Source: a virus
Lineage: Duplodnaviria; Caudoviricetes
Virus record (IMG/VR): IMGVR_UViG_3300031998_000010
Length of the DNA stretch: 64,000 nucleotides
Reading direction: 5' to 3' (one strand)
Shown: positions 1 to 64,000 of the stretch, one piece after another
Numbering within the stretch: position 1 is the first letter of the stretch
Layout: every line of letters starts with the position of its first letter
Translations under genes and position numbers: made by a program
Notes under the pieces: model-generated
Databases searched by the model: none
What the model saw: the letters and a program-made list of their open reading frames with translations, nothing else
What the model was told of the DNA's origin: nothing

Positions 1-368
1 CCACAACATGAACAATAGGATGACCTACTATTTTTTGCTATGAAGTCAAACACTTCTTGTCTATTATCGTTTGCAATATTGAATACTCTTTGTGCAGAAT
101 CATATATGTTCATTCCATCTTCGTCAATGTGACCATCACTTGTTTTAGACCTTATTACCTGACCAACAACTTCGTATGCACCCTCAGGAACAGCTCCAAC
201 ACTTGTTGTGTTAAAACTTATAGGTTTAGATATGCCACTGATATCTAAAATCTCGGCATCTTTGTCATAACTTATGTTAGGAGTTACACTATCATGACTT
301 TCTGCATACTTATTGATGATGTGTTTGATTATCTGATACTTCTTTAGGGTTATATTTTTGTATTTCAT
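1..368 (-). CDS. hypothetical protein (partial, runs off window start)
   Basis: ATG at 368 with GAGG RBS; frame open to position 1 (MKYKNITLKKYQ...SSYCSCC); AATCGTTATA motif upstream. Confidence 0.7.
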   Translation of the reverse strand, partial: MKYKNITLKKYQIIKHIINKYAESHDSVTPNISYDKDAEILDISGISKPISFNTTSVGAVPEGAYEVVGQVIRSKTSDGHIDEDGMNIYDSAQRVFNIANDNRQEVFDFIAKNSRSSYCSCC

Positions 369-425
369 ACCTGGTACCTCTTGTACTTTTGATGTATAGA
401 TACTTACACATAGTATAACGATTCT

Positions 426-465
426 AAAATAAGAAAACCTCCTTCGGAGGTGACGAAGAAGGTTT
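426..465 (-). terminator. intrinsic terminator
   Basis: 12-bp hairpin AAACCTTCTTCG/CGAAGGAGGTTT followed by TCTTATTTT on minus strand. Confidence 0.75.
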
Positions 466-534
466 GCTTGAAAGGAGGTTGTCCAATATGACCATGAACA
501 ACATACGAATTATTGATGCAATAATAATAAAGGT

Positions 535-2319
535 TTACACATTTATCAAAATATCCTGTGCATTAGTACATTCTTTAACTCCGGCTAAGATAAACTGAAT
601 ATTAGGAATATTTTTCAAAGTAGCGAATGTATTTTCTATTGATGTAGAATCTAAATGGTCAAATGCATCATCAAGTAGTAAGAGCTTAAGTGGTGACTTG
701 CTACTATTGATTATACAAATCATCAAAGCTAAGCTGTATGAACATTTTTCACCAGAAGATAACATATCATAAGGAATATAAACTCCATTTCTGACTAATC
801 CAAAACTGAATGAATTTGCTTTGTTTGATATATTGAAATGAGCCTTTAAATCGCTATTACCATACATCTTTTGAATATATTCTGTCATACCTGCTGCTAA
901 TTCATCAAATGGTTTAATCATCAGTGTTGTCTGAAGTCCATTAGTGTCTGTTTTCTTAACCCAGTTAGACAATGCTTGACCCTTTAATTCTGCTTCATAT
1001 TTCAGTTTAGTTATAGTTTCAATAGTTTCATTATAACGAATATTTGCTTCTAATTTGTTCTTACTTTCTGTTAAAACAGATATCTCTTGGTCTAAATCAA
1101 ATACAGTCTTATCTGTTTCAGGTTTCTGAGGTAAATCTTGCATAGTCTTTTCAAGAGTTACTACTCTATTCCAAGTTGTCAAGAAATCATTTATACTAGA
1201 TTCGCATTTTCTAATACTGACATGTAATTCATTTAACTTCGTAGAATCTATTTCTATTTCTTTAGACAATTCAAGATTACGAGCTTTTCTTTTAACAGAT
1301 TCATTTCGTATATCATCAATTTTTGCAACAATAGATTTACAAGATTCATTTGTATAGGGACATATTCCCTTACTCTGTATAATTGAATCAGCAGTAGCAT
1401 CTGTAGCTCTTAATGCAGAGAGTGCATTCTGCTTATTAGAAATTAATTGAGATAATTCATTATATTCTTGTTTAAGTTGAGGAAGTTTAGCATTAAGTTC
1501 GTCATAAGCATCATGACCTCCCATATCTGCTATATCTTGATTGAGATGGGCTAATTCTTCTGATGCTGATTTTGTAGCCTCACAAGCTGAATTGTATCTG
1601 ATAAGTTGGTCTCGTAAAGCTCCAAGTGAAAGTAAGTTAGAATTTATTTCTGCTAAATTAGTAGGACCACAATAATCATCATAATAAATAAGTGAATCAA
1701 TTGTATTCTGCAACCTTTGTATTTCTGACTTATTAAAAGATTGCTCATTTTTGAATAATGTATTTGCCTGAATAACTTGGTCTAATATTTCTCCATCTAG
1801 GTTAGAAATCAATGAAAGGCCATATTCAACCATTGAATTTCTATCTTCAAAGTTGCAATCTATAATACTTTCTGTCAGTATCTGATTCCAATTCAAAGTA
1901 CCATTTGTTGTGGGAAGAATATTCTTAATAAAATACTCCTTCAACTTATTAGCGGTTTGACCTACAAACTCATTAAAATTGAAAATAGGTAATTCAAGTT
2001 CTTTTGTAATATCAGCAAGTTCAACTGTTCCCGGTTGAACATCAACCTGATTCATATTCTTATTTATTCTTCGAGTAATGGTAACACCATCTAAATTCAA
2101 CTTAACAGTGATATCACCTTTTGGAGAATGGCGGAGTATAGCTTCTTTTGAATTTTTAGCCGTTCCTGGAATATAACCCAGCAAAGCAAATTGGATAGCT
2201 TGGAGTACAGTAGATTTTCCTGCTCCATTATGCCCAAAGAGATAGGTTATATCTCCAAAATCATAAGTTTTATTTACGGCGTTATGCAGACCGTCTATGT
2301 AAATTGAATTAATTTTCAT
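535..2319 (-). CDS. SbcC/Rad50/gp46-like SMC-family ATPase
   Basis: Walker A GHNGAGKS, long coiled coil with CPYT..C hook-like motif, LSSGE signature, Walker B LLLLDD. Confidence 0.85.
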   Translation of the reverse strand: MKINSIYIDGLHNAVNKTYDFGDITYLFGHNGAGKSTVLQAIQFALLGYIPGTAKNSKEAILRHSPKGDITVKLNLDGVTITRRINKNMNQVDVQPGTVELADITKELELPIFNFNEFVGQTANKLKEYFIKNILPTTNGTLNWNQILTESIIDCNFEDRNSMVEYGLSLISNLDGEILDQVIQANTLFKNEQSFNKSEIQRLQNTIDSLIYYDDYCGPTNLAEINSNLLSLGALRDQLIRYNSACEATKSASEELAHLNQDIADMGGHDAYDELNAKLPQLKQEYNELSQLISNKQNALSALRATDATADSIIQSKGICPYTNESCKSIVAKIDDIRNESVKRKARNLELSKEIEIDSTKLNELHVSIRKCESSINDFLTTWNRVVTLEKTMQDLPQKPETDKTVFDLDQEISVLTESKNKLEANIRYNETIETITKLKYEAELKGQALSNWVKKTDTNGLQTTLMIKPFDELAAGMTEYIQKMYGNSDLKAHFNISNKANSFSFGLVRNGVYIPYDMLSSGEKCSYSLALMICIINSSKSPLKLLLLDDAFDHLDSTSIENTFATLKNIPNIQFILAGVKECTNAQDILINV

Positions 2320-2473
2320 GTGTCCTCCTTAAATCATCATTCCAGAACTCACATTCTGTAAATAATGCAAAGCTATGGTCTAACCAATACTGTTTGATAT
2401 TGCTTTGATTCCGCTCACAATTCTTATTAGGGCACTTAGCATATCCACAAAATGTTATATCTTCGCTTGACAT
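2309..2473 (-). CDS. small Cys-rich hypothetical protein (54 aa)
   Basis: hand-translated MSSEDITFCGYAKCPNKNCER...; GAGG RBS; overlaps ATPase start. Confidence 0.6.
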   Translation of the reverse strand: MSSEDITFCGYAKCPNKNCERNQSNIKQYWLDHSFALFTECEFWNDDLRRTHEN

Positions 2474-2540
2474 CTGCGTATTCCTCTGTATCTATATATT
2501 CCTTGCATTTTGCAAGATAAGTATAATAACGATTTGGGAG

Positions 2541-2762
2541 TTATTTCTTCTTCCACCAAGGCACTTTCTTTGCACCTTTTAATTTTTCAATTTCGTCAAT
2601 TCGGTCTTCTTCGTCAAATTTCTTCTTGTAATAATCAAGATTTTCAATTATATCATCTAATTCATCAGAAGTTAGACCTACCTGCTGACGAATTTGCACA
2701 TAATTATATACACCGGAATCAACTAATTTTTCTACAGACCTAAATTGAAACTTTGTAATCAT
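2541..2762 (-). CDS. hypothetical protein
   Basis: ORF track; ATGA overlap with upstream gene. Confidence 0.65.
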   Translation of the reverse strand: MITKFQFRSVEKLVDSGVYNYVQIRQQVGLTSDELDDIIENLDYYKKKFDEEDRIDEIEKLKGAKKVPWWKKK

Positions 2763-2992
2763 TCTTCTTTATTCTCTTCAAGGAAATTATAGTTTTTACA
2801 TTTTCTTTTAACACACTTATGTAGTATCGACTGATTTTTAGTTAAGTATGCTTGATAATGTGTGCAGTAAGCATAAGGTCTACAAGTAGGATTGCCATCT
2901 ACTGTTAAGTAGTATTTGTCTAATCTAGCAACTCCTTCATTATTTATTTTGTGCCTTTGTCTTTGAGCTTTAATATTTCCTTGCTTCTTCAT
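2759..2992 (-). CDS. hypothetical Cys/His protein
   Basis: ORF track; likely start MKKQG at 2992 with GAGG RBS. Confidence 0.6.
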   Translation of the reverse strand: MKKQGNIKAQRQRHKINNEGVARLDKYYLTVDGNPTCRPYAYCTHYQAYLTKNQSILHKCVKRKCKNYNFLEENKEE

Positions 2993-3017
2993 GTTTGCCT
3001 CTAACCATATGAAAGGT

Positions 3018-3058
3018 GGGAGGCTCAACCTCCCTTGTCGGAGTATTTCCGAGTTCCC
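3018..3058 (-). ncRNA. two-hairpin motif copy 1 (GGGAAC-stem-CAA-GGAGG TTGAG CCTCC)
   Basis: second copy at 3301-3349 with compensatory changes in the first stem. Confidence 0.55.
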
Positions 3059-3260
3059 TCTATTTCATTTGTATACCGCAAATATGAGGTGAATGGATTA
3101 TTGCAATTCTCCAATGCGGTTTTGTTACGCAAGATTGTCATCTCTTTATTTCCTAGCACCGTAACATGTACTGTGTATCTTCCCTTATCGAAGTAAGATA
3201 TAAGTACGCCTCATTGTCGTTGAAGGTACGTCTCGTTGTGACATGAGGTGAGATGACCTC

Positions 3261-3298
3261 TGGTGATAGGTTTTTAATAAGCTACCTATCAAACTTAT
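3261..3298 (-). ncRNA. NCCA-ended H-type pseudoknot, copy A
   Basis: ATAAG TTT GATAGGT AG CTTAT TAAAA ACCTATC ACCA. Confidence 0.75.
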
Positions 3299-3300
3299 CT

Positions 3301-3349
3301 GGAGGCTCAACCTCCTTTGTTAGAGTTATCAGGTATTCTCTAAGTTCCC
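3301..3349 (-). ncRNA. two-hairpin motif copy 2
   Basis: GGGAAC TTAGAG..CTCTAA CAA AGGAGG TTGAG CCTCC. Confidence 0.55.
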
Positions 3350-3547
3350 GCTACCCAAACCTGATTAGCACAAGGACGGTGTTAGGCTGTGAAAACGGTG
3401 GGTGACTAATCCTTTTGGCATTTAGGAAACCGTGACTCCCTTTTATTCATACTCTTTGTTTTACAAGGCGATGCCTACCTTTAGCACTATATCGATGCCA
3501 CCCGCTGAAGTTTCGCAGTCACGCAAGGTATTCAGAATATACCTTTT

Positions 3548-3662
3548 TGGTGAAGAAGGATAGGATTTGCACCTATCAGCGATAACATTCCTAGCCTGAC
3601 TCAACCTCATTGTGAGTAGTTATCATTACAGGATAACCTGTCTGCTATTCCAGCACTTCTTC
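3548..3662 (-). ncRNA. tRNA-like RNA (Tyr-type GTA anticodon arm, ~42-nt variable region, 6-bp T stem)
   Basis: acceptor GAAGAAG/CTTCTTC+ACCA; D arm CTG..CAG; TTATC-CTGTAAT-GATAA; T arm GATAGG-TGCAAAT-CCTATC; 115 nt. Confidence 0.7.
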
Positions 3663-3776
3663 ATATAACAGTTTTCATATTGAAAACTTCGGCTTTACCT
3701 ATAAAAGTCACACCCTCGACGCGGAGTGTACGGAATTTCTTATTGAAATGTCTAAAGTCACGTCTATATGACGATT

Positions 3777-3927
3777 TGGTGAAGTAGAGAGGATTCGAAC
3801 CTCTATGTCCTTGATATTGCACCTGCACCCCCAAGAGTCGAACTTGGAGATAGCCGAACTCGAATCGACTCTCACTCAGACTCGTTACTACCGTTCACTT
3901 AGCATTCACCCACTCTGCCACTACTTC
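3777..3927 (-). ncRNA. tRNA-like RNA with two extra internal T-loop hairpins
   Basis: acceptor GAAGTAG/CTACTTC+ACCA; D arm GCA GAGTGGGTGAA TGC; T arm AGAGG-TTCGAAT-CCTCT; 151 nt; no canonical anticodon arm. Confidence 0.7.
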
Positions 3928-4088
3928 ATATAATGCAGATTTGTTTATCGTAAACCTCTTAGGTCACGTTCACCCGTATGAATACTGTTAGAAGTTCTGC
4001 TTCTCCTAGGTACTGCCGTTATTTCGTGTGCTATACCGTATCTCCACGCTAAGATTTTTCTAGAAGAGGTACTTAGGATTAACCTCAT

Positions 4089-4162
4089 TGGCAAGAACAC
4101 AAGGATTTGAACCCTGACTAGCGGTTTTGGAGACCGATGTGCTACCGTTACACCATGTCCTT
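4089..4162 (-). tRNA. trnW: tRNA-Trp (CCA)
   Basis: 74-nt cloverleaf; acceptor AAGGACA/TGTTCTT, anticodon loop CT-CCA-AA, T loop TTCAAAT, encoded 3' GCCA. Confidence 0.92.
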
Positions 4163-4350
4163 GTATTTGCAAAGATTGCTTTGGCGTTGCTTATAAAATA
4201 ATCAGAACCCTAGGCATACGATTATTTTGGTCAGATGTCTTTGCGGTCATCTCAGTAGATTAGAGTTCTACCATCTCGATTTCCTTGCTTTCGGAGACTG
4301 AAATCAACTCCGCTTGTGTATTTAGCCGAGGAACACAAGAAAAACCTTAT

Positions 4351-4447
4351 TGGTGAAGTAGGTTAGGACTCGAACCTAACAGCTTTCGGATAGTTTTCCG
4401 TCATAATAATTATGACCACCTCGCGTCTACCTTTGCGCCACTACTCC
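4351..4447 (-). ncRNA. tRNA-like RNA (Leu/Tyr-type D arm, non-canonical anticodon domain)
   Basis: GGAGTAG/CTACTTC+ACCA; TGGCGCAAAGGTAGACGCG; T arm GTTAGG-TTCGAGT-CCTAAC; 97 nt. Confidence 0.7.
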
Positions 4448-4553
4448 ATATTTTAGTATAACCAAGCCATCTCCCAACAGTTATACTGTACTCCGCACCG
4501 TCCGATTTCTACAACCTCGGTCAAGGGTTTTGACTAGACGGAGTGTCCCAATT

Positions 4554-4649
4554 TGTGAAGTAGGTTAGGATTTGAACCTAACTTAGATATAAATATCCCA
4601 TCCAAATTCTATAAGAATCCGACTGCGTATGCCATTCCGCCACTACTTC
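4554..4649 (-). ncRNA. tRNA-like RNA (Leu-type D arm, elongated anticodon helix)
   Basis: GAAGTAG/CTACTTC+ACA; TGGCGGAATGGCATACGCA; T arm GTTAGG-TTCAAAT-CCTAAC. Confidence 0.68.
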
Positions 4650-4820
4650 ATATCTAATGTGAGTGTGGAGAATCCCCCGAAGTCATCTGCCTCTTCGTAT
4701 TTCCATGTCATTAGGTAGCACTCACAACTACCTGACACTCTAACGGCGAGTGACTACCGCCCTACTGCTCGACATAATCTGCTAAAGAGATTAGCCTTTG
4801 CGCTAACGCAGTATAGGAAT

Positions 4821-4905
4821 TGGCAAGATGGTTCAAGCGTCAGGGCGCGAACCCTCCGTTACTCTCATTTAAGTTAGTACGAACTTGAACGAACTAACCC
4901 ATCTT
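4821..4905 (-). ncRNA. acceptor-stem + GCCA RNA with two internal hairpins
   Basis: AAGATGG/CCATCTT 7-bp stem + GCCA; internal GTTAG..CTAAC and AGGG-TTCGCG-CCCT. Confidence 0.6.
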
Positions 4906-4942
4906 TGGTAATAGGTTTTAAAGAGATACCTATATAAACTCT
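4906..4942 (-). ncRNA. NCCA-ended pseudoknot, copy B
   Basis: AGAG TTTAT ATAGGT AT CTCT TTAAA ACCTAT T ACCA. Confidence 0.65.
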
Positions 4943-5033
4943 TGGTGGGAGTGGCTTATAGTCATATTTGCAAACCCTTGTTTCTCCAAATATTCGTATG
5001 ATATCCTACGAGATATTCAGATTGACTACTCCC
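4943..5033 (-). ncRNA. acceptor-stem + ACCA RNA
   Basis: GGGAGT/ACTCCC + ACCA; begins directly after the CCA of pseudoknot copy C. Confidence 0.55.
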
Positions 5034-5071
5034 TGGTGATAGGTTTTTAGACAAGAACCTACCAAACTTGC
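5034..5071 (-). ncRNA. NCCA-ended pseudoknot, copy C
   Basis: GCAAG TTT GGTAGGTT CTTGT CTAAA AACCTATC ACCA. Confidence 0.75.
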
Positions 5072-5187
5072 GTAGACAATGAAGCAACTATCACTCTACG
5101 GCGGCTCATATTCATTTATATAGCACTCCGAATCTCTTAATAAAGATTAACCTCGTCGGGTTGGTTGCATAGCCATCCGAGTGCTTT

Positions 5188-5223
5188 TGGTGATAAGTTT
5201 TTGAAGAGAACCTACCAAACTCT
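5188..5223 (-). ncRNA. NCCA-ended pseudoknot, copy D
   Basis: AGAG TTT GGTAGGTT CTCT TCAAA AACTTATC ACCA. Confidence 0.75.
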
Positions 5224-5285
5224 ATTCAAGGCACGTTGTGTTTCACTTGCTTTTATATTTTATGTATAATTGCTGTATGTGCCTT

Positions 5286-5323
5286 TGGCGATAGATTTTT
5301 AATAAGAATCTACCAAACTTACT
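5286..5323 (-). ncRNA. NCCA-ended pseudoknot, copy E
   Basis: AGTAAG TTT GGTAGATT CTTATT AAA AATCTATC GCCA. Confidence 0.75.
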
Positions 5324-5331
5324 ATTAAATT

Positions 5332-5340
5332 ATCAAGGTT
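5332..5340 (-). promoter_or_regulatory. AACCTT-class (late-type) promoter heading the RNA array
   Basis: AACCTTGAT about 8 nt upstream of pseudoknot copy E; same core recurs upstream of structural genes. Confidence 0.55.
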
Positions 5341-5343
5341 CAC

Positions 5344-5461
5344 ATATAACCGCCAACCCTCAAATCAGAAGATACCAATATCTGTATGTGGTGACATTTC
5401 AAGCGATAAGGCTATATATTGGCTATATCCACACCCCTAATTTGAGGGGTGGCGGTTACAT
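5344..5461 (-). ncRNA. putative ~120-nt structured RNA
   Basis: 24-bp terminal stem (one mismatch, G.U pairs valid on minus strand) starting just after AATCGTTATA at 5466-5475. Confidence 0.55.
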
Positions 5462-5473
5462 ATATTATAACGA

Positions 5474-5629
5474 TTATCCTTTCGGTTCTTTTTTCATCGG
5501 GTTTTCGATGAAATGGTCTTCTTTATGCAAAAGACAAGAAGTAAGTTCTGCATCGTTCAGACAACATACTGAATGTAATCCGTTTTCCGAAACTACTGTC
5601 CTTGCGTTTAAACATCTATCGCATCGCAT
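5474..5629 (-). CDS. small Cys-rich hypothetical protein (51 aa)
   Basis: hand-translated MRCDRCLNAR...; AAGGAGG RBS; AATCGTTAT upstream. Confidence 0.65.
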   Translation of the reverse strand: MRCDRCLNARTVVSENGLHSVCCLNDAELTSCLLHKEDHFIENPMKKEPKG

Positions 5630-5659
5630 TGTTATATCCTCCTTCAGATATAATAACGA

Positions 5660-5860
5660 TTACAACGATAGATAATCATTCTTTCCGTCGTTGAAACCTT
5701 CACTATATCCATCTTCTTCAGCTTCTTGAATAAGCTGATTAAACAACTCAACGGCATCTGAACCTAATTTCTGCTCAATAATATTTCCAAATTCTACTCT
5801 ATCACTTGAATTTGATTCTGTAAAAAATTTATCGCCGTCTTTTGTTTCAAGATAGAACAT
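5660..5860 (-). CDS. hypothetical protein
   Basis: ORF track; AAGGAG RBS. Confidence 0.7.
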   Translation of the reverse strand: MFYLETKDGDKFFTESNSSDRVEFGNIIEQKLGSDAVELFNQLIQEAEEDGYSEGFNDGKNDYLSL

Positions 5861-5866
5861 ATAATT

Positions 5867-6097
5867 TTACTCCTTGCAGAAAATTTGTACATATTCTTCA
5901 AGATATTCAATGACACTCAAGTAAAATCTCTCACTTTTGTCATCATTTGACTCTCTTGCAGTTTTTGCTAGATTCTTTGTATGACGAATAAGTTCAGAAG
6001 TAGACTGAGATTTAGCAATCCCACAATACTGTGCTCTTGCAAGTGCATAGCCCTCTTCTAGGCCTTTGATGTATGCTTTTTCTGTTGCTCTAGCCAT
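5867..6097 (-). CDS. hypothetical protein
   Basis: ORF track; AGGAG RBS; downstream of consensus sigma-A promoter. Confidence 0.7.
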   Translation of the reverse strand: MARATEKAYIKGLEEGYALARAQYCGIAKSQSTSELIRHTKNLAKTARESNDDKSERFYLSVIEYLEEYVQIFCKE

Positions 6098-6117
6098 TTT
6101 AGTCTCCTGATATATAG

Positions 6118-6145
6118 ATTATATATTTAAAGTAAGAATTGTCAA
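6118..6145 (-). promoter_or_regulatory. consensus sigma70/sigmaA promoter
   Basis: TTGACA-16 nt-TATAAT. Confidence 0.8.
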
Positions 6146-6155
6146 TGGTTTGCTC

Positions 6156-6668
6156 TTACTGCTTATCAGAAAATTCTCCATATAATCTATGATAGTTTTC
6201 ATAATCTGTAGGAGCAAGAAATTTCCCTACACCTTCAAAATAGTCCAATGTAAACTTAAGTGCACGAGATATATATTCTTTATCTGAAATTGAGATATTT
6301 ACTGTAATTGTTCCGGCAGTGTCCTTGAGCGGAGTGTCATTGTTAACTATAGACTCTTCTTCAGCTTTGTAATAATTATAAGCAGAAGGTTCAGGAATTA
6401 TCTGCTTATTTTTCCTAGGTTCTGATTTACTTACAGCCTTAAAGTAAGAATCATACAAATCCTTATCGGGAATAACCTGATGAATTCTGTGGAATGTTTC
6501 TTCCTTAGGCAAATACTTGCCTGATGCATAATCAGAAATTGTTGTCCTATGAACGCCTACAACCTTCCCAAGACCCTTCATAGAAATTTTCTTATCTGAC
6601 ATCTTTTGTCTAAGGAGAGGTCCGAACTCGGTAGACTCCTCAGAATTATGCTTCTTAGTAATTATCAT
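6156..6668 (-). CDS. XRE-family HTH transcriptional regulator
   Basis: ISMKGLGKVVGVHRTTISDYASGKYLP HTH; start MIITKK at 6668 with GGAGG RBS. Confidence 0.8.
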   Translation of the reverse strand: MIITKKHNSEESTEFGPLLRQKMSDKKISMKGLGKVVGVHRTTISDYASGKYLPKEETFHRIHQVIPDKDLYDSYFKAVSKSEPRKNKQIIPEPSAYNYYKAEEESIVNNDTPLKDTAGTITVNISISDKEYISRALKFTLDYFEGVGKFLAPTDYENYHRLYGEFSDKQ

Positions 6669-6768
6669 ATTGTAGTATCCTCCTAAATAATAAATGATAA
6701 CTACTTTAACGATTCGGACTTTCATAGAAAAGGCGACCTATTACAGGCCGCCAATCCTACGTTATTTA

Positions 6769-7215
6769 TCAAATCTTAGCGACAGCACCACTGAGGATAA
6801 TCCACTTATCCTCTCCAACTTTCGCCCAATTTCCTTTTACTTCGCTAACGATGAGCTTTGTTCCCTTAACATAAACTTTACCTTTCTGCTGGTCAAGTCC
6901 AGGTTTCTTGAATGTAAAAATTCCACTAGGTGATACTACTTGAATCTGATAGGAACTTTCTGTTTTTGGCTCTTCTTTAGCAGCCGGCTCAGTAGTAATT
7001 TCTACTACTTTCTTTCCTACAACCTCTACTTCAGGTTCAGATTTAACTCCCTCTACAGGAGCTTCCTCTACAGGTGTTTCTTCTACAGGAGCTTCCTCTA
7101 CCTTTTTCTTTGATGACTTCTTTGTAGTCTTCTTAGGGGCTTCCTCTACAACTTGTTCTGTAGCTTCAACTTCCTTGATTTCTTCTGTTACTTCTGTCTT
7201 CTTTTTAGTTGCCAT
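6769..7215 (-). CDS. Glu/Lys low-complexity protein with C-terminal SH3b-like domain
   Basis: EEAPV repeats; GTKLIVSEVKGNWAKVGEDKWI. Confidence 0.6.
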   Translation of the reverse strand: MATKKKTEVTEEIKEVEATEQVVEEAPKKTTKKSSKKKVEEAPVEETPVEEAPVEGVKSEPEVEVVGKKVVEITTEPAAKEEPKTESSYQIQVVSPSGIFTFKKPGLDQQKGKVYVKGTKLIVSEVKGNWAKVGEDKWIILSGAVAKI

Positions 7216-7231
7216 AATTAATTTCTCCTAT

Positions 7232-7447
7232 TTATATTAGCTTACCTATATATTCTTGTAAGTCAAAAAGAATTTCATATGCTTCCATGAGTGTAGCTAC
7301 TTCATCTTCACCAAGATAATCTTGAACTTCCTGAGGTGCTACACCGAAATTTGTTACTAAATTTCCAAGGTCATCTGCAACTTGCGAAGTATCCTCTTTC
7401 CAATACTTCAGATAAGATAAATGTCCTTCTCTACTCATATTATACAT
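7232..7447 (-). CDS. hypothetical protein
   Basis: ORF track; AAGGAG RBS. Confidence 0.65.
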   Translation of the reverse strand: MYNMSREGHLSYLKYWKEDTSQVADDLGNLVTNFGVAPQEVQDYLGEDEVATLMEAYEILFDLQEYIGKLI

Positions 7448-7811
7448 CTCCTTCTGTGAAGTCCCAAAGTTCTAAAGCTGCTTCAGCTTCTTCTCTAGAT
7501 ACAGTTAAACCGGATTTCTGACTTAAATATTTTCTTGCTTTATCAATATTAGGGCGGAGTGCAGTAGCTTCACTTGGATAAAGTTCCCAGTAACCATCAA
7601 GGAATCTACAAAGTTGCTTTGTCTTCTCATCACCCATTCTGGCAAACCAAGCATATCTTAACCAATCAGATAACTCATCTACTCTTGCATATCCATCTAA
7701 TTCAGATTTATCATTGATAGCTTCAAGAGTTTCATCATCCATATCTTCAAGTATGTCGATAACATCTCTCATTGCATCACAAAATTCTTCAATTTGACTA
7801 ATATCTCTCAT
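7440..7811 (-). CDS. hypothetical protein
   Basis: ORF track; tightly packed operon. Confidence 0.7.
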   Translation of the reverse strand: MRDISQIEEFCDAMRDVIDILEDMDDETLEAINDKSELDGYARVDELSDWLRYAWFARMGDEKTKQLCRFLDGYWELYPSEATALRPNIDKARKYLSQKSGLTVSREEAEAALELWDFTEGDV

Positions 7812-7815
7812 GGAT

Positions 7816-8205
7816 TTATCCTTTCTTATGTGGCCTATTGTCCCACAATATGTTTAATATTATTCTGATTCGAGACCTTCTAGGTTCGTCATGAACATCT
7901 TGATAATCATATATAAGGTGAAATTTTTTTAAGGATTCTTCATAAGACGCAATTATTGCTCTTTGTATCTCTTTATCGCTTATATATGAAATATAATCTT
8001 TAACTCTATCTAACCTGTGGTCAGGAAAGTCCTTTGGGTCAGGTACAAGCCCATTTGCTACATAATCGAGAGCACAAGCCGTAGTTATTCTGTTGTCTAG
8101 TGCTTCTGTTATTTCACGAGTATTTTCTGCCAATATCATAACAGCCACATAAGGGCCTACTTCAGTTGTTAATTGACGATATGTTGGACTCGCTGCTAAC
8201 GACAT
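7816..8205 (-). CDS. protein with RNA polymerase omega (RpoZ)-like N-terminal domain
   Basis: PTYRQL..PYVAVMILAENTREI..CALDYVANGL resembles omega PSIDxL..KYxLVxxxARRAREx..xALEEIxxGxL. Confidence 0.45.
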   Translation of the reverse strand: MSLAASPTYRQLTTEVGPYVAVMILAENTREITEALDNRITTACALDYVANGLVPDPKDFPDHRLDRVKDYISYISDKEIQRAIIASYEESLKKFHLIYDYQDVHDEPRRSRIRIILNILWDNRPHKKG

Positions 8206-8208
8206 AAG

Positions 8209-8607
8209 TTATTCTTCAAAGTAGTCTGATGTTACTGCCCAATGCTCAAGACAACTAGAAACAATTTCTTCTAATTCTTCGTAATCTCCAATTGTTTCGC
8301 CCCATTTCTCCATGAAATCGCTAAATACAGGAGCTAATGCTTCTTCCATATCTGAATTTCTTGTAAATGCATCATAGCTTTCAGAAGCAAAGATTGCATC
8401 GTCGCAACCTAAAAGTTCACAAGCACAAACAGGATTAGGACAAGCACCCCAAACCTGGAGAATTTCATCTAAACTAAGATTAATGCCCTCTGATAAGAAG
8501 AATTCTTTTACATCTTTAGCAGACCATTTGGTCTTTCCGCTTTCGTCTATCTCTTGTGATAAATCTTCTGCAAGTTCATAAATATTCATCTTTTTGCACC
8601 TTCTCAC
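8209..8607 (-). CDS. acidic hypothetical protein
   Basis: ORF track (start may be MNIY at 8589); internal IFAS. Confidence 0.65.
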   Translation of the reverse strand: MRRCKKMNIYELAEDLSQEIDESGKTKWSAKDVKEFFLSEGINLSLDEILQVWGACPNPVCACELLGCDDAIFASESYDAFTRNSDMEEALAPVFSDFMEKWGETIGDYEELEEIVSSCLEHWAVTSDYFEE

Positions 8608-8904
8608 TTTATTAATCTAGGTCTTAAAACCCAATTACGCCTATCCATATTAAATCTTTTATCATACTGAATTTTCATTTGCAAGATTGCAAACATATTC
8701 ATTTACACCAATTAAATAATCCAAATCTATCATCGCCCAAGTACTCTCATTGCTTTAGCATACTTCTTTGCAATCGGGGCAGCATCATTATATCCTCTTT
8801 TTTGAGAATCATTCATAATAGGTTTGTTACTGTTCTTAGGCCTTATATACCTCTTCACACTTCCTGCCTCTCTAAGAAATAATTCAACTGCTTGTTCCAA
8901 TATC

Positions 8905-9132
8905 TCAAAGTTTAAGTATAAGCACACCGTTCTCATCTGTAAGAGTAAGGTATGTTGAACCATAATCTTCAAATTCACCGTCGTGATAGTAATAATCACT
9001 TAATTCAGCTACTGTAGTAATATCTTCGGGGAAACTAAAAAGAAAACGACGAATAAACTGCACGACTTGATTATCATTCATTAATCTAACATTGATTCCA
9101 TCTTTGGTAGTATATGCCAAAATATATCTCAT
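8905..9132 (-). CDS. hypothetical protein
   Basis: ORF track; starts 2 nt after upstream stop. Confidence 0.6.
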   Translation of the reverse strand: MRYILAYTTKDGINVRLMNDNQVVQFIRRFLFSFPEDITTVAELSDYYYHDGEFEDYGSTYLTLTDENGVLILKL

Positions 9133-9133
9133 A

Positions 9134-10888
9134 TTATTCCTCCTGATTCTTTACAAAATAATTCATTTGTTTATTCCAATACCTAATCCATTCATCTAAT
9201 GTACTCTGAACATCTGATGTCTGGTTAGGATATGCATAATCAATGCAATCTAAATACATATTTACTAACGATTTGATTGTCTCAAGGCTACCCTGGAATT
9301 CATATTTTTGAACCGGAACATAATCACAAGGAAAGTCTAACTGCGGAACTGTGCCTTGTTTCTCTACAAGTAATTCACCCAATGTATCAATCTCTTCGAT
9401 AAGTTCCTTATACATGTCTTCTGCTAAGATATGTAATTTCATCATATCATTTCCAGATGACATCCAATGTATTATGTAGAGATTTCTATAGGCTCTGATT
9501 GCTGCTTTGAATACTTCGCATAAACTAGCACAAGGGTCACATTCACAAGCTTCACAAGGCTCAATATCAAAGCCTTCGTCATCTACTTCAATAGTAAATG
9601 ATTGAGGCTCTTCTGTTAATACAGAAATAAAGTCATCTTGATTAATTATCTCATCAATATCGCTTAAAGTTTCGCTAGGTTGATAATTAGAATTTAATGC
9701 TAATATTGATAAGTCATCAGATGCTTGAACCTTCTTTAGTGTTATACTGATATGCTTACTGCTGTTCAAATCTTCATCGCCTCCATTCGGATTTCCTGAA
9801 CCATCGTCGGAAGGATTTCCTTGGTCGTCGGGAGGATTGCCCTCACCATTTTGGTCTCCTTCTTCCTCAGATTCTTCATATTTTGCATTGTGGTCTATAA
9901 TAGTATCTAAAGATGTTTCTTCGTTAAGTTTCTTTTGATACAAATCACGTAACTGAGCTTGTATCTCTATTAATATAGGCAATACAAGAACATTAGCAAT
10001 ACGTTCTGTATTTTGTTCATTAGCCTTCTTTTCTTCAGCACTCAATTGCTCAGCTACTATAGCTTCTTTATCAATTTGAGTAGATTCATTTACTTCAGAA
10101 GGTTTATGACGAGATTCAACAAATGCAATATATTTTGATACCCATTTTGCACAATCAATTAATTTCTGATTAGTTACTTTTCCTGCGTCATCATTAGCAG
10201 TTTCACACATCAATGTATATCTTAATTCTCTAGTTGCTATTGACTTCCAATATCCTACTTTCACGTATCCTTGAGTTTGAAAGTCTTTTTGAGCTACTTT
10301 TTGCAAGTTAACCCCAAGGAAACCTCCCTCAACTCCTCCATCAGCTCCCTTCTTCATAGCTGTAGCTAATGAAATATCACCTACATATTGTCCATTGTCA
10401 AGTTTTAGAGCAGTGTCACCGATAAGAAATTTAAGTTTAGTAACAACATCTTTTGACTTTATGTGCACCTGTCCGGACTGTTGAGCTTTTTGCTTTGCTT
10501 TTTGATTCTTTTTTCTTTGATTTCTAGAACGAGCTTCTATTTCAGTAGAAGCACTTGCTTCGTCATCGATATCTTCATCATCGGGATTAGTAGGAACTTC
10601 CTCATCTTTGTTAATTCCACTAAATAATGAATTATAGTCTAAGTTATTGATTACATTTGTATATTGCTTAAAAACACTACCAACATTTGTAGCAGTTAAA
10701 TCTACTCTAACGTCAACTTTTTCTCCGTTGATGTCAGTAGTAATGACCATAGAGTTTGTAACTCCGCCTTGACGCTCAGTAACTTTGTTATTTGTAACTG
10801 AATAACCGTCAATAAAATTATCAAATAATTTGAATAGTTTAGATATTATAGATTTTATACCATTCAATGCAGATGACTCATTTGCCAT
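9134..10888 (-). CDS. large head-associated protein with C-terminal Dps/ferritin-like domain
   Basis: YRNLYIIHWMSSGNDMMKLHILAEDMYKELIEEIDTLGE matches Dps HW..G....LH...E..Y......D...E pattern. Confidence 0.7.
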   Translation of the reverse strand: MANESSALNGIKSIISKLFKLFDNFIDGYSVTNNKVTERQGGVTNSMVITTDINGEKVDVRVDLTATNVGSVFKQYTNVINNLDYNSLFSGINKDEEVPTNPDDEDIDDEASASTEIEARSRNQRKKNQKAKQKAQQSGQVHIKSKDVVTKLKFLIGDTALKLDNGQYVGDISLATAMKKGADGGVEGGFLGVNLQKVAQKDFQTQGYVKVGYWKSIATRELRYTLMCETANDDAGKVTNQKLIDCAKWVSKYIAFVESRHKPSEVNESTQIDKEAIVAEQLSAEEKKANEQNTERIANVLVLPILIEIQAQLRDLYQKKLNEETSLDTIIDHNAKYEESEEEGDQNGEGNPPDDQGNPSDDGSGNPNGGDEDLNSSKHISITLKKVQASDDLSILALNSNYQPSETLSDIDEIINQDDFISVLTEEPQSFTIEVDDEGFDIEPCEACECDPCASLCEVFKAAIRAYRNLYIIHWMSSGNDMMKLHILAEDMYKELIEEIDTLGELLVEKQGTVPQLDFPCDYVPVQKYEFQGSLETIKSLVNMYLDCIDYAYPNQTSDVQSTLDEWIRYWNKQMNYFVKNQEE

Positions 10889-10918
10889 GTCTGATATCCT
10901 CTAAATCTTAAGTAAACA

Positions 10919-10953
10919 GCCCTGTAGGCAATATCAATAATCACCTACAGGGC
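10919..10953 (-). terminator. hairpin/terminator
   Basis: GCCCTGTAGG/CCTACAGGGC. Confidence 0.6.
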
Positions 10954-10981
10954 CGATGCTGAGTTAAGTAACTTCTAGAAA

Positions 10982-11419
10982 TTACTTGCGATTGCGAAGT
11001 CTGCGGGAAGCAGAAACTCTCTTAGCCCTCTGCATTCTACGAGCTGCTGCAATCTTACGACCACGAACTCTTGTAGACTCCTCAACAATCTCTTCGTCAC
11101 CCTCAGGTGTAACGGTGATTTCTTCCTCACCTACTGTGAAAGTAACTTCTGTTGTCTCATCATCTACTGTGTAGTCAACAGGCTCACCTGTGACCTCTGC
11201 AAGAACCTCTGCAACGTCCTCAACCTCAAAAAGAAGCTCGGACTCTTCAGCCGGAACATCATCGGGAATATCACCACCAAAGTCCTCTTCAACTTCCTCG
11301 AAATCATCAACTTCTTCGATTTCGTCGTCGGACTTGATAGGTCTACGAGATGCACGGACGGGGCGTCTTGCGGAAGTAGCTAATCTTCTGCTTGCACGTA
11401 CTGTCTTTGTTGTCTTCAT
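10982..11419 (-). CDS. putative prohead core/scaffold protein
   Basis: Arg-rich termini with VRAS, IAAA, VSAS repeats around acidic core; adjacent to neck gene. Confidence 0.5.
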   Translation of the reverse strand: MKTTKTVRASRRLATSARRPVRASRRPIKSDDEIEEVDDFEEVEEDFGGDIPDDVPAEESELLFEVEDVAEVLAEVTGEPVDYTVDDETTEVTFTVGEEEITVTPEGDEEIVEESTRVRGRKIAAARRMQRAKRVSASRRLRNRK

Positions 11420-11437
11420 AGTTTTATTTCTCCTTAA

Positions 11438-12148
11438 TTAATTAAGTGCGACTAATTTGTTCTTTTTCGCCTCAAGTTCTGTCCTTATTGCTTCTAATTC
11501 TGCATTAGCTTCAGTTAATAAGGTTTCACCGTCTAGTGCGACATTTGAACCATCTACCCTGTACTTGCTCCTTGTTCGGCCTAATGACTTCTTCATTAAA
11601 GCTTCAGACATTCTTACCAGATAATCTATCCAAGTATCGCTAACTATTTCACTGACATCTTGATAATCAGGAACATATGTTATTGTTACTTGAGTAGGAA
11701 CTGGTTCGCGATGAGCTACATAAACAACTTGATTATCTACATCGTGTTTCCACTGGAAATCAGTAGATAAAGTATTTCTAACTTGAGCCATCGCCATCTC
11801 AGTCATGATAGGGTCAATATTCAATGAAGAAGTTTGACCTATCGCTGAATAAGTATTGACTGCGGCTGCTACTTGAAATACATTTCCGCTGTCGATGGAG
11901 CTCATTACGAGACCAACCCTTGGATAAGCACATTGAACGTTTAAGACTTTTTTCGTCTTTATTCCTAATGCAACAAGGTCAACCCTATGTTGAAAAGGAA
12001 TTGTCAAGTCGACAGGTGTCTTCATATAACGCTTTAATTCACGAAATGCAATGAGTACTGCTTGTTCGATTTGCATCTCCTCAATATTACTATTGGCAGG
12101 CATACCGAGCATAAAGCTTACTTGCTGTACTATCTCTTGCATCGTCAT
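11438..12148 (-). CDS. neck/head-completion protein (T4 gp13-like)
   Basis: C-terminal LGRTRSKY..VALDGETLLTEANAELEAI typical of gp13-like adaptors. Confidence 0.65.
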   Translation of the reverse strand: MTMQEIVQQVSFMLGMPANSNIEEMQIEQAVLIAFRELKRYMKTPVDLTIPFQHRVDLVALGIKTKKVLNVQCAYPRVGLVMSSIDSGNVFQVAAAVNTYSAIGQTSSLNIDPIMTEMAMAQVRNTLSTDFQWKHDVDNQVVYVAHREPVPTQVTITYVPDYQDVSEIVSDTWIDYLVRMSEALMKKSLGRTRSKYRVDGSNVALDGETLLTEANAELEAIRTELEAKKNKLVALN

Positions 12149-12177
12149 GATTAGATGTTATCCTTAGTATTTAAAGA

Positions 12178-12525
12178 TTAAGTACCGGAAGAAGCGCCTG
12201 CAAACTCAAAACCCTGGTCCTTAAGAGCAGGAGCAATCTCGCCAACATACTGAACATCAGCATCTGTTGCTTCCCAATCATAGGAACCAGCACGCATTGC
12301 AGCACGAAGAGCAGCAATGAGACCGGGATGAGCTACCTGAGCATTGAAGAATTCCTCAGGTGTCATGCCTGCACCGTAACCAGGAACATTTGTGTCATAA
12401 TAAGTGCCGTCAAAAACTGCATTATCGCAAGCAGCATTAGCAGGAACATAAGTAGCACAAATCTGTGAAGCAGGTACTACACTCTCATCAACGGGCTTTG
12501 TATAAGTAATGGTGATTGTAGCCAT
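12178..12525 (-). CDS. putative virion structural protein
   Basis: late-type promoter at 12608-12616, strong RBS, codon bias like capsid gene. Confidence 0.5.
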   Translation of the reverse strand: MATITITYTKPVDESVVPASQICATYVPANAACDNAVFDGTYYDTNVPGYGAGMTPEEFFNAQVAHPGLIAALRAAMRAGSYDWEATDADVQYVGEIAPALKDQGFEFAGASSGT

Positions 12526-12632
12526 GACTTTTGCCTCCTTATAAGATAAAAAATTTGATAGTTCCTTGATGACCGGTCAAGGATAGCAAATTTCACTTCT
12601 ACCTATATTTAAGGTTATTTTTATTTCATAGA

Positions 12633-12662
12633 TGTAGCCGAGGCATTTCTGTCTCGGCTACA
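12633..12662 (-). terminator. hairpin/terminator
   Basis: TGTAGCCGAG/CTCGGCTACA. Confidence 0.65.
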
Positions 12663-12690
12663 AAGGAAAGAAAGTAAAAGTGGGAAAGAA

Positions 12691-13092
12691 TTAGTCAAAA
12701 TTTGCGTGGTCTAATAAGTATTCTAAGCATTTTTCATCATAATCATAATCCCAAAACATGTCTTCAGCATTCTGACATTGTTCTAAACAAAAATCCATAT
12801 ATGATTCTGTGTTCTCTATATCAGAAGGCGCAGCTAAGTCATAAAAATTCTTTGCGTCTTGAGTCCTTAGATACTTGTCTACTATACTCCAGAAATCTCC
12901 ATATACCCAATCACTAATTATGTTACCAGGTACGGTGCAAGAAGCAGGAACCATGTAATATCTATCTACATCTGACCACTTCGGAACATCTCCATCGACT
13001 ATTTCATCATCAAATGTCTTTGAAAGTCCTTGTGATACATACTGGCTTACTGCTTCATCTTCAATTAATTGTATGTCTGAAAAACTCAACAT
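12691..13092 (-). CDS. acidic hypothetical protein
   Basis: ORF track; AAGGA RBS. Confidence 0.7.
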   Translation of the reverse strand: MLSFSDIQLIEDEAVSQYVSQGLSKTFDDEIVDGDVPKWSDVDRYYMVPASCTVPGNIISDWVYGDFWSIVDKYLRTQDAKNFYDLAAPSDIENTESYMDFCLEQCQNAEDMFWDYDYDEKCLEYLLDHANFD

Positions 13093-13095
13093 ATG

Positions 13096-13488
13096 TTATT
13101 CCTTTACTAAAAAACTGACGATATCAAAATCATCTAATGCTTCTGTTTGAGCAGCTTCAATTGCTCCGTATTCATCCTCAGCATCTACTGTATATGTAGT
13201 ATCTGTTCCATTGTATCCTGCAAAGTCAAAAGTTACTTCCCAAACATCTTCATCTAACGATTCTGTTTCTTGTATGCCTAACTCATCAATGAGTTCATAC
13301 ATGTAATCAGTTAGAAGAATTCCTTTTAAACAATCTTTGCTACAATTACTTGGACCTTCAACTTCAATTGTAGTTGTTGAATCTATGTATCCGTTGAAAG
13401 ATATTTCTACTTCATAAGTAACTGTTTTAGGCTCAGTTATTTTATAGCCACGAGATTCTAAATATTTTATCATCTCTTTGATTGACAT
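13096..13488 (-). CDS. hypothetical protein with internal duplication
   Basis: YEVEISFNGY..TTTIEVE and WEVTFDFAGY..DTTYTVD. Confidence 0.7.
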   Translation of the reverse strand: MSIKEMIKYLESRGYKITEPKTVTYEVEISFNGYIDSTTTIEVEGPSNCSKDCLKGILLTDYMYELIDELGIQETESLDEDVWEVTFDFAGYNGTDTTYTVDAEDEYGAIEAAQTEALDDFDIVSFLVKE

Positions 13489-13491
13489 TGT

Positions 13492-13752
13492 TTACATCTC
13501 CGGTTCAGGTGCACTTGTGTCATCAAGAAGTTCACTGATTTCACCAATTGCATCTTGAATAGCAGCAGACAACTTATCCATTATATCAAGAGCATCCTGA
13601 CAATTTCCATCTCTGCAAAGCTTATCAAATCCAGACATTGCATAATCAAAATCATCTGCAAGAGCGTCGCCTTGTTCTTCCACAAGCTCTTCGAGTGTGA
13701 GCTTATTTTCATCTTCGGCTGCAACGATTTTCTTGTTACGTGAAACTTTCAT
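13492..13752 (-). CDS. putative internal head protein (leader MKVSRNKKIVAA)
   Basis: basic leader ending IVA-A; GGAGG RBS. Confidence 0.6.
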   Translation of the reverse strand: MKVSRNKKIVAAEDENKLTLEELVEEQGDALADDFDYAMSGFDKLCRDGNCQDALDIMDKLSAAIQDAIGEISELLDDTSAPEPEM

Positions 13753-13754
13753 CT

Positions 13755-14111
13755 TTATTCCTCCAAATATTCTGTAAATTCGGGATTAGCATTCTCACAT
13801 TCGTCAATCCACTTGACTATAAGATTGAACCAATTATCTATGTTTCCTGCGTCATAATCAGCTTTGTAATCTTGTGCATCGTCGTAAAATTCTGTTCCAT
13901 TTACATCAAATGCATATTGTACACATTGAAAAATTAATCTATCAGGAAGTACAAATACTCGATATACATTGTGATGATTTATTTTAAATGAATAACAATA
14001 GCCATCATACGCGTCTGTTTTAGCAATGAGTCTATCGCCTAAATAATCAAGAAGTTGTCTGTCTACTGTTCCTATAACTGAATCTGTAGTTGCTTTAATG
14101 TAGAATCTCAT
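13755..14111 (-). CDS. putative internal head protein (leader MRFYIKAT)
   Basis: shared leader; GAGGTG RBS. Confidence 0.65.
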   Translation of the reverse strand: MRFYIKATTDSVIGTVDRQLLDYLGDRLIAKTDAYDGYCYSFKINHHNVYRVFVLPDRLIFQCVQYAFDVNGTEFYDDAQDYKADYDAGNIDNWFNLIVKWIDECENANPEFTEYLEE

Positions 14112-14126
14112 AAATTCACCTCATTT

Positions 14127-14438
14127 TTATATCAAACGATAATTAGGAATGTAGGTATAGTAATGATATAGCTCAGGACCCCAATCAGAACCTGTGTCCT
14201 CAAGCTCTTCACTTTCATACTTAAGTATTTCGAAATTCTCTTTGATAATATACTCAGACCTTAACAAATCATGCTTCCAATCGCCACAGACATAAATATC
14301 AATGATTCCAATTTCAGGGATAGGTTCGTAAATTCTAACACCATAAGGCTCTACATCATTAATTCCTTCATTCTGAAGAAGTGAAATCATTTCATCTTGG
14401 ATATCATATAGTATATGAATTTTATCTTGGTTATTCAT
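14127..14438 (-). CDS. hypothetical protein
   Basis: start MNNQDK at 14438 with AGGAG RBS; AACCTTATT upstream. Confidence 0.65.
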   Translation of the reverse strand: MNNQDKIHILYDIQDEMISLLQNEGINDVEPYGVRIYEPIPEIGIIDIYVCGDWKHDLLRSEYIIKENFEILKYESEELEDTGSDWGPELYHYYTYIPNYRLI

Positions 14439-14503
14439 AATGTATACTCCTATAATAAGCACTATCAAAGTATAGATAAATATAAATAAGGTTTACATCT
14501 GTA

Positions 14504-14530
14504 ATAACGATACAACCATGAATCGTTATA
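14504..14530. promoter_or_regulatory. back-to-back ATCGTTAT motifs at strand switch
   Basis: ATAACGAT-10 nt-ATCGTTAT; another plus-strand copy at 14638-14647. Confidence 0.6.
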
Positions 14531-14713
14531 ACTTTATAAATAATTATTAATATATATTAATATTTTGTCTTAACTATTGATGCTCAAGTTTTACATTCAG
14601 AAGGTCTTTTTAGTAAATTTCATAAACGAAGATATACAATCGTTAATATCTATATATAATAATTTATGAAATTTATATTTTATAGGTAAATATATTTATG
14701 AGGAGGACTGAGT

Positions 14714-14914
14714 ATGAATCCCGATGACCTCAACAATGATAACAAGAAATCTCATTTTGAGTATTCAACAGACGGAATCCATTTCAAGCCTATAGGGGCT
14801 GAAAATGAAATGAGTTTTGAAGATGCAATTTGTTTAAGTGTCAGCCTTTCAGAGGAAGATGCTGCTAGATTATGGGCAGCTCTTGACCCGCTAGAAATTA
14901 TAGGAGGTGATTGA
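14714..14914 (+). CDS. hypothetical protein
   Basis: GAGGAGG RBS. Confidence 0.7.
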   Translation: MNPDDLNNDNKKSHFEYSTDGIHFKPIGAENEMSFEDAICLSVSLSEEDAARLWAALDPLEIIGGD

Positions 14915-15247
14915 ATGATAACTACAGCAGTATCTGATTGCACAAGCAATCATGTAAACTACACAGACTCAACAAAGTATTGCTCAATTTCAAGAGGTGA
15001 TAGTACCGGAGATATTATTTCAATTACAACTACAGGCACATCTCCAATATGGTATACAAATACAACTACAACAAATCGCTATACTATTAGCTCTCCACCG
15101 ATTACCATACAAGATGCTCTCAATAGAATCGAAAAGCGGAGATATCATTGCATCTACTGCGGAACAGAATACATTGAAGAAAAAGAAGGATTTATTCCCA
15201 ACTGCAAAAATTGCGGAGCTATATTGAGGCATAAAGAAAATGATTGA
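14915..15247 (+). CDS. Zn-ribbon protein
   Basis: C-terminal CIYC..CKNC; GGAGGTG RBS. Confidence 0.65.
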   Translation: MITTAVSDCTSNHVNYTDSTKYCSISRGDSTGDIISITTTGTSPIWYTNTTTTNRYTISSPPITIQDALNRIEKRRYHCIYCGTEYIEEKEGFIPNCKNCGAILRHKEND

Positions 15248-15419
15248 AATTGATATAGATATGCCAAGTTGTTGCATAGATTGTCCTATTTATGATAATG
15301 AATTCGGCCAGTGTAATTTAATACCTGATAGTTGTTTTTATAACAAAGATACAGGTGAAGAACTTTACGACCCATTTGAAGAAAGAAATAAAGACTGTCC
15401 GCTTAAAGAGAGAAAGTAA
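15240..15419 (+). CDS. small Cys-rich phage protein (59 aa)
   Basis: hand-translated MIEIDIDMPSCCIDCP...DCPLKERK. Confidence 0.65.
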   Translation: MIEIDIDMPSCCIDCPIYDNEFGQCNLIPDSCFYNKDTGEELYDPFEERNKDCPLKERK

Positions 15420-15514
15420 ATATGGAGTTGATTATTGCAATTTGTATGATTATTATGATAATGATGTTACTGTTTGTAAGATAGTATAATTTTACAGAGG
15501 AGAATAAGTCGATT

Positions 15515-15697
15515 ATGAGCTGCATAAAGATTACTAGATTCGAATGGCTAAATCCGCAACAGATTACTTCGGTGTACTACTACGAAAATAACCACTTAGA
15601 AATTAGATTAGCAGACAAGCAATGCTATTCATTTTACGACGAAGCTGCTGTCGAAAAATTCAACCTGCTGAAAGAACATGGAATCATATATGAATAG
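15515..15697 (+). CDS. hypothetical protein
   Basis: GAGGAG RBS. Confidence 0.65.
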   Translation: MSCIKITRFEWLNPQQITSVYYYENNHLEIRLADKQCYSFYDEAAVEKFNLLKEHGIIYE

Positions 15698-15705
15698 GAG
15701 GCTAT

Positions 15706-15912
15706 ATGACGTTAGACGAAGTTATTTCCTTGATTGAAACTGAACGAGAATGTGTACTTAGACAAGATACACCAAAATGTCAACGATATGAACATGAAGG
15801 CTGTCTAAGATGTGATTTATGTAAAGATACTGAAGATGTTATTGAAGCATACAATAAAACAATCCTTATATTAAGAGATTACCAAAAAATAAAGGAGAGT
15901 TTAGATGATTGA
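15706..15912 (+). CDS. hypothetical protein
   Basis: AGGAGG RBS. Confidence 0.7.
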   Translation: MTLDEVISLIETERECVLRQDTPKCQRYEHEGCLRCDLCKDTEDVIEAYNKTILILRDYQKIKESLDD

Positions 15913-16501
15913 AATGAAAATACCTAAGATTGTAATCACGGGAGGACCTTGTGCAGGAAAGTCATCTGCAATGCCGAGAATACAAGAAGAATTAGGAAAG
16001 CTCGGCTACAAAGTACTTATTGTATCCGAGTCTGCTACTGATTTCTTGACACATGGGGCACAATACAGTGACCCGAAGTTTCAAAGATACTTGATTGAAT
16101 ATCAACTTGAAAAAGAAAGAATCTGCGAAGATTTTGCTAGACATCAAGAAGGTAAAACAGTTATCATTCTAGATAGAGGTTGTCTAGATTGTAAAGCGTA
16201 TATGGCATTAGACGAGTGGTCAGAGACATTAAGAGAACTCCATACTAACGAGATAGAAATTAGAGATAGTTATTATGCAGTATTTCATCTTATGTCAACA
16301 GCCAAAAGTAGTGACCTGATATACACCCAAGAAAATAATGCTGCTAGATTTGAATCTAGCGAAGAAGCAGCAATAGCCGCAGATGACGCAGTATACAATG
16401 TATGGGCATCACATCCTCGAAGGGTTGTCATTGATAATTACTCAAATTTTGAGGATAAAGTTAATAAGCTTATTGGTGAGATATTAAACATTATTGAGTA
16501 A
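15905..16501 (+). CDS. P-loop NTPase, AAA_28 (NadR/Ttd14-like nucleotide kinase fold)
   Basis: KIVITGGPCAGKSS, SESAT, IILDRG.LD.KAY. Confidence 0.8.
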   Translation: MIEMKIPKIVITGGPCAGKSSAMPRIQEELGKLGYKVLIVSESATDFLTHGAQYSDPKFQRYLIEYQLEKERICEDFARHQEGKTVIILDRGCLDCKAYMALDEWSETLRELHTNEIEIRDSYYAVFHLMSTAKSSDLIYTQENNAARFESSEEAAIAADDAVYNVWASHPRRVVIDNYSNFEDKVNKLIGEILNIIE

Positions 16502-16530
16502 ATTGAGCTACATTAAATCTCGTAAGTAAG

Positions 16531-16557
16531 AACCTCCGATGTATTAAGTCGGAGGTT
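16531..16557. terminator. bidirectional terminator
   Basis: AACCTCCGA/TCGGAGGTT between convergent genes. Confidence 0.75.
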
Positions 16558-16564
16558 TAATTTA

Positions 16565-17398
16565 TTAAGATTTCTCATCAGAATGTTTCCACAAATTCTG
16601 AAGGTATTCATTGTATAATTCTTCTCGAGTTACAATGTTTTTAGGGTCTTCTAAGAATTCTTTCATATACTGAAGTGAATACATATGCATCGGCTGTTTT
16701 GTTGGGTCTTTTTCATAGTCTGATTGAAGAGATTCCAAATATTTAATGAGTTCATCAGCTGTTTCTTTATCAATTCGCTTAGTGCTCATCTTAGGATGTG
16801 TATTGAAACCCTTGTTGATGTAATCATTAATATCATCTATATTAAGCCTTTTGATATTTGATTTTTTGAGAGCTTCTAGTGTTTTAGATTGCATCTCATC
16901 TTCTGTATAATCAGATGACTCAAATTCACTAATTAGAGGAGTAATGACTGTTTCAAAGATGTATGCCAATGTTCGATTCTTGATAAAATCTTTGTTTTTC
17001 ATTGAATCTAAGATAATATTATCAAAGTCAAAAGCTTCATTAGCATCAAATCTTCCTGTTAAATCTCCGCTACTCTTAGCAATTTCTTTTCTAATATCCC
17101 CTACATTATGCAATTTTCTGTGAGTATTCGGCTCTATTATCAAGATATTTTCGGGCCTATGGTCTTTTGGTCTTCCATTTATATGATGAAACCAGAAACC
17201 ATATTCACTATTATCTCCTGTAATTTTCTTCCACTCTAATATAGCATCTCTTATTGCATTAAAGATATGCTTATCTGTAAGGTCCGGAAAGTACTGTCGC
17301 ATGCAAGTGGTCAATACATCTCGAGGCTTTGTAGACGCAATAATACTCTTGCTGCATCTAATATAATTGGAATTATTGTTATGTATTAATAATTTCAT
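16565..17398 (-). CDS. HNH-domain protein with putative capsid leader
   Basis: HHINGRPKDHRPENILII..THRKLH; likely start MKLLIH at 17398 next to upstream stop; YIRCS/IIAS in N-terminus. Confidence 0.7.
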   Translation of the reverse strand: MKLLIHNNNSNYIRCSKSIIASTKPRDVLTTCMRQYFPDLTDKHIFNAIRDAILEWKKITGDNSEYGFWFHHINGRPKDHRPENILIIEPNTHRKLHNVGDIRKEIAKSSGDLTGRFDANEAFDFDNIILDSMKNKDFIKNRTLAYIFETVITPLISEFESSDYTEDEMQSKTLEALKKSNIKRLNIDDINDYINKGFNTHPKMSTKRIDKETADELIKYLESLQSDYEKDPTKQPMHMYSLQYMKEFLEDPKNIVTREELYNEYLQNLWKHSDEKS

Positions 17399-17399
17399 T

Positions 17400-18254
17400 T
17401 CAGTTCCAGAACCCCTTGGGCAATGTTCTTCCTGTAGACTCAAATAGATATTCAACTTCTTCTTTATCATCGGAATCATATTTGCCAAAATCGGGAGATA
17501 TCTTAGGGAAGCTATACCATACAATATCATATAAATCATCATATTGATTAGCTTTATCACGACAGTTATTTAGTGTTTCACTAATAGTACCAGCAAGAAT
17601 ATCTCCATCATCAACGCACACTACAAATATATCATCATCTATAAAACCGTAGTATCCGTCATCAATCCATTTATTGAGTTGAGATAATATCTCTGCTCTG
17701 TATTGCTTATTAGTAAAATGTGGTTTCTTCTTAGGGGTTCCAGTTAAGGTTTTCACTTTTGTGCAGCTTATGATATCCGATGGATTTAACACAATGATAC
17801 CCTGACCATTTGATTCTGCAGAGTCACTGTATCTTACAACTATATCAGGATTACCTACTTTTTCAACAATATATCTAATACAATCCTTAGCCTGTATTGG
17901 CATCGGCAGCTCTTCACGCAGTGTTTGGTAGTCAACATCTATACCAAAACCCTCCGTTAATATTGTTTTAACGCTATTAGGGGTGGTCCAGCTCTGACCT
18001 AAACTACCTGAAATCATGTTAGAATATTGGACTGAGGGTGAAATACTGATTTTATATATGTCGTAGTTAACTTTAGGATTTCTCTCTGCAATCAGCTGCT
18101 CTGCTTTTTCTAGCCCATAGCAATGCAATGCTAATTCCCCTACAGCATCTGTTCCCAGTACATACCAATACATTGCTATTGGGTCTTCAACATGTGACGG
18201 AACTGCAATATACCAATCTTCTGAGAATGTTGATGCTTTTACATATATCTTCAT
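17400..18254 (-). CDS. ADP-ribosyltransferase-like protein (leader MKIYVKAS)
   Basis: paralog of 18686-19147; VVRYSDSAE..GIIVLNPSDI; extra C-terminal domain. Confidence 0.5.
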   Translation of the reverse strand: MKIYVKASTFSEDWYIAVPSHVEDPIAMYWYVLGTDAVGELALHCYGLEKAEQLIAERNPKVNYDIYKISISPSVQYSNMISGSLGQSWTTPNSVKTILTEGFGIDVDYQTLREELPMPIQAKDCIRYIVEKVGNPDIVVRYSDSAESNGQGIIVLNPSDIISCTKVKTLTGTPKKKPHFTNKQYRAEILSQLNKWIDDGYYGFIDDDIFVVCVDDGDILAGTISETLNNCRDKANQYDDLYDIVWYSFPKISPDFGKYDSDDKEEVEYLFESTGRTLPKGFWN

Positions 18255-18652
18255 ATTCGAGCCCTCCTTAAATCATTGCTCAATGTGTTATCTGAAACTT
18301 GTCCTAATTTTCTTATCTTACCATCGCCGAACTTAAACGAACCGTCGTCATAACAAGTTAATTCAAAAGTATATATCCCAGTAACTCCATGAAATTTTGG
18401 CGAAGTATATGGAATACTATATATTCGACAATCATCTTGAGATTCTATTATATGAATAATTTTATCTTCAGGTTCATAGTTTTGTGTTCTACCTAATTCA
18501 TTTCGGCTAGAAGGTGCCGAAAATAGCTTACCATTGAATGTTTTGATATTCATAAGCTGCTGAATAGTATCAGTATCTCTAGTATCGACTTCAGATAAAT
18601 ATTCTTGTATTGTAGGAATTCTAGATTCAGATGCTTTTACATATATCTTCAT
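18251..18652 (-). CDS. putative internal head protein (leader MKIYVKAS)
   Basis: shared leader; AAGGAG RBS. Confidence 0.65.
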   Translation of the reverse strand: MKIYVKASESRIPTIQEYLSEVDTRDTDTIQQLMNIKTFNGKLFSAPSSRNELGRTQNYEPEDKIIHIIESQDDCRIYSIPYTSPKFHGVTGIYTFELTCYDDGSFKFGDGKIRKLGQVSDNTLSNDLRRARI

Positions 18653-18685
18653 AATGTTCTATCTCCTTTTGTGTTACCGGATACT

Positions 18686-19147
18686 TTACACTTTTTCTAC
18701 AGATTTAATAATTGATTTATCTAATATGATAATGTCTTCTTCATTTAATTCTATTTCGTTATTATATTTAACAACAGCAGGGCTTCCTACTTCATTAATG
18801 ATATAATCTGCTGCAGTTTCTTTTGTCCATATTTTATCTCGTAAATCTTTAATTATTTGTGCCCTAGAAATGCTGATATCAAATCCAACATTAAGAATTT
18901 CATCAAGGCATTCAACAGAAGTCCATTCTTCAAAATCAGATATAGGATTAGAAAATTTAACTCCAGGATTAAGCTTTATTTCGTAGATATCGCAATCTCT
19001 ATTTTCTGCAAAATATTGAGCCTGCCCTAAACTTCCGCAATGTATTCCTAATTCATACCACCGAAATGATAGAGGGTCTTTACCTTTAGGTACTGCTCTG
19101 TAATATGTAATAGAAGGAACTTCAGTAGCTTTTACATATATCTTCAT
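18686..19147 (-). CDS. ADP-ribosyltransferase-like protein (leader MKIYVKAT)
   Basis: YYRAV..GIHCGS..QA.YFA..IYEIKL..VVKYNNEIE..IIILDKSII; start at 19147 by AAGGAG RBS. Confidence 0.55.
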   Translation of the reverse strand: MKIYVKATEVPSITYYRAVPKGKDPLSFRWYELGIHCGSLGQAQYFAENRDCDIYEIKLNPGVKFSNPISDFEEWTSVECLDEILNVGFDISISRAQIIKDLRDKIWTKETAADYIINEVGSPAVVKYNNEIELNEEDIIILDKSIIKSVEKV

Positions 19148-19207
19148 AAAACTATTCTCCTTCAAAAATAAATATCACTATAACAGATAAAAGGTTATCT
19201 CACTATT

Positions 19208-19233
19208 CATAACGATTTTATAAAATCGTTATG
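19208..19233. promoter_or_regulatory. perfect palindrome of two divergent AATCGTTAT motifs
   Basis: CATAACGATTTT-AT-AAAATCGTTATG at strand switch. Confidence 0.65.
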
Positions 19234-19261
19234 TTATGTATCAGACTAAAGGAGGTTATGT

Positions 19262-19723
19262 ATGATTAAAGAAATAACAGAAATACCGAAGCCAGATGTA
19301 TCACCTAAGAATGATAAGCCAGTAGGTTTTTATCGTGAAATTCTCAATAAAGATATCACAGAAGCATTCGATAATAAGATTGCTAAGTTTGAGTTAGTTG
19401 GGTATGATGCAAAGCCGGATTATCTTATTCAGGCTGCAAGAGCTGAAGCATACAATGTATGTAATGAAAAGATATATAAACCAGCTAAGGAGTATGTTAA
19501 GAGAAAACTCAGTAAAGAATATGATAAATCTCATATCAGGTGCTTAACACCTAGAAAGTATTCGCCAAATCATATTATTCGCTTACATGGAGTAACACTC
19601 AAAGACGGAATCAAGCACATGTATTGTGAAATTGATTTCAAAGCAGCAAGAAATTTCAAAAAAGAATTACTTGAAGATAGCAGAGAAAGGACTGAAGATT
19701 TTATACAAAGAGGAGATAAATAA
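19262..19723 (+). CDS. hypothetical protein
   Basis: AAGGAGG RBS. Confidence 0.75.
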   Translation: MIKEITEIPKPDVSPKNDKPVGFYREILNKDITEAFDNKIAKFELVGYDAKPDYLIQAARAEAYNVCNEKIYKPAKEYVKRKLSKEYDKSHIRCLTPRKYSPNHIIRLHGVTLKDGIKHMYCEIDFKAARNFKKELLEDSRERTEDFIQRGDK

Positions 19724-19725
19724 GA

Positions 19726-20010
19726 ATGGCAGATAATGAAAATTATAGCACTGAAGAACTCACTCAATATCTTGCAGAAACTCAACAGGGTTTATTGGAT
19801 GCTAGTAAAATTATTGCAAGAATTATTAATGTTTTATGCACACAGGGTGTAATAGATGACACTGATAAAGCATACATATTAGGTAAGATGACTGAAGAAG
19901 ATTACATCAAACATTACAAAGAGTCGCACGATTTGGCAAACATGATGCGACAGATGTTTAATTTTCCGATGCCAACAGAGAAACCTGATGATACAGAAGA
20001 AGGGAGATAA
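19726..20010 (+). CDS. hypothetical protein
   Basis: GAGGAG RBS. Confidence 0.7.
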   Translation: MADNENYSTEELTQYLAETQQGLLDASKIIARIINVLCTQGVIDDTDKAYILGKMTEEDYIKHYKESHDLANMMRQMFNFPMPTEKPDDTEEGR

Positions 20011-20013
20011 CTG

Positions 20014-20433
20014 ATGAGCGGATTAAGAAAACTTCAATGTGATAACTGCGGTGGAGTAATTGACGGTGTGACGCTTACTTGTCAGTCTTGTGGCATGCAA
20101 TACATGCTAAAAGAAGATATGACACTATGTAAAATGGTTACTTCAAATCTACAGTGGTCAACAATTGGCTGCTGTGTAGCCGTACCTTCTTATGTGTTAT
20201 TTGATATTGGCAAAGAACAGGCAGCTGAAATGACATTACAGCAGATATCAAAAACATTAGCTACTAAACTTCTACCTTTCATGGAATTTCAATCTTCATT
20301 TGACCCTAAACATAATGACATAGTAACTTATGGAAGAATTAGAGTAGCAGAACCAATTGTTAATAGATATGGGCGAGTTCAAATGACAATGCCTGATATA
20401 TCAGATAGCGTATTTCATTGGAATGAGTTATAA
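20014..20433 (+). CDS. Zn-ribbon protein
   Basis: CDNCGG..CQSCG; similar N-terminus to 59704-60036. Confidence 0.7.
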   Translation: MSGLRKLQCDNCGGVIDGVTLTCQSCGMQYMLKEDMTLCKMVTSNLQWSTIGCCVAVPSYVLFDIGKEQAAEMTLQQISKTLATKLLPFMEFQSSFDPKHNDIVTYGRIRVAEPIVNRYGRVQMTMPDISDSVFHWNEL

Positions 20434-20442
20434 TTCAAAATA

Positions 20443-20466
20443 AACCTCCGATTAATTTCGGAGGTC
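20443..20466. terminator. bidirectional terminator
   Basis: ACCTCCGA/TCGGAGGT between convergent genes. Confidence 0.75.
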
Positions 20467-20475
20467 TTCTATGTT

Positions 20476-22338
20476 TCATGTTGATTTCCAATCCCAAGTT
20501 ATTGTACCAGAGTCAAATACTTGTATGCACTTGTGTAAATCTACCATCTGCTGTGTTACTTCGCTAGCTTCAATAGCCTGATTATCAGAATTTCTTATCC
20601 ACACACCCTGTTCATCATTGATAGAGACTTCTTTGAATCCCAATGTATAATACAGCTTGCTACTAGCATAAGCCCTATCTGAAGTTGTTATAATATCAGT
20701 AGGACTGTATTCAGAGATAAACTGCTTAAATAATTTGGAAGCACCTCCAACTACGCAAGTATTAAGCTTACTTGCTAACCTAGTTATTTCATATCTATCT
20801 GTATGCTTAATTGCAATTACTTGAATTAGCTCATCCTGATTATAAAGTCCGTAGTGTATGTTGGAATCGCTATATCCTTTAAGATGATTATTCTCTAAAA
20901 ACTTCTTAGCTTCTTCTGAAGACACTTTACAACACTTACACTTACTGGCATGTATCTTATCACTACAACCCAAAATGTTTCGCAACATAGATGTGATAAT
21001 GTTTTTCTTATGAGCCCACTCATATCCGAATATATGAAATAGATGTATTCCTGAAGCTTCACATAAGTCTGTTTTCATTTTATGATAAGTTGAAGGTAGA
21101 GGAGTATCTCCATATGCAGTATATGTAGAATTATGAGTACCCGTAGGATTCATCTCAATTGCTACATTGTACTCAGGTAGATACACATCAAGCTCATAGG
21201 GACTGATAAGAAATCTATTATGTTGTTGAATCTCTAAATCAGGCTTGATATCTTTCAGTATAGCTATGAGCTCTTCTTCAAAATAAGAAAATACTTTATG
21301 TTCAACTAAATCTAGTTTATCTTCATTAGTTAAGAATACTTCAATAGAATGTTCACTAACACCCAATGTAACTTTCAGTTCAGCTATATTGGGTTTATGG
21401 TCAAAATGAGCAGAAATAAAATCTTCAGGGTCACTTAGAAACTGTTTATAATTTTCAGATTTGCTTGGGTCAACCATAATAGATTCACGATGGTTCCAGG
21501 AAGCAGTATAAGAATTAGCTCCATATTTATTTTGGTTAGTTTGTATTAGTTTTGCTTTGACTTTTTGAGACTGAATGGGATGCTCTACACCATATTTTTG
21601 CTTTGATGTTTGTTTAATCTTGCTTTTTATCTTTTCACTTTGAAATACATTATCGACACCATATCGGTCTCGCACAGTATCAATTCGCTTAGCAATAACT
21701 TGAGGAGACTGCAAATGATATCTAACACCATACTTCCTTCTAACAGTATTCGCGTATTTTTTAATGTAGTCATCAGTTTGAGTATACCACTCAACTCCAT
21801 ATTTCTGTTTATTAGTCTCTTTTATCTTATCAATAACTCCAGGAATCTGAAAAGGGTTCTCAACACCTTCGCCATATTTAGCTTGAAGATTTTCTTTCTG
21901 ATGCTGTATAGCAGCTGCTTTATCTGTATGTTGTTGAGCTAAGATATAACGACATTCATCAGAACAAGTTTTATTAGGCTCACGATGAGGGTCATATTCA
22001 AACTGCTTACCGCATAATTCGCAAGTACTGTAATGAGGACCTTCGCAATATTCTTCTCTAATATATCTAGGATGAAACTCTTTTCCGCAACATTTGCACT
22101 TCTTAGTCAACTTACTCCCAGATTCAACTTGACGACGTTTTATTAATTCAACACCACATGCATCACTACAAGTTTTCTTCTGAGGCACTGTAGAACACAC
22201 TCTATCCATTAAATTTCCGCATATTACACAAGGAACTTTAATCGGCCTGTTGCAATTCATCTGACGAGTAGACGTAGGATGAAATGATTGCCCACATACT
22301 TGACATATCTTTGTATAATCAGGACTAAGTTTACTCAT
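20476..22338 (-). CDS. Hef-like homing endonuclease: Zn-finger repeats, KYG repeats, PD-(D/E)xK nuclease, GNAT-like C-terminus
   Basis: CxxC repeats; KYG(V) repeats; ELDVYLPEYNVAIE; FLENNHLKG..YEITRLAS..VVGGASKLF..SDR. Confidence 0.7.
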   Translation of the reverse strand: MSKLSPDYTKICQVCGQSFHPTSTRQMNCNRPIKVPCVICGNLMDRVCSTVPQKKTCSDACGVELIKRRQVESGSKLTKKCKCCGKEFHPRYIREEYCEGPHYSTCELCGKQFEYDPHREPNKTCSDECRYILAQQHTDKAAAIQHQKENLQAKYGEGVENPFQIPGVIDKIKETNKQKYGVEWYTQTDDYIKKYANTVRRKYGVRYHLQSPQVIAKRIDTVRDRYGVDNVFQSEKIKSKIKQTSKQKYGVEHPIQSQKVKAKLIQTNQNKYGANSYTASWNHRESIMVDPSKSENYKQFLSDPEDFISAHFDHKPNIAELKVTLGVSEHSIEVFLTNEDKLDLVEHKVFSYFEEELIAILKDIKPDLEIQQHNRFLISPYELDVYLPEYNVAIEMNPTGTHNSTYTAYGDTPLPSTYHKMKTDLCEASGIHLFHIFGYEWAHKKNIITSMLRNILGCSDKIHASKCKCCKVSSEEAKKFLENNHLKGYSDSNIHYGLYNQDELIQVIAIKHTDRYEITRLASKLNTCVVGGASKLFKQFISEYSPTDIITTSDRAYASSKLYYTLGFKEVSINDEQGVWIRNSDNQAIEASEVTQQMVDLHKCIQVFDSGTITWDWKST

Positions 22339-22440
22339 GATTAACACCTCCTATATCTATATTATAGTATAGAATGGTGCAAAAATAAATGGTATATTTA
22401 TAAACTCAGCGTTATTTGGTTAAATTCAAACAAAATAAAA

Positions 22441-22462
22441 CAGCCTCGATTTCTCGAGGCTG
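22441..22462 (-). terminator. major capsid gene terminator
   Basis: CAGCCTCGA/TCGAGGCTG followed by TTTTATTTT. Confidence 0.85.
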
Positions 22463-22542
22463 CAATATTTGAAGTGAAATTAGATTTAGTATTTTATCAA
22501 GGCGCAAGTGGTCAATTTGTACCTTGTTAGGTTTGAGGTTTA

Positions 22543-24024
22543 TCAGAAAGCTCCGAGAACCTTGCCGGATACTACGGTTTGAGGATTGATTACGGATGCG
22601 GCAAACATCGTGGCATAACCGCTCTGTACAGAAGCATTAGCGAGGCCAATATCATCTGTTTTCACCATTGGCATGTAAATTCCCAGGAGAGCACTATTAC
22701 GTCTGATGTCGTTGCTCTTAGAGCACATAACCCAAGTATTCGGGTCATAGTAAGGGTCAACGTAGATTGTATACTGGTCAAGTGTACCGAGCTTGTAAGG
22801 TCCAACTGTCTCTTCGTTGGATGCTGCACTGAATCCAGGAAGTCTAGAAACAAGAGAAGCTACCTTTGTACCAACTACGAGTCTGTTAGGTCTTGCAAGG
22901 TTTGTTGCCTGATATACGGAATTTGCTGCGTCATCAAGCTTGAACTTGAAGAGGTTAAGGAAATCCGAAGGCATAACTGCACCATTGAATGCAAGGCTTG
23001 CATCCCAGTTATACTGAGGAGCATATGTTGCGGCCTTAAGGAGTTCGTTGAAGCAATAGCTGTTGATTTCAGCTGTGAGCTCGGAGAAAGCAGCCTCCTT
23101 GGAAATCTCACCGATATTTGCACCATACTCTTGCTGAGCTGCAAATGCGGAGTAGATGGACCAATAAGAAGCAAGCTCATGAGCCTCGGCGATGAGGTTG
23201 ATTTCATCGAGCTGGAGGTAAACCTTACCCATCTTAGCGCCATAGTTACCAGCATCATCAGGACCAACTGTCTCGTTGTCATACTCATAAGAAGCAACGA
23301 TGGAGTCGCCTGTAAGTGTGCCGATAGCACCTGTTGCATAGTTGATTGTACCAGCAGCAGCACCGCCGCCTACAGGAACGATATTGCCTGCGCCGTCGTC
23401 AACATACCTTGTTGTTGTGCCACCTGTTGTAACTTCGAAGGAAACGGAACCAGGAAGGATAGGAGTATAAGCGATTGTTGCATTAGCAATTGTCTCATTC
23501 TTTACTACTCTTCCGGTGAAGTTTGCATCATAACCCTGACGGTTAACAAATGCAGAAGAAAGGATATCACCCTTATGTGTCTCACCCTTTGTATTCTCTG
23601 CAACTACCTTGAAGTAAGGGATAATCTGCTGACGAGACTTCATTGCAACAGAACCGAAAACGTCCTCAACGAGGAGCTTCTGAACGAAAATAGGAAGGAG
23701 CTCTACGAAATCGGGCTTAGCGATGATGTTGGAAGTATTTGTAGCAGCCGTAATAGAAGTAAGTCTACGTGTGTTGCTGATGAGCTGATTAGCAAAGATT
23801 CTCTGCTCAGGTGTGAGCTGAACGGAAGCTGCAACAGACTGTCTTGCAACAGGACGAGCCATTCTAGAACGACCAGCAGCCGTAATAGATGTACCTGCGT
23901 TGATGCTACGAGGAGCAGAATAACCAATTCTTGAAGCCGGACGAGCTACCGGTCTGTTCATTCTGCTAGAAGCCGTAACACGAGTAGAAGGAGTAACTCT
24001 ACGAGTTGTCTTTTTAATAGCCAT
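22543..24024 (-). CDS. major capsid protein (T4 gp23-like)
   Basis: VAMKSRQQIIPY, LASYWSIYSAFAAQQEYG..ELTAEIN, YKLGTL..YTIYVDPY, YMPM; downstream of protease; strong codon bias. Confidence 0.85.
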   Translation of the reverse strand: MAIKKTTRRVTPSTRVTASSRMNRPVARPASRIGYSAPRSINAGTSITAAGRSRMARPVARQSVAASVQLTPEQRIFANQLISNTRRLTSITAATNTSNIIAKPDFVELLPIFVQKLLVEDVFGSVAMKSRQQIIPYFKVVAENTKGETHKGDILSSAFVNRQGYDANFTGRVVKNETIANATIAYTPILPGSVSFEVTTGGTTTRYVDDGAGNIVPVGGGAAAGTINYATGAIGTLTGDSIVASYEYDNETVGPDDAGNYGAKMGKVYLQLDEINLIAEAHELASYWSIYSAFAAQQEYGANIGEISKEAAFSELTAEINSYCFNELLKAATYAPQYNWDASLAFNGAVMPSDFLNLFKFKLDDAANSVYQATNLARPNRLVVGTKVASLVSRLPGFSAASNEETVGPYKLGTLDQYTIYVDPYYDPNTWVMCSKSNDIRRNSALLGIYMPMVKTDDIGLANASVQSGYATMFAASVINPQTVVSGKVLGAF

Positions 24025-24065
24025 GTTAATTCTCCTAATGTTTAATAGCTTTAATATAGTTTAAA

Positions 24066-25577
24066 TTAAAGGACTGCTAAATCTCCACCGTCACTGTCTA
24101 AATTATCAACTTCTGTAGGCAAAAGTGCTTCTTCATCAAATGAAGGATGGATGCCTATGTTAGCTGTATTTGTTGCTCCTTGGATTAAGTTTTCCAAATC
24201 GCTGACGGAAGTAGACGCAGTTACCTGTAAGCCAGACACTGAAATTCCTATTGCATTTGCATAAATATTAGCATACGCTTGCTGATATTCGAGCAACATA
24301 TCTTCCATTGCCTGAACTCTATCTAATGCAGAATTAAGTTCCTGCTTAGAAGCTGATATTTTAGCTTTGAGATTTTCAATTTGCTCACCAAGGTTTGATG
24401 CTTCTCTCGTTGCATTAGTACTAGCAACAACAGTTTTGTTAAGTTCTGAACGCAACTCGGCAATTTCTATATCTTTTGCCTTAATATCAGAAGAGGAATT
24501 CTCTATCTTCTGTTTATAAATAAGGTTATTTTTATTAACTGATTTCAATTTTTCAGATATTTCAGAATTTGATGCTTGAATACGAGATAATTCTTTACTG
24601 AAATTCTTATTTGATATAATTAATTTTGCATTTGATGCATTCACTTCTTTTAACTTTGATTGCATTAAATCTTGTTGGCTTGATGTTATTCTCTTAAGTG
24701 CTCTAATCTTTCTTCTAGATTCTAATTTAGTAGCAGACAGAATGCTTTCTGTTGAAGCTAATTGTGATTTAAGCTTCTTGTTTTCTGCCTTCTCAGCAAG
24801 ATATAGTTCAGTCATTGCTTTGATTTTCTTGCCCATGACTTCTTCTTTGTCTTCATCAGTGCATTCGGGGCACTCTTCCTCTTCGTCGTCATCAGGAATA
24901 TTTTGGTCTGCTACGCCAATATCTTCTTTACGAGCTTCTAACTTTTCATACTGCTCAGAACCTTCTTTGAACTGCTTCTGCATTGCTTCAATTGTATGAA
25001 TATCAGTTACATCTTGAATATTCTTTTCAATAGCAGCGCAAACTCTCTTAAATTTAACTTGGTCATCTAAATTCTTTGAAGCAGCAATCTGTTGGAATTC
25101 AGGAACAGCATCTGCATAAGCAGGAAATGCTACAAGGTCAAATCCTCTAAATACAAATGTATCGGGGTCAACATTTCCTTCTGCATCTACATCGCCGGCT
25201 CCTCTAATAGATATGCCCCATTGTACTCCGGCGTCTATAAATGATTCAACAATTCTTCCTACAGGAGTATCAATCAAATCAAATGTGCCGTAGATTTCAT
25301 CATCGTCTGTAATTTCCATTGAGGTCATTACAATACATGCATCTTGGAATGTTTGTGCACCTGGGTCTTCAGGGTGGCCAAGATATCCGATGTAATATCT
25401 GTGCTCCATTGCATCTTTATACTCATCAGAAGCAAGCAAGTGTTCAAATAATTCACGATTTAATTTCATATCGTTATTATTGAATACTGCTGCATCACAA
25501 CACTTTCCTGTGAATGTTCCGATGATAGATGATGTTTTTGGCATTTCAGTTGCTTTAATTGCAGTTTTCTTTGCCAT
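24066..25577 (-). CDS. prohead protease (T4 gp21-like) fused to coiled-coil scaffold
   Basis: GYLGHP, DTPVGRIV, GISIRGAG, FDLVAFPA; long C-terminal coiled coil. Confidence 0.85.
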   Translation of the reverse strand: MAKKTAIKATEMPKTSSIIGTFTGKCCDAAVFNNNDMKLNRELFEHLLASDEYKDAMEHRYYIGYLGHPEDPGAQTFQDACIVMTSMEITDDDEIYGTFDLIDTPVGRIVESFIDAGVQWGISIRGAGDVDAEGNVDPDTFVFRGFDLVAFPAYADAVPEFQQIAASKNLDDQVKFKRVCAAIEKNIQDVTDIHTIEAMQKQFKEGSEQYEKLEARKEDIGVADQNIPDDDEEEECPECTDEDKEEVMGKKIKAMTELYLAEKAENKKLKSQLASTESILSATKLESRRKIRALKRITSSQQDLMQSKLKEVNASNAKLIISNKNFSKELSRIQASNSEISEKLKSVNKNNLIYKQKIENSSSDIKAKDIEIAELRSELNKTVVASTNATREASNLGEQIENLKAKISASKQELNSALDRVQAMEDMLLEYQQAYANIYANAIGISVSGLQVTASTSVSDLENLIQGATNTANIGIHPSFDEEALLPTEVDNLDSDGGDLAVL

Positions 25578-25629
25578 TTATATCGCCTCCAAAATTAAAT
25601 TCTGAAATTATTCTAGATTATTTGAAATA

Positions 25630-25638
25630 ATAAAGGTT
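25630..25638 (-). promoter_or_regulatory. AACCTT-class late promoter
   Basis: AACCTTTAT upstream of protease; motif recurs before other structural operons. Confidence 0.65.
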
Positions 25639-25653
25639 ATTTCAACAAAAATA

Positions 25654-25682
25654 TAGCAGATAGAAATTAGCCTACCTGCTAT
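25654..25682 (-). terminator. intrinsic terminator
   Basis: ATAGCAGGTAG/CTATCTGCTAT followed by ATTTTT. Confidence 0.7.
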
Positions 25683-25708
25683 CAAAAAGAATCAAATTGT
25701 ATAAGAAA

Positions 25709-25981
25709 TTAAATTATGTCAACAGCACTATCTATTTCTGCAAGACCTAATCTGAGTTCAATACCTCGTCTAGGTAAGTCTACATAAAACTCCGAATCTA
25801 AAAGGTCGTTATCACTGAGTTCTTTAATTATGCTGATGTCTTCTGTAATATTTTGGTCAGATTCTTTCCAATATTCAAGATTTGCAATCAAATAATCTTT
25901 AGCAGTGTCAATATTAGAGTATATCTTTTCTGCCCAAGTATCATTATATTCATTTGTTGCATATATGACATAAAGTTTCAT
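25709..25981 (-). CDS. hypothetical protein
   Basis: AGGAG RBS. Confidence 0.7.
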   Translation of the reverse strand: MKLYVIYATNEYNDTWAEKIYSNIDTAKDYLIANLEYWKESDQNITEDISIIKELSDNDLLDSEFYVDLPRRGIELRLGLAEIDSAVDII

Positions 25982-25994
25982 ATGATTCTCCTAA

Positions 25995-26396
25995 TTACCA
26001 CTTGAATCTATTGCGACCATATTCCCTTAACAAATCATGAAATTCATTTTTGATAAATTTAGGATGTTCATCAAGAAACTCACCTAAAGCTTGCTTACCA
26101 AGATTTACATCATTCTCATCATAGAACCAAGAACCTGTAGCAGGATGGGACTGGAATTTTTCACCTGTTGATTCATTTACAAAGATGTAAAGAGGTCCTT
26201 TGTTGGCATATTGATTAAAGTATCTTTCATCTCTACCAGTAGCCCACTTCGAACCTTCAGATAATTTTGCACAAGCATCAAATGTAGTAGGGGAATACAT
26301 TGCCCACTCGTCATCTCTAGCAAGAGGGACTTCATCATTCATGAAAAATGATGCCCTTACATAGTCTGATGGATATTTAGTAAATGTTCTTTTCAT
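25995..26396 (-). CDS. putative internal head protein (leader MKRTFTKYPSDYVRAS), PcfJ-like domain
   Basis: shared leader; P.TFDA..L..GSKWAT..YFNQY..GPLYIFV..KFQ.H. Confidence 0.65.
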   Translation of the reverse strand: MKRTFTKYPSDYVRASFFMNDEVPLARDDEWAMYSPTTFDACAKLSEGSKWATGRDERYFNQYANKGPLYIFVNESTGEKFQSHPATGSWFYDENDVNLGKQALGEFLDEHPKFIKNEFHDLLREYGRNRFKW

Positions 26397-26436
26397 TGTT
26401 ATTTCTCCTTTACACCTAACCTCTTAATTATTGTGA

Positions 26437-26838
26437 TTATCTCCAACGCTGTCCATCATTGTATCTACGCACGCCATCAAGATATTCTTCCTCACTAATT
26501 GGAGATAGACAAAACATATAGTCGTTTAAATCGCATTGCTCTAATTCATTATCATAAAGATTAAACTTAGCTTCATCCCTATCATAACCAGTAGTAAAAG
26601 CATAATATTCTTGTCTACCACTTCCATCTTCAGGCCAGTATTGCATTACGGCTTGCCAGTATCCTGTACTATCGGAATTATTATTCGATAACTTCCCTTC
26701 AGCCATCTTTTCAGCTTTCCATTTTTCACGAGCCTGATACATAGTATAATTATGTTCTCTCTGTTTATTTATAGCATCATCAGTATATCTACTGCCCTTT
26801 ACATAACTACTAGGATACTTTGTAAATGTTCTTTTCAT
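26437..26838 (-). CDS. putative internal head protein (leader MKRTFTKYPSSYVKGS)
   Basis: shared leader; GAGGAG RBS. Confidence 0.65.
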   Translation of the reverse strand: MKRTFTKYPSSYVKGSRYTDDAINKQREHNYTMYQAREKWKAEKMAEGKLSNNNSDSTGYWQAVMQYWPEDGSGRQEYYAFTTGYDRDEAKFNLYDNELEQCDLNDYMFCLSPISEEEYLDGVRRYNDGQRWR

Positions 26839-26858
26839 AATCTTATCTCCTCTACCAT

Positions 26859-27536
26859 TTATCTTCTAGGTGCTACTAAATATGAAACATCTTCAATAGC
26901 ATTATTAAATGCATCAGTAACTGTTTTTATATGTCCTACATTTTTAAGACTCATATATCTGCCATCAACTAAAAGTGCTATATCATCATATATTCCCTGA
27001 CCTAAATCGGGAGAATATGCAAAATCGTGTAAAGGGGTCCTAGTTTTTTCAGGATATCTTGTTCGATGTCTCCAACTTTGTTTAATACCATAAACTTCGC
27101 TTAAAAGATAGATGGGGATACTATTTTCAACTGGCTCATCATAAAACTGTGCTTCATCTACCTTAAAATATCTTCTTATGTAATTCATAATTGGCTGCCC
27201 TTCAAGCCAATAAGGTATTTCCGAAATAAAATTATCATCTTTTACACCATAAGCAGGTTTATCGGCAAGTCGGTAACAATAATTTCTGCCATATGAACCA
27301 GTCATCATTTTATATTTATCTTTCTGACTGCCTATCAGATGAGTAATATAATCAAAATTTTCGTCATTTTTAGATAAAATTACAGGTTCTCCAGCCACCA
27401 ATTCAACAGCTTCTTTTGGTCCATATGCCTGTATTTCAACCCAAGAACCGTCCTTCTTATTTTGAACTTCCCATAACCTGAGTTCTTTACTAGCCTTCAC
27501 ATAGTTGCTTGGATATTTAGTGAATGTCCTTTTCAT
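26859..27536 (-). CDS. putative internal head protein (leader MKRTFTKYPSNYVKAS)
   Basis: shared leader; AAGGAG RBS. Confidence 0.65.
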   Translation of the reverse strand: MKRTFTKYPSNYVKASKELRLWEVQNKKDGSWVEIQAYGPKEAVELVAGEPVILSKNDENFDYITHLIGSQKDKYKMMTGSYGRNYCYRLADKPAYGVKDDNFISEIPYWLEGQPIMNYIRRYFKVDEAQFYDEPVENSIPIYLLSEVYGIKQSWRHRTRYPEKTRTPLHDFAYSPDLGQGIYDDIALLVDGRYMSLKNVGHIKTVTDAFNNAIEDVSYLVAPRR

Positions 27537-27553
27537 GGTTCTTTATTTCTCCT

Positions 27554-27802
27554 TTAACCTAATCTTCTAAGTATTTCTTCTTCAAGTAAATCGAGAATAT
27601 CTCCGAGTTCGTGATTTGGGGCAGTAATTGCTGAACCTTCACACATGAGTAAATATTTTTTGAAATGACTCAACAAATCTAATCCAGATAGCCCTTGAAT
27701 AATTTTAATCTTATCTTCCCGTTCTTCTGGCGAAAGAGGTTCAGTACTAGAATAAGATGCTTTAATATAATTATTAGGATATTTAGTGAATGTTCTTTTC
27801 AT
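27554..27802 (-). CDS. putative internal head protein (leader MKRTFTKYPNNYIKAS)
   Basis: shared leader; AAGGAG RBS. Confidence 0.65.
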   Translation of the reverse strand: MKRTFTKYPNNYIKASYSSTEPLSPEEREDKIKIIQGLSGLDLLSHFKKYLLMCEGSAITAPNHELGDILDLLEEEILRRLG

Positions 27803-27818
27803 GAGATATATTCTCCTT

Positions 27819-28193
27819 TTATTTCTTCAGGTCGTCACCAAGGACTTTACCTGTTAATCTGACCATTCCGCCAACTGCCAGTGTCTTAAGGATTTCACTA
27901 ATGATTCCTGCTTCAATCGGAGCATCTTCGGGAATATCAGCAAACTGCTCATAATCTGTATTGTCTATTTCTTCATAAGTAGCATCGTTGATTTCGGCTA
28001 CTTCGTCAACAGCTTCGGGTTCAACTTCAACAGGCTCGGCTTCATTCTTATTAATAGTATAAACTGACTCTCCAATTGTTACTTTAACAGTAGAATCATT
28101 TTCATCTACTGTTATTGCATAATCGGCTAATTCATCTATCTGACAAAGAAAGTCCAACAAAGCTGCTGGAGTAAACAATGTTTCTTCATTCAT
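27819..28193 (-). CDS. acidic protein with C-terminal amphipathic segment after IEAG
   Basis: ORF track; acidic core reminiscent of 10982-11419. Confidence 0.6.
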   Translation of the reverse strand: MNEETLFTPAALLDFLCQIDELADYAITVDENDSTVKVTIGESVYTINKNEAEPVEVEPEAVDEVAEINDATYEEIDNTDYEQFADIPEDAPIEAGIISEILKTLAVGGMVRLTGKVLGDDLKK

Positions 28194-28195
28194 GA

Positions 28196-28663
28196 TTAAT
28201 GCCTTCTTTCATAACATACTGTATCGGCTATTTCTTTTGCTATATCTAATCCGTAAGTACCCTTTAATTCTGCTACTATAAGTGACCATCCTGCACCAGA
28301 ATCTCTATAAGCATCCACTAACTGGTCAAATTCTTGTGCAGATATTTCAGGATATGTTGCAGCTTTTACATAATTACTTGGATACTTTGTACCACACTTG
28401 ATACTAGTTGAAGCATAAGTAGATTTAGGCTGATATTCTCCGTTAAAATCAATCCACCCACCGGCAACAATATCAGCACCCTCTTCCATTGCATTAAGGA
28501 AGTTTATGCAGTCTTCATCAGTATATCTTGATACAATATCAAAGACTTCTTCATTTGCAATGTAATTATCGTCTTCAGTGCAGATTTCAATATCAGAAAA
28601 TCTTTCTTTTGTAACTGTGTCACTGAGAATATAATCAATAACTTCTTGCCTTAAATCATTCAT
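28196..28663 (-). CDS. two-domain protein with internal copy of the capsid leader
   Basis: internal TKYPSNYVKAA. Confidence 0.65.
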   Translation of the reverse strand: MNDLRQEVIDYILSDTVTKERFSDIEICTEDDNYIANEEVFDIVSRYTDEDCINFLNAMEEGADIVAGGWIDFNGEYQPKSTYASTSIKCGTKYPSNYVKAATYPEISAQEFDQLVDAYRDSGAGWSLIVAELKGTYGLDIAKEIADTVCYERRH

Positions 28664-28724
28664 ATAAAGGTATACTCCTTTAGTAATATTAAAAATAAAA
28701 GGTTTGATGCTTGCTATAACGATT

Positions 28725-29048
28725 TCATACTCGTTCTGCGTCTTTTATCATGCCCTTAAATTGTTCCCAATCTTCTTTATCATACTTCGGTCGACAATAT
28801 GTTGAAACCCACTTGAGTTCATCATTCTTGGTCAACATATAATCTTCTACACAGCCATTTTCTTTCTGCAATACGTGAAGATATCCTTGGCTGCTGATAT
28901 AGAATATTTGACCATATTGTTCATTTACATAGAATTGATTTGGAGTCCATGACCTCATTCCATTTGTGAGGCGTTCAAAAGTCTCTAGCGACTTTCCTTC
29001 ATATTTTCCGATTGTTCCGGCTGCATGAGCCTTAATGTATCTCTTCAT
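28725..29048 (-). CDS. putative internal head protein (leader MKRYIKAH)
   Basis: ATG at 29048 with GAGGA RBS. Confidence 0.6.
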   Translation of the reverse strand: MKRYIKAHAAGTIGKYEGKSLETFERLTNGMRSWTPNQFYVNEQYGQIFYISSQGYLHVLQKENGCVEDYMLTKNDELKWVSTYCRPKYDKEDWEQFKGMIKDAERV

Positions 29049-29056
29049 GATAGTCC

Positions 29057-29713
29057 TCAATATTCAAAGTTATTATCAGGGTATACTAACTTATCGCCTT
29101 TGAAGTATGTAGAATATGAGATGTCATCGCATCTTCCACACATGAATTTCTTTTCCTCTCTATCATATTCGTCTTTGATATATACTTGCTTATCGGTGGG
29201 ATATGCAATAGGCTTGATAGTGAAGTATTCGCCTTTCTTCAAAGAACGAAGAGGAACTGCTTTGAATTCCCAATCGTCGGGATTAGGTTCTATTGCTGCT
29301 TTGATTGTATCACAACCTGCTATAGACTCTTCATAATCTCCAATACACTTAAGATATTCTGTGTCAAACTTCTGTAAAAGTTCCGGAACATATTTCTTCA
29401 AATCACTGGGATATTTAATTCTTCGCATATCAATCGGTTTATCTAATTTGATATTAAAGAAAAAATCATCTACGTCTACATCAACATCTAACTTATTGTC
29501 GTCTTCAATGTAGCAGCGAAGATTAATGGGGTCGTCTTGTTGGAAATTATAACATTCTTTAGCTCTGATTGCTTCTTCAAGCGGAATCTCAATATATTCG
29601 ATACAATCATCTCGTGTAAAGAATCCATCTTCAATACCTAAGAAGTTATCGCACTCAATTCGTTCTTTAGCTTCCCATTCTAATTGTCTTTTTGATGCTT
29701 TGATATGCTTCAT
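29057..29713 (-). CDS. putative internal head protein (leader MKHIKAS; internal IKAA)
   Basis: ATG at 29713 with AGGAG RBS. Confidence 0.65.
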   Translation of the reverse strand: MKHIKASKRQLEWEAKERIECDNFLGIEDGFFTRDDCIEYIEIPLEEAIRAKECYNFQQDDPINLRCYIEDDNKLDVDVDVDDFFFNIKLDKPIDMRRIKYPSDLKKYVPELLQKFDTEYLKCIGDYEESIAGCDTIKAAIEPNPDDWEFKAVPLRSLKKGEYFTIKPIAYPTDKQVYIKDEYDREEKKFMCGRCDDISYSTYFKGDKLVYPDNNFEY

Positions 29714-29727
29714 AAATATATCTCCTA

Positions 29728-31128
29728 TTAATGTGATGACCAAATATTCCAAACTTCTTCAGGATACTGAGAAGGATAGATATATCTTAAACCGTTCAAC
29801 TGCTGTAATCCGCCTAATTGTAATTTCCAAACTACCTGGGCTACTTGATTCTTTCCAATTCTAAGTATACTTTGTTGAACCTTCTGTCTATTTTCTTCTT
29901 TAGTCATGTCTTTCCAAGTATACTCAGTGCTTGTTGTTGTATATGTTACTACAATAGGGGCACTATCTTGAGGTGCCTCACTAAATACAATAGCATTATC
30001 AACTAATTCATAAGAAGTTACTTGCTCTCCATGAATTGTTACTGATAAAATTTCGCTTACTTCTTTATCTAATTCAAATGTTGTTGTAACTCCATCACCT
30101 ACAAATGATTGCTCTAATCTAACATCATATATTTCGTCATCAGCAGGAAGAATCCTATATCCTGCTAATAAGCCGTTATCTCCGCTTGTATCATAATAAC
30201 TTCTTGACCAAAGGCCGGCTTCAGTTATGTAGATATAATCATTTCCACCTCTAAAATCTTTTAATGCACCAGTTGAAATGAATGCAGAATAAATAACATC
30301 AAGAGTATTTGGAATTTCTGCTTGAACCTCAGGAACGATATTACGATAAGTTATCTTACTGCGAAGTGTTGATGTTTTAATCAGCTCGCAATTTATAGCT
30401 TCGTCACTTGCTACTTTATACTGGATTGCTATTCTTCCACTATAAGAAGTTCCATTAGTAATTGTTACTTTAGTCCCTGAAGAATCAAGTGAATAATTAC
30501 TTGCCGATATGCCGGCTCTACTTATCAATGTATTATGCATATCCTGATTGATTACTCCATCAGGATATACAATTATAGAAACAATATTAGATTTAGACTT
30601 ATCAAGTACTTGTGAAGATAGTGTGTATGTATTTGAACCGGCATCTCCAAAGAATTGTTCTAATTTTGCTGGCTTATCAGAATAAGGAAGACCTAACCCA
30701 AACCATTCGCGGTCATTGTTCACATTATCGCTATATCCGTCTGCACCAAAACCAGGCGTCTGATTAAGATATTCAGTAAACCTTAACACTGTATTTAACT
30801 CTTCTTCAGTATCAGTAGCATCTGAAGGAGCTAAAGGAGTAGAGCCTAAACCTATAGGCAGATAATCACTATCAGCATCTTGAGAAACTAATCCCATAGT
30901 TCCTAATGAAATATATTGAGGAACCCAAGCAGAAAGAATATCTCCTCCTTGGTTAAATACACCATCGCCCATTAAGTAATGAGCAATTCCTGTTAGAAGT
31001 GAATTAGTCGCAGAATTATGCCCTACATGCTCTTGAACAACCTTACCTGTAGGTTCATCAATAATACGAATAGTTACATTCTGCTTTACATCTAATCTCT
31101 TAATTATATCTAACGGATTTTCAATCAT
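29728..31128 (-). CDS. baseplate/fibre attachment structural protein
   Basis: YISLGT, ITEAGLW fibre-collar-like motifs with F.GDG..T.F.L Ig-like inserts. Confidence 0.55.
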   Translation of the reverse strand: MIENPLDIIKRLDVKQNVTIRIIDEPTGKVVQEHVGHNSATNSLLTGIAHYLMGDGVFNQGGDILSAWVPQYISLGTMGLVSQDADSDYLPIGLGSTPLAPSDATDTEEELNTVLRFTEYLNQTPGFGADGYSDNVNNDREWFGLGLPYSDKPAKLEQFFGDAGSNTYTLSSQVLDKSKSNIVSIIVYPDGVINQDMHNTLISRAGISASNYSLDSSGTKVTITNGTSYSGRIAIQYKVASDEAINCELIKTSTLRSKITYRNIVPEVQAEIPNTLDVIYSAFISTGALKDFRGGNDYIYITEAGLWSRSYYDTSGDNGLLAGYRILPADDEIYDVRLEQSFVGDGVTTTFELDKEVSEILSVTIHGEQVTSYELVDNAIVFSEAPQDSAPIVVTYTTTSTEYTWKDMTKEENRQKVQQSILRIGKNQVAQVVWKLQLGGLQQLNGLRYIYPSQYPEEVWNIWSSH

Positions 31129-31802
31129 TATGGTATCTCCGATACTTCTGAATTTTCATCGTGATAAAAATGCTCAACACCTCTATAAGAATTTAATCCT
31201 CCGACGAATACTGAATATTGGTCAGGAGAAACATTAGAGATTAACAAATAATATACTATATTAATTATTGCTTTATCTTCAGGGGCAGAAGTCAATGTAA
31301 CTTTTCTATTGCTAGAGTTGAATGAATATTCAGCTTCTTGATTATTTACTGTAACTTCTACTACATCTTCTATATCTGTATGATTAACTAAAGTAAATAC
31401 TTTTGTGCTTCCATTTCCTATGAATTTTTCTTCATGAAAATCAATAGAAATGTCACCGGGAAGTTCATTATCAATTCTTCGATGTAGATATGGTTTTGTT
31501 AATCCTGATTCATCTCTTGCTATATCGGATGCAGAAGCAAGCTTCACAGGTCCTTGAGCATAACTAAAATCAATCTTATACACTACTGATACTATTACAC
31601 CAGCAGCCGGAGCAGAACTCAGTATTATTGTATCATTCTCTAAATCAAATGTATAAGAACTTGTTTCGGTGCCATTTACTATTACTGAAATAATTTCAGT
31701 TGCAATTTCACTGAGTTGAAATTCAGTAGCATTTCCACTTCCAATGAATTCATCTTGAAATTCATATTCTGTAATTGGATTATACTGAAAATCTTCTGGC
31801 AT
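31128..31802 (-). CDS. virion protein with two FIG.G...F.L Ig-like repeats
   Basis: FIGSGNATEFQL and FIGNGSTKVFTL; late promoter at 31827-31835. Confidence 0.6.
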   Translation of the reverse strand: MPEDFQYNPITEYEFQDEFIGSGNATEFQLSEIATEIISVIVNGTETSSYTFDLENDTIILSSAPAAGVIVSVVYKIDFSYAQGPVKLASASDIARDESGLTKPYLHRRIDNELPGDISIDFHEEKFIGNGSTKVFTLVNHTDIEDVVEVTVNNQEAEYSFNSSNRKVTLTSAPEDKAIINIVYYLLISNVSPDQYSVFVGGLNSYRGVEHFYHDENSEVSEIP

Positions 31803-31833
31803 AGTTAATGTACCTCTTTGAAGTTATAAAAGG

Positions 31834-32994
31834 TTATGTAGATGTGAATTTGATTCCTACAACATGTGCATAAGTATTTGATGATATATAATTTCTACTG
31901 ATATATACAATCGAGTATGTATTATAAGGATTAAACACATACATAAGTGCATATTCATCTTTCAACTCATACATGTTATTAGAAGGAATAAATATATTTA
32001 TACACGGCTGAACTTCATCATAACTTCCGTCATTTGAACAGAATAATATCCAGTCAAAGCTCATAAGGTCTTCTTGTGTTGTAATATCAACACTTGTTCC
32101 TGTTTGAGATGTTGCTTTATATATTTCTGTTTCTTCGACTGTTAAATTTGTACAATTAAGTCCTATTACTTTTGAAATGAGACAACTTCTTGACCCAGAA
32201 CGACTCCAAGTTAAATTACTTTGTGTGTATGTGCAATACTGATTATTACTAAATTCATTAAAATTTATATAATTGCCTATACTAAATATAGCATCTACAG
32301 CACTAGGGGTAGTTATAATAGGAGTTTCAACTCCACTTGATGTATTATATATAATAAACTTTAAAAAATCATAGTTGTGATAATCTTCACTAAAAGTAAA
32401 TGAAGTTGCTAAGGAAGAAGAATTATCTACTAGGACAGTCTCCGAAAAAATTGGAGTGGAAGTACCTTCAACAACACTTATAGCAGGATAAATTTTCAAA
32501 GAACTCACAGTAACAGTAGCGTTGTCTCCGTTATCATCTGAGGTAGTAAAACATATATAGGCATAACCATCTGTTCTGACAACAATAGGAACATAATAAG
32601 TATGCTCATCAGTATCGGTTCTAACAAATGGAACATAAGTGGAAAACCCGTATGTTCTCGGATATGCTGATGCATTAGAATAACTATTAGAGGAATAAAT
32701 ACCCCAAGTATATTGATTATAATAAGGTGGATTTTTATCAATAGCTGCTTTTATTTGAGCAACATAAGTACCCGCAGATAAAGTAACTCTAAATATGCAC
32801 TGTTCATATCCACTCGAAGGCTGATCTTGATATGATAAAGCAAATTCATAATCACTTATTTTCGTAACAGTAGGAACAGTAGTATTTACTTTATTATTAA
32901 ATACAAAGTCAGAAATATTAATGGGCTTATTTTGTATAACCCCATTAACTACCATACTGTTTGAAATTTTATTTCCATTCAAATATAGAGCCAT
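31834..32994 (-). CDS. putative receptor-binding/fibre protein
   Basis: beta-rich S/T/Y/N composition; in fibre cluster. Confidence 0.55.
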   Translation of the reverse strand: MALYLNGNKISNSMVVNGVIQNKPINISDFVFNNKVNTTVPTVTKISDYEFALSYQDQPSSGYEQCIFRVTLSAGTYVAQIKAAIDKNPPYYNQYTWGIYSSNSYSNASAYPRTYGFSTYVPFVRTDTDEHTYYVPIVVRTDGYAYICFTTSDDNGDNATVTVSSLKIYPAISVVEGTSTPIFSETVLVDNSSSLATSFTFSEDYHNYDFLKFIIYNTSSGVETPIITTPSAVDAIFSIGNYINFNEFSNNQYCTYTQSNLTWSRSGSRSCLISKVIGLNCTNLTVEETEIYKATSQTGTSVDITTQEDLMSFDWILFCSNDGSYDEVQPCINIFIPSNNMYELKDEYALMYVFNPYNTYSIVYISRNYISSNTYAHVVGIKFTST

Positions 32995-33006
32995 ATATTT
33001 ATCCTC

Positions 33007-33570
33007 TTATATTGTTATTATATAAGTGAAACCATAATAATAAGCACTTTCGTTAGGTGTAGCTACACTTCGATTTCCACATCTTCCGATTTCACAGTTA
33101 AAATTATTATTGTTATTATAATAACCGCATTGAAAAACATTCAGATAAAAACTATCTCCTGTATTAAGTGCAGAATAACTACTATCCGCTCCCCAATATC
33201 CAACAAGACTAAAATTTGACACATCTGCATTTTGAAGTATGAATAATTGCATACCACAATTTGATATGGCATTGGTATTTTCAATAGATATAACATCATT
33301 AGCATTAATAGTTATATTCCCGTAAAAGAACCCCACTCCATTTATCAAGTAAAGGATCGGAGTTATTGCAACACCATTTAATTTAACCGTAACATCTGTT
33401 GAAATAGCTGTACTTGATTTTATTATATAAGCATAGTATTGAAATGTTCCACTTTCTGTAAAAGTATAAGTTAAAGAGCCTATACTATTAGTATTGCGAG
33501 ATTGGGCAGAAATAATTATTGGTGCTGAAGCACCGCCTGAACCCTTTTTATGACTCCTAATCCAAGCCAT
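33007..33570 (-). CDS. putative receptor-binding protein
   Basis: MAW start then Gly linker; beta-rich. Confidence 0.5.
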   Translation of the reverse strand: MAWIRSHKKGSGGASAPIIISAQSRNTNSIGSLTYTFTESGTFQYYAYIIKSSTAISTDVTVKLNGVAITPILYLINGVGFFYGNITINANDVISIENTNAISNCGMQLFILQNADVSNFSLVGYWGADSSYSALNTGDSFYLNVFQCGYYNNNNNFNCEIGRCGNRSVATPNESAYYYGFTYIITI

Positions 33571-34175
33571 TAGCTAACCCTCACTTTCACTTTCATATCA
33601 TTTGCTTGTGCATCAAAAGTTAATGTTACACTGCCAGCAGCAACTGTTATTGAATTATAATCAACATCTGCATCAGTATAGACATCTATAGTAGAATCTG
33701 TTGTGATAATGCTATCTACAAACTGTATGCTTGTCTGCCCTGCAGTCAAAACTCCAATAAGGTCATTCCAAGAACAGTCACTACCTCCCATATTAAGACC
33801 GTAAACTCTTACAAGGCCATTAATATTACTTTGATTATCTATAATCTTCTGAATAGTTGTATCTTTGATATAAAAAGCAGATGATCTTGTATCATAAGAA
33901 TTTAAAGAAACATGGTTGGGATTCTTTGATTCATTTATTGTCTTAACATTGTAAGTAAAAAAGACCGTAGCGTTCCAATAACCGCTATCACCGCTACTTG
34001 ACATAAGTTCCAAAATAATTGAATCATAATTATTGATATTAGAATGGAGTGTTTTTGTATATGTCCCGAAAAGAACACTACCACTATTATCAGTAACATA
34101 ATCCCATAATACATTTAGAGAATAGTTATCACTACTTGCTGTATAACATCTTCCGTTTAGCATTAGTTTCCCCAT
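33570..34175 (-). CDS. fibre adaptor protein
   Basis: C-terminal WNDLIGVLTAGQTSIQF..DMKVKVRVS is paralogous to the C-terminus of 38682-39929. Confidence 0.55.
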   Translation of the reverse strand: MGKLMLNGRCYTASSDNYSLNVLWDYVTDNSGSVLFGTYTKTLHSNINNYDSIILELMSSSGDSGYWNATVFFTYNVKTINESKNPNHVSLNSYDTRSSAFYIKDTTIQKIIDNQSNINGLVRVYGLNMGGSDCSWNDLIGVLTAGQTSIQFVDSIITTDSTIDVYTDADVDYNSITVAAGSVTLTFDAQANDMKVKVRVS

Positions 34176-34189
34176 AAATCAAATCTCCA

Positions 34190-35059
34190 TTAACTTGTTT
34201 TTGTATAACGGATTGTCACATAACAATCTTGTATAGAACTAAATCCGTTACCAACACCTACTTTATAAGTTGTACTTGTAACATTTGAAATATAAATCGT
34301 ATAACTTGATGATATCGAAGTATAAGGTAAATATAAATATTCAGAATTATTATTATATTTACATACTCCTGTAATTGAAATTAATCTACCAAAATTAGAT
34401 ATATTGTGATTGAGTGTATTATCTCCTACTGAACAAGTCGGATTCATAGTTTTTTCATAGATAGTAGAGCCGTCAACCCAAGTGCCAATGATATGTTCAT
34501 CTTCTGAATAATGAACCGCAGGTACGCCTTGTGGTGTCCAAGTACCGCTTCCTGCAACATCAGTTGATTTTGTGTACCGTATTGTGACAATAAGTTTAGA
34601 TATAGACTGCCCTGAATAAGAACCTAACCAAACAATTACATTAGTAGTATCAATGGTTTCTACACCATTATAATATGTTGAACCACCGATTGAAGTAGCA
34701 GGAATAGGGGTGTAATCCCCTGATGACCTTACAATATAACCGCTTATAGGAAACCTACAATCCCCAATATTTGATATTCCGTGAGGAATCGAATTTTCGG
34801 CATTTGTAGATATTCCACTTGTAACCACTAAAGTTTTTTCATATAAAGGCTTCCCGTCTGTCCAAACACCAATCTCTCTTTCAGTAGTTGAATAAATTAC
34901 AGGCTGGAAATCCTGCCCATCGCCATTAGCATCAGTAATAAAATACATCTTACCATTATGCTTTTCTGCATCAGTAAGCTGGTCATATTGGAGTTGGGTA
35001 AGTTCTACATATTTTGCACCGCTACCATAAACTATATTATTTTTAATGATTTTTGGCAT
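34190..35059 (-). CDS. tail fibre tip protein (two YS..E..IG.W.DG..YEKT..YTK domains)
   Basis: paralogous to C-terminus of 35075-37720. Confidence 0.7.
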   Translation of the reverse strand: MPKIIKNNIVYGSGAKYVELTQLQYDQLTDAEKHNGKMYFITDANGDGQDFQPVIYSTTEREIGVWTDGKPLYEKTLVVTSGISTNAENSIPHGISNIGDCRFPISGYIVRSSGDYTPIPATSIGGSTYYNGVETIDTTNVIVWLGSYSGQSISKLIVTIRYTKSTDVAGSGTWTPQGVPAVHYSEDEHIIGTWVDGSTIYEKTMNPTCSVGDNTLNHNISNFGRLISITGVCKYNNNSEYLYLPYTSISSSYTIYISNVTSTTYKVGVGNGFSSIQDCYVTIRYTKTS

Positions 35060-35074
35060 AATGGTAGTTCTCCT

Positions 35075-37720
35075 TTAGGATGATTTTGTGTAACGAATTG
35101 TTAATCGTAAATCCAATGAGTTTGTCCTTGATGTGCCAAGCGTAACATCAGCATATACTCCGTATTGAGCCGAATTACCTACACCTTCAAGAATTGCTTT
35201 ATATGCGTTATCAATAGGCCTCGAACATAAGGAAAGTGTGTTTTCACTACTTCTAAAAATAAATGTCCCCTCATAGTCACGCACAACTACGCTCCCATCT
35301 GTCCATAATGTATGTGTACCCGTAGAGTTTACACTTACCCTCTTTGTTTTCTCATATAAAGTAGAACCATCAAACCAAGTACCAACTACTTGCTCATTTT
35401 CTGAATAATGAACTGCCGGAACTCCTTGAGGTGTCCAAGTACCAGAACCTGCAAAATCGGTTGTTTTTGTATATTGAATTGCAATATACCAATCAACTAA
35501 TCGAGTACCAAAATCACTTGGATTTACAACGGCAATATTAGTACTTGTTACATTATCGACACCAAGATACGGTGCAGACATTCTTGGTAGAACCCAAATA
35601 TGTCCATAAGTTGAATATGCAGTATCTTTTACTGTTCCCGTGTAACCTACTACTCTATCAATATTTAAAATATTATGAGGTATTGTAAAATTACCAGTAA
35701 CTCCTCCTGCATTGTAAATTGTCTTTTCATACAAGGGTTTTCCGTCTGCCCAAACACCAATCTCACGCTCTATTTCAGAATAAATAACAGGCTGAAAACT
35801 ATCTCCACCATCATCGGCATCAGTAATATAATAAGTGGTATTGGGGTCTTTCGTTACAATAGCATCATACTGTAATTGAGTACCTTCCCAAACAATACCC
35901 AAATCTTCACTATCTTTATCACCAGATAATGTTACTCCATTTACTTGCGGTTTATTGGTTAAATCATCATAGCTAGATACACCGCCACCACCGCCTGTAC
36001 CATTCACCCATTTAGAAGAAGAACTATCATATTTGAGTATCTGACCATCCGAAACAGAAGTGATATTTACATCAGTTAATCCCGATAATGATGAACTACC
36101 ACCACTTTCATTAGCGTTTACCCATTCTTGATTAGTGCTATCATATTTAAGAATTTGTCCATCTGCCAAAGAAGTCAAATTAACATCAGGTAAATCGGAT
36201 AAAGGTGCAGCATCACTTTCATCAGTAATATGAATAAGACCTACTTTTTCATCAGCAGAAAGTAAATTAAATTGAGATTTTGTCATCTCCCGAACAACAT
36301 TGACTTCGGTTATGGCATCGGTATTATTATCGGCTGAATAAGCACCTTTAAATTGCAGATCATTTCTCTGCGTAAGGCTTGTACCAGCATTATTTAAAAT
36401 GGTATGCCCACCGCTACCACCTCCGCCAGAACCATTTATCCACTGATGAGTAGTGCCATCATATTTAAGAACCTGACCATCAGTAACGGAAGTAATATTA
36501 ACATCAGTTAAATCAGTAAGTTCGGATATTCCTTCTAAAGTATCTGCTACCATTACATCTGCATAGATATATTGCCAAGAACCACTATAAGATGTAGATT
36601 TAATACTTGTTTTAGTTAGAAGGAATGTTACATTTACATGAAGTGCCAGCGTAAAAGAAATTCCGCTACCTATCTTATTAACGGGAATAAGCGTGAAATT
36701 TTCATAATCAGTTCCACTAACAGTATCATATACTTTTACAATCGCATACTTATTACTGGAAATATCAGGGAAAGTAGAAGTAACATACGCACTATCAGAA
36801 CTAACTGTTCCGTGAGATAATACAGTAGTTGTAGGAACTACTGTAAGACTACTTGTATTAACCCATTTACTTGTTGCACTATCATAGGAAAGAATCTGTC
36901 CACCAGTAGCCGAACTAATTGTTACATCGGTTAAATCATTAAGAGATGAAGCACCACCATTAGGAGCATATAAATCAGTATTAACACTATCAACAGTAAT
37001 AGTTGCAATCTTGGTACCTGTGGATTGAATTTGAGTAACAGATACATCAGAACCACCTGACGGAATAGCATAAATAGTATTATCTACTTGAAGTTTAGTT
37101 AAATCAGCAGAACTGGAGCCTGATGGGTTTGCTATTACAGTTGTTCCACCACTTTCAGCGGCATTTGCCCATTTCGTACCGTCATATTTTAATACTTGAC
37201 CTGAAGATGCAGAAGTAATTGTTACATCAGATAATTCATTAAGAGAAGATGCACCACCGCTTTCAGCTGCATTTACCCAATCACCGTTGTTGTATTTCAA
37301 TACCTGACCGTTTGAAGGTGAAGATACACTAACATCAGTAATATCATTTAAAGCAACCGAAGGCGAAGGAACATTATTATTTATCCATTCTCCATTACTA
37401 TAAGTCAATACTTGCCCATTACTTGCAGAGGAAATATCAACATCTGTAAGGTCTTCAAGAGTAGTTGCACCGCCACCACCACCATTAGCATTTACCCATT
37501 CAGAGCCATTGTACTGTAAGACCTGACCAGAAGTAGCCGAAGTAATTTCTACATCAGCTAACCCTGCTAATGTGGAAGATGTCCCACCTGCAGCAAGTTC
37601 ATCAATAGCATCTTTGACATTAGTAGCCTCCAAGCCGCTATCATAATTGTCATAAGGAAGCATGCTTGCTGAACTAGGTATCGAAGTGTATGGAATATTA
37701 TTTTTAATTATCTTTGCCAT
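35075..37720 (-). CDS. long tail fibre protein
   Basis: about 8 L.DL.DV.I....GQ[VI]L.Y...W[VI]N repeats plus two tip domains. Confidence 0.8.
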   Translation of the reverse strand: MAKIIKNNIPYTSIPSSASMLPYDNYDSGLEATNVKDAIDELAAGGTSSTLAGLADVEITSATSGQVLQYNGSEWVNANGGGGGATTLEDLTDVDISSASNGQVLTYSNGEWINNNVPSPSVALNDITDVSVSSPSNGQVLKYNNGDWVNAAESGGASSLNELSDVTITSASSGQVLKYDGTKWANAAESGGTTVIANPSGSSSADLTKLQVDNTIYAIPSGGSDVSVTQIQSTGTKIATITVDSVNTDLYAPNGGASSLNDLTDVTISSATGGQILSYDSATSKWVNTSSLTVVPTTTVLSHGTVSSDSAYVTSTFPDISSNKYAIVKVYDTVSGTDYENFTLIPVNKIGSGISFTLALHVNVTFLLTKTSIKSTSYSGSWQYIYADVMVADTLEGISELTDLTDVNITSVTDGQVLKYDGTTHQWINGSGGGGSGGHTILNNAGTSLTQRNDLQFKGAYSADNNTDAITEVNVVREMTKSQFNLLSADEKVGLIHITDESDAAPLSDLPDVNLTSLADGQILKYDSTNQEWVNANESGGSSSLSGLTDVNITSVSDGQILKYDSSSSKWVNGTGGGGGVSSYDDLTNKPQVNGVTLSGDKDSEDLGIVWEGTQLQYDAIVTKDPNTTYYITDADDGGDSFQPVIYSEIEREIGVWADGKPLYEKTIYNAGGVTGNFTIPHNILNIDRVVGYTGTVKDTAYSTYGHIWVLPRMSAPYLGVDNVTSTNIAVVNPSDFGTRLVDWYIAIQYTKTTDFAGSGTWTPQGVPAVHYSENEQVVGTWFDGSTLYEKTKRVSVNSTGTHTLWTDGSVVVRDYEGTFIFRSSENTLSLCSRPIDNAYKAILEGVGNSAQYGVYADVTLGTSRTNSLDLRLTIRYTKSS

Positions 37721-37733
37721 GAGTCATTACCTT

Positions 37734-38393
37734 TTATGATGCTGGAGCTTCGACAAGAGTATTTGTGCCTATCGCTAGATAATTTTTATTGTTTACTGTT
37801 ACTGTACTATATCGTGTTACTAATGAACAACTTCTAAAATCTGGTAATAATCCAACCGAACCTGCCGATGTAATTATGGCACAAGTAGTGGAAAATAATA
37901 TATAAGGAGAACTCAACTGTGTACCGCATATTTTTACAATACTAAAACCTGAAGTATTTAAAAGACCAGCAGAATCAAATCTGTATATATAACTACTATA
38001 ATCAAGAGCACGATTAGTATTCAAGTATAAAGCAAGATAAGTTATAGTTGAACTACTCTCATAGATAAAGAAAGTATAACCCCATTCGCTATCTTTACAT
38101 ACTGTAGCATAAAAACTGTGGTCAGTAATAATTATACGAACAAGTTCTGTCTGATTTCTATTAGTAAAACTACCCGCAGTCATAATTACATTATCATTCA
38201 TATCCAAATAACGAATAGAACTTGATGCAATTACATCAATTTTAATTCTGTTATCAAAAACTACATATTTAGTACCACTTTCTTGAGTAAATCTAGTGTC
38301 ATATGTACTAAAACAATTATAGAAATTATCTAACATATCCTCTCTATTAGTTGAAGTCAGAAATATTGTCGTATCATACATCTGTGTTGCCAT
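37734..38393 (-). CDS. fibre-associated hypothetical protein
   Basis: position in fibre cluster; GAGGTG RBS. Confidence 0.55.
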   Translation of the reverse strand: MATQMYDTTIFLTSTNREDMLDNFYNCFSTYDTRFTQESGTKYVVFDNRIKIDVIASSSIRYLDMNDNVIMTAGSFTNRNQTELVRIIITDHSFYATVCKDSEWGYTFFIYESSSTITYLALYLNTNRALDYSSYIYRFDSAGLLNTSGFSIVKICGTQLSSPYILFSTTCAIITSAGSVGLLPDFRSCSLVTRYSTVTVNNKNYLAIGTNTLVEAPAS

Positions 38394-38407
38394 AAAGTAT
38401 CACCTCA

Positions 38408-38680
38408 TTAAGTAACTACTGCAAAATCGTCATAAAGTTGTATATTCATATCTATGAATAGCATACTGCCACTACATATAAATAAACCATTACTTTCTAC
38501 CACGGTCTCAACAGCATCTGCCATCTCTGAAACCTTCAATCTTTTACCTAATGCGTTAGCAATAGCACTAATATCTTTCTCTACATATAGTTTATTATCG
38601 TCTGATGGCGAACCTACTGGATATACAATCTCGTTACCATCAGCATAAATTTTACCACCCTCGGCAGGAACCCAAGCCAT
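38408..38680 (-). CDS. fibre-associated small protein
   Basis: MAW start; DISAIANAL..LKVSEMADAV. Confidence 0.55.
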   Translation of the reverse strand: MAWVPAEGGKIYADGNEIVYPVGSPSDDNKLYVEKDISAIANALGKRLKVSEMADAVETVVESNGLFICSGSMLFIDMNIQLYDDFAVVT

Positions 38681-38681
38681 A

Positions 38682-39929
38682 TTAACTAATTCTCACTTTC
38701 ACAGGCATATCGTGTGTTTGCTCTTCAAATCCTAATGTAATATAACCATTTATAACCGACATAGATATAGGAGATACCCCAAAAAATGCACTATCTACAT
38801 AGACATTTACAGTGGAAGTCCTTTTTATTGCGTCATCATGAAACTGAATACTTGTGGCACCCGTCATTAATGTTCCAGTTAAATCTGTCCAATAGACGTT
38901 GGTTTCTACAATCTCATCAAGAGCGGATTGGACTGTTGTAGCCGATAATCCCGACCTAGTATTATTATACATTACTGCATCGGCATTAAAAGTTTGTGCA
39001 TGAGCATCTGTAATATAATAAACAATATTTGGGTCTTTTTCTTCGATTAAATCATATTCTGCTTGAGTGCCTTCCCAAGTTCCTGCTCCTGTTTCATTAA
39101 CCCATTCTTCACCATTATAAGTTAGTACTTGATTTGTGGTTGGGTTAGTGATATCTACATCTGTAAGCTCGTCTAATCTTGAAATACCGCTTGCGTCATC
39201 TGCATTTACCCATTTTTCTAATGTTTGGTCATATTTAAGAACCTGACCGCCTGTAACATTATCAATATCTACATCGGTTAAATCATCTAATACACCTACA
39301 GTACTAACTAAACCATTTATCCATTCGCTAGATTCAACATCATAAACTAATGCTTGACCAGACTGAGGATTATCAATATTTACATCGGTCAATCCTTCAA
39401 GACTTGGAGTAAACGCAGAGGCATCAACATTTTGCCATGACATCGTGCTTGCATTGTATTGAAGCACCTGACCATTTCGTGCATCTGAAATATCGACATT
39501 CTGAAGTTCATCAATATCGCATTCACTAACATTCTCAATATCATAAATAAATCCATCAATACTAACTGCGTACAATAATCCTGCGGGTTCACCCTGATAT
39601 ACCTGGATATACTGGCCTAAATTTGTAACAATATACTGGTCTTCACTAGTTCCCAAAACATAATTATCACCAACAAGAGGATTGGCGATAACCATAGAAC
39701 CTCCACCATTCAATATATTATGGCTGTTATTTGCAATAGGCCTTGCATAGAGCTCATTTATGGCCGCTACTAAAGTATTTGCATTTGTATTTAATTGAGG
39801 AAATTTTGTAGCTAATCCGCCATATTTTAGAATTGAATCAGTATAATTCTTATCAGAGATATCAGGAAGGTCAGGCTTGTTGACTTTTCTGGACTTCTCA
39901 AGTGCAGGCAACTGTCTTCTATCTTTCAT
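38682..39929 (-). CDS. proximal tail fibre protein
   Basis: LNTNANTLVAAINEL; four DV.I...GQ.L.Y repeats; WEGTQAEYD..YYITD. Confidence 0.75.
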   Translation of the reverse strand: MKDRRQLPALEKSRKVNKPDLPDISDKNYTDSILKYGGLATKFPQLNTNANTLVAAINELYARPIANNSHNILNGGGSMVIANPLVGDNYVLGTSEDQYIVTNLGQYIQVYQGEPAGLLYAVSIDGFIYDIENVSECDIDELQNVDISDARNGQVLQYNASTMSWQNVDASAFTPSLEGLTDVNIDNPQSGQALVYDVESSEWINGLVSTVGVLDDLTDVDIDNVTGGQVLKYDQTLEKWVNADDASGISRLDELTDVDITNPTTNQVLTYNGEEWVNETGAGTWEGTQAEYDLIEEKDPNIVYYITDAHAQTFNADAVMYNNTRSGLSATTVQSALDEIVETNVYWTDLTGTLMTGATSIQFHDDAIKRTSTVNVYVDSAFFGVSPISMSVINGYITLGFEEQTHDMPVKVRIS

Positions 39930-39940
39930 ACCTACCTACC

Positions 39941-40996
39941 TCAATTATCCATTGAATCTCCTGATTGTAACATAACTCCGTTGACCTTAGGCACAGGTGC
40001 ATTATAATGTTGAGTTTCTGATGTATTGAGAGTCTCAACAGGAAGTGTACCTTCTACGGCTTGTTGAGTATTCAAATCAATAGTCCTATTATATCTGAGA
40101 TTATACTTCGGGTCGTTCACATCTACCTCTGTAATTGTATCTACTGTAGGTCCATAACCTAAATCGAATATAGGCTTACTGAATAAGGATTTAACTGTGT
40201 GTTCATTATTAGCCATCTGAAGTGAACTGAGTGCACGATAGCCGGCATCTACATTTGGTGCAATTTCTTGACTTTCGTCATAAGCAGGATTTCTTGCATA
40301 TACTTTATTTCTTATATCACGAGTATCAAGAATAGGAGGATTATCATTCCTCATCTTCTGCATTCTTGCGTAATCATTTCTTGTATAATGTCCAACTTTT
40401 GTAGGTCCTATGATTCCTGTTGCATCAGCAACATTTGCTAATCTTGCATCTACAGAAATTTTTGTCATAGAATCTATCTTTACGCCTGCATGTTGGAAGC
40501 AGTACATTCCGATTGGTCGTACATACTCAATACAAGCATCAATGGGCTTCTCATCTGTAAAGTAGATTATATTGATGCAATTATCTTCAACATTAGGTTC
40601 TACATAAACAGAATTAGCAGGAATTGAGGTATCCTCTAATCTGTTATACAGAATGTCGTTTTCTTTACCATAATCATTAATCGCTTTTTGTTTGAGATTA
40701 ACTTCTGCGGCTAATGTAACACCTAATTGACTTCCTTTATACCTAATCATAGACATAAAGTATAATATTACAAATCTATTGAATGCTGCACAGAATCTAT
40801 CGTCATACTGATAGCCGATTGTATCGCCTAACATCCATAACAAATCTTTAGGGCACCTCAAAGCGTCATACAAATCTACAGTATTTGTGATATCATACTG
40901 TAATTTTGTCAAAGCATATTCGAACCAACGAATGAAAAATCTAAAATCCGCTGATTTCTTGTATTCATTGGGAACTGAAATATCACTTATCTTCAT
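39941..40996 (-). CDS. baseplate wedge protein (P2 gpI-like)
   Basis: YDALRCPKDLLWMLGDTIGY..RYKGS; follows J-like gene. Confidence 0.7.
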   Translation of the reverse strand: MKISDISVPNEYKKSADFRFFIRWFEYALTKLQYDITNTVDLYDALRCPKDLLWMLGDTIGYQYDDRFCAAFNRFVILYFMSMIRYKGSQLGVTLAAEVNLKQKAINDYGKENDILYNRLEDTSIPANSVYVEPNVEDNCINIIYFTDEKPIDACIEYVRPIGMYCFQHAGVKIDSMTKISVDARLANVADATGIIGPTKVGHYTRNDYARMQKMRNDNPPILDTRDIRNKVYARNPAYDESQEIAPNVDAGYRALSSLQMANNEHTVKSLFSKPIFDLGYGPTVDTITEVDVNDPKYNLRYNRTIDLNTQQAVEGTLPVETLNTSETQHYNAPVPKVNGVMLQSGDSMDN

Positions 40997-40997
40997 A

Positions 40998-42899
40998 TCA
41001 GTTAATTAAACACTCCGGTGCAATTCTTATTGCTGTACTTGCATTATCGGGTTCGTTGTATCTCGCAAATGAAATATAATTGAATGCATCAGGGTCACAA
41101 TTATTCCACTTGATTACAGGATTGCTAGGGCTACCTGCATCGAAATATGTTATTCTATCATCGCATTCCTGAATTATATTTACTACTTCCATCACTGTTG
41201 GCTTCTGATTAAATTGTCTATTAGCAGGAGCAAAGTAAAGAGCTAAAGCTTCCTTTGCCTTTGAAAGAATGATTTCTCCTATATCAGCTGTAACTGGCCT
41301 ATTTGTGTAGATTTGACCTACAATGTAGAAATCAAATATCCTACAGGAGCCAAATTGCAAATCTGTTGTCATAGCTTGGAGAGGCCTAAAGTCTGCAACA
41401 ATATTATCAAGGAACATTTGAGGTGGCTTGTATCTTGTATACCCAGGCAAGCTAGAAATCTGAACTGTGTCTGTTTGACCGTGACCCCATGTGTCATCTT
41501 TGAAGTCATTATGAATAGCAAAGCACACTGCAGTAGAAGTTTTGAAGTTTACTGCAAATGGAAGCTCTTTCTTATTTGCTAAATCGACTATTTCTTCATC
41601 AAGAATATCTCTCCAGTAGAATGAAGTAGAATCACTAGTAGGAAAGTCCTTATTAGTGATATACATCTTGGATTTTTGTCCTTCAGATAAATTCTTATCA
41701 TTATATATTGCAAGATTTATCTCAAGAGCCTTCTGACAATCAAGTACTACTCCGCAATCTACTCCGGCTTCTCTTCTCAAGAATCTTGTATAGTCAGGCA
41801 AAGTAACAAGGCTGTCCCAAGTATTGATATAATTTCTACTATTATGATATGCTTCTTTTGCAGTTTCAGGAGACCTTCCCGTAACTGTATATGTGTGAGG
41901 CATCTCTACTGTATTTGACAAATTACTTAAAGAAATATCTCCGTTTTCATAAGGAGGATTTCCGTTTGAAATTGTTTTAGCAAAAATAAGATTAGTAAGA
42001 ACATTTGAGCCAACACATCCAATTACTCCGGAACAATCAATCCAAAGAATCGTGAGAACATAATCTTCATAATTTGATAACTGATTAAGATAGTTTGAAA
42101 TAGTTACTTGAGCGTTTGAATAATTATCATAAGTAACGCAATATCTCGGTTCTGCTGTGTTGAATTCTGCAACATTTGCTACTTGAACCCATTGTGTTTT
42201 ATCAAATGTAGTAGAAGATAACGAATTTCTACCTTTAACCCAAACAGCTGTAGTATCAACATGCTGAGAAGGCAAAGTTATAATGTAGTTATTTTGAATA
42301 ACTTCTTTTACTGAGACAGAATAACTTCTTAAATCCCCTTCGATAGCTACTCTTGTACAAGATTCTCCGGGACCTAATGTTACTGTATCATATTCAGAAA
42401 ATACGTCGATATAATCAGTAAGAACATTTCTCCTACTTCTACTTTCGCTCTCACCATAACTAGATGTCATTGGTAAGATATTATAAGTAATTACTCGACT
42501 TGTATTAGTAATATCCGAATATGCATTTACTGTGCAGAAATTAGAACCATTAAAGCCGAAATCAAGATTGGTTGTCCCTAAAGCTGTATTAGTGAATGTA
42601 ACTTCAGTTCTTGCAGCTGTATAGAAACCTAAATCATAACCAATAAGGCCAAATATCTTTTCGGCATCTTTTCTTTGAACTACAGAAGGTGCAAATAACT
42701 CACTTGCAAGATAATCAATATTTACACCTAACATATCGGCAGCACTTGCCAATAATTTTTCTAAAACTACTCCAGGGTCGGCATCGGCTTCCGGTTTCCA
42801 CAAATCAGTGAGCTTGGGAACTAATGCCTCAAACTCTTTCATGAGAGATTGGTAATCTTTGCTTGCGTAATTGACAAGACCACGGTTTGAATCTGCCAT
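40998..42899 (-). CDS. baseplate wedge protein (gpJ/T4 gp6-like)
   Basis: NYASKDYQSL..W...ADADPGVVL; GRSPET..LVTLPDY. Confidence 0.85.
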   Translation of the reverse strand: MADSNRGLVNYASKDYQSLMKEFEALVPKLTDLWKPEADADPGVVLEKLLASAADMLGVNIDYLASELFAPSVVQRKDAEKIFGLIGYDLGFYTAARTEVTFTNTALGTTNLDFGFNGSNFCTVNAYSDITNTSRVITYNILPMTSSYGESESRSRRNVLTDYIDVFSEYDTVTLGPGESCTRVAIEGDLRSYSVSVKEVIQNNYIITLPSQHVDTTAVWVKGRNSLSSTTFDKTQWVQVANVAEFNTAEPRYCVTYDNYSNAQVTISNYLNQLSNYEDYVLTILWIDCSGVIGCVGSNVLTNLIFAKTISNGNPPYENGDISLSNLSNTVEMPHTYTVTGRSPETAKEAYHNSRNYINTWDSLVTLPDYTRFLRREAGVDCGVVLDCQKALEINLAIYNDKNLSEGQKSKMYITNKDFPTSDSTSFYWRDILDEEIVDLANKKELPFAVNFKTSTAVCFAIHNDFKDDTWGHGQTDTVQISSLPGYTRYKPPQMFLDNIVADFRPLQAMTTDLQFGSCRIFDFYIVGQIYTNRPVTADIGEIILSKAKEALALYFAPANRQFNQKPTVMEVVNIIQECDDRITYFDAGSPSNPVIKWNNCDPDAFNYISFARYNEPDNASTAIRIAPECLIN

Positions 42900-42946
42900 C
42901 TATATTTCTCCTAAATTAGTTACATATATCATATAAGGTAGTAATG

Positions 42947-43408
42947 TTATGCTTCCTCAATGACCCACCCTTGCTGATTAACTGTTAAAGTCTTATTCTG
43001 CTCTGGTTCAGAATTTAATTCTAGCGAAATCTCTTTACCAAAAGTAGTTACTAACGCTACTGTCATATTAAGCTCATTTGCTTGTGTAGCATAAGTCAAA
43101 CTTGAATTTCCACTGAATAATAAACCATCAGTAAATTGAGTTTTGGACGCTTCAACATCAGGTTCATAAGTTCTAAGTTGAGCTACAATTCTATCTTTAA
43201 TCAAAGCCTTTTCGTTCTCTGTATTATACTTCCAAAGATGTCGCTTTAATCCAACACCAAAATTAGGGTCATTATACATTTCAGTAGGTTCAGATAAAAT
43301 AAGTAATCTAGTTCTTGTTGTTATAGATTTTAAATCTTCATCTACGGAAACTTTATTTCCTGTTATATTAAACATGTTAGGAAATGAAAGAGATGTTGTT
43401 TCTGCCAT
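42947..43408 (-). CDS. gp25-like baseplate wedge subunit
   Basis: LILSEPTEMYNDPNFGVGLKRHL..YEP. Confidence 0.85.
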   Translation of the reverse strand: MAETTSLSFPNMFNITGNKVSVDEDLKSITTRTRLLILSEPTEMYNDPNFGVGLKRHLWKYNTENEKALIKDRIVAQLRTYEPDVEASKTQFTDGLLFSGNSSLTYATQANELNMTVALVTTFGKEISLELNSEPEQNKTLTVNQQGWVIEEA

Positions 43409-43416
43409 ATACTACC

Positions 43417-43713
43417 TCACTGATTTCCTCTTCTAGTATTAGAATAAGAACCTCCTGTTAGTCCCAATACAAGCCAAGAAGACGAAGTGTTATCAAGACT
43501 TGTCAGAGCTACAACTTCGCCTTCCTTGGGCATGTAGGGAAGCAACAAAGATGGGTACCACGGAAGGTCAGAATCTTCAACGTAGTTACGAATCTTTTGT
43601 CCTTTATAATCATATTTAAGGTAGGGGCCATGCTCATTTGGGACCCTAACTTGTATGAGGAGAGTGCCATCTCCTGAATATTTGCAACCTTTCACATATC
43701 CATATACAATCAT
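43417..43713 (-). CDS. baseplate spike OB-fold protein (gp5N/gpV-like, short)
   Basis: IQVRVP..HG..LPWY..MPKEGEVV..VLG. Confidence 0.6.
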   Translation of the reverse strand: MIVYGYVKGCKYSGDGTLLIQVRVPNEHGPYLKYDYKGQKIRNYVEDSDLPWYPSLLLPYMPKEGEVVALTSLDNTSSSWLVLGLTGGSYSNTRRGNQ

Positions 43714-44255
43714 AACAGACCTCTCTTATAATTCTTCAAAACTGTCTTTGCATACTTATGGAAGTCATCTAATCCCTTATCTGAAATTAGGGTCAAAAAT
43801 TCTAATATCAATTTTTCTGTGTCAGGATGAAAATGCCTGCCTTTTCTAACTTTAACATAATAGTTTAAAGGTTCATTCTGTGTCCACTTTTCATTAGTGT
43901 ATGCTTTGCCTGCACCTATCCAATCACACACCATCTCGATAACATAGTTAATTGGCATTTTATTCGCTACAATAGAACCACCATCTGCAAAATCTGTCCA
44001 ATATTCCCAATGATGTTTATTATGTCCTTTATGATGTAGCCATGCTTTTGAATATCCTATTTCTTCTTTCTCAGCGTTAATGGGACTTCTATTACCTTGA
44101 AAATATTTTGCAGATGAAACAAATTCTGCAATACTGAATTTTGAATTATCATGAAATAAACCTTGCCAAAATATTCCACAAGCAATACATTCTTTTAAAA
44201 CATAATGCTTATGTTTACAAACTGTTTTAAAATGTAAAAAATAGGGTCTAATCAT
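43710..44255 (-). CDS. DUF5662 HD-like metal-dependent protein
   Basis: HKHYV..HDNSKFS..EF..AWLHHKGHNKHHWEYW..EMVCDW; ATGA-coupled start at 44255. Confidence 0.75.
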   Translation of the reverse strand: MIRPYFLHFKTVCKHKHYVLKECIACGIFWQGLFHDNSKFSIAEFVSSAKYFQGNRSPINAEKEEIGYSKAWLHHKGHNKHHWEYWTDFADGGSIVANKMPINYVIEMVCDWIGAGKAYTNEKWTQNEPLNYYVKVRKGRHFHPDTEKLILEFLTLISDKGLDDFHKYAKTVLKNYKRGLL

Positions 44256-46081
44256 AATCCATAACTCCCATAATTCGTGATACTTGTAACATCTTCGCCA
44301 GACCAACTACCTAATTCGATACCGTCAACAATATTATATGATGAACCTTCCGTCTGTACTGAGCCTTCATATGTGCAGATGCGCTCCCACTCTATTACAT
44401 TGAGATACCCATTATCATAATAGTGTCCATATTCACCGCAATTAGAATCATTGGGATTTTTAGTGTCTGCAATTATTGCTGCAAATGAATCTCCATTTGC
44501 AAGATTTACCACAATTATATCACCCTCAGTTCCAAATGTAGTAGCTACTGCTACGCAATAATAGCCACCTACTAAAGCAATACTTCCTCTATCATAAGGA
44601 TAACCTTCATATGCCCACTGGTCAGCTATTCTTCTTTGCATAGTCCCAGCAGCCCATCTGTGATAGAAGTAAGAATAGCTTGTATAGTTCCCATCAATAC
44701 CAGATTGTGCTATATCACTAGGGATACTTACTGTATATTGAACAGTAAGCTTTCTTCCATCAATATCCCTGAGGTCTTTGTCTCCGGCATATCCAGAAGA
44801 TTTCTTTGTTATGATTAGGGCTTTGTAAATTTCAGCTGATTTTTCTTTAGCCCTTTTCATTGCTGCATCACTGTCAAAATAATCATTATACTTGTGAATA
44901 ATAGCTTCAGTTGCTTCTTGTGTATACTGAGGAGAAAGTGCTTTATGCTTAAATGAAGATAAAAGATTAGCATAATCTTTTGCAAGTTCATCTACAACAC
45001 AATCTAACTGACCTGGTCCGATAAGGTTATACTTATTATCATATCCTAACTGGTCTTTGACCCATTCCCATCTGGGATTAGGCCATCCGGCTATTCCTTG
45101 AAGTCTTTGCATTGTGCCATCTACCATACCTAAATCTTTGCAGTAATCGACTCGAATAGTAGAATATGCATAAAGACATCCAGTTAATGCGGAAGCTGCA
45201 GAAGCACTGAAATCATTTTCTAACAAATAATCAACGCATTCTTTTACTACTCCCTCTAATTGAGAAGTATCTATATCATAGCCTTCATTTGCATCGCCTT
45301 CTTCATAACTATCAGGAGCAAATTTGGCATATAAATCACCTAACAAAGAAGTATAGTTGATAACAGATATTGCAACACTTGAAGAAGTATTTGATAAATT
45401 ATAACTGCCATCAAGGTACCCAACTTGTCTTAAGGTCATATCATGTCTATCATTTCTTGATTTATAAAGCGGACCTTTCTTTTTACTCTTTTTCTTTGAA
45501 TCTCCACTCTTACCTGACCCGCTAGAAGAACCTGATGTATCATCTCCCATATCTTCCCATCTAGCTCTAACATATCCATTAATACTAGAACTACTCAATG
45601 AATGTGTTAGTCGTTGACAGCAGTTTCCAGCATTGCCTTCAATTGTATGAACACCATATTCATCGACATATTCAACAATACCAATATGACCACCATGTTC
45701 ATACCCGGAGTAAGTACTTGCGGGGTCACCTACAAATGAAATTAAATCACCAGGTTCAGGATATACATCTCCACCAGTAAAATATGGGCCTTCAATCCAT
45801 TCGGCATCATACTGGTCTACGCTATAACCTGTAATTGCACCTACGCTATCTCCGGGGCCTAATATCTTCCAATCAATTTCTGCCATGACTTCACAGGCAG
45901 TTACAAGACATGCACACCATGCACAAGGAGGATATGCCCACACTTCGGTAGAATGACAAAGGTCAAACATTTCTGCGCCTCTAGGGTCAGTAAAAAGATT
46001 ACTCCCATCTGGGTCTTCTGATAACCCTAAGAAGTATCTTGCTGCGTCTAAAAATGCGTCAAGATGTGGTGCTCCTGCCAT
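44252..46081 (-). CDS. tail-associated peptidoglycan hydrolase (CHAP + tail-lysozyme-like + RlpA/3D-like)
   Basis: AWCACLV..GHIGIVE..TIEGN (CHAP); ASALTG..GIAGW..RW; YCVAV..FG..GD..IIADTK. Confidence 0.75.
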   Translation of the reverse strand: MAGAPHLDAFLDAARYFLGLSEDPDGSNLFTDPRGAEMFDLCHSTEVWAYPPCAWCACLVTACEVMAEIDWKILGPGDSVGAITGYSVDQYDAEWIEGPYFTGGDVYPEPGDLISFVGDPASTYSGYEHGGHIGIVEYVDEYGVHTIEGNAGNCCQRLTHSLSSSSINGYVRARWEDMGDDTSGSSSGSGKSGDSKKKSKKKGPLYKSRNDRHDMTLRQVGYLDGSYNLSNTSSSVAISVINYTSLLGDLYAKFAPDSYEEGDANEGYDIDTSQLEGVVKECVDYLLENDFSASAASALTGCLYAYSTIRVDYCKDLGMVDGTMQRLQGIAGWPNPRWEWVKDQLGYDNKYNLIGPGQLDCVVDELAKDYANLLSSFKHKALSPQYTQEATEAIIHKYNDYFDSDAAMKRAKEKSAEIYKALIITKKSSGYAGDKDLRDIDGRKLTVQYTVSIPSDIAQSGIDGNYTSYSYFYHRWAAGTMQRRIADQWAYEGYPYDRGSIALVGGYYCVAVATTFGTEGDIIVVNLANGDSFAAIIADTKNPNDSNCGEYGHYYDNGYLNVIEWERICTYEGSVQTEGSSYNIVDGIELGSWSGEDVTSITNYGSYGL

Positions 46082-46744
46082 TTATGGTACCTCAAATAAT
46101 TCAGGCTGTAATAATTCATCATCAATAGTGCTTACATCCTTGGGTGCTACTAACCAAAGATAAAATCTATCTTGGAATTGTGTCCAAGTGACACAAGACA
46201 ACCTATCATAATCTAGATATAGCCCTATCTTTGATTTTATGCCCCATTTTTCAGCATACTTATAATATAATTCTATAATATCATCATTTGTTGATGTACT
46301 GTTGTTTGTTTCAATTTTAATCCATAATCCTAATTCTGGAGGAAATTGAGATATTACATAATACAATGCTTGACATTCATCATCAGCTTCTTTTACACTT
46401 CTTGCTCGAGTAATCACATATAGCATGAAAGGCATGTTAGCATTATTACAATCAGTTGTCAATTTTGCTAAATGAGGATTTTCATATGTCCTTTGCATAT
46501 GAGATACATCGAAAAGTGCACCACCATAGAAAGCCATAGCACTGATTCGAGCTTGTCTTATTTTTGTATAATCTAATGTATTACTGAATTGAGGTGATAA
46601 AGTAGCCACAAACGGTCTCATAACAGCAGTATTTATTTCACTGCCGTCATTAGAACTTTCTTCACTTTCAGAAGAATCATCTGACGAACCTTCTTCGTCC
46701 TCTTCCTCTTCGTCTTCGTCGTAGCCTTCGTACTCTTCGTCCAT
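46082..46744 (-). CDS. GH25 muramidase-like protein (possibly inactive)
   Basis: LYVITRARSVKEADDE..LWIKIE..IGLY..LWLVA. Confidence 0.55.
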   Translation of the reverse strand: MDEEYEGYDEDEEEEDEEGSSDDSSESEESSNDGSEINTAVMRPFVATLSPQFSNTLDYTKIRQARISAMAFYGGALFDVSHMQRTYENPHLAKLTTDCNNANMPFMLYVITRARSVKEADDECQALYYVISQFPPELGLWIKIETNNSTSTNDDIIELYYKYAEKWGIKSKIGLYLDYDRLSCVTWTQFQDRFYLWLVAPKDVSTIDDELLQPELFEVP

Positions 46745-47178
46745 TAACTTACCTCAGTTAAATCGAGTTGACCCAATAGTATAGGAGTAGGGTCATGCTT
46801 GTATAATTGTTTCATAGAAACTCTTACAGGAAAGAGCCCTTTATCTGGATTACAATATTCAAATCGCATGAGCTTCTTATAGCTGTATCCTATAGAAGTT
46901 CCAACATATACAGGTGCTCCAAGAATAACTTTTACTGCACTCAATGAACAATACCTTACCCATCTTTGAGAAGTTACTTCTATTGTAACACTCCACGTAG
47001 AATTTTTAGGGTCTCTTCCAATATCAATAACAGTGCCTTCACATATACTATTTACATCTTGAGTATTTATCCAACAACCTGCATTGAATGAAGTACTGCC
47101 AGAATATCCTTGGCTTAGAACATCTTTGACTTCTACATTTTCTATTCCTGTTAAAATTGATAATGTTTTTGTGTTCAT
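46744..47178 (-). CDS. M23 peptidase-like protein (possibly inactive)
   Basis: VNSICEGTVI..VTIE..YCSLSAVKV..G..V..G..IG..RFE..DP. Confidence 0.55.
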   Translation of the reverse strand: MNTKTLSILTGIENVEVKDVLSQGYSGSTSFNAGCWINTQDVNSICEGTVIDIGRDPKNSTWSVTIEVTSQRWVRYCSLSAVKVILGAPVYVGTSIGYSYKKLMRFEYCNPDKGLFPVRVSMKQLYKHDPTPILLGQLDLTEVS

Positions 47179-48623
47179 CCTGGTATCTCCCTAAATTCTG
47201 GATAAACTGAGTCTTCAAAATCAACTTCGCTTGTCGATTTAATGTTATTAGTTTGAGTATATGCTGTACTATAGCCGTTGCTTCCCAACACAGTTATTCC
47301 TTGAGAAGCTGCTACTTCATTTGCATTGCTCATAACTAACCTCTGAACTTTAAGTGTTGTCACAAATGTATTAGAAATACTATGTGAAACAGATATTACA
47401 TTGTATATACCTGTTACAGGTGAAACTGTATTACCTGACATTATCAATAACGATACAGGTTGTGCTACACTATATTGTTTTACATTTCCAGGAATAGTTA
47501 TTGTAAAATCTCCAGAAAATTGAGATGCAAGAGCATTTACATCATTGATAATATTAGCAGTTTGGAATACATCTGCAAGTGTAGCAGACCAACTATTAAC
47601 AATTCGAGTATTCTCTATTATTGTATTACCACTACCGTCAACAGTAAATCCAAGCGAAGAGAATGACATATTGCTCATGTTATAAGCAACACCACTATAA
47701 GAACCACTTAATGATAATATATTTGTATTAGCGGTCCCATACTCTAACATATCTCCATAATGTTGAGTAGATAACCCTGCATTACTCTTGTAATGGATAA
47801 CTCCTTTTTTCGTCATTGTAGGTTCCTCAACCCAGAAAGAGAATGTTGAACATTGAGGAGTTTCATCTACAATACTCTTTTTGAGATACTCGTTAAGAGG
47901 TGTAATTATAAGGTTGTTCATTAATGTACTTAAATTTCCACAACCATATTTAATTCCTGCAGCCTCTCTTGAGCTATTATAAGATTTAGAAAGCTTTAAG
48001 CAACCTGGAAATTGTTCATAATCATCGCTCAAAGACACATGACCTCTAATGTAACCAACAAGGCTTGTACTCATTGCACCGTGATTAACTAGTGTAACTG
48101 CGTCATTATGGTCAATATCTAAATCATAATAATCATCTACTCCAAGAGCCTTACAAACGCCTTCAACAAGAGCAGAAGGTTGAACCATTCCGCACACAGC
48201 TGGAATATTTATAACAGGGACTGCAAATTTATATCCAATTGATGCATATCCGGTTACTGTGTATCTCATGAATAAGCCATCAGTAGATACTTTGAATTGT
48301 AAAGTGAATCCTTGATAAGCTACATTTTCACCAATTGAACCGTCTTTATTAAGCCAACCAAACATGAAACAAACAGGAATTCCGCTTGAATTTGGGTACT
48401 TACTTGCGTCTTGAGCTGCAGAATATAATAAAGCTTCAAATGCTGCAACATTTGATTTCTTAGCCTGGTCGCCTCCCACAACTACATTAAGTGTCCAAGA
48501 AGTGAATGAAGTTATTTGAGAATTACTTAATTCAAGAGAGCAGAAAGGACTAGGAATTTCAAAGCCGTAAGAAGTAAGATTCACTCCACTTAATACAAAT
48601 GTACAAAACGGCTGCTTAAACAT
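47175..48623 (-). CDS. putative baseplate hub protein
   Basis: position; C-terminal ITIPGN..TGIYNVISVSHSIS..F.TTL.V.R. Confidence 0.65.
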   Translation of the reverse strand: MFKQPFCTFVLSGVNLTSYGFEIPSPFCSLELSNSQITSFTSWTLNVVVGGDQAKKSNVAAFEALLYSAAQDASKYPNSSGIPVCFMFGWLNKDGSIGENVAYQGFTLQFKVSTDGLFMRYTVTGYASIGYKFAVPVINIPAVCGMVQPSALVEGVCKALGVDDYYDLDIDHNDAVTLVNHGAMSTSLVGYIRGHVSLSDDYEQFPGCLKLSKSYNSSREAAGIKYGCGNLSTLMNNLIITPLNEYLKKSIVDETPQCSTFSFWVEEPTMTKKGVIHYKSNAGLSTQHYGDMLEYGTANTNILSLSGSYSGVAYNMSNMSFSSLGFTVDGSGNTIIENTRIVNSWSATLADVFQTANIINDVNALASQFSGDFTITIPGNVKQYSVAQPVSLLIMSGNTVSPVTGIYNVISVSHSISNTFVTTLKVQRLVMSNANEVAASQGITVLGSNGYSTAYTQTNNIKSTSEVDFEDSVYPEFREIPG

Positions 48624-49051
48624 TATTCTTCTCCTAAGTTAAGTTGTAGTGCAGCAACAGGGGCTAAGATTTCTCCTGTTGCAAATAAATCAGAAACATT
48701 CCGTGGAATGATTAATGTTTGTCCTTCTCTGACAGTATAGCCATCTTCAATGCTGTTAAAGTATGAAATAATCCAACTATATGTAGGAGCACCTAAATAC
48801 TTATTTGCAATTAAATCTAATCTATTCTCTTCCGAATATTCTACAACGTGATAGATTACATTCAATTTATTAGTTGTAACTGGATTAGTAGTTTCAAGTG
48901 TTACAAACCTATCAGCCGAATTAGGGCAATGTATTACCTGACGAAGATTTCTATACCTTGAAATATGTTCGAAATCTCTACAAGTAGAATATGCAATGCC
49001 TGTGTACTCAGCTTCGTCATAAGGCTGTGTTAAATCTCTGTATGGAATCAT
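48623..49051 (-). CDS. LysM-like baseplate protein (gp53/gpX-like)
   Basis: RLDLIANKYLG..W.I..FN.I.D..EGQTLIIP. Confidence 0.8.
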   Translation of the reverse strand: MIPYRDLTQPYDEAEYTGIAYSTCRDFEHISRYRNLRQVIHCPNSADRFVTLETTNPVTTNKLNVIYHVVEYSEENRLDLIANKYLGAPTYSWIISYFNSIEDGYTVREGQTLIIPRNVSDLFATGEILAPVAALQLNLGEE

Positions 49052-50058
49052 GTAATCAGCCCTTTCTGCATAATTGTTGAGTAACTGAGAGGTGTATCAG
49101 ATACTTCTGTAATTTCAAGAACAAGTTTAAATTCTAAGTAGAAATCATCAAGACCGAGCGGACCACTCCAATCTACTTTACAAGAATTCATAATACCTGT
49201 TATAAGTTTATCTCCGTTTAACAAAAGTGTAACAGTAGGGAAGATAACAGATGAACCTGTATACTCAGGAAAGCAGTTTGCTTCGCAAAATCTAATTAAT
49301 TCATTTGCAAGTCCGTCTCTGTGGTCTCCTGTCCACATATCTCGATGCATATGGAAAGTATAAGTATTCTGTCTAGGACCTGAATTCTTATAAACATACC
49401 AAGGCTCATATTCATAGAGCATACTAGGCATCTGCTCAAATGAAGCACTATGACCGTCTGATATTTCCTCAGGATATACAGGAAAATCTTTCTTATCATC
49501 TAATATAGATGAGTATAAACTAATCTTGCCCCAAGGCAATTTAAACCATTCAAAAGGATTCTTCTCACCCTCAGGGGCTAAATCACTTATCATTCCAAAT
49601 GAACCATAAGAAGCTAAGCTATATTCTAAGAATATTGAGGGGTCAATCTCATGACTTATATTAGATTTCAATGAATATTCGCATTTTTCATGAACATCAG
49701 AAGGAACAGATTCTCCATTTCCAAGAATCAAATCAGACATTGCTACTTCAATAGTTTCAGGAATTCTGAAATAATCAGGAAAAGTATTAAGTTGACTTAA
49801 ACAATTCCAATCGCTTTCTGTCCCTAAAGCAGCTTTTTCGTAAACATCAGAATCGCCTACCATTGTATTCAAAATATTTAACTTAGTCTGCCAATCTGTA
49901 GTTCCTGTAAGACTTTCAGCACGCTCAATTGCTACTTTACCTACTTTGACTGTCCGTGGAATATTATTGATATTGAGTACAGCATCTACATTTCTTTCGC
50001 CTACAATATCGCCTAAATCAGAAAGTGTAGTATGTTTATCAATCTTTAAAAATTTCAT
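49048..50058 (-). CDS. putative tail tube initiator
   Basis: FPVYPEEISD..YKNSGPR..GIMNSCKVDW..LEITEV. Confidence 0.6.
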   Translation of the reverse strand: MKFLKIDKHTTLSDLGDIVGERNVDAVLNINNIPRTVKVGKVAIERAESLTGTTDWQTKLNILNTMVGDSDVYEKAALGTESDWNCLSQLNTFPDYFRIPETIEVAMSDLILGNGESVPSDVHEKCEYSLKSNISHEIDPSIFLEYSLASYGSFGMISDLAPEGEKNPFEWFKLPWGKISLYSSILDDKKDFPVYPEEISDGHSASFEQMPSMLYEYEPWYVYKNSGPRQNTYTFHMHRDMWTGDHRDGLANELIRFCEANCFPEYTGSSVIFPTVTLLLNGDKLITGIMNSCKVDWSGPLGLDDFYLEFKLVLEITEVSDTPLSYSTIMQKGLIT

Positions 50059-50059
50059 A

Positions 50060-50626
50060 CTATGCCTCCAGACGTAATTGTTTTATTACATGAGGTTCAC
50101 CAAAAACAGAAGCAGGCCTAACACCTGGAGCTAATGTTGAGATATATTTTAAACTCGTGTTGTAACAAAGAGCACAGGCTGTGGGTGTAAACTTATTATT
50201 GGTGTTACTAGCTCCTAAGAGAGCTAATGTATCGTAAATATCTAGGTAGGGAGAATTTGCATATACAACTTCTCCTAACATATAAGTATAAATCCAATCG
50301 GGCAAAGAAGCTTCAAGACCATTGTCCACATCAGATATACACTGGCTGATAGAATCTTTTATGAATGACTTCAAGTTTTCATATTCGGCTCGGAGACTCA
50401 CTTCGCTAATTACAACTCCATGATTATCTAATTTCTTGTAGATTACATCCTGTTCCTCAAAGGGATTAGGATAGTTATCTTCAAAGAAATGCTCATTGTC
50501 ATCATCATTTACATTGATAAAAGCATTGAACATCTCTTTATCAGAAATAAGGTGATAAGGATAACCAGGTAAGTAGCCGAGTTTTGAATATTTGATTTTT
50601 ATGATGTCATGAATAAATTCTGTCAT
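50060..50626 (-). CDS. hypothetical tail-module protein
   Basis: coupled within tail operon. Confidence 0.6.
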   Translation of the reverse strand: MTEFIHDIIKIKYSKLGYLPGYPYHLISDKEMFNAFINVNDDDNEHFFEDNYPNPFEEQDVIYKKLDNHGVVISEVSLRAEYENLKSFIKDSISQCISDVDNGLEASLPDWIYTYMLGEVVYANSPYLDIYDTLALLGASNTNNKFTPTACALCYNTSLKYISTLAPGVRPASVFGEPHVIKQLRLEA

Positions 50627-53580
50627 ATAATTGTACCATTAATTGTTGAACCACCATAGAAAATATGATAAGAATTAGGCTCCCAACCGTCTATTGCATT
50701 AACATCCATTGTCATATACTGAGCATCTAACAAATCTGTTGTTGCATCAAAAGCAATAGTTCCCGATGTGAATGTGTCACTATCAGGTCTATATGTTCCT
50801 GTGACAGCTGTGAAATTTGTTGTAATCATTATCCAGTTATTATTTTGTACTTTATATGCGGTTACAAATGTACCTGTTACCTTGAGAGGCTTCACAATAC
50901 ATTTCTCAGGATATATTAATTCAGAACCTTGAGGTAAGTTGAATATTCCTCCGATAATTGACCTTCCATATATTACATTTGTAGCAGTAGAACCATTTGC
51001 TACATATAAGCTGCATTCAATGATATTACCATCTCCACCTAATGTAATACTACGTAATGCAGATGAATAGTGGTTATCATTTGGATTGGCTTCGTTCCAG
51101 AAGGTGATATCCTGTACTGTGGGTGTAGCCGCAGGTTGTGAAATCTCCATTCCATTTACTTGAATATCAGGGTCAGTGTCCTTAAATCTATCATACCACA
51201 ATGTAATATCTAAGAAACCTGTGAATGTTCCTGTCCTTATTACACAAGACCTGATATAATCAAATACTGTAGCATCATAATATATGCAACTTCTATATAC
51301 ATTGATAACAGGAGTTCCTGCGATATTGCTATCAATTCTAATTTTTTCACAATCTACAATATTGATAATTGTATTAGAATTTGCTTTGCCTAAGATATGT
51401 AAGTAAACTGCTGTTCCAAATCTAGAATCAATATTATTGATATTAATAACAGTAGCATTACTTTCTTCAGGTAATGTCATGTAGATATTAATAACTTGCG
51501 GTACAGCTGAAGCATTTGCATTGAAAGGAAATGCAATTCTATTATTTACATATTCATCAAGGTTAGCTTGTACCTGAGAAGAAGTAAGTGATGTAGGTAA
51601 TGTGAAATCTTCACCTAATTGATATGCTAATGTTCCTGAACGGAGTAACTCGTAATCAATTAACTTGAGTCTTCCGTCAGAATCTAATGTAACATATCCA
51701 CTATCAGTAGCTAACGGGTCTGTATTATAAAATCCTCCGGCTTGAGTTGTAGTTGCAAGAGGAATTCCGCCTGTTACTAAGATATAGTCAGACCAACTAC
51801 GCGGGCCTGTACCAATTACTACGTAGTAATAAGGCGTAACAACATTATCTTCATCATTATGTAAGTCTACTTCAAAATAATCCTTATTTTTTATTCCACG
51901 ATAAGAATTGAACCCAAAGAGTGTTGTTGCATCTTCGTTAAGAATCTTATTCCACTTTGTTTGGTCCCAATCACCTGAAGTAGCTTCAAGGCACTGATAT
52001 AATGCACCATTGTATGCAGCATAATCATCCTTGACATATGATTTACTTGTGTCATAAAAATCTGCAAGATGCTTAAGTGCTTCTGTATCAACAGTTCTTA
52101 CACCTGTGTCTTCGTTGTAATCTGTTAAGCCTTCGTTATCTCCTGTCCAGATACCAATTGCTGTATCACCTAATCTTACACCTGAAGGTAAAGATTCCGA
52201 ATAATCAATATTTGAAATTGTTCCAGGCAATACTTTATACATTGTAGAAGGAGCCGCTCCTGCATCAGTTGATATCTGTGCAGTAAAATCTTCTCTTACA
52301 AATATATAATCACCATTTTGATAACTTGTAGGAATTGTGGGCATTACATAATCAACATCTTTAGTATCTAAATACAAGATGAGATTTCCAGACGCTGTAG
52401 GAATATAAGAATTTACATCTACTGTCTGCAATCCTGAAAGCTTTTCACCTAAATTCTTTATTACTTGAGTATATTCAGCATCAACAGTACCAGGAGCACC
52501 AGAAAGATAATTAGCTTTCGGTAATTTGATATCCCTTATGCCAAAGTATAAATCTTGTCCTGCTGTATTCTTCATAGAATCAATCTGTTGATGAGGTACA
52601 GCTAAGTGAACATATCCATCATTTGTTGATAAGAATGTTGCTTGAGGAATTGTATCGTTAGGATTTACAGGTGTAAGATGATTTTGAGGTTCAGAATCCC
52701 AAACCATCAAACTTCCTGTTGAATCACACCATGTAGCCTTATCTGTCTGGCCTCCCTGACCGGAGAATGTATACAACATGTGAGGATTCAAATTATCCTT
52801 TGAAATGAAGTGGTCATTAAATAACTGACTTACATCTCCAATTCTCCGTGAATCAATACAGCTCATCTTCTCTGAATTCTGCTCAATAGTGCTTACAACA
52901 CCATTGATATAGATGAAATCTGCTAACTTCAAATCAGCAGTAACTGCATCTCTATCTTTAGGAGAATCTGCAGGAGTAATAAAATCAGTTGTAGGAAGTA
53001 CAACTAACTGAACTCCAATGTAAGTATTATCTTCATTTTCAATGAGCATTGAACCTGCCATTGTAGTTTCTTCACTATAATAAGATTTAATGCCGATTGA
53101 TAACTTACCTAAAAGCGGAGTTGCATTGTTCAATGAAAGTTGAGCATTTGCTAATACTAAATCTACAGTCATAGGAGCTGTCGATTGAACATAATGTCCA
53201 TTTATTACTGCACGACCTGGAGCTACTTGAAGAATAGAACCTGTCGAAGTAACTAATGCCCACTTTGTTTTATTGAAAGGTTCAGGTGTAAGTACTGCTT
53301 CAATACAAACATAAGTAGAAGAATTATATGTAACATATTCTCCTATTGTGTATGATTGTCTGCTACTATAGTCAGGAGCTTCTACACTCGATACAAGAGA
53401 TACTTTGAAATCTTCAGGTCCGTGAACAAAAGAAGGTCCAACTTCATAAGTAATCTCAGGCTTAGTATTTACCATCTCTCTTGAACGAAGATTGTATTCT
53501 GTAACAAGCTGACCACCTTTAGTAGAATTACTCAAAGGGAATATATTTGTTGACGCTACATTAAATGTTGGAAAATGCAT
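50623..53580 (-). CDS. large tail/baseplate protein with two CBM5/12-like modules
   Basis: YTIGEYVTYNSSTYVC..KW and YVKDDYAAYNGALYQC..KW; VAPGRAVINGHY. Confidence 0.65.
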   Translation of the reverse strand: MHFPTFNVASTNIFPLSNSTKGGQLVTEYNLRSREMVNTKPEITYEVGPSFVHGPEDFKVSLVSSVEAPDYSSRQSYTIGEYVTYNSSTYVCIEAVLTPEPFNKTKWALVTSTGSILQVAPGRAVINGHYVQSTAPMTVDLVLANAQLSLNNATPLLGKLSIGIKSYYSEETTMAGSMLIENEDNTYIGVQLVVLPTTDFITPADSPKDRDAVTADLKLADFIYINGVVSTIEQNSEKMSCIDSRRIGDVSQLFNDHFISKDNLNPHMLYTFSGQGGQTDKATWCDSTGSLMVWDSEPQNHLTPVNPNDTIPQATFLSTNDGYVHLAVPHQQIDSMKNTAGQDLYFGIRDIKLPKANYLSGAPGTVDAEYTQVIKNLGEKLSGLQTVDVNSYIPTASGNLILYLDTKDVDYVMPTIPTSYQNGDYIFVREDFTAQISTDAGAAPSTMYKVLPGTISNIDYSESLPSGVRLGDTAIGIWTGDNEGLTDYNEDTGVRTVDTEALKHLADFYDTSKSYVKDDYAAYNGALYQCLEATSGDWDQTKWNKILNEDATTLFGFNSYRGIKNKDYFEVDLHNDEDNVVTPYYYVVIGTGPRSWSDYILVTGGIPLATTTQAGGFYNTDPLATDSGYVTLDSDGRLKLIDYELLRSGTLAYQLGEDFTLPTSLTSSQVQANLDEYVNNRIAFPFNANASAVPQVINIYMTLPEESNATVININNIDSRFGTAVYLHILGKANSNTIINIVDCEKIRIDSNIAGTPVINVYRSCIYYDATVFDYIRSCVIRTGTFTGFLDITLWYDRFKDTDPDIQVNGMEISQPAATPTVQDITFWNEANPNDNHYSSALRSITLGGDGNIIECSLYVANGSTATNVIYGRSIIGGIFNLPQGSELIYPEKCIVKPLKVTGTFVTAYKVQNNNWIMITTNFTAVTGTYRPDSDTFTSGTIAFDATTDLLDAQYMTMDVNAIDGWEPNSYHIFYGGSTINGTII

Positions 53581-53616
53581 ATGTTAGTTATCCTCCAAAT
53601 ATTATCTTTCTTAAGT

Positions 53617-56600
53617 TCATGACCCAGAACTTGAAGTAGATGTTACTCCGAGTCCAAGGGCACTGATTGTATCAATCAACGAAAGACCTCCAACTGTTGC
53701 ATTATTCTGTTGCATTATTGCTTCTAATATGATAATAATCTTACCTAATAATGCATTAGTTTGCAACTGAGGGTCCATCTTCTGTAATTCTTCTGCACTA
53801 AATACATTCATTGCATTTGCTAGAGCAAGTAATGTTTCATTCTGCATATCGCCTTCTGCACGCTTTAAGTCGTCCCAAGCTCGTGCACCAGAAATTTCGC
53901 TAGTATAAGTAGTTCTTTCTGCAATATATCTAGTCCAGTCAGCTAAGCATTTTTGGAACTTGCTATTAGTGCTAACGAATGTCTCTTCAATCTGTGTATT
54001 TATAGAAGTTAAAGCTCCAATGACAGTGAATTCTGAATAATCACCTAATTGTGCTATCATTGTATCTTCTTTAATTTGAATATTAGTTAATGCAAGGTCT
54101 ACTGCATCCATCCTCTGGTCATATCTTGCACCAGAATCAAAGAACGGTTTGAAGTTATCATTAAGGAAAGGTAACCAAATAGCAGTTTCAAATATTCCAT
54201 TAGCACCTGTCTCATAATCCCAGAAACCTCTATTTTGTTCTCTAAAAAGTTTCTCGTCATCCTTACGGTCTTGCTCAATTTGAGCACCATGCATAGCACT
54301 ATTAGCTTCATAATAACCTCTAAGTGCTTCTTCGCCATATCTATCATACAAATCCTCTACGCTAACTCCACGGTCTTCTGCAGTTGCCATGTATGCTTCA
54401 TATGACATTGTTTTTGAAGCTTCATCAAAACCGGCTATAAACTCTTCATTTCTAGCTCGTACAGCCGCTTCGGCAGCTTCAGTAGCACTTGTAGTAATGG
54501 TCTTTACTATTGGACTTAAGGCCTTAGATTCCTCTCTTGCAATAGATAATGCACTTTTGCCTACATTAAAGCCTGAATATAAAGATTGAAATGTTGTATT
54601 GTATCCTACGTCATTTGGCGCACGATAACCTTCCCACATGCCTCCGCCACTACCAAGATTTCTGCTGCCTCCAATTTCATCAATAGCCTCATTCCAATCA
54701 TATCCTGTACTTCCTGCAAGAATAGGATTAAAAATTCCGCTAATTACAGTAGCCCATGTGTTATCTCTAGCTATCTGAGTAGCAACGCCTCCCATCATTT
54801 CAACAAGAGGCTTAACTAGGCCTAAATCAGTTCCTTGGGTAAGTAAATTATAATAAGAATGATTATTATTTCCTACAGCACCTAATTCTAAGACTTTTTT
54901 CAAGTCTTCGTTCATTTCTTGGGCTTCATCATAATTTTCTTGTATCTTTGTTATACCCTTAGCTATGTATCCTATAGGGTTTAAGAAATTTAAGATGTTA
55001 GCAACAGCATGACGTAATCCTTCTAATACACTTAATGAAGAACCTGTTAAGTCTACAGCATATTGAGTATTTGCTAATTCATTTGCAATCTGTTCATCCC
55101 ACATATGTTGCTGAACCATTCGTCCAGCTTCACTATCGATTACATATGCAAGACCTTCTTCAAGAATTGTATTGTTTATTTCTTGTAACTTCATCTGCTC
55201 AGCAGTTGTTGTAGATTCTCCGCTAGAAAGCAACGCCATGTTTTCTTGCAAGGATGCCTGATTGATTTGCATTGAAGCAACAGATTCTGCAAGTTGTGCA
55301 AAATCTACTCTTGCAAGTGCTTTCATGTCTACGCCAAATACTGATGAAAGTCCTTCTGCGACTTCCATGTAGTTATCAGGCGACATACTTTGTAGACTTG
55401 CTAAATTCTTGAATATCTGAACAAATACTTCTTGAGGATGTGTAGTAAACGCTTGTAAGAATTCTGTGTTACTTGCATTAATTCCGGCAAGAGAACGCAA
55501 AGCTACAATAGATTCATTATTACCACCAATGGCTGCTTGAACTACATTGTTTACTAATCCCGAAGCTAAATCAGGGGCAATAGCTCCTACTACTCCCGAT
55601 ACTGCAGTTAATACTGCCGATATATCATGAGCATTATAAATATTCTTAGCAGACTGAGCAATTTCAACTGAACTCTGGAACAACGATTGTGCATCCTTTA
55701 ATCCAGTAGTAAATCCTCCTGTTAAAGTTCTACTAGAATATAACAAGTTACTTGCAAATTGCTCTAATTCATAGTTTGCACGAGCCAACGCAACTTCTTG
55801 GTCATAGCCTTGACTTACTACTTCTGCGGCTATCTGTGCATAAGTTGATGCAAACGATGTGAAATCTTGATTAGGAATAGCAGCATTCAACTTAGTTGCT
55901 TCGTATGCAAATTCTTCTGCTATTCTACCACTGAGACCTGTATCTAATATTGTATTTAACTTTTGTATTACGTCAGTAGCAGGAATTACGGAACCAAGTC
56001 CCTCATCAATAAGTCTCTGAGACATACTTTCGTATAAATCATATACATCTTCTTTAGTATATCCCTGAGTTAAGCTTACTTTAGACAAGCTTTGGTCCCA
56101 AGTCTGTGTCCATTCATTGACTGCTTTTTCAAGAATTTCGAATGGCATCTTAGCCATTCCTTCAAGGTCTTTCTGGATACGTTCTTGTGCATTAGCTAAT
56201 CGTTTCTTGCGTAAATCTTCATCTTTCATGAGGCCTTTGCCCCAGTTTTTGATGAAATCACCTAATGCATCTAACAGGGGTTTAAGCTGAATATATGCAA
56301 GATATGCAACTGCTCCTACACCTACTGCACCGCCTAAACCACTAAATAACTTACTAGCATTTGCACTCTGAGCAGCAGAGGATAAAGCTCCTTGAGATAA
56401 TTGTTGGCCTGCAAGGCCTCCGCCTGCACTACCGGCAGCTCCACCGGCTGCTCCACCAGCTCCACCGGCTGCTCCACCAGCTCCACCCAACATTGAGCCC
56501 AGCTCAGAACTTCCGCTAGCTCCAGCTTTCTTGAATGCTGATATGATAGCAGAACCGGACTCTTTTCCAAATATACCTTCGGCTAATTTTCCGGCACTCT

Positions 56601-57078
56601 TAAGTAATTTATCTTGAAATGCTTTTCCAAGTTTAGAATCAGCTAACTGCTTACCTACATGTTTGCCCCATTCATGAGCTAAATCCTTGAATTCAAATCC
56701 AAATTGATTGGCAAATTCAGAAAGGGCACCATTCATTGCTTTCTTGAAATCGCCACCGGCAACAGAATCTTTTAAGGCATCAGTTAATCCTGTTTCCCAA
56801 TCTTCAATAAAATTATCAGTCCTGCGATAATCTTGTTGCTTCTTTCTTCTAGAATTAGCTTCCAAAGTCATCTCACGCTGCCTATCTCTAAATACAGACT
56901 GAGATGTATTAGCAGGATTGTTATATTGTGTTTGTTGTCTGTTGAGGGCGTCAGCAATTATCTTAGCAGCAGCAACTACATCAGAGTTGTTACCGTTTGT
57001 GTTGATATCATTAAGGAGATTATAATCACCGTTCTGATTGATATTATTAGGATTTTGCTGATTATTGTTTCCTGTCAT
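53617..57078 (-). CDS. tape measure protein
   Basis: 1153 aa, helical, Ala/Gly-rich with hydrophobic segment; follows tail chaperone genes. Confidence 0.75.
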   Translation of the reverse strand: MTGNNNQQNPNNINQNGDYNLLNDINTNGNNSDVVAAAKIIADALNRQQTQYNNPANTSQSVFRDRQREMTLEANSRRKKQQDYRRTDNFIEDWETGLTDALKDSVAGGDFKKAMNGALSEFANQFGFEFKDLAHEWGKHVGKQLADSKLGKAFQDKLLKSAGKLAEGIFGKESGSAIISAFKKAGASGSSELGSMLGGAGGAAGGAGGAAGGAAGSAGGGLAGQQLSQGALSSAAQSANASKLFSGLGGAVGVGAVAYLAYIQLKPLLDALGDFIKNWGKGLMKDEDLRKKRLANAQERIQKDLEGMAKMPFEILEKAVNEWTQTWDQSLSKVSLTQGYTKEDVYDLYESMSQRLIDEGLGSVIPATDVIQKLNTILDTGLSGRIAEEFAYEATKLNAAIPNQDFTSFASTYAQIAAEVVSQGYDQEVALARANYELEQFASNLLYSSRTLTGGFTTGLKDAQSLFQSSVEIAQSAKNIYNAHDISAVLTAVSGVVGAIAPDLASGLVNNVVQAAIGGNNESIVALRSLAGINASNTEFLQAFTTHPQEVFVQIFKNLASLQSMSPDNYMEVAEGLSSVFGVDMKALARVDFAQLAESVASMQINQASLQENMALLSSGESTTTAEQMKLQEINNTILEEGLAYVIDSEAGRMVQQHMWDEQIANELANTQYAVDLTGSSLSVLEGLRHAVANILNFLNPIGYIAKGITKIQENYDEAQEMNEDLKKVLELGAVGNNNHSYYNLLTQGTDLGLVKPLVEMMGGVATQIARDNTWATVISGIFNPILAGSTGYDWNEAIDEIGGSRNLGSGGGMWEGYRAPNDVGYNTTFQSLYSGFNVGKSALSIAREESKALSPIVKTITTSATEAAEAAVRARNEEFIAGFDEASKTMSYEAYMATAEDRGVSVEDLYDRYGEEALRGYYEANSAMHGAQIEQDRKDDEKLFREQNRGFWDYETGANGIFETAIWLPFLNDNFKPFFDSGARYDQRMDAVDLALTNIQIKEDTMIAQLGDYSEFTVIGALTSINTQIEETFVSTNSKFQKCLADWTRYIAERTTYTSEISGARAWDDLKRAEGDMQNETLLALANAMNVFSAEELQKMDPQLQTNALLGKIIIILEAIMQQNNATVGGLSLIDTISALGLGVTSTSSSGS

Positions 57079-57081
57079 TAA

Positions 57082-57309
57082 TTACTTCTTCTGCTTCTCT
57101 AAAGCTTGTTGTCTTTCTTTTAATTCTTTCTCAAAAGACTTTACGTATTTTTCTCTAACAAATATTGGTTGTCCCATGACCCATTCGGCACTTACCGCAC
57201 CTTCTGAGGCTCTAGATATGAATAAGGTTTCATCAACTATTCGTTCGTATCGTTCTTGCCTCATATCATGGAATGTTTTTACTTCTCCATTAATTTTTAT
57301 TGTTTCCAT
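57082..57309 (-). CDS. second tail assembly chaperone (possibly a frameshift extension)
   Basis: between chaperone and TMP; frame open from 57396; weak RBS at METIK. Confidence 0.55.
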   Translation of the reverse strand: METIKINGEVKTFHDMRQERYERIVDETLFISRASEGAVSAEWVMGQPIFVREKYVKSFEKELKERQQALEKQKK

Positions 57310-58108
57310 CACAGGGTCCACTTGACTTTTCGGCAAGTTTATCAGCTTTCCAGGCCCGGAGATTTCCCAAGGTCGGGCGAAAGAATCTATCATCAACTAA
57401 CGCGATAAATGCTGCTTCTCCGCTTCCGCACTTAGGGCAAACCGTTGTACCTCCTGCTCTGAGACCGTAATCTGTCATTTCTGTTACTACTTGTTTTAAT
57501 ATAAACAAATCTGCTGAAGATAAATTATTGATAATCTTGAACTTAAAATCAGCCGGAGTAAGATTTGACTCTCCTTTGAATGATTTAATCATATAACAAA
57601 GTTTAGCCAACTCAGAATCCTTATCTCCATTAGACCTAACAAATAATTTATCATTACCTGCATTAATAGTATCTTGAATTGTAGGAAGTTTCAATACAAT
57701 GTCTCCATCAAAATCGATGAATTCATTCTTTGATACTGTTATACTATTATTAAATCCTTGAGGAAGGGGTTTTACTTCTACTGTGCGGAGATTTACTTGA
57801 TATTCACCTCGTGATACTGCGTCACAAGCTCCGCAAAAGATTGCATTTGTAGTAATATATGGACCATAGTTTAAGATTCTTAATGCTCTACAGACCCAAT
57901 AAAAATCTATTTCTAATAATCTGTGGAAATCACATTTTTCTTCAATTGCTGCAGGGAAGATAACATCGAGCATTGTAGCCATGAAATCTTCACCGCCTAC
58001 ATAGTCTAATTCTGTAGATGTAGGAATACTCTTTAAAGTAAGAATATCAGGAATTTCTCCACCATACAGACCTTTGCCTAAAAGTTCGATTTTTTCTGAA
58101 ATAGCCAT
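57290..58108 (-). CDS. tail assembly chaperone / T4 gp26-like protein
   Basis: LLEIDF...ALRILNYG, CGAC, LKLPT, CPKCG..FFRP. Confidence 0.75.
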   Translation of the reverse strand: MAISEKIELLGKGLYGGEIPDILTLKSIPTSTELDYVGGEDFMATMLDVIFPAAIEEKCDFHRLLEIDFYWVCRALRILNYGPYITTNAIFCGACDAVSRGEYQVNLRTVEVKPLPQGFNNSITVSKNEFIDFDGDIVLKLPTIQDTINAGNDKLFVRSNGDKDSELAKLCYMIKSFKGESNLTPADFKFKIINNLSSADLFILKQVVTEMTDYGLRAGGTTVCPKCGSGEAAFIALVDDRFFRPTLGNLRAWKADKLAEKSSGPCDGNNKN

Positions 58109-58235
58109 TTAGTAATCCTCCAAAAGTGTTGTTTGATTTGGTATTTCTATGTATTTATTTGTTTCCTTATATCTATCACAAAAGTGTTGATAATAGATAC
58201 GCTACTATCATTATTTAAGGTTGTATACACACAAA

Positions 58236-58262
58236 ATAGGAGGCCTTGACGACCTCCTATTC
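58236..58262 (-). terminator. intrinsic terminator
   Basis: AATAGGAGG/CCTCCTATT followed by TT. Confidence 0.7.
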
Positions 58263-58264
58263 TA

Positions 58265-58429
58265 TTAAGCAGAATGTCGAAGCTTGTCATAGCATTTAAG
58301 CTCGCGGTACATTCGCTTAATTGCTTTGTTATAATCCCTACGCAAGTAAGGTGACTCAGTATTTGCAATAGCAGATTTATACCAATTTATCTTTTCTATA
58401 AACTGTTTTCGTTGTATATCCTGTCTCAT
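58265..58429 (-). CDS. small basic hypothetical protein
   Basis: ATGA-coupled start MRQDIQ. Confidence 0.55.
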   Translation of the reverse strand: MRQDIQRKQFIEKINWYKSAIANTESPYLRRDYNKAIKRMYRELKCYDKLRHSA

Positions 58430-59283
58430 GTTATTTTGACACACTTGCTTCGTTCTTGGTTGACAAACATATCCCATACTCTATTAGCGTCGACGTCAAT
58501 TCCATCAAAATGCAAATCAGCTAAAATATCTGTTAGCATATTTCCATGACTTAATCTGCTCTTGATATGACGATATACACCCGAATTAACACTAGAGAAT
58601 ACAACAGAATGTTCATGCTCTTCTGTGAGGTATTCTTCTAAAGGCATATGAAAATAAACTGCACCGTCTTTTGCTTTGTAGAAAATTTCATCTTCAGTGT
58701 TGTCAGACTCTGCATCTCGACAAATACTCACTTCTAATACATCATGTTTGTTTTTAAAGTTAGTTACAAATTCATAGATAGTATTTGCCCAATTGTATCC
58801 AACAGAACTGATTCTAAACCATAATTCGGGAAGACCTGCTCGACTATTATACTGACCACCATAACGCACCCTACAAAATTGCTGGTTGAATGAATGCTTA
58901 ATAGCATTTTGCAAGTAATCGATATCTAAAGAATCAATGTAATCTAGTAGACTTTCAACTGTATAATTTCCTAACTCATTGTGAATCTTCAAGTATGCAC
59001 CGTTAGGGAGAGGTGACATAAACTTATAAGGCAGATGAGATAATACATAGTCAATTAGATAATCCATAGAATATTCAAAGAACCTTGGAATTAATGCGAT
59101 TCTCATAGCTAACCAAGCATCAATAACTTCTTTAGCTAATCTAATATCGTCTGATTCAGTATTGATAATGAATGCAGATACTTCAGCTTCTGAACTTAAA
59201 TCGTCATCTCCCATAGCATACAGGTGTACGACTACCTTGAAATATCTGCCATCTTGCCTAAGATGATATGCAGTACTTTTCAT
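58426..59283 (-). CDS. hypothetical protein
   Basis: 285-aa ORF, AGGAGG RBS, AATCGTTATA upstream. Confidence 0.8.
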   Translation of the reverse strand: MKSTAYHLRQDGRYFKVVVHLYAMGDDDLSSEAEVSAFIINTESDDIRLAKEVIDAWLAMRIALIPRFFEYSMDYLIDYVLSHLPYKFMSPLPNGAYLKIHNELGNYTVESLLDYIDSLDIDYLQNAIKHSFNQQFCRVRYGGQYNSRAGLPELWFRISSVGYNWANTIYEFVTNFKNKHDVLEVSICRDAESDNTEDEIFYKAKDGAVYFHMPLEEYLTEEHEHSVVFSSVNSGVYRHIKSRLSHGNMLTDILADLHFDGIDVDANRVWDMFVNQERSKCVKIT

Positions 59284-59537
59284 ATGTATACCTCCTACTA
59301 AATATAACGATTTTTGTATAAGTAAATGCCTTTTGTGTAAATCATATATTTGAATGAAACTCGTAAAAGATTGAATGTACTACGCACTTGACGGGAACGC
59401 ATGAATATTGAATTGTGACCTTGCTACAGGAGAAAATATTTACGCCATATTCATCAATATGATTTACACTTTAACCGTCGGCCATCATGAAATTCGAAAA
59501 AAAAGGCGGAGGCTTCGGAGGGCATACATAACCAAGG

Positions 59538-59726
59538 TTAAGTTGACTTATCTAATTCGTCATTAATCTTTGTGTATACTTCAATAAAGAGTTTACTTAC
59601 CAATCGAGGGTCTTCATTGTATCTTTTAGAAATTACTACAACTGATTTTGCACAGCAAATACAAAGTTCTCTAATATCTTCAAACATTTTATCATTAAAA
59701 TCTTTATTCATTTTCATATGTACCAC
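59538..59726 (-). CDS. hypothetical protein
   Basis: ORF track; start uncertain. Confidence 0.55.
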   Translation of the reverse strand: MVHMKMNKDFNDKMFEDIRELCICCAKSVVVISKRYNEDPRLVSKLFIEVYTKINDELDKST

Positions 59727-60036
59727 TTCCTGTAGTGTAAAAATGTAAAGATATTTCAGGGTATACAGGCATCTGACGCTGATAACCTTCAGGTAATCCT
59801 AACACAGAATCGATATAAGTCGCTGGACTTGATACACTCATACTATCTGCATAGACAGGGACAGTCCAGATGCCTTTATCAGTTTTAATCCTTAGATATG
59901 TTTTCTCCGGAGATTTTGTAGGGTCAAGAACTAAATTGATATCACAAAAATCATATACTTTTGAACCACAGAATTCACATCTTCCGTGGTCATTTAAGTA
60001 CCCTCCGCAGTTAGGACAATTGTGTAAGTTATTCAT
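59704..60036 (-). CDS. Zn-ribbon protein
   Basis: CPNCGG..CEFCG; start MNNLH. Confidence 0.65.
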   Translation of the reverse strand: MNNLHNCPNCGGYLNDHGRCEFCGSKVYDFCDINLVLDPTKSPEKTYLRIKTDKGIWTVPVYADSMSVSSPATYIDSVLGLPEGYQRQMPVYPEISLHFYTTGSGTYENE

Positions 60037-60283
60037 GACACTTAACCTCAGACTTGTAGTAATCTTTATAATTTCTTGAGCATTTTCCGCAATCAGGATT
60101 TCCAAGGTAAGGACCTACTCGGTGACAACCAATACAGCCCTCAGGTCGAAAGGTCTTTGCAATATGATAAATTGCGTCTTTCAGGTCGATGTCATTGTGC
60201 TCACAAAATTCCCACAATAGGTTATAATGAAAATCATCTCTTTCATAGAGAATGTTAATTGCAGATTTTTGGTCTTTTGTCAT
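60029..60283 (-). CDS. hypothetical Cys-cluster protein
   Basis: AAGGAG RBS; CIGC..CGKC. Confidence 0.65.
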   Translation of the reverse strand: MTKDQKSAINILYERDDFHYNLLWEFCEHNDIDLKDAIYHIAKTFRPEGCIGCHRVGPYLGNPDCGKCSRNYKDYYKSEVKCHE

Positions 60284-60296
60284 TTAAAAATTCTCC

Positions 60297-60497
60297 TTAG
60301 TTAACCCAGTATGTCCTAAAATCGTTATCTCCATCAATACCTACGAGATTGAACATGTTATCATCTATCCATTTGCGATGATATTCTTCACCTCGAACAA
60401 GTTCATCATAATCAAATTTTTTGATGAATAATCCATCTGTCCTTATAACACGAGCAGACTTAATCTTGGGGACTCTACCATAGATTACTCTTTGCAC
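60297..60497 (-). CDS. hypothetical protein
   Basis: GTG start with AAGGT RBS. Confidence 0.55.
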   Translation of the reverse strand: MQRVIYGRVPKIKSARVIRTDGLFIKKFDYDELVRGEEYHRKWIDDNMFNLVGIDGDNDFRTYWVN

Positions 60498-60514
60498 TTC
60501 AGTTTACCTTTCCT

Positions 60515-60697
60515 TTATTTATGTTTTAGCTTTAATTCTGCACCGTCAAAGGAGCAATACATATAATCATCTCTGTATCGTGTACCACATTCAGGGCAAA
60601 ACTTGGTCTGCCTATCATCAGAAACATAAGATAAAACGGCCATAATAAAAAGTCCGACCATTAAACCAAAGAAAAGACCTTCTATAAAATATTTCAT
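60515..60697 (-). CDS. membrane-anchored Zn-ribbon protein
   Basis: N-terminal TM helix, FCPECG..YCSFDG. Confidence 0.65.
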   Translation of the reverse strand: MKYFIEGLFFGLMVGLFIMAVLSYVSDDRQTKFCPECGTRYRDDYMYCSFDGAELKLKHK

Positions 60698-61002
60698 TCT
60701 TTATTCTCCTTATCTTCCCAATATTTATTTATGGTAGGTCTTGAAATTCCTGTGTCTCTATAACAATCCATTTTACTGCCGTGAGGATTATTTATTCGCC
60801 ATTCCGATACTCTTTTTTGGTTTTCAGATACATCAGAAGGAATAAATACAATCTGTATATTCTTTATCTGACCATCTTTTTGTCTTGAAACATGAATATC
60901 TCTTACAGAACATAAATTTATACCAAGATTATTGACGATAAAACACGCTATGGATTTTTTGGTTTCGTCATTTACTACTTTCGTTAATTTTGTTTCATTC
61001 AT
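60694..61002 (-). CDS. protein with C-terminal HTH
   Basis: WRINNPHGSKMDCYRDTGISRPTINKYW. Confidence 0.7.
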   Translation of the reverse strand: MNETKLTKVVNDETKKSIACFIVNNLGINLCSVRDIHVSRQKDGQIKNIQIVFIPSDVSENQKRVSEWRINNPHGSKMDCYRDTGISRPTINKYWEDKENKE

Positions 61003-61244
61003 TCTTTATTCTCCTTATTAAACCCTATTGCTAATTCAGGAAATTCACCTATAAGCCTATTGTGCATATCAATACGAGATTGACATAATTCATAGTCAGT
61101 AAAAACTACTCCACAATGAGGACATTTATCAATAAGAGGTCGGCTAAATAAATTTTCTGAAACCCCAAAAATTCGTTTATCACAATCATTACAAAACCAA
61201 CCTGTCTGACCTTCGGCAATATCTCTTAAACAGATTTTACTCAT
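60999..61244 (-). CDS. Zn-ribbon protein
   Basis: CNDC..CPHCG. Confidence 0.65.
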   Translation of the reverse strand: MSKICLRDIAEGQTGWFCNDCDKRIFGVSENLFSRPLIDKCPHCGVVFTDYELCQSRIDMHNRLIGEFPELAIGFNKENKE

Positions 61245-61400
61245 TCTTGATTCTCCTTATCTTCAATAGGTTTTGCACAATAAATATTAGTAGTAATCTT
61301 GTTAATCAGGTCTTGTGTCATTTGGTCTGTATTGTTTGAATAATGTATATTTCCCTGACTATCAAGATATACTTTATCTGTCCAACGAATTTCGTTCATA

Positions 61401-61667
61401 TCACTCACTCCTCAAATTTTCACCTTCTAGTATATCAGGAACAACCTCACCTGAACAATGGAATGAATTATAAGGATTACTACCTCTAAATTGAGAAGTA
61501 AAGGGACTTGGAAATTCCTGAACTAATCCACTTCCAATAGTCTCTTCGCAATTCTTCTTCATATATTCTATTTCTTCTTCTGTACCAAAAAGCGTAGTTG
61601 ATACTGTTATACTGTAACCGCTAGTAGTTGTTGGGTTATTAACCCGATATGTACTTAATGATTTCAT
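61401..61667 (-). CDS. hypothetical protein
   Basis: AAGGAG RBS. Confidence 0.6.
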   Translation of the reverse strand: MKSLSTYRVNNPTTTSGYSITVSTTLFGTEEEIEYMKKNCEETIGSGLVQEFPSPFTSQFRGSNPYNSFHCSGEVVPDILEGENLRSE

Positions 61668-61769
61668 TCTTTATTCTCCTTTAACGATTATCATAGCAAA
61701 GAGTATTAATATGAATGGAGATGCTGGTAAAAATGACCAAGCGATAATATCAAATATAGTATCCATTCT

Positions 61770-62015
61770 TCACTCTCCTTCGTCCGCAGGGATTACTATG
61801 GGTGCGTTAATAATATAATTTTGAAAATAAACATCTTCTTCAACTGTAATAGTGTCCTTATCAACCAAATCTCCGTGTCCTTTTGGGAGAACCATGAAAC
61901 CATATCCACCAACTTCACAAACTTTACCGTCTATAAAATGAATATATGTGTCAATAATTTCTTGTTTTATAGGTATCATTTCATCAGGTATATCAATTAC
62001 TATCTGCATATTCAA
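61770..62015 (-). CDS. hypothetical phage protein
   Basis: MQIVIDIP..LPKGHGDLVDKD..AP.VIPAD, common small Bacillota-phage ORF type. Confidence 0.65.
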   Translation of the reverse strand: MNMQIVIDIPDEMIPIKQEIIDTYIHFIDGKVCEVGGYGFMVLPKGHGDLVDKDTITVEEDVYFQNYIINAPIVIPADEGE

Positions 62016-62181
62016 TCCCTCACATATACCTATAAGGTAGCAGCAATTCGCCCACCAACATCAACCGCCAAAAACTTGGAAGTATGTATTTTTCGCCTTC
62101 AAATTTGTCATATTCCTCACGAGGTACTTCGTGATACTTATTATCTTTAACGATTACATAGACCATTCTCATACACTTACC

Positions 62182-62397
62182 TCACACTCCATACATATGC
62201 GGTATGCAATTTTCCCAGTACTGTTCGGAAGTCATCTGTTTAACTGTCTCTTCCGTGATTATTCTAGAATACACCCCTGAATATGTTACTTGCCAGTAGA
62301 TTAATACTGGAGTCCCTAAAAGTGCTTTTGTAAATGCTTCAGCTATGTCTTCTTTTGTTGGGACACCATCACACCAATAGACTTCTACTTTTCTCAT
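62182..62397 (-). CDS. hypothetical protein
   Basis: GGAGG RBS, coupled. Confidence 0.65.
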   Translation of the reverse strand: MRKVEVYWCDGVPTKEDIAEAFTKALLGTPVLIYWQVTYSGVYSRIITEETVKQMTSEQYWENCIPHMYGV

Positions 62398-62690
62398 AAT
62401 AACCCTCCAGATTTGTTGTGAGCATATTGTTCTCTTGCGGATTTTAGTTCTGTTAAAAATTCTAATAACTGTTTATCCCATGCCAATTGCTTCTCTTCTT
62501 CCTCTTTTAACTTATGTTTTGATTTGAATTTTTGTTGTTGCAAAAACTTCTCTTCGAGTTTATATTCCTCGCTATTTTCAATTTCCTTAATAGTATTCTG
62601 TCTGCTCAAGACACGAAGCTCCCACTCATAAATCCAATCATCTAATGTATCAAAATTAGATATGCTATTTGGAGTTTTTACTTTTTTCAT
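62394..62690 (-). CDS. hypothetical coiled-coil protein
   Basis: AAGGAG RBS. Confidence 0.65.
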   Translation of the reverse strand: MKKVKTPNSISNFDTLDDWIYEWELRVLSRQNTIKEIENSEEYKLEEKFLQQQKFKSKHKLKEEEEKQLAWDKQLLEFLTELKSAREQYAHNKSGGLL

Positions 62691-62709
62691 TATTTATCTC
62701 CTTAAAATG

Positions 62710-63069
62710 TTATATCTTCTCCCATCTATCATGTTTAAAGCACTCCCTACAAGCACAGTGTAATGTTTCAGCGGCATGATTATTATGATGTTTACACGTA
62801 TCACAAGTTCTCGTATCTTCTGCAGTGAAAGTATCTCTACCATTAGAGATACTAGTGAAATTCTGTATTTGTTGATTACTTGTAGTTGTTACTGTCTGTT
62901 GTTTCTTCCAATCAATATCTGAAAAAGTTCCCGTCCCTGTAATTGTTATATCCGTTCCTGTGGTTGCTATACTTTCCCCACCACAGTAATAACACATCAT
63001 TGTAAGTGGCGAATATACTCGCTTACATATAGGACACTGCCAACCTTGTTGTACTGTAAAATCATTCAT
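62710..63069 (-). CDS. Zn-binding hypothetical protein
   Basis: QQGWQCPICKRVYSP..C..C; CDTC..C..C. Confidence 0.7.
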   Translation of the reverse strand: MNDFTVQQGWQCPICKRVYSPLTMMCYYCGGESIATTGTDITITGTGTFSDIDWKKQQTVTTTSNQQIQNFTSISNGRDTFTAEDTRTCDTCKHHNNHAAETLHCACRECFKHDRWEKI

Positions 63070-63221
63070 ACTTCTGTCTCCTTATCTGCTTCAACCACTG
63101 TCGGGACTTGCTCATTATTCTTTAACAGTAGGGCAACAAACAATAAGGCTTGTTCTGTTGGTGCTTTCTCATATGTTTTGACCAACATTTCACTTAAAGC
63201 GTCTGCGTCAATTAGTCTCAT
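63066..63221 (-). CDS. small phage protein (MRLIDADAL type, 51 aa)
   Basis: hand-translated; GAGGTG RBS. Confidence 0.65.
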   Translation of the reverse strand: MRLIDADALSEMLVKTYEKAPTEQALLFVALLLKNNEQVPTVVEADKETEV

Positions 63222-63342
63222 TTTTCTTCACCTCATAAGCCTTTATCAAATCTGATATTTCGGCAACCTCCCATTCGTCTTTATCGTTATTTTTCCATTT
63301 AATAATTGAATTTTCGTCAGGTATTTCTATTATCATTCTTTA

Positions 63343-63528
63343 TCACCTCGCATACTCTCTTAAAGAAAAATTCATAGTCCCATATTTTTTATATTTAATA
63401 TACTGATAGGCATATTCAACTAAAGCACCTATCAATGTTGAATGTAGATAGTAAAAAGGCTGACCTTGACAACATACAATCACATTGAATTTAGGATTTT
63501 TGCAATTTCTTTGTATCATTCTTATCAC
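63343..63528 (-). CDS. hypothetical protein
   Basis: ORF track; start probably MIQRN. Confidence 0.5.
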   Translation of the reverse strand: MIRMIQRNCKNPKFNVIVCCQGQPFYYLHSTLIGALVEYAYQYIKYKKYGTMNFSLREYAR

Positions 63529-63733
63529 CTCTCATATCTGCCTCGCTTTCTATAAGACTATTCCATTCCTCAACCGCCTGCTCTTTTGTTTTATTCCAAG
63601 TAACTTTCTTGTTAAATTTTCCACATTTGCAAGTTCCTTGATAACCAAGATTTTCATAATCGGAACCATAGTCATATTCACTCACAAATAACCAACTATC
63701 TTTGCAATTAGGACAAGGCAATAACTTTTTCAT
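63491..63733 (-). CDS. Lar-like (restriction alleviation family) Zn protein
   Basis: LLPCPNC..CKCG..AVEEWN. Confidence 0.55.
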   Translation of the reverse strand: MKKLLPCPNCKDSWLFVSEYDYGSDYENLGYQGTCKCGKFNKKVTWNKTKEQAVEEWNSLIESEADMRGDKNDTKKLQKS

Positions 63734-63897
63734 TCTTTATCTTCTCTCCTATCTCTGCGTTCATACTTCTCGATAATATCAAGTGCTTGTTGAAGTCCAT
63801 TAGCAAACTCTTGTTTTTCAATACTACGATATTGACGATTTACAGTAATCGTATGTTTGATTTCATCTTTTACAGCTTTTACATATTTATCTGTCAT
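63730..63897 (-). CDS. hypothetical protein (55 aa)
   Basis: hand-translated MTDKYVKAV..; AAGGAG RBS. Confidence 0.6.
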   Translation of the reverse strand: MTDKYVKAVKDEIKHTITVNRQYRSIEKQEFANGLQQALDIIEKYERRDRREDKE

Positions 63898-64000
63898 TAT
63901 TCATCACTCCTTAGATTGAACAGGAACTACCCAAAATTCGTGATAACTTCCTTCGGGGTAATACTCTCCATCCCAAAAGGAAATACCAAATTCTTCTGCA

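What the first reader, a model, noticed from the sequence alone, without database searches (positions are those of the whole stretch)
3015..5340. A 2.3-kb polycistronic tRNA-mimic RNA operon
Seen: a minus-strand interval with no credible CDS, headed by a late-type promoter. It carries 1 canonical tRNA, 4 tRNA shells, 5 pseudoknot-NCCA units, 2 stem+NCCA units, a duplicated two-hairpin motif and several other paired blocks; 11 encoded NCCA ends in total. Units abut with 0-nt spacing at 4905/4906, 4942/4943 and 5033/5034. Known: phage tRNA arrays counter tRNA-targeting defences (anticodon nucleases PrrC/RloC/PARIS; toxSAS/CapRel modify the 3' CCA). Inference: a battery of non-decoding decoy or scaffold RNAs released by host tRNA-processing enzymes. 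I recognise no named family for it.
Basis: partly seen in the sequence, partly recalled or inferred. Interest (0 to 1): 0.9.

Follow-up and report, generated by a model that had tools for sequence, protein, structure and literature searches.

The report
Phage operon of tRNA-mimic RNAs
A large uncultured gut or rumen-type phage carries a 2.4-kb gene-free stretch that encodes about twenty small folded RNAs, in which tRNA look-alikes that cannot decode alternate with conserved RNAs of unknown function, probably so that the host's tRNA-trimming enzymes cut the transcript into pieces.

Summary
On the minus strand, 5475-3015 has no credible ORF and is GC-enriched. It holds one real tRNA-Trp, four tRNA-Leu-derived "shells" with no decoding arm, and five copies of a ~40-nt H-type pseudoknot ending in RCCA. 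It also holds two acceptor-stem-closed RNAs ending NCCA and about nine other structured modules. I counted 11 encoded NCCA ends and three 0-nt junctions.

Homologous modules occur in at least 12 other uncultured phage lineages, in shuffled order. They are often better conserved than the proteins: up to 93% identity, against 66% for a flanking protein. Covariation supports both helices of the pseudoknot, module X, module Z', the shell acceptor stems and unit U.

Only the tRNA model of Rfam matches. The nearest known things are the unexplained "tRNA-like stable RNAs" of the phage T5 and T4 tRNA regions. For the pseudoknot, the nearest is the repeated knot of the cyanophage wcaG motif, which the Rfam model itself does not detect here.

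My best reading is a tRNA-punctuated array: tRNA-end handles recruit RNase P and CCA-end maturation to release and stabilise cargo RNAs. The decoy idea is untested, and the "late-type promoter" is not supported. This scan has noted related elements before on other phage DNA.

The parts
5459..5475 (-). Promoter-like motif AATCGTTATAATATATG, the probable head of the operon
   Evidence: This is a perfect copy of a motif found 9 times in the window at <=3 mismatches, against 1.4 expected. The same motif stands ahead of the homologous operon in L210.
5347..5452 (-). 5' leader element: a long, roughly 17-bp closing stem
   Evidence: Fold energy is -40.6 kcal/mol, z = -3.88, and 0 of 200 shuffles fold as well.
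5286..5325 (-). P1, an H-type pseudoknot ending GCCA
   Evidence: CM R1 scores 56.5 bits. S1 is 7 bp.
5227..5285 (-). Cargo hairpin H-A: a 7-bp closing stem around an A/U-rich interior
   Evidence: z = -2.95. Partly matched in L191 and L192.
5188..5227 (-). P2, a pseudoknot ending ACCA
   Evidence: CM R1 scores 56.4 bits.
5075..5187 (-). Cargo module M2, a three-way junction plus a 3' domain
   Evidence: 79-82% identical in G003 and G004, and also present in L210. 31 pairs are predicted, 3 of them with changes on both sides. In G004 it follows tRNA-Lys directly.
5034..5074 (-). P3, a pseudoknot ending ACCA; it abuts U with 0 nt between
   Evidence: CM R1 scores 54.6 bits.
4943..5033 (-). U: an RNA closed by a 6-bp acceptor-like stem, then A + CCA
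   Evidence: z = -2.90. The G001 homologue keeps the closing stem through two double changes and also ends ACCA.
4906..4945 (-). P4, a degenerate pseudoknot ending ACCA
   Evidence: CM R1 scores 43.8 bits. It has a 7-bp S2 with an offset.
4821..4905 (-). V: an 85-nt RNA with a 7-bp terminal stem, then G + CCA
   Evidence: Found in the stem scan. The fold is weak, z = -1.27. No homologue was found.
4650..4820 (-). Cargo module W
   Evidence: 72-73% identical in L184 and L191.
4553..4649 (-). Shell S1 (ARAGORN 'tRNA-Ile tat'); it ends ACAA, not CCA
   Evidence: It has the shell frame GAAGTAG / Leu-like D arm / 6-bp T stem.
4448..4552 (-). Spacer or cargo with no detected homologue
   Evidence: z = -0.09. 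No match in the relatives.
4351..4447 (-). Shell S2, ending ACCA
4163..4350 (-). Spacer or cargo with no detected homologue
   Evidence: No match in the relatives.
4089..4162 (-). Canonical tRNA-Trp(CCA) with an encoded GCCA end
   Evidence: ARAGORN. Rfam RF00005 at 58.9 bits.
3928..4088 (-). Cargo module X: a 5' hairpin, a pseudoknot and a second hairpin, followed by about 85 nearly invariant nt
   Evidence: Found in 10 distinct lineages, always between an NCCA-type end and the 5' end of a shell. 95.7% of cells are paired, 7 pairs change on both sides, and 0 of 500 shuffles reach the covariation score.
3777..3927 (-). Shell S3, whose insert carries two extra T-arm-like hairpins; ends ACCA
   Evidence: Rfam tRNA at 36.7 bits with an 88-nt insert. 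76-81% identical in G001, L184 and L186, with a compensated inner T-arm.
3663..3776 (-). Spacer or cargo, weakly structured
   Evidence: z = -0.90. No homologue.
3548..3662 (-). Shell S4, ending ACCA
   Evidence: The acceptor stem GAAGAAG/CTTCTTC becomes GAAGGGT/ACCCTTC in G001, G003, L184 and L191.
3302..3547 (-). Cargo module Y, ending in two-hairpin motif copy 1
   Evidence: 83% identical in G001, with a compensated hairpin. The 3' part is also in L192, G004 and L191. L210 carries a visibly similar stretch in the same array, read by eye.
3261..3301 (-). P5, a pseudoknot ending ACCA
   Evidence: CM R1 scores 51.8 bits.
3015..3260 (-). Cargo module Z. Its 3' part, Z' (3140-3015), includes two-hairpin motif copy 2
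   Evidence: Z' is conserved in 9 lineages. 26 pairs are predicted, 12 of them with changes on both sides.

Best explanation
The stretch 5475-3015 (minus strand) is probably one transcription unit of a large myovirus-like phage. It encodes about 20 small structured RNAs and no protein.

Two kinds of unit alternate along it.

**1. tRNA-end handles.**
- One real tRNA-Trp.
- Four shells that keep the acceptor stem, the tRNA-Leu-like D arm and the T arm, but carry unrelated domains where the anticodon arm should be.
- Five H-type pseudoknots. Their two helices (4-7 bp and 8 bp) would stack into a helix of about 12 bp that ends in R-CCA, like the acceptor/T-arm of a tRNA.
- Two RNAs closed by acceptor-like stems.

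**2. Cargo RNAs with no tRNA features:** X, Z', M2, W, Y and others.

**Inferred mechanism.** Host RNase P cuts at the 5' side of each handle, where the signature is U at -1, G at +1 and RCCA. The host's 3' trimming and CCA-repair enzymes then define and protect the CCA ends. The transcript would fall into discrete, stable RNAs, as in tRNA punctuation.

**Shown:** the units exist, are conserved, covary, and behave as separate shuffled modules.

**Inferred:** transcription as a single RNA, and processing by RNase P and the CCA machinery.

**Unknown:** what the released mimics and cargo RNAs act on.
For: **Non-coding and compositionally distinct.**

**Modules are shared and shuffled.** The same modules occur in another order in G001, G003, G004, G008/L009, L183-L186, L191, L192, L195 and L210. 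Nucleotide identity reaches 93%, while a flanking protein is 66% identical.

**P-unit structure.**
- S2 is 94.3% paired, and 6 of 8 pairs change on both sides.
- In S1, one pair reads AU 11 / GC 10 / GU 2 / CG 1 with none unpaired, and 0 of 500 shuffles reach the covariation score.
- Frequent G-U pairs fix the RNA strand as the minus strand.

**P-unit ends.** U at -1 in 26 of 27 copies. G at +1 in 25 of 27. Discriminator A in 22 and G in 3. CCA in 24-27 of 27.

**Documented precedent.** H-type pseudoknots with a 3' RCCA are cleaved by bacterial RNase P in loop 1, and U at -1 is favoured (PMC12710915).

**P-units are specific to RNA arrays.** In complete genomes they occur only inside tRNA/RNA arrays.

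**Module X.** In 10 of 10 lineages it begins directly after a tRNA-like 3' end and stops at the 5' end of a shell. Its structure covaries.

**Other covariation.** Z' and M2 covary. Shell acceptor stems vary by full compensation, for example CATTCGG/CCGAATG.

**One transcript is plausible.** No internal copy of the promoter-like motif and no convincing minus-strand terminator lies inside the interval.
Against:
- Several cargo segments have no homologue and fold no better than shuffles: 4552-4448, 4350-4163 and 3776-3663. They may be mere spacers.
- Module X as a whole also folds no better than shuffles, z = -0.08.
- Many shells in relatives end ACAA, ACTA, ATTA or ACCG rather than ACCA, and some P-units in L210 end CCG. 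An encoded CCA is therefore not strictly required.
- A 3-nt loop 1 spanning an 8-bp helix is tight.
- The host, and so its RNase P type, is not known. The only hints are two MAG contigs labelled Clostridia and Christensenellaceae and capsid relatives at 25-27% identity in Bacillota phages.
Confidence: 0.55

Rival explanations
1. Decoy battery. The CCA-ended mimics soak up host defence toxins that attack tRNA acceptor ends, such as CapRel/toxSAS or the MenT/AbiEii nucleotidyltransferases, or they titrate tRNA-binding enzymes. This would spare the real tRNAs. It is compatible with the processing model, since it concerns what the released RNAs do afterwards.
For: - There are 11 encoded NCCA ends and five copies of one acceptor-end mimic in a single operon.
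- The window keeps only one decoding tRNA, whereas the relatives keep 4-6.
- Phage tRNAs that counter PARIS are discussed in PMC11455837, which only listed.
Against: - No defence or counter-defence gene is linked to the operon.
- The shells lack an anticodon loop, so they cannot decoy anticodon nucleases.
- CCA is often replaced in relatives.
- The idea does not explain the conserved cargo RNAs that have no tRNA features.
Confidence: 0.2
2. tRNA scaffolds. The functional parts are the domains inserted inside the shells, and sometimes inside P-units. The tRNA frame serves only to stabilise and process them. The stretches between handles are then leaders and spacers.
For: - Shells of 87-192 nt share one frame but carry unrelated inserts.
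- One P-unit carries a 50-nt insert in loop 3 (L136 5724-5817), and another sits inside a shell (L009 911-953).
- An earlier scan note, e1-5666514, reads them this way.
Against: The inter-handle modules X, Z' and M2 are at least as conserved as the shell inserts, and they covary. They are not mere spacers.
Confidence: 0.15
3. One large composite RNA, of the GOLLD, ROOL or OLE kind, that works unprocessed.
For: It is a long, ORF-free, GC-enriched, highly structured region in a phage next to tRNAs.
Against: - The modules occur in different orders, numbers and genomic places in the relatives, and are split by protein genes in G001, G003 and G004.
- There is no Rfam match to ROOL or GOLLD at E <= 10.
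Confidence: 0.05
4. A decaying tRNA array of pseudogenes, or DNA-level repeats such as promoters, protein-binding sites or recombination sites.
For: - The shells clearly derive from tRNA-Leu.
- A sigma-70-like match overlaps P1.
Against: - Non-tRNA parts are up to 93% conserved across phages whose proteins are 66% identical.
- The helices keep pairing through compensatory changes and strand-specific G-U pairs.
- The would-be -10 element loses its A2 in G001, and the spacing to any -35 element is inconsistent between copies.
Confidence: 0.04

Closest known systems
Stable RNAs of the phage T5 tRNA region (RNA1, RNA2, RNA3, RNAI, III, IV, 2H, X; NC_005859 annotation). From my own memory, also phage T4 species 1 and 2 RNAs (rnaC, rnaD).
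   Same: They are non-decoding RNAs interleaved with tRNA genes, and some are annotated 'tRNA-like stable RNA with unknown functions'. T5 RNA1 folds with an acceptor stem, a tRNA-Leu-like D arm, a T arm and an expanded middle, like the shells here.
   Different: No sequence similarity was found. T5 has no P-unit. Here the mimics and cargo dominate, with 1 tRNA among about 20 units, and they form shared modular families across rumen-type phages.
wcaG RNA motif (Rfam RF01761; Weinberg et al. 2010, PMC2864571), a cyanophage and marine RNA of unknown function
   Same: Its second half has the same H-type topology and the same conserved loops as the P-unit: S1 5' strand, UUU, a 6-bp stem, S1 3' strand, an A-rich loop, then the stem (consensus and two examples printed). 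Its first half fits the consensus only loosely. It occurs in phages and lies near tRNA genes in Syn9 and S-PM2.
   Different: - RF01761 does not score the P-units; only noise of 11 bits or less appears elsewhere.
- My P-unit model does not score wcaG.
- wcaG is a tandem pair around a central hairpin and ends UGG, not RCCA.
- wcaG was proposed to be a cis-regulator, whereas the P-units are single, dispersed and CCA-tailed.
Pseudoknotted acceptor arm of plant-virus tRNA-like structures (TYMV and TMV TLS)
   Same: An H-type pseudoknot builds a tRNA-like acceptor helix ending in CCA. It is an RNase P substrate with U at -1 (PMC12710915).
   Different: The plant-virus element is the 3' end of an RNA virus genome and carries an anticodon-arm mimic and aminoacylation identity. 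The P-unit is about 40 nt, has the acceptor arm only, and sits in a DNA phage. No Rfam TLS family matches it.
Theta (HDV-like) ribozymes next to phage tRNAs (PMC10879173)
   Same: A structured RNA lies directly 3' of phage tRNAs and is thought to define the tRNA 3' end. Module X always starts at the base after an NCCA-type end.
   Different: Only 4.5% of theta-associated tRNAs encode CCA, whereas here nearly all do. X lacks the nested double pseudoknot, since it has no P3 between the two strands. No HDV family matches it. Self-cleavage was not tested.
tRNA punctuation of polycistronic transcripts (mitochondria; MALAT1-mascRNA) and the engineered tRNA scaffold. All of this is from my own knowledge, not checked here.
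   Same: tRNA-shaped elements act as processing marks and stabilisers for neighbouring or embedded RNAs.
   Different: Those systems release mRNAs or rRNAs, or are man-made. Here a phage would use the device for a set of unknown ncRNAs, with a minimal pseudoknot as an extra mark.

Membership tests
tRNA (RF00005) | A cloverleaf with a 7-nt anticodon loop, scoring above 29 bits | tested here: met
   Met only for tRNA-Trp at 4162-4089, with 58.9 bits. S3 reaches 36.7 bits but has 88 nt in place of the anticodon arm. S1 is called Ile(tat) by ARAGORN, but it is type-II-like, has a 3-nt loop in the minimum-energy fold and ends ACAA. S2, S4, U, V and the P-units are not called.
T5-type tRNA-like stable RNA | An acceptor stem, D arm and T arm kept, with the middle expanded or replaced, located in a phage tRNA region | tested here: met
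   Shell table and folds, compared with the fold of T5 RNA1 and the T5 annotation. This is a descriptive class, not a curated family.
T5-type tRNA-like stable RNA | Detectable sequence homology to T5 RNA1 or RNA2 | tested here: not met
   blastn against 50,697 phage records matched only tRNA-Trp.
wcaG RNA (RF01761) | Rfam covariance model score of at least 42 bits | tested here: not met
   No hit at E <= 10 on the region, on a 61-nt stretch around P3, or at the P-unit sites of five related records. True wcaG RNAs score 74-79 bits.
wcaG RNA (RF01761) | Unit topology: S1, then UUU, then S2, then an A-rich loop 3 | tested here: met
   Judged by inspecting the consensus and two cyanophage examples against the covarying P-unit helices. 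The second wcaG half matches well; the first half matches only loosely. This is resemblance by inspection, not a statistical test.
Plant-virus tRNA-like structure (for example Tymo_tRNA-like) | A pseudoknotted acceptor arm ending in CCA | tested here: met
Plant-virus tRNA-like structure (for example Tymo_tRNA-like) | An anticodon-arm mimic with aminoacylation identity, and an Rfam match | tested here: not met
   The P-unit consists only of the acceptor-arm mimic. No Rfam TLS family matches at E <= 10.
HDV-like / theta ribozyme | A nested double pseudoknot (P1, P1.1, P2, P3, P4) with a catalytic C, placed 3' of CCA-less tRNAs | tested here: not met
   X has only 1 nt between its pseudoknot strand and the return strand of H1, so there is no P3. 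No HDV family matches. The neighbouring tRNAs encode CCA.
ROOL, GOLLD, type III antitoxin RNAs (ToxI-like), tmRNA | A match to the Rfam model; for ToxI, tandem repeats next to a toxin gene | tested here: not met
   No hit at the gathering score or at E <= 10, except a spurious permuted-tmRNA match at 13.7 bits against a cut-off of 47. ARAGORN finds no tmRNA. The repeats are dispersed, and no ToxN-like gene is nearby.
RNase P substrate | Cleavage by RNase P at the U(-1)/G(+1) junction, dependent on the 3' RCCA | not testable with these tools
   Only the sequence signature was tallied. The published precedent comes from a paper.

The most novel reading that the evidence does not exclude
Phage tRNA arrays serve as a general launch pad for new functional RNAs. 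In this operon the host tRNA machinery would release at least eight undescribed RNA families. Module X, with its 5' pseudoknot, its roughly 85-nt invariant core and its fixed position at the base after an NCCA end, would be a new catalytic or target-binding RNA, for example one that defines or guards CCA ends. The CCA-tailed pseudoknots would be working acceptor-arm mimics, that is, RNase P or CCA-enzyme substrates that also blunt acceptor-end toxins.
Probability: 0.15. Interest if true: 0.85.

Novelty: new variant of a known kind. Interest (0 to 1): 0.68.

Why it matters
Non-decoding stable RNAs in phage tRNA clusters have been known since the work on T4 and T5, yet their function has never been explained. 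This locus is an extreme case, with one tRNA among about twenty units. It comes with enough relatives to define several covarying families: the CCA-tailed pseudoknot, X, Z', M2 and the Leu-type shells. That makes the old question testable through end mapping, RNase P and CCA-enzyme assays, and defence-rescue assays in laboratory strains.

If the punctuation model holds, the roughly 40-nt pseudoknot is a compact natural processing tag. It would also link the cyanophage wcaG motif, which was proposed to be a riboswitch, to tRNA-array biology.

Tried and rejected
**Wasted scans.**
- A 14-mer scan of viral contigs returned more than 119 stretches with no visible relation to the locus.
- A mis-specified repeat pattern found nothing.

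**Synteny around the flanking SbcC-like gene.** The two relatives found have dense ORFs there, and the RNA modules lie elsewhere in G001.

**Alternative structures for the P-unit.**
- A lower stem TTTGG/CCAAA with a bulge is rejected. The G004 and G001 copies compensate in the contiguous 8-9-bp stem instead.
- Pairing of UUU with the loop's AAAAA is not pursued. Both are invariant, so it cannot be tested, and it is sterically awkward. The real second helix is leader-NNAG with CUNN.

**P-units as promoters.** Rejected. There is no consistent -35 spacing, the A2 of the would-be -10 is lost in G001, and the stem is compensated.

**X as a small protein gene.** In the window it opens with ATG and runs 50 codons. 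However, G001 lacks the ATG, a 1-nt indel shifts the frame in most lineages, and the invariant half shows no third-position drift. Rejected.

**X as an HDV-like or theta ribozyme.** The topology does not fit (see the membership test).

**Thermodynamic stability as a criterion.** Several conserved modules, including X and M2, fold no better than shuffles. It is therefore not a useful filter here.

**Gene context.**
- A CCA-adding enzyme is present only in the 467-kb phage G008, not in G001 or G004.
- The neighbouring proteins are HTH regulators, a metallophosphoesterase and a sigma-r4/alpha-CTD-like protein, which is not informative.


Full report
**What the window is.** PHROG matches give a major head protein, a head maturation protease, tail and baseplate proteins, an HNH homing endonuclease and an SbcC-like ATPase. 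Nearly all genes lie on the minus strand, so this is a large tailed phage. Its capsid protein is only 25-27% identical to those of Bacillus, Streptococcus and Listeria myophages. No whole genome is held for it.

**The observation.**
- Between about 5475 and 3015 there is no ORF longer than 75 aa on either strand.
- GC rises to 0.41-0.45, from 0.30-0.36 in the flanks.
- ARAGORN finds tRNA-Trp(CCA) at 4162-4089 and calls 4649-4555 a 95-nt 'tRNA-Ile(tat)'.
- Rfam at gathering score finds only tRNA-Trp. At E <= 10 it adds 3927-3780 as a tRNA whose anticodon arm is replaced by 88 nt (36.7 bits). Nothing else credible appears: no ROOL, GOLLD, antitoxin RNA, ribozyme or TLS.
- Reading the strand and folding the units gives the inventory listed under 'parts'.
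- A naive count of stems closing before NCCA is only about 1.7 sd above shuffles. The case therefore rests on comparative evidence.

**Relatives.**
- The flanking SbcC-like protein led to two IMG/VR phages at 66-67% identity, but they have no RNA cluster at that position.
- Searching their whole records with the 2.4-kb stretch showed that the 200-kb phage G001 carries the same modules in two ORF-free regions, in a different order. Identities are 93% (X), 83% (Y), 81% (S3), 77% (Z') and 72% (S4).
- Pattern scans added G003, G004, the 467-kb phage G008 (L009), L183 (a 23-tRNA array) and L184.
- A metagenome scan with the invariant core of X added six more lineages, for ten distinct X-bearing lineages in all.
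- A scan of prokaryotic genomes found the same array on MAG contigs labelled Clostridia (L210) and Christensenellaceae (L211). This is a weak hint at the host.
- A coverage map shows that most of the interval has homologues in 1-10 other lineages. The exceptions are 4950-4825, 4550-4455, 4345-4175, 3775-3700 and 3250-3210.

**The 36-40-nt repeat (P-unit).** A covariance model built from 13 copies finds 29 copies in the loci I held, always on the RNA strand of tRNA/RNA arrays. In the 64-kb window it finds only the five copies inside this interval. In complete genomes it finds 1-4 copies, all within such arrays.

Two helices are supported:
- The 8-bp stem S2 is 94.3% paired, 6 of its 8 pairs change on both sides, and it has many G-U pairs, which fix the strand.
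- A second helix, S1, pairs the leader ...NNAG with the CUNN that directly follows the 5' strand of S2. One pair reads AU 11, GC 10, GU 2 and CG 1 with none unpaired. No shuffle of 500 reaches the covariation score.

The order S1-5', UUU, S2-5', S1-3', an A-rich loop, S2-3' is a classical H-type pseudoknot. S1 (3-7 bp) plus S2 (8 bp) would stack to about 12-13 bp, the length of a tRNA acceptor/T-arm helix. The knot is followed by a purine and then CCA.

The tallies are U at -1 in 26 of 27 copies, G at +1 in 25 of 27, discriminator A in 22 and G in 3, and CCA in 24-27 of 27.

Bacterial RNase P is documented to cut H-type pseudoknots in loop 1 when they carry a 3' RCCA, to prefer U at -1, and to cut the TYMV tRNA-like structure (PMC12710915). 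That the P-units are RNase P substrates is therefore a reasoned inference, not a result.

**Relation to wcaG.**
- Rfam RF01761 does not score the P-units.
- My model does not score true wcaG RNAs.
- The wcaG consensus and the copies in cyanophages Syn9 and S-PM2 (74-79 bits) do show the same topology in the second half of wcaG: S1 CUGG/CCAG, loop 1 UUU, a 6-bp stem and an A-rich loop 3. The first half fits the consensus only loosely. The tail is UGG instead of RCCA.

So the P-unit folds like a wcaG unit, but membership by the curated model is not met.

**The shells.** A scan for a T arm plus a complementary acceptor stem across all lineages shows one frame:
- the leader (t)atat;
- the acceptor GAAGTAG, with fully compensated variants GAAGGGT, GAAGAAG, GAAGCAG and CATTCGG;
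- a D arm close to that of the phages' own tRNA-Leu;
- a 6-bp T stem;
- discriminator A.

Total lengths run from 87 to 192 nt, and the middles are unrelated. Tails are mostly ACCA but also ACAA, ACTA, ATTA and ACCG. The annotated T5 RNA1, a 'tRNA-like stable RNA with unknown functions', folds the same way with a Leu-like D arm. This class is therefore an old, unexplained one.

**The cargo modules.**
- X (4088-3928) begins at the base after a tRNA-like 3' end in 10 of 10 lineages. That end belongs to a tRNA-Trp, a tRNA-Lys, a shell or a P-unit. X always stops at the 5' end of a shell.
- Its 5' hairpin, a pseudoknot between that hairpin's loop and a downstream strand, and a second hairpin all covary. 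95.7% of cells are paired, 7 pairs change on both sides, and 0 of 500 shuffles reach the covariation score.
- Its 3' 85 nt are almost invariant. It is not coding, because the frame is not kept.
- Z' has 12 of 26 predicted pairs with changes on both sides across five lineages.
- M2 has a conserved three-way junction and follows tRNA-Lys directly in G004.
- U keeps its closing stem through two double changes in G001.
- V and three inter-unit stretches have no homologue, so they remain unproven.

**Organisation.** Handles and cargo alternate along the whole interval. Each conserved cargo is bracketed by an NCCA-type end on its 5' side and by the 5' end of the next handle on its 3' side.

A promoter-like motif recurs 9 times in the window, against 1.4 expected, and it stands ahead of the L210 operon. 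It lies at 5475-5459 and is followed by a strong 5' hairpin with z = -3.88. No further copy of the motif and no convincing minus-strand terminator lies inside. The next ORF starts at 2991.

The sigma-70-like match at 5336-5307 has its -10 element inside P1, whose S1 helix would then not be transcribed. I do not support the 'late-type promoter'.

**Interpretation.** The evidence shows a modular, conserved, covarying array of small RNAs. The most economical mechanism is tRNA punctuation: RNase P at each handle's 5' side, with 3' trimming and CCA repair at each CCA, would release stable mimics and cargo RNAs.

The decoy idea stays open, but it fits only acceptor-end toxins and does not explain the cargo. 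Pseudogene decay, DNA-level repeats and a single giant RNA are each contradicted. The evidence against them is conservation above protein level, compensatory and G-U pairing, and the shuffled order of modules.

**Novelty.** This scan has already noted related CCA-ended mini-RNAs, shells and pseudoknots in other uncultured phages. In print, the T5 and T4 stable RNAs and the wcaG motif are the precedents. I found no paper that describes CCA-tailed pseudoknots or these cargo families.

I rate this as a new variant of a known but unexplained kind. It is of solid interest because it makes the question testable.

Noticed in passing
L181 3210-2922 (minus), phage G003: A tRNA-Leu(UAA) gene is split in its anticodon loop by a group I intron of about 195 nt (Rfam RF00028, 54.3 bits, E 4.7e-11). 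Its 3' exon ends ACCA directly in front of that phage's M2 copy. ARAGORN misses it.
   Followed up: partly
window 407-423, 2518-2534, 5459-5475, 5645-5661, 9257-9273, all on the minus strand: A recurrent motif AATCGTTAT(A/T)AT... occurs 9 times at <=3 mismatches, against 1.4 expected. It is probably this phage's own promoter class, and it has no obvious -35 element.
   Followed up: partly
L136 5724-5817 and L009 911-953: One P-unit carries a 50-nt hairpin insert in loop 3. Another P-unit sits inside the variable middle of a shell. The pseudoknot therefore tolerates cargo and can itself be cargo.
   Followed up: no
L182 4243-4183 (minus), phage G004: A P-unit ends ACCA and is followed within 3 nt by a Shine-Dalgarno sequence (AAGGAGG) and the ATG of a 165-aa ORF. 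The knot could separate the RNA array from a downstream mRNA.
   Followed up: no
L210 150-2000 (minus), a MAG contig labelled Clostridia: The same array is present: tRNA-Leu, three P-units, M2, a shell, Z', Y and tRNA-Tyr. Here several ends read CCG instead of CCA, and a small ORF is embedded in the array.
   Followed up: partly
L136 2263-2343 and L182 3554-3650: ARAGORN reports tRNA-like genes with four-base 'anticodons' (tttc and ctcg) in G001 and G004. They may be further shells or odd tRNAs.
   Followed up: no
L215 1501-1595 and L216 1501-1600 (cyanophages Syn9 and S-PM2): The wcaG RNAs of both cyanophages lie close to tRNA genes, about 95 nt upstream of one in S-PM2. That would fit a role in the tRNA array better than a riboswitch role.
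   Followed up: no
window 3777-3927: The insert of shell S3 holds two further T-arm-like hairpins, each a 5-bp stem with a 7-nt TTCGAGT or TTCGACT loop. One of them is kept through compensatory changes in G001.
   Followed up: partly
window 20476-22347 (minus): A 623-aa HNH homing-endonuclease-like ORF lies directly downstream of the major head protein gene.
   Followed up: no
window 3019-3035, 3301-3315, 3600-3612, 4070-4091, 5138-5159: A short motif (G)AGGTTRA(G) recurs in hairpin loops or stems of several different modules (families D7, D10 and D12). Its meaning is unknown.
   Followed up: no

What the first reader, a model, noticed from the sequence alone, without database searches (positions are those of the whole stretch)
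3261..5323. Five co-varying ~36-nt H-type pseudoknots ending in NCCA
Seen: copies at 3261, 4906, 5034, 5188 and 5286 share the layout a-UUU-b-a'-A-rich-b'-NCCA. Stem 1 co-varies: ATAAG/CTTAT, AGAG/CTCT (twice), GCAAG/CTTGT, AGTAAG/CTTATT. Stem 2 co-varies: GATAGGT/ACCTATC, GGTAGGTT/AACCTATC, GGTAGGTT/AACTTATC, GGTAGATT/AATCTATC. Known: U-rich loop 1 with A-rich loop 3 is classic H-type geometry; a pseudoknotted acceptor arm ending ACCA defines tymovirus tRNA-like structures; ~36-nt pseudoknots are also the unit of ToxI antitoxins, which phage phiTE mimics. Inference: stand-alone acceptor-arm mimics (CCA decoys, aminoacylation substrates, or processing tags defining the 5' end of the next RNA).
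Basis: partly seen in the sequence, partly recalled or inferred. Interest (0 to 1): 0.88.

Follow-up and report, generated by a model that had tools for sequence, protein, structure and literature searches.

The report
Phage pseudoknot mimics of tRNA ends
Five 36-38-nt RNA pseudoknots that end in CCA, like the acceptor end of a tRNA, punctuate a phage's array of small RNAs. The same fold is kept by compensatory changes in about 60 further copies from related phage contigs, so this is an undescribed RNA family, most likely a portable tRNA-type end for processing or stabilising neighbouring RNAs.

Summary
Five copies lie on the minus strand at the stated places, inside a 2.4-kb non-coding array of tRNAs, tRNA-like RNAs and CCA-ended structured RNAs of a large myovirus. 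No Rfam family matches them.

A covariance model and pattern scans found 57 more unique copies, 62 in all, in about 30 related viral and metagenomic contigs.
- Stem 1 covaries strongly. All four Watson-Crick pair types occur at two positions, and no shuffle or slid control reaches the observed score.
- Stem 2 is 96% paired, with 66 G.U cells against 2 A.C cells. The fold is therefore an RNA fold on this strand.
- U(-1), G(+1), a purine discriminator and CCA are almost invariant. These are the known determinants of bacterial RNase P substrates.

Array grammar:
- About 61 of 68 module starts lie directly after an NCCA, and 42 of those NCCA belong to a pseudoknot.
- The three module families without a CCA of their own are followed by a pseudoknot in nearly every case.
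- Stem 2 equals the T-stem of the co-resident tRNA-like RNAs.

Best reading (0.55): a cis-acting, portable tRNA-end cassette for RNase P-type processing and 3'-end protection. A trans-acting decoy or chargeable minihelix is not excluded. The ToxI, preQ1-I and HDV-like readings fail. No expression data could be obtained. Other first-stage readers of this scan noted the same stretch; none was followed up.

The parts
5286..5323 (-). Pseudoknot copy 1: stem 1 of 6 bp, stem 2 of 8 bp, ends GCCA. It is the first unit of the array.
   Evidence: 53.7 bits
5188..5223 (-). Pseudoknot copy 2: stem 1 of 4 bp, stem 2 of 8 bp with two G.U pairs, ends ACCA.
   Evidence: 51.2 bits
5034..5071 (-). Pseudoknot copy 3, the exemplar. 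a 5071-5067, loop 1 UUU 5066-5064, b 5063-5056, a' 5055-5051, loop 3 5050-5046, b' 5045-5038, ACCA 5037-5034.
   Evidence: 51.5 bits
4906..4942 (-). Pseudoknot copy 4, degenerate: stem 2 of 6 bp plus a U-U, longer loop 1. Its 5' strand starts at the CCA of the unit before it.
   Evidence: 46.1 bits
3261..3298 (-). Pseudoknot copy 5, near the 3' end of the array. Stem 2 is identical to the T-stem of the tRNA-like RNA at 3662-3548.
   Evidence: (54.3 bits)
5224..5285 (-). Module D6: a long hairpin closed by 7 bp, with no CCA of its own. It starts right after the CCA of copy 1 and is followed by copy 2.
5072..5187 (-). Module D5, with no CCA of its own. It starts right after the CCA of copy 2. 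In relatives it is followed by a pseudoknot at a fixed 120-121 nt.
4943..5033 (-). Helix-closed 91-nt RNA ending ACCA. It starts right after the CCA of copy 3.
4821..4905 (-). Helix-closed 85-nt RNA (module D3) with a 7-bp acceptor-like stem and GCCA. It starts right after the CCA of copy 4.
3030..5340 (-). The whole non-coding RNA array in which the copies sit. It holds tRNA-Trp at 4162-4089, four tRNA-like paralogues and further structured RNAs.

Best explanation
The copies are transcribed with the minus-strand small-RNA/tRNA array. Each folds into a compact H-type pseudoknot. Stem 2 (8 bp, sequence-conserved) stacks on stem 1 (4-6 bp, free to vary), giving a 12-14 bp helix that ends in single-stranded RCCA. 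This mimics the acceptor/T-arm half of a tRNA, and stem 2 is the same helix as the T-stem of the co-resident tRNA-like RNAs. The element acts in cis as a portable tRNA-end cassette, or punctuation mark. It gives array units that lack an acceptor stem an RNase P-recognisable, CCA-terminated boundary. Host RNase P then cuts at U(-1)|G(+1) in loop 1, at the 5' end of the unit that abuts the CCA, or at both. The helix-plus-RCCA end is then protected like a tRNA 3' end. Shown: the fold, the conserved determinants and the tiling grammar. Inferred: transcription as one precursor, the enzyme, and whether loop 1 is cut or the pseudoknot stays attached as the 3' arm of the preceding module.
For: Fold:
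- Stem 1 position -3 pairs as AU 24, GC 25, CG 5, UG 2 against 4 unpaired.
- Stem 1 position -4 shows all four Watson-Crick types, with 50 of 60 copies paired.
- The helix score is 4.32, against 3.02 +/- 0.12 in 5000 partner shuffles, maximum 3.54.
- The covariation score is 0.269 against 0.160 +/- 0.009 (0/500 shuffles), with slid controls at 0.06-0.11.
- Stem 2 has 66 G.U cells against 2 A.C cells.
- Pseudoknots at the same array position differ by compensatory changes in stem 1. After module D5, some phages have one stem 1 haplotype and others a different one.

RNase P determinants: U(-1) in 62/62, G(+1) in 60/62, purine discriminator in 62/62, CCA in 58/62. The canonical tRNAs of the same arrays also encode CCA and have U at -1.

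Published biochemistry: a small H-type pseudoknot with 3' RCCA is cut in loop 1 by type A and type B bacterial RNase P RNA. U is the preferred -1 base and the RCCA is required (PMC12710915).

Grammar:
- About 61 of 68 module starts lie directly after NCCA. In 42 cases that NCCA belongs to a pseudoknot and in about 19 to another CCA-ended unit.
- Modules without a CCA are followed by a pseudoknot in nearly every case. D5 does so in 8 of 9 at a fixed 120-121 nt, D7 in all 3 forward copies, and D6 in most, the rest being longer variants.
- Module D10 follows a pseudoknot in the window but a tRNA-like ...ACCA in relative G001.

No CCA-adding enzyme, Ro60 or RtcB was found in four related records, one of them complete. 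This fits reliance on encoded CCA and host enzymes.
Against:
- RNase P needs no particular stem sequence, yet stem 2, loop 1 and the A-run are sequence-conserved while stem 1 varies freely. A sequence-agnostic descriptor found no pseudoknot with another stem 2 in 255 kb. This hints at a sequence-specific partner or at homogenisation.
- For modules without an acceptor-like stem (D5, D6, D7), it is unclear which enzyme cuts right after the preceding CCA.
- A plain 12-bp hairpin would serve RNase P equally well, so the need for a pseudoknot is unexplained.
- Relatives were found through stem 2 sequence, so diversity is under-sampled.
Confidence: 0.55

Rival explanations
1. The excised minihelix is itself the product and acts in trans. 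It would be an abundant acceptor-stem/CCA decoy or sponge for a protein that reads tRNA 3' ends. Candidates are a host defence toxin that modifies or cuts the CCA end, the CCA-adding enzyme, an aminoacyl-tRNA synthetase or EF-Tu. Alternatively it is aminoacylated itself.
For: Stem 2, loop 1 and the A-run are conserved in sequence while stem 1 is free, as expected for a sequence-specific binder. There are up to six copies per array. The CCA is tiled so that a cut at the next unit leaves an exact CCA-OH. Some copies stand alone directly after a CCA-ended RNA or tRNA. tRNA acceptor-end toxins implicated in antiphage immunity exist, for example toxSAS enzymes that inspect the acceptor stem (PMC11559606, abstract).
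Against: Most copies follow modules that have no CCA, some at a fixed distance. This suggests a cis role. Stem 2 matches no acceptor stem of the array's tRNAs. It matches the T-stem of the co-resident tRNA-like RNAs instead. No target, no charging identity element (no G3.U70) and no abundance data are known.
Confidence: 0.2
2. A DNA-level element. Either it is a weak extended -10 promoter (TGnTAnnnT lies within loop 1 and stem 2), or it is a short conserved boundary that promotes recombination and shuffling of RNA modules.
For: The conservation pattern of the 5' strand of stem 2 resembles TGn + TAnnnT: fixed TG, free next base, fixed TA, fixed last T. Copy 1 is picked up by the promoter scan with an upstream -35-like hexamer. 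Module order differs between phages while the boundaries are conserved.
Against: Neither version explains the stem 1 covariation, the complementarity of the two stem 2 strands with 66 G.U against 2 A.C cells, or the conserved RCCA. Neither explains copies that change the promoter's key A yet restore the pair. The promoter scan as a whole is at chance level, 10 found against 8.9 expected. The -10 match is only 3 of 6.
Confidence: 0.05
3. A new small self-cleaving ribozyme that cuts at its own 3' edge, after CCA, to release the next RNA.
For: The strand order a, b, a', b' is that of P1, P2, P1', P2' of HDV-like ribozymes. Some copies carry a hairpin where P4 would be. Gut phages do use ribozymes next to tRNAs for end processing (PMC10879173).
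Against: There is no P3/L3 or P1.1, because b runs straight into a'. No Rfam ribozyme family matches, even at E up to 10. HDV-like ribozymes cut at their 5' edge. A cyclic phosphate on CCA would defeat a tRNA-like end. The element, at 36 nt, is smaller than any known self-cleaver that I am aware of.
Confidence: 0.03

Closest known systems
Pseudoknotted acceptor arm of tymovirus (TYMV) tRNA-like structures
   Same: An H-type pseudoknot builds an acceptor-arm-like coaxial helix that ends in ACCA. U lies 5' of the RNase P site in loop 1. The TYMV structure is an RNase P substrate in vitro (PMC12710915).
   Different: Here there is only the 36-nt arm, with no T, D or anticodon domains. The copies are internal and multi-copy in a DNA phage's RNA array, not the 3' end of a plus-strand RNA genome. 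No Rfam TLS model matches. Charging is unknown.
Synthetic pseudoknot + RCCA substrates of RNase P (biotin aptamer; Kosek et al. 2025, PMC12710915)
   Same: A small H-type pseudoknot with 3' RCCA. Cleavage is in loop 1, U(-1) is preferred, and both type A and type B RNase P RNAs are active.
   Different: Those are engineered and are cut slowly. The authors state that in vivo targeting of pseudoknots by RNase P is an open question. The phage family would be a natural case, but cleavage was not tested here.
tRNA punctuation and the mascRNA/MALAT1 type of tRNA-like processing signals
   Same: A tRNA-like element embedded in a longer transcript recruits tRNA-processing enzymes to define the ends of neighbouring RNAs.
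   Different: Those elements are full cloverleaf mimics in eukaryotic or organellar transcripts. This one is a half-tRNA pseudoknot in a phage.
Theta (minimal HDV-like) ribozymes next to gut-phage tRNAs (PMC10879173)
   Same: A small phage-encoded pseudoknotted RNA placed at tRNA boundaries and proposed to mature RNA ends.
   Different: Theta ribozymes self-cleave, need P3/P1.1 and a catalytic C, and accompany tRNAs that mostly lack encoded CCA (4.5%). Here every RNA encodes CCA and the element lacks the ribozyme core.
ToxI-type (type III) antitoxin repeats
   Same: A pseudoknot unit of about 36 nt in several copies. Phages can carry mimics of ToxI.
   Different: The copies are not tandem: gaps run from 25 to more than 1500 nt. 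They differ in sequence, end in CCA, and have no ToxN-like gene nearby. Rfam gives no hit.

Membership tests
Tymovirus-type tRNA-like structure | Acceptor arm formed by an H-type pseudoknot ending in (A)CCA | tested here: met
   Covariation of both stems; RCCA in 58/62 copies
Tymovirus-type tRNA-like structure | Complete L-shape with T-, D- and anticodon-arm analogues (about 82 nt), matched by the Rfam model | tested here: not met
   The element is 36-38 nt; no Rfam hit at E up to 10
Tymovirus-type tRNA-like structure | Sits at the 3' terminus of a plus-strand RNA virus genome and is aminoacylated | tested here: not met
   The copies are internal and multi-copy in a dsDNA myovirus. Aminoacylation cannot be tested with these tools.
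Bacterial RNase P substrate | Helix of about 12 bp with U(-1), G(+1) paired to position 72, purine 73 and CCA | tested here: met
   U(-1) 62/62, G(+1) 60/62, purine discriminator 62/62, CCA 58/62; stems of 8 + 4-6 bp
Bacterial RNase P substrate | Is actually cleaved by RNase P | not testable with these tools
   There is only a published analogy (PMC12710915).
ToxI / type III antitoxin RNA | Tandem direct repeats of 34-45 nt | tested here: not met
   The copies are separated by 25 to more than 1500 nt of other RNAs
ToxI / type III antitoxin RNA | ToxN/AbiQ-type toxin gene directly downstream | tested here: inconclusive
   The flanking ORFs have no such Pfam hit. None was found in relatives G001 and G003, but the control for that family did not ring.
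preQ1-I riboswitch | Match to the family model and a 5'-UTR position before a queuosine-related gene | tested here: not met
   No Rfam hit. The copies lie between RNA genes.
HDV-like / theta ribozyme | Nested double pseudoknot with P3/L3, P1.1 and a catalytic C | tested here: not met
   b is followed directly by a', so there is no room for P3 or P1.1. No Rfam hit.
tRNA | Cloverleaf recognised by ARAGORN or Rfam RF00005 | tested here: not met
   Neither tool reports the copies

The most novel reading that the evidence does not exclude
Two readings are not excluded.

(a) These are the first natural pseudoknot substrates of RNase P in vivo. They would form a general, portable tRNA-end cassette that lets a phage build and shuffle arrays of arbitrary non-coding RNAs using only host RNase P.

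(b) More boldly, the released CCA-ended minihelices are trans-acting decoys, or chargeable RNAs, that neutralise a host factor which reads tRNA acceptor ends, for example an antiphage toxin acting on the CCA end.
Probability: 0.2. Interest if true: 0.9.

Novelty: new variant of a known kind. Interest (0 to 1): 0.72.

Why it matters
Pseudoknotted, CCA-ended acceptor-arm mimics were known from plant RNA viruses and from engineered RNase P substrates. Kosek et al. (PMC12710915) call it an open question whether RNase P meets pseudoknots in vivo. Here a 36-nt version recurs, with clean covariation, as the boundary element of non-coding RNA arrays in a clade of large, uncultured phages.

That gives three things:
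- a simple and testable natural substrate;
- a grammar in which every unit starts right after an NCCA, which explains how such arrays could be resolved;
- an entry point to the many unknown structured RNAs that the cassette flanks.

If the minihelix instead acts in trans, it would be a new kind of phage RNA countermeasure.

Tried and rejected
- **Rfam.** Searches at gathering and at E up to 10 gave only tRNA hits, none on the copies.
- **First loose pattern scan of viral contigs.** It returned 117 loci that were chance matches with no stem 1 pairing.
- **Relatives found through the neighbouring SbcC-like gene.** They have no RNA array next to that gene. The array of G001 lies elsewhere and was found with the covariance model.
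- **GenBank phages.** Only the tRNA-Trp matches.
- **Whole genome of the window.** It is not held.
- **Promoter and terminator scan.** It was at chance level.
- **Weak model hits.** The hits at window 43318-43356, L130 and L159 look like chance: one lies in an ORF, or stem 1 is absent.
- **CCA-adding enzyme, Ro60/TROVE, RtcB.** None was found in the four related records searched. The ToxN search found nothing either, but its control was silent.
- **Literature.** Searches found no description of such elements in phages.
- **ToxI, preQ1-I, HDV-like ribozyme, integron-attC-like and operator readings.** All were considered and rejected. The reasons are spacing, strand-specific G.U pairs, variable loop length and missing core elements.
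Full report
**1. Observation**

Read on the minus strand, the five copies are at 5323-5286, 5223-5188, 5071-5034, 4942-4906 and 3298-3261.
- A degenerate pattern finds four copies against none in 100 shuffles. A 3'-half motif finds all five.
- A covariance model carrying only stem 2 scores the five at 46-54 bits. The next hit in the window, at 21 bits, lies in a coding region and lacks CCA.
- Copy 4906 is a weakened copy.
- Energy folding recovers stem 2 only. Stem 1 alone is worth -1 to -3 kcal/mol. The case for a pseudoknot therefore has to come from comparison.

**2. Setting**

The copies lie in about 2.4 kb without credible ORFs, between minus-strand genes. The stretch holds:
- tRNA-Trp, and a 95-nt ARAGORN tRNA call;
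- a 151-nt RF00005 match with an 88-nt insert;
- several helix-closed RNAs that end in NCCA.

The window is a large myovirus, with baseplate, tail fibre and protease genes and a homing endonuclease. Its capsid protein is 25-27% identical to those of large myoviruses of Bacillus, Streptococcus and Listeria. Nothing close is in GenBank phages. One pseudoknot-bearing contig is binned with a Clostridia MAG. Together these hint, weakly, at a Firmicute host.

**3. Relatives**

- The SbcC-like neighbour led to a complete 200-kb relative, G001, at 66% protein identity.
- The model found two copies in G001's RNA array. One has a different stem 1 and a compensated A-U to G-C change in stem 2. The other carries a hairpin of about 50 nt between a' and the A-run.
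- A block of about 190 nt is 93% identical between the two arrays. It served as a probe and found two more viral contigs.
- A specific pattern gave the same viral contigs, 31 metagenomic loci and two MAG contigs.
- The model then collected 68 hits, 55 of them unique, plus three in L160. With the window this makes 62 unique copies.

**4. The fold is real and is RNA**

- In a fixed register, stem 1 position -3 is AU 24, GC 25, CG 5, UG 2, with 4 unpaired.
- Position -4 shows AU 18, GC 16, UA 6, CG 6, GU/UG 4, with 10 unpaired.
- The mean helix score is 4.32, against 3.02 +/- 0.12 when 5' and 3' strands are re-partnered between copies (5000 shuffles, maximum 3.54).
- On the model-made alignment, which is slightly out of register for stem 1 and so conservative, the covariation score is 0.269 against 0.160 +/- 0.009 (0/500). 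Slid controls give 0.06-0.11.
- Stem 2 is 95.7% paired, with double changes at five of its eight pairs. It has 66 G.U cells against 2 A.C cells, which fixes the strand.
- Pseudoknots at the same array position carry different, internally complementary stem 1 sequences in different phages, for example after modules D5 and D6. The changes are therefore repeated events and not one inherited variant.

**5. Anatomy**

Loop 1 is UUU in 61 of 62 copies. Stem 2 is 8 bp, b runs straight into a', stem 1 is 4-6 bp, and loop 3 is A-rich.
- From general knowledge of H-type pseudoknots, 3 nt across the deep groove of a 7-8 bp stem and 3-6 A-rich nt along the shallow groove of a 4-6 bp stem is classical geometry.
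- The stacked 12-14 bp equal the acceptor-plus-T helix of a tRNA.
- U(-1) is 62/62, G(+1) 60/62, the discriminator is A 57 and G 5, and CCA is 58/62.
- The second pair of stem 2 is almost never Watson-Crick: G.U 39, U-U 10, A-U 5.
- Stem 2 is the same helix as the 6-bp T-stem of the co-resident tRNA-like RNAs. The element aligns to their 3' half with the acceptor 3' strand deleted and the T-loop enlarged. This points to its origin.

**6. Array grammar**

- Across loci, about 61 of 68 starts of recognisable modules lie directly after NCCA. In 42 cases the NCCA belongs to a pseudoknot and in about 19 to another CCA-ended unit.
- Module families without a CCA are followed by a pseudoknot in nearly every case. 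D5 does so in 8 of 9 instances at a fixed 120-121 nt (the ninth, in L160, at 270 nt). D7 does so in all three forward copies. D6 does so within 49-65 nt in most instances, while longer D6-led variants reach a pseudoknot further on, one only after 418 nt.
- Canonical tRNAs rarely touch a pseudoknot. They all encode CCA and have leaders ending in U.
- Module D10 follows a pseudoknot in the window and a tRNA-like ...ACCA in G001. A pseudoknot and a CCA-ended tRNA-like RNA are therefore interchangeable as left neighbours.
- A descriptor that ignores sequence finds 38 sites in 255 kb, all with the canonical stem 2, against 1-3 in shuffles. Stem 2 is therefore constrained in sequence, while stem 1 is constrained only in pairing.

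**7. Mechanism**

The best reading is a cis-acting tRNA-end cassette. It gives units without an acceptor stem a boundary that bacterial RNase P can read and a helix-plus-RCCA 3' end.
- Kosek et al. showed that a small H-type pseudoknot tagged with RCCA is cut in loop 1 by type A and type B RNase P RNA. U was the best -1 base and the RCCA was required. They call the in vivo relevance open.
- Unresolved: whether loop 1 is cut, which would release the upstream RNA with a short trailer, or whether the pseudoknot remains as a TYMV-style 3' arm of the preceding module.
- Also unresolved: what cuts after CCA before modules without an acceptor-like stem.
- The sequence constraint on stem 2 is not explained by RNase P. 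It keeps a trans-acting role alive, as a decoy or a chargeable minihelix. tRNA-end toxins implicated in antiphage immunity exist.
- A promoter-like TGnTAnnnT inside loop 1 and stem 2 is noted. It cannot explain the covariation or the RCCA.
- The ribozyme, ToxI and preQ1-I readings fail on core features.

**8. Novelty and limits**

- No Rfam family and no paper in the held library describes these elements. The nearest phage analogue in role is the theta ribozyme, which has a different fold and accompanies CCA-less tRNAs.
- Relatives were retrieved through stem 2 sequence, which biases the sample.
- The hosts are unknown.
- No transcript data could be obtained.
- Related phage records encode no CCA-adding enzyme, Ro60 or RtcB.
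- Other first-stage readers of this scan described the same stretch in similar terms; none had been followed up.

Noticed in passing
window 3924-4113 (minus) and L120 1949-2137: A non-coding block of about 190 nt is 92.7% identical between the window and relative G001, although their proteins are about 66% identical. It has no Rfam match and is an unknown, strongly constrained RNA.
   Followed up: partly
window 3548-3662, 3777-3927, 4351-4447, 4555-4649 (minus): Four paralogous tRNA-like RNAs share acceptor, D and T arms but carry very different and long middle parts (97-151 nt). One lacks CCA. ARAGORN calls one of them tRNA-Ile(tat), and Rfam tRNA matches one with an 88-nt insert.
   Followed up: partly
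L126 6359-6447, L132 3732-3817, L136 2373-2455, L141 84-169, L150 1870-1955, L152 2898-2983, L153 11272-11353: A variant class of the pseudoknot carries a 10-bp hairpin of about 50 nt inserted between a' and the A-run. It is always preceded by a small conserved hairpin module (D7) and another pseudoknot.
   Followed up: partly
arrays in L142, L155, L156, L158 and others: Every canonical tRNA in these arrays encodes CCA, and nearly all have a leader ending ...UAU. They follow the previous CCA after 3-5 nt, whereas non-tRNA modules abut the CCA directly.
   Followed up: partly
window 3261-3290 versus 3548-3577 (minus); alignment A4: Stem 2 of the pseudoknot is the same 6-bp helix as the T-stem of the tRNA-like RNA at 3662-3548. 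This suggests that the cassette arose from a T-arm joined directly to ACCA.
   Followed up: yes
window 20476-22347 (minus): A 623-aa HNH/homing-endonuclease-like ORF lies next to the capsid gene region.
   Followed up: no
window 3015-3045 and 3301-3315: A GC-rich hairpin built on the same motif flanks copy 5. One copy lies just upstream of it and one at the 3' end of the array, before the next ORF.
   Followed up: no

Follow-up and report, generated by a model that had tools for sequence, protein, structure and literature searches.

Mimicry of tRNAs by RNAs whose anticodon domain has been replaced has so far been seen in single cases, such as tmRNA, Y RNAs and the RNAC of phage T4. The same exchange has been made by design in the engineered tRNA scaffold of Ponchon and Dardel (PMC3753655), in which the anticodon arm likewise gives way to a foreign structured RNA, and in which the acceptor, D and T parts provide RNase P processing, correct ends and stability. 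The tRNA cluster of phage T4 yields the small stable RNAs RNAC and RNAD (species 1 and 2; PMC3014915, PMC9697503). Allo-tRNAs and irregular-tRNA polycistrons, found in metagenomes and phages, are class-II-like with an acceptor branch other than 7/5, and some of them are translationally inactive, with a regulatory role proposed (PMC5389517, PMC7609411). In tRNA-Sec the acceptor and T stems add up to 13 bp, as 8/5 or 9/4, and are accompanied by a 6-bp D stem with a 4-nt loop, UCA and G73 (PMC7609411). Finally, E. coli tRNA-Leu needs A73 and tertiary pairs that join the D loop to the T loop, not the anticodon or the variable arm, and a minimal tRNA-Leu without anticodon and variable arms retains charging (PMC9976931).

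We analysed a 64-kb stretch of rumen-phage DNA (the window), whose minus strand carries four tRNA-shaped elements, here called shells A, B, C and D. Our main conclusion, to which we assign a probability of about 0.7, is that these elements are genes for non-decoding tRNA-scaffold RNAs of a phage-specific family. The shells form a conserved phage family that is apparently undescribed so far.

Four tRNA shells within a non-coding RNA array

The four shells and their surroundings are as follows.

3030-5390, minus strand: non-coding RNA array holding the shells, 2.4 kb, with no credible ORF of at least 60 aa
4089-4162, minus strand: true tRNA-Trp(CCA) in the array (Rfam, 58.9 bits), with encoded CCA and an AU-rich leader as in the shells
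3662-3548, minus strand: shell A, 115 nt, type A (R1 shell model, 93.7 bits); acceptor 3662-3656 with 3558-3552, D arm 3653-3638, middle 3637-3578, 6-bp T arm 3577-3559 with loop UGCAAAU, ACCA 3551-3548
3927-3777, minus strand: shell B, 151 nt, type B (Rfam tRNA, 36.7 bits; R1, 35.1 bits); acceptor 3927-3921 with 3787-3781, D arm 3918-3902, cargo 3901-3805, 5-bp T arm 3804-3788, ACCA 3780-3777
4447-4351, minus strand: shell C, 97 nt; acceptor 4447-4441 with 4361-4355, D arm 4438-4423, middle 4422-4381, 6-bp T arm 4380-4362, ACCA 4354-4351
4649-4553, minus strand: shell D, 97 nt; acceptor 4649-4643 with 4563-4557, D arm 4640-4625, middle 4624-4583, 6-bp T arm 4582-4564, ACAA 4556-4553

A preliminary description of this DNA had already placed four elements here, and we mended only one end: since the tail of shell D is ACAA, its 3′ end lies at 4553. 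As that description also had it, all four share a 7-bp acceptor stem, in which G(A/G)AG(T/A)AG pairs with CT(A/T)CTTC, the discriminator A73, the leader ATAT (UAUAU) and a T loop, which has G53-C61 and U54-A58 in every shell. They further share U8-G9 and a 3-bp class-II D stem with a loop of 10-11 nt, and CCA is encoded in A, B and C. The D arm had been called class-II (Leu/Tyr-type) throughout; that of A is less Leu-like than those of B, C and D, because its D loop has no GG (G18G19) and its T loop reads UGC, without U55. The T stem is of 6 bp in A (GATAGG/CCTATC) and in C and D (GTTAGG/CCTAAC), as first described, and of 5 bp in B, so that the acceptor/T helix is 7/6 in A, C and D and 7/5 in B, the latter being the arrangement of canonical tRNA (12 bp). 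No similarity is seen among the middles (60, 97, 42 and 42 nt in A, B, C and D), again in line with the earlier account.

A pattern combining the T loop with the acceptor gave 2 matches, against 0.00 expected. A covariance model trained on shells whose T stem is 6 bp long, B not being among them, detects B (35 bits, E 1e-5) and, in the rest of the 64 kb, nothing besides the true tRNA-Trp (15 bits). ARAGORN calls D alone among the four, as Ile-UAU (Ile-tat). The Rfam tRNA model reports B alone, at 36.7 bits and with an 88-nt insert skipped, and, at E values as high as 10, matches neither A nor C nor D. Thus, tRNA finders in standard use largely miss these shells or mislabel them (D being called a tRNA-Ile), which matters for annotation. 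Thermodynamics by itself is weak, with folding-energy z-scores of -1.4 for A, -1.1 for C and -2.9 for D.

In the array, shells, the true tRNA and minihelix-like repeats or hairpins ending in ACCA alternate with spacers. Contigs from two metatranscriptome runs match parts of it exactly (e.g. 4488-4638 and 3348-3531) at a low depth of 2-6; DNA carry-over is possible. A neighbouring ORF of 89 aa has no relatives, and a search of the 64-kb window for antisense targets of the four RNAs gave only chance 9-13-mers. The best capsid matches are 25-27% identical and belong to Bacillus, Streptococcus and Listeria myoviruses; there is no close cultured relative.

Conservation and covariation of the shell

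We gathered 41 shells, 87-195 nt long, from 19 gut-metagenome phage contigs. Within a genome, the family occurs in a single RNA cluster only, where there are 1-6 copies; a complete relative of 200 kb, for example, has all four shells in one cluster. Across 16 shells whose T stem has 6 bp, pairing holds in 99.6% of the cells and compensatory changes occur at 14 of 16 pairs. Controls slid along the sequence pair at 35-46%, and none of 500 shuffles scored as high, a statistic that overstates independence, as the shells are mutually related and one habitat supplied many of them. The sixth T-stem pair (GC in 13 shells, AU in 2 and GU in 1) covaries as well. Since pairing is nearly complete and compensatory changes extend to this sixth pair, the 7/6 geometry is under selection, and the alignment as a whole shows that the shell is a real RNA structure that is selected for.

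Other features are conserved as well: U8-G9 is found in 38 of the 41 shells, A58 in 40, a U preceding the T stem and a tail starting with A73 in 39 each, and the 6-bp T stem in 31; A14 is present in all 37 D loops that could be parsed. Loss of the D-loop GG accompanies a change of U55 to G in the T loop (20/3 versus 5/10; Fisher p 0.0013), which is the pattern that would be expected of a real tertiary elbow contact. The acceptor reads GAAGUAG in 28/41 shells; a pure scaffold role leaves this sequence conservation unexplained, which counts against our main reading in its simplest form and suggests a sequence-specific partner. Of 30 shells, 26-28 keep the leader, (U)UAUAU directly followed by G; the true tRNAs of these clusters have leaders of this AU-rich type, too.

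When 185,579 prokaryote genomes were scanned for the T loop together with the 3′ strand of the acceptor, only chance matches and one phage-type tRNA-Tyr came up, and no host tRNA had the shell acceptor. (A looser pattern, using the acceptor only, matched at least 118 stretches in IMG/VR, of which just one, L044, was real.)

Cargo modules

At least six types of middle, or cargo, recur in different phages. Besides those of A and B, the recurring types E, F, G and H are found in separate contigs.

3578-3637, minus strand: type-A cargo, with a linker containing invariant CCUGU, a helix GAUAAC/GUUAUC and invariant GUCAGGCUAGGAA
3805-3901, minus strand: type-B cargo, with the conserved single strand GAACGGUAGUAAYGA and conserved GUGCAGGUGCAAUAUC; helix P3 3881-3877 with 3811-3807, and T-loop hairpins H1 3868-3854 and H2 3851-3827

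Type A has 6-7 orthologues (L201s, L188b, L210a, L125c, L130c, L187f and L213a). The GAUAAC/GUUAUC helix is intact in 7/7, and a further hairpin, ACUCA../..UGAGU, covaries and varies in the length of its tip. We set aside the RNAalifold consensus for this type, in which the chosen hairpin is contradicted by covariation of the D stem. Type B, with five orthologues, consists of one helix enclosing two T-loop hairpins; in 5 sequences 97.6% of the cells are paired, and 16 of 33 pairs show compensatory change. L213c also has this cargo, and its shell carries one additional base where the T stem meets the acceptor strand. A search with a 16-mer from the B cargo matched 49 stretches, only L125 and L130 being real. 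Judged by their orthologues, the A and B modules are conserved and covarying.

The middles of C and D each contain a larger and a small hairpin: the larger one has 7 bp and a 3-nt or A33-type loop in C, and 7-9 bp, the loop CUUAUAG and a 2-nt offset in D. Neither middle has an orthologue in about 30 related loci, and their folding is no more stable than that of shuffled sequence (z -0.08 and -1.0), so ‘cargo’ is an assumption for C and D, which could be young or decaying copies. The earlier idea of a natural scaffold displaying variable cargo thus stands for the shell and for the modules of A and B, which covary, whereas for C and D it is assumed.

A proposed scaffold for exchangeable RNA modules

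Each shell retains the class-II, tRNA-Leu-like parts that form the acceptor/T helix and the elbow (G1-C72, A73, a usually encoded CCA, U8, A14, A15, A21, U48, G53-C61, U54-A58 and C56), with the anticodon/variable region swapped for one of several alternative structured modules. We infer the processing, stability, any charging and cargo function of the shells as follows. The array would be transcribed from 5390 to 3030 as a long precursor along with the tRNA-Trp; host RNase P would cleave between UAUAU and G, and the CCA end would be trimmed or repaired by host 3′-end enzymes. The module would then owe its defined ends, L-shaped fold and stability to the tRNA shell and would itself carry the specific activity. 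Phages may gain, lose and exchange modules at the conserved shell ends, which would act as recombination points. (Signs of such cassette exchange are that L202 has only one shell placed between the upstream flank of D and the downstream flank of A, and that the type-B cargo of L213c has a differing shell.)

A broader hypothesis, which we put forward tentatively, is that of a modular plug-in system, in which a clade of gut phages would use one 7/6 (13-bp) tRNA chassis as the vehicle in which a library of structured RNA modules is expressed and traded. Host enzymes would process and perhaps leucylate this chassis, which would be non-decoding, its ends would be recombination sites, and each module would bind or disable a different host factor (e.g. 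tRNA-targeting defence proteins).

Alternative explanations

The shells might instead be charged but non-decoding carriers, which host LeuRS would load and which would feed non-ribosomal transfer or titrate LeuRS or EF-Tu. Charging by LeuRS is conceivable because Leu identity resides in A73 and the elbow, as the preliminary description had pointed out for the family as a whole. This applies to B, C and D, whose sequence retains the full E. coli tRNA-Leu set (A73, A14, A15-U48, G18G19, U54-A58, G18-U55 and G19-C56), and their leucylation is possible. Furthermore, among true tRNAs it is Leu tRNAs that reach the top scores with the shell model (33-36 bits). However, the set fails in A, which lacks G18G19 and U55, and G55 and/or the absence of GG breaks the Leu determinants in about 40% of shells, A included. 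An encoded CCA is missing in 11 of the 41 shells, and two complete relatives encode neither class-I synthetases (PF00133 and PF00579) nor a CCA-adding enzyme (PolyA_pol/CCA-adding); RtcB and TROVE are also absent from both. We therefore regard the carrier function as doubtful.

A second functional proposal, which we consider rather unlikely, is that the shells and the ACCA-ended hairpins are decoys or sponges, sequestering host factors whose targets are tRNA acceptor ends, elbows or anticodon loops; candidates would be tRNA-modifying enzymes and defence toxins that cleave tRNAs or modify CCA. Such a decoy role would fit the scaffold reading as one particular function and offers no rival anatomy. 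Phage tRNAs have a known role against tRNA-targeting defences (PMC10264068, PMC11464382). Genomes have several copies, whose acceptor end is conserved in sequence and bears A73-CCA, and the minihelix-like repeats of the array end in ACCA; the invariant CCUGU of type A lies within a Tyr-like loop in most members, and type B displays two extra T-loop hairpins. On the other hand, distinct, conserved cargo types go beyond what a simple sponge would require.

A third proposal leaves the shells as punctuation only, namely as signals for RNase P and 3′ processing that free conserved spacer RNAs. In mitochondrial transcripts, tRNAs serve as processing punctuation. The inter-shell spacers are indeed conserved in related phages, some of them better than the shells (spacer 3928-4088 is 92.7% identical to its counterpart in L125, versus 81% for B), and they alternate with shells, the true tRNA and ACCA-ended hairpins. 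A processing signal, however, needs neither a covarying cargo of 60-100 nt nor an acceptor stem conserved in sequence, and this explanation seems improbable to us.

It is very improbable that the shells are odd but decoding tRNAs, with A reading Tyr codons (GUA), D reading AUA (UAU) and C acting as an ochre-type suppressor (UUA). The window copy of A can form an alternative, anticodon-like hairpin, GUUAUC-CUGUAAU-GAUAAC (GUA), that puts CUGUAAU on a 5-6 bp stem at the canonical place, the clusters contain no other tRNA-Tyr, and D is a tRNA-Ile(tat) according to ARAGORN. Yet in canonical tRNA a 5-bp stem and a 7-nt loop with U33 and a purine at 37 come one nucleotide past the D stem, and none of the cargoes places a conserved arm of this kind at that distance. 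The arm of A is only partly kept by its relatives: L187f has a broken stem, L130c a 6-nt loop, and L125c, L188b and L210a a C at position 37; the most divergent relative has lost the Tyr-like GUA loop. (A variant in which A is a tRNA-Tyr with a giant variable arm was dropped, as its stem is not conserved in L187f.) Shell B is without any anticodon arm; in C, a 7-bp hairpin begins 6 nt past the D stem and has A33 or, in the minimum-energy fold, a 3-nt loop; and in D, a 7-bp stem follows a linker of 2 nt. The failure of the Rfam tRNA model on A, C and D even at E 10 points the same way, and no suppressor is needed, given that the window's long ORFs can be read uninterrupted with the standard code. 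The sequences thus indicate that the shells very probably do not decode codons.

Least credible of all are pseudogenes, or tRNA genes interrupted by an intron, for although C and D lack orthologues and a significant fold of their middles, alignment across related phages shows acceptor/T pairing that is kept, not the neutral decay by which the preliminary description would have recognised pseudogenes, every shell helix is preserved by compensatory changes, the A and B cargoes are conserved and covary, the inserts of 40-100 nt are far below the size of self-splicing introns and match no Rfam intron family at E up to 10, B minus its cargo has no anticodon arm, and joints in contigs from two RNA libraries, which as contigs could miss an exon-exon joint, link different shells, not exon ends.

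Comparison with known systems

The shells resemble several described RNAs in part. Like tmRNA, which also occurs in phages (L127 carries one), they combine a tRNA-like acceptor/T domain with a large insert in place of the anticodon arm, and tmRNA is processed by RNase P. However, tmRNA has the G3-U70 alanine identity, no D stem, a tag frame, pseudoknots and a length of 260-400 nt, whereas the shells have A3-U70, a D stem, no tag frame and 87-195 nt; in the window, ARAGORN finds no tmRNA and Rfam gives only a chance match of 13.7 bits to permuted tmRNA. The 3′ part of T4 RNAC has an acceptor-like stem and T arm, as in shells. Otherwise RNAC and RNAD have nothing in common with them in sequence or architecture and are single copies outside any modular family, and the shell model gives 14.1 bits for RNAC and no match for RNAD. 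YrlA, a bacterial Y RNA found in some phages (PMC4201824), is likewise a non-coding mimic of the tRNA acceptor/T/D region, but its termini form the Ro-binding helix, its tRNA-like part is internal, and it accompanies an Rsr (TROVE) gene, which is absent from the two complete relatives; the window has no Rfam match to YrlA or Y RNA. GOLLD and ROOL, the latter first discovered in cow rumen, are structured non-coding RNAs of phages and prophages that adjoin tRNA genes (PMC5737381). Each is one RNA of 580-800 nt that lacks a tRNA shell, and neither family matches the window.

With regard to helix geometry, allo-tRNAs have 8/4 or 9/3 branches (12 bp) and a normal anticodon arm, whereas the shells are 7/6 (13 bp) or 7/5 and have this arm replaced. 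The 13 bp had been put forward earlier as a tRNA-Sec feature. Only the number agrees, and the comparison is purely numerical because the other features of tRNA-Sec are all missing in the shells, which are 7/6, with a 3-bp D stem, a D loop of 10-11 nt, A73 and no UCA loop. If our reading is correct, 7/6 joins the few known non-canonical acceptor branches.

The closest match to how the shells probably work is the engineered tRNA scaffold. That scaffold is man-made and has a normal 7/5 body, whereas the shells are natural, mostly 7/6, and carry at least six cargo types, their processing being predicted. What is new here is that a single shell carries interchangeable and conserved cargoes of at least six kinds, and that the shells lie amid further RNAs in arrays of several kilobases in large rumen phages. 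If the scaffold reading holds, the family offers a testable route into the use of non-coding RNA by large phages, including possible counter-defence, and would be a natural precedent for the tRNA scaffold of RNA engineering.

Four tRNA-shaped RNAs in a non-coding array

The window, which carries a gp23-type capsid gene and has nearly all of its genes on the minus strand, comes from a phage contig of 193,797 bp (bovine gut metagenome). Positions 3030-5390 contain no credible ORF. This array carries an ordinary tRNA-Trp and four tRNA-shaped RNAs (A to D), each consisting of a shell (acceptor, D arm and T arm) and a middle, or cargo, inserted at the anticodon/variable region:

4649-4553, minus strand: shell D, 6-bp T stem, middle of 42 nt
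4447-4351, minus strand: shell C, 6-bp T stem, middle of 42 nt
4162-4089, minus strand: tRNA-Trp, ordinary (Rfam, 58.9 bits)
3927-3777, minus strand: shell B, 5-bp T stem, middle of 97 nt
3662-3548, minus strand: shell A, 6-bp T stem, middle of 60 nt

All four begin, after an ATAT leader, with G(A/G)AG(T/A)AG-UG, continue with a D arm (3-bp stem, loop of 10-11 nt), and end with a T arm, CT(A/T)CTTC, which is complementary to the 5′ strand, and A73. The tail after A73 is CCA in A, B and C, and CAA in D. Shell A has a D loop without GG and a T loop that reads UGC. The middles have no relation to one another. The preliminary description had proposed shells with a common leader, acceptor, D and T arms around unrelated middles; because the shared ends, the T-stem lengths and the unrelated middles are all found at the sites it named, it is accurate, amended only for strand, for where D ends and for the loops of A.

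Selection on the shell

Relatives were gathered by pattern scans and by look-ups via two small neighbouring proteins in IMG/VR, JGI, ENA and Logan gut assemblies, giving a family table of 41 shells in 19 contigs. In an alignment of 16 of the shells whose T stem has 6 bp, 99.6% of cells are standard pairs, and 14 of 16 pairs have changes on both sides. None of 500 shuffles reaches any of the pairing measures, and a control in which the partner is slid by 1-3 columns gives only 35-46% pairing. Of the sixth T-stem pairs, 13 are GC, two AU and one GU. The pairing, the two-sided changes and these counts thus show that the 13-bp helix (7-bp acceptor plus 6-bp T stem, or 7/6) is maintained by selection and is not an accident. 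Alignment across related phages had been named beforehand as a check, and acceptor/T pairing is indeed maintained by two-sided changes, with no neutral decay.

A covariance model built from the 6-bp-T-stem shells matches B, which was absent from its training, at 35 bits (E 1e-5), and relatives outside the training set give 53-103 bits; elsewhere in the 64-kb window its only match is tRNA-Trp, at 15 bits. A single cluster holds all four shells of a complete 200-kb relative, a complete 171-kb relative has one shell, and clusters elsewhere have up to six. The covariation, the model matches and the clusters in relatives therefore exclude decaying pseudogenes as an explanation of the shell as such. 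That the shells are a selected RNA structure is well supported.

Nucleotides typical of the tRNA corner are also kept. U8-G9 is present in 38 of 41 shells, a U directly 5′ of the T stem in 39 of 41 and A58 in 40 of 41, and the parsed D loops have A14 in 37/37, A14-A15 in 29 and A21 in 33/37. G53-C61, U54, C56 and A73 are likewise kept across the family. Shells that have lost the D-loop GG tend to have UGC in place of UUC in the T loop (20/3 versus 5/10, Fisher p 0.0013), a co-variation that would be expected of a G18-U55 elbow contact.

The leader, (U)UAUAU followed by G, is kept in 26-28 of 30 shells and is much like the AU-rich leaders that true tRNAs have in these clusters, and ACCA is encoded by 28 of 41 shells. 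Leader and ACCA together are built like an RNase P substrate whose 3′ end is that of a tRNA, from which we infer processing. The acceptor reads GAAGUAG in 28 of 41 shells, a conservation that exceeds pairing needs, and a scan of 185,579 prokaryote genomes gave no tRNA with the shell acceptor. Both observations argue for a phage-specific shell that probably has a sequence-specific partner.

Recurring cargoes

The middles sort by similarity into types that recur in different contigs.

Cargo types and their members (wA and wB, window copies; L-numbers, related phage stretches, with a suffix for one shell)
Type A: wA, L201s, L188b, L210a, L125c, L130c, L187f, L213a
Type B: wB, L125B, L130B, L185c, L207c, L213c
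Type E: five members, none in the window
Types F, G and H: further recurring middles

Type B is the best resolved. Its D arm is followed by a conserved single strand (GAACGGUAGUAAYGA), then by a 5-bp helix around two hairpins that have T-loop sequences (UUCGAGU and UUCGACU) as their 7-nt loops, and then by a conserved GUGCAGGUGCAAUAUC, with the real T arm two nucleotides further on. In this type 97.6% of cells are paired, and 16 of 33 pairs have a compensatory change (five sequences).

Type A combines an invariant CCUGU, a GAUAAC/GUUAUC helix, a covarying hairpin whose tip varies and a GUCAGGCUAGGAA that is likewise invariant. An alternative hairpin in wA puts CUGUAAU precisely at the position of the tRNA-Tyr anticodon loop, and A was initially read as a tRNA-Tyr with a giant variable arm, a reading that was dropped on evidence from type-A relatives. 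The Tyr-like stem has a G-A mismatch in several of these and is wholly lost in L187f; the loop is six nucleotides long in L130c and has a C at position 37 in three members; and the competing GAUAAC/GUUAUC helix is intact in 7/7 aligned sequences. Given these defects and the intact competing helix, we regard the Tyr-like loop as a putative relic or recognition element rather than a working anticodon.

At 97 nt, C and D are as long as class-II tRNAs. The 'anticodon' hairpins of the two, 7-9 bp long, lie 6 nt (C) and 2 nt (D) from the D stem and have 3-nt loops in the minimum-energy fold. No orthologue of either middle was found by middle similarity among related contigs, and the middles alone fold no better than shuffled sequence; for C and D, support covers the shell only. 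The earlier proposal of a tRNA scaffold with variable cargo is upheld by the covarying shell helices, and by the middles of A and B, which recur and covary in other phages.

Cassette exchange

In L202 and L203, a single shell with another middle has the upstream flank of window D and the downstream flank of window A. One cassette thus stands in place of the whole segment D-C-Trp-spacer-B-A, with break points within the shared shell ends. The B cargo is carried by shells with the usual 7/5 tRNA branch and, in L213c, by a shell with an extra base between T stem and acceptor strand. In contigs from other gut samples, joints connect the 5′ end of a shell with a 3′ end from a different shell. Recombination at the conserved ends is the simplest account of a common shell with swapped middles. 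The D loop too tolerates inserts: that of a 195-nt type-G shell (L210 4528-4722) holds a hairpin of ~40 nt.

Other RNAs and genes of the locus

3928-4088, minus strand: ~160-nt spacer between tRNA-Trp and shell B
3369-3547, minus strand: conserved stretch downstream of shell A
3258-3296, 4903-4940, 5031-5069, 5185-5222 and 5283-5321, minus strand: five copies of a ~36-nt repeat, a 7-bp hairpin plus ACCA
4819-4909, minus strand: conserved 90-nt block
2541-2762, minus strand: 73-aa protein adjoining the array

The spacer at 3928-4088 begins directly past a CCA end and extends up to the UAUAU leader that precedes the next shell. Its conservation exceeds that of the shells: identity to L125 is 92.7%, and three phages share a 50-nt block without change. 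Rfam gives no match for it, and it is probably a separate RNA. The conserved stretch at 3369-3547 (83% to L125, 80% to L202) may be a structured RNA; one RNA library has an exactly matching 184-nt contig that covers it, and nearby positions 3302-3386 reach a depth of 125 in another. Evidence for expression of the array amounts to low-depth contigs from two metatranscriptome libraries. The repeat, which with its hairpin and ACCA is like a tRNA minihelix, is also present in L044, L125, L130 and L200-L205. The 90-nt block has 98-99% identity in L200-L205, where its flanks have just 80-87%, and appears to be another strongly constrained RNA of the array.

The 73-aa protein has no Pfam family; its 92 clusters of relatives from gut metagenomes (56-96% identity; contigs as long as 220 kb) make it a handy marker for this phage clade. 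TnpB-type (OrfB_IS605) genes lie in or adjoin the RNA clusters of two relatives (L211 3604-4731; L213 1-596), and ARAGORN reports irregular tRNAs with 'anticodons' of 4 nt (tttc) and 2 nt (cg) in related clusters (L125 2896-2976; L182 2200-2272).

Probable working of the shells

The array would most likely be transcribed as one or a few long RNAs, from which host RNase P and 3′-end enzymes would excise the shells, like the tRNA-Trp in their midst. With the shell, each module would have defined ends and a nuclease-resistant, L-shaped fold. The partners would be host enzymes, since two complete relatives encode no CCA-adding enzyme, class-I synthetase, RtcB or Ro protein of their own. As for the charging proposed earlier, B, C and D are candidates for leucylation: at the sequence level they have the determinants of E. 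coli tRNA-Leu, among which anticodon and variable arm do not count (PMC9976931). These determinants are absent from A and ~40% of the family.

It is attractive to view the cargoes as candidate decoys or sponges against tRNA-directed host factors (PMC10264068, PMC11464382). The shells could otherwise be pure punctuation that releases spacer RNAs, as the equal conservation of those spacers might suggest, but this does not explain the cargoes, which are themselves conserved.

Comparison with known systems

None of A to D belongs with tRNA-Sec, allo-tRNA, tmRNA, Y RNA or intron-bearing tRNA, whose defining features were tested for and not found. A review of non-canonical tRNAs gives 13-bp branches for tRNA-Sec only (PMC7609411), and the searchable literature yielded no account of either a 7/6 tRNA-like family or natural phage tRNA scaffolds. 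By context, the nearest precedent is phage T4 RNAC and RNAD, two small, stable RNAs without a known role that are encoded in a phage tRNA cluster (PMC3014915, PMC9697503). The 3′ part of RNAC is tRNA-like, but neither RNA is homologous to the shells. In T4 (L212 1909-2047), an acceptor-like stem of 8 bp (ACGGAACG/CGUUUCGU) can form within the 3′ two-thirds of RNAC, along with a canonical T arm and a terminal ACAA. The engineered tRNA scaffold uses the same principle as we propose for the shells (PMC3753655), which are a new, modular form of the tRNA-mimic theme.
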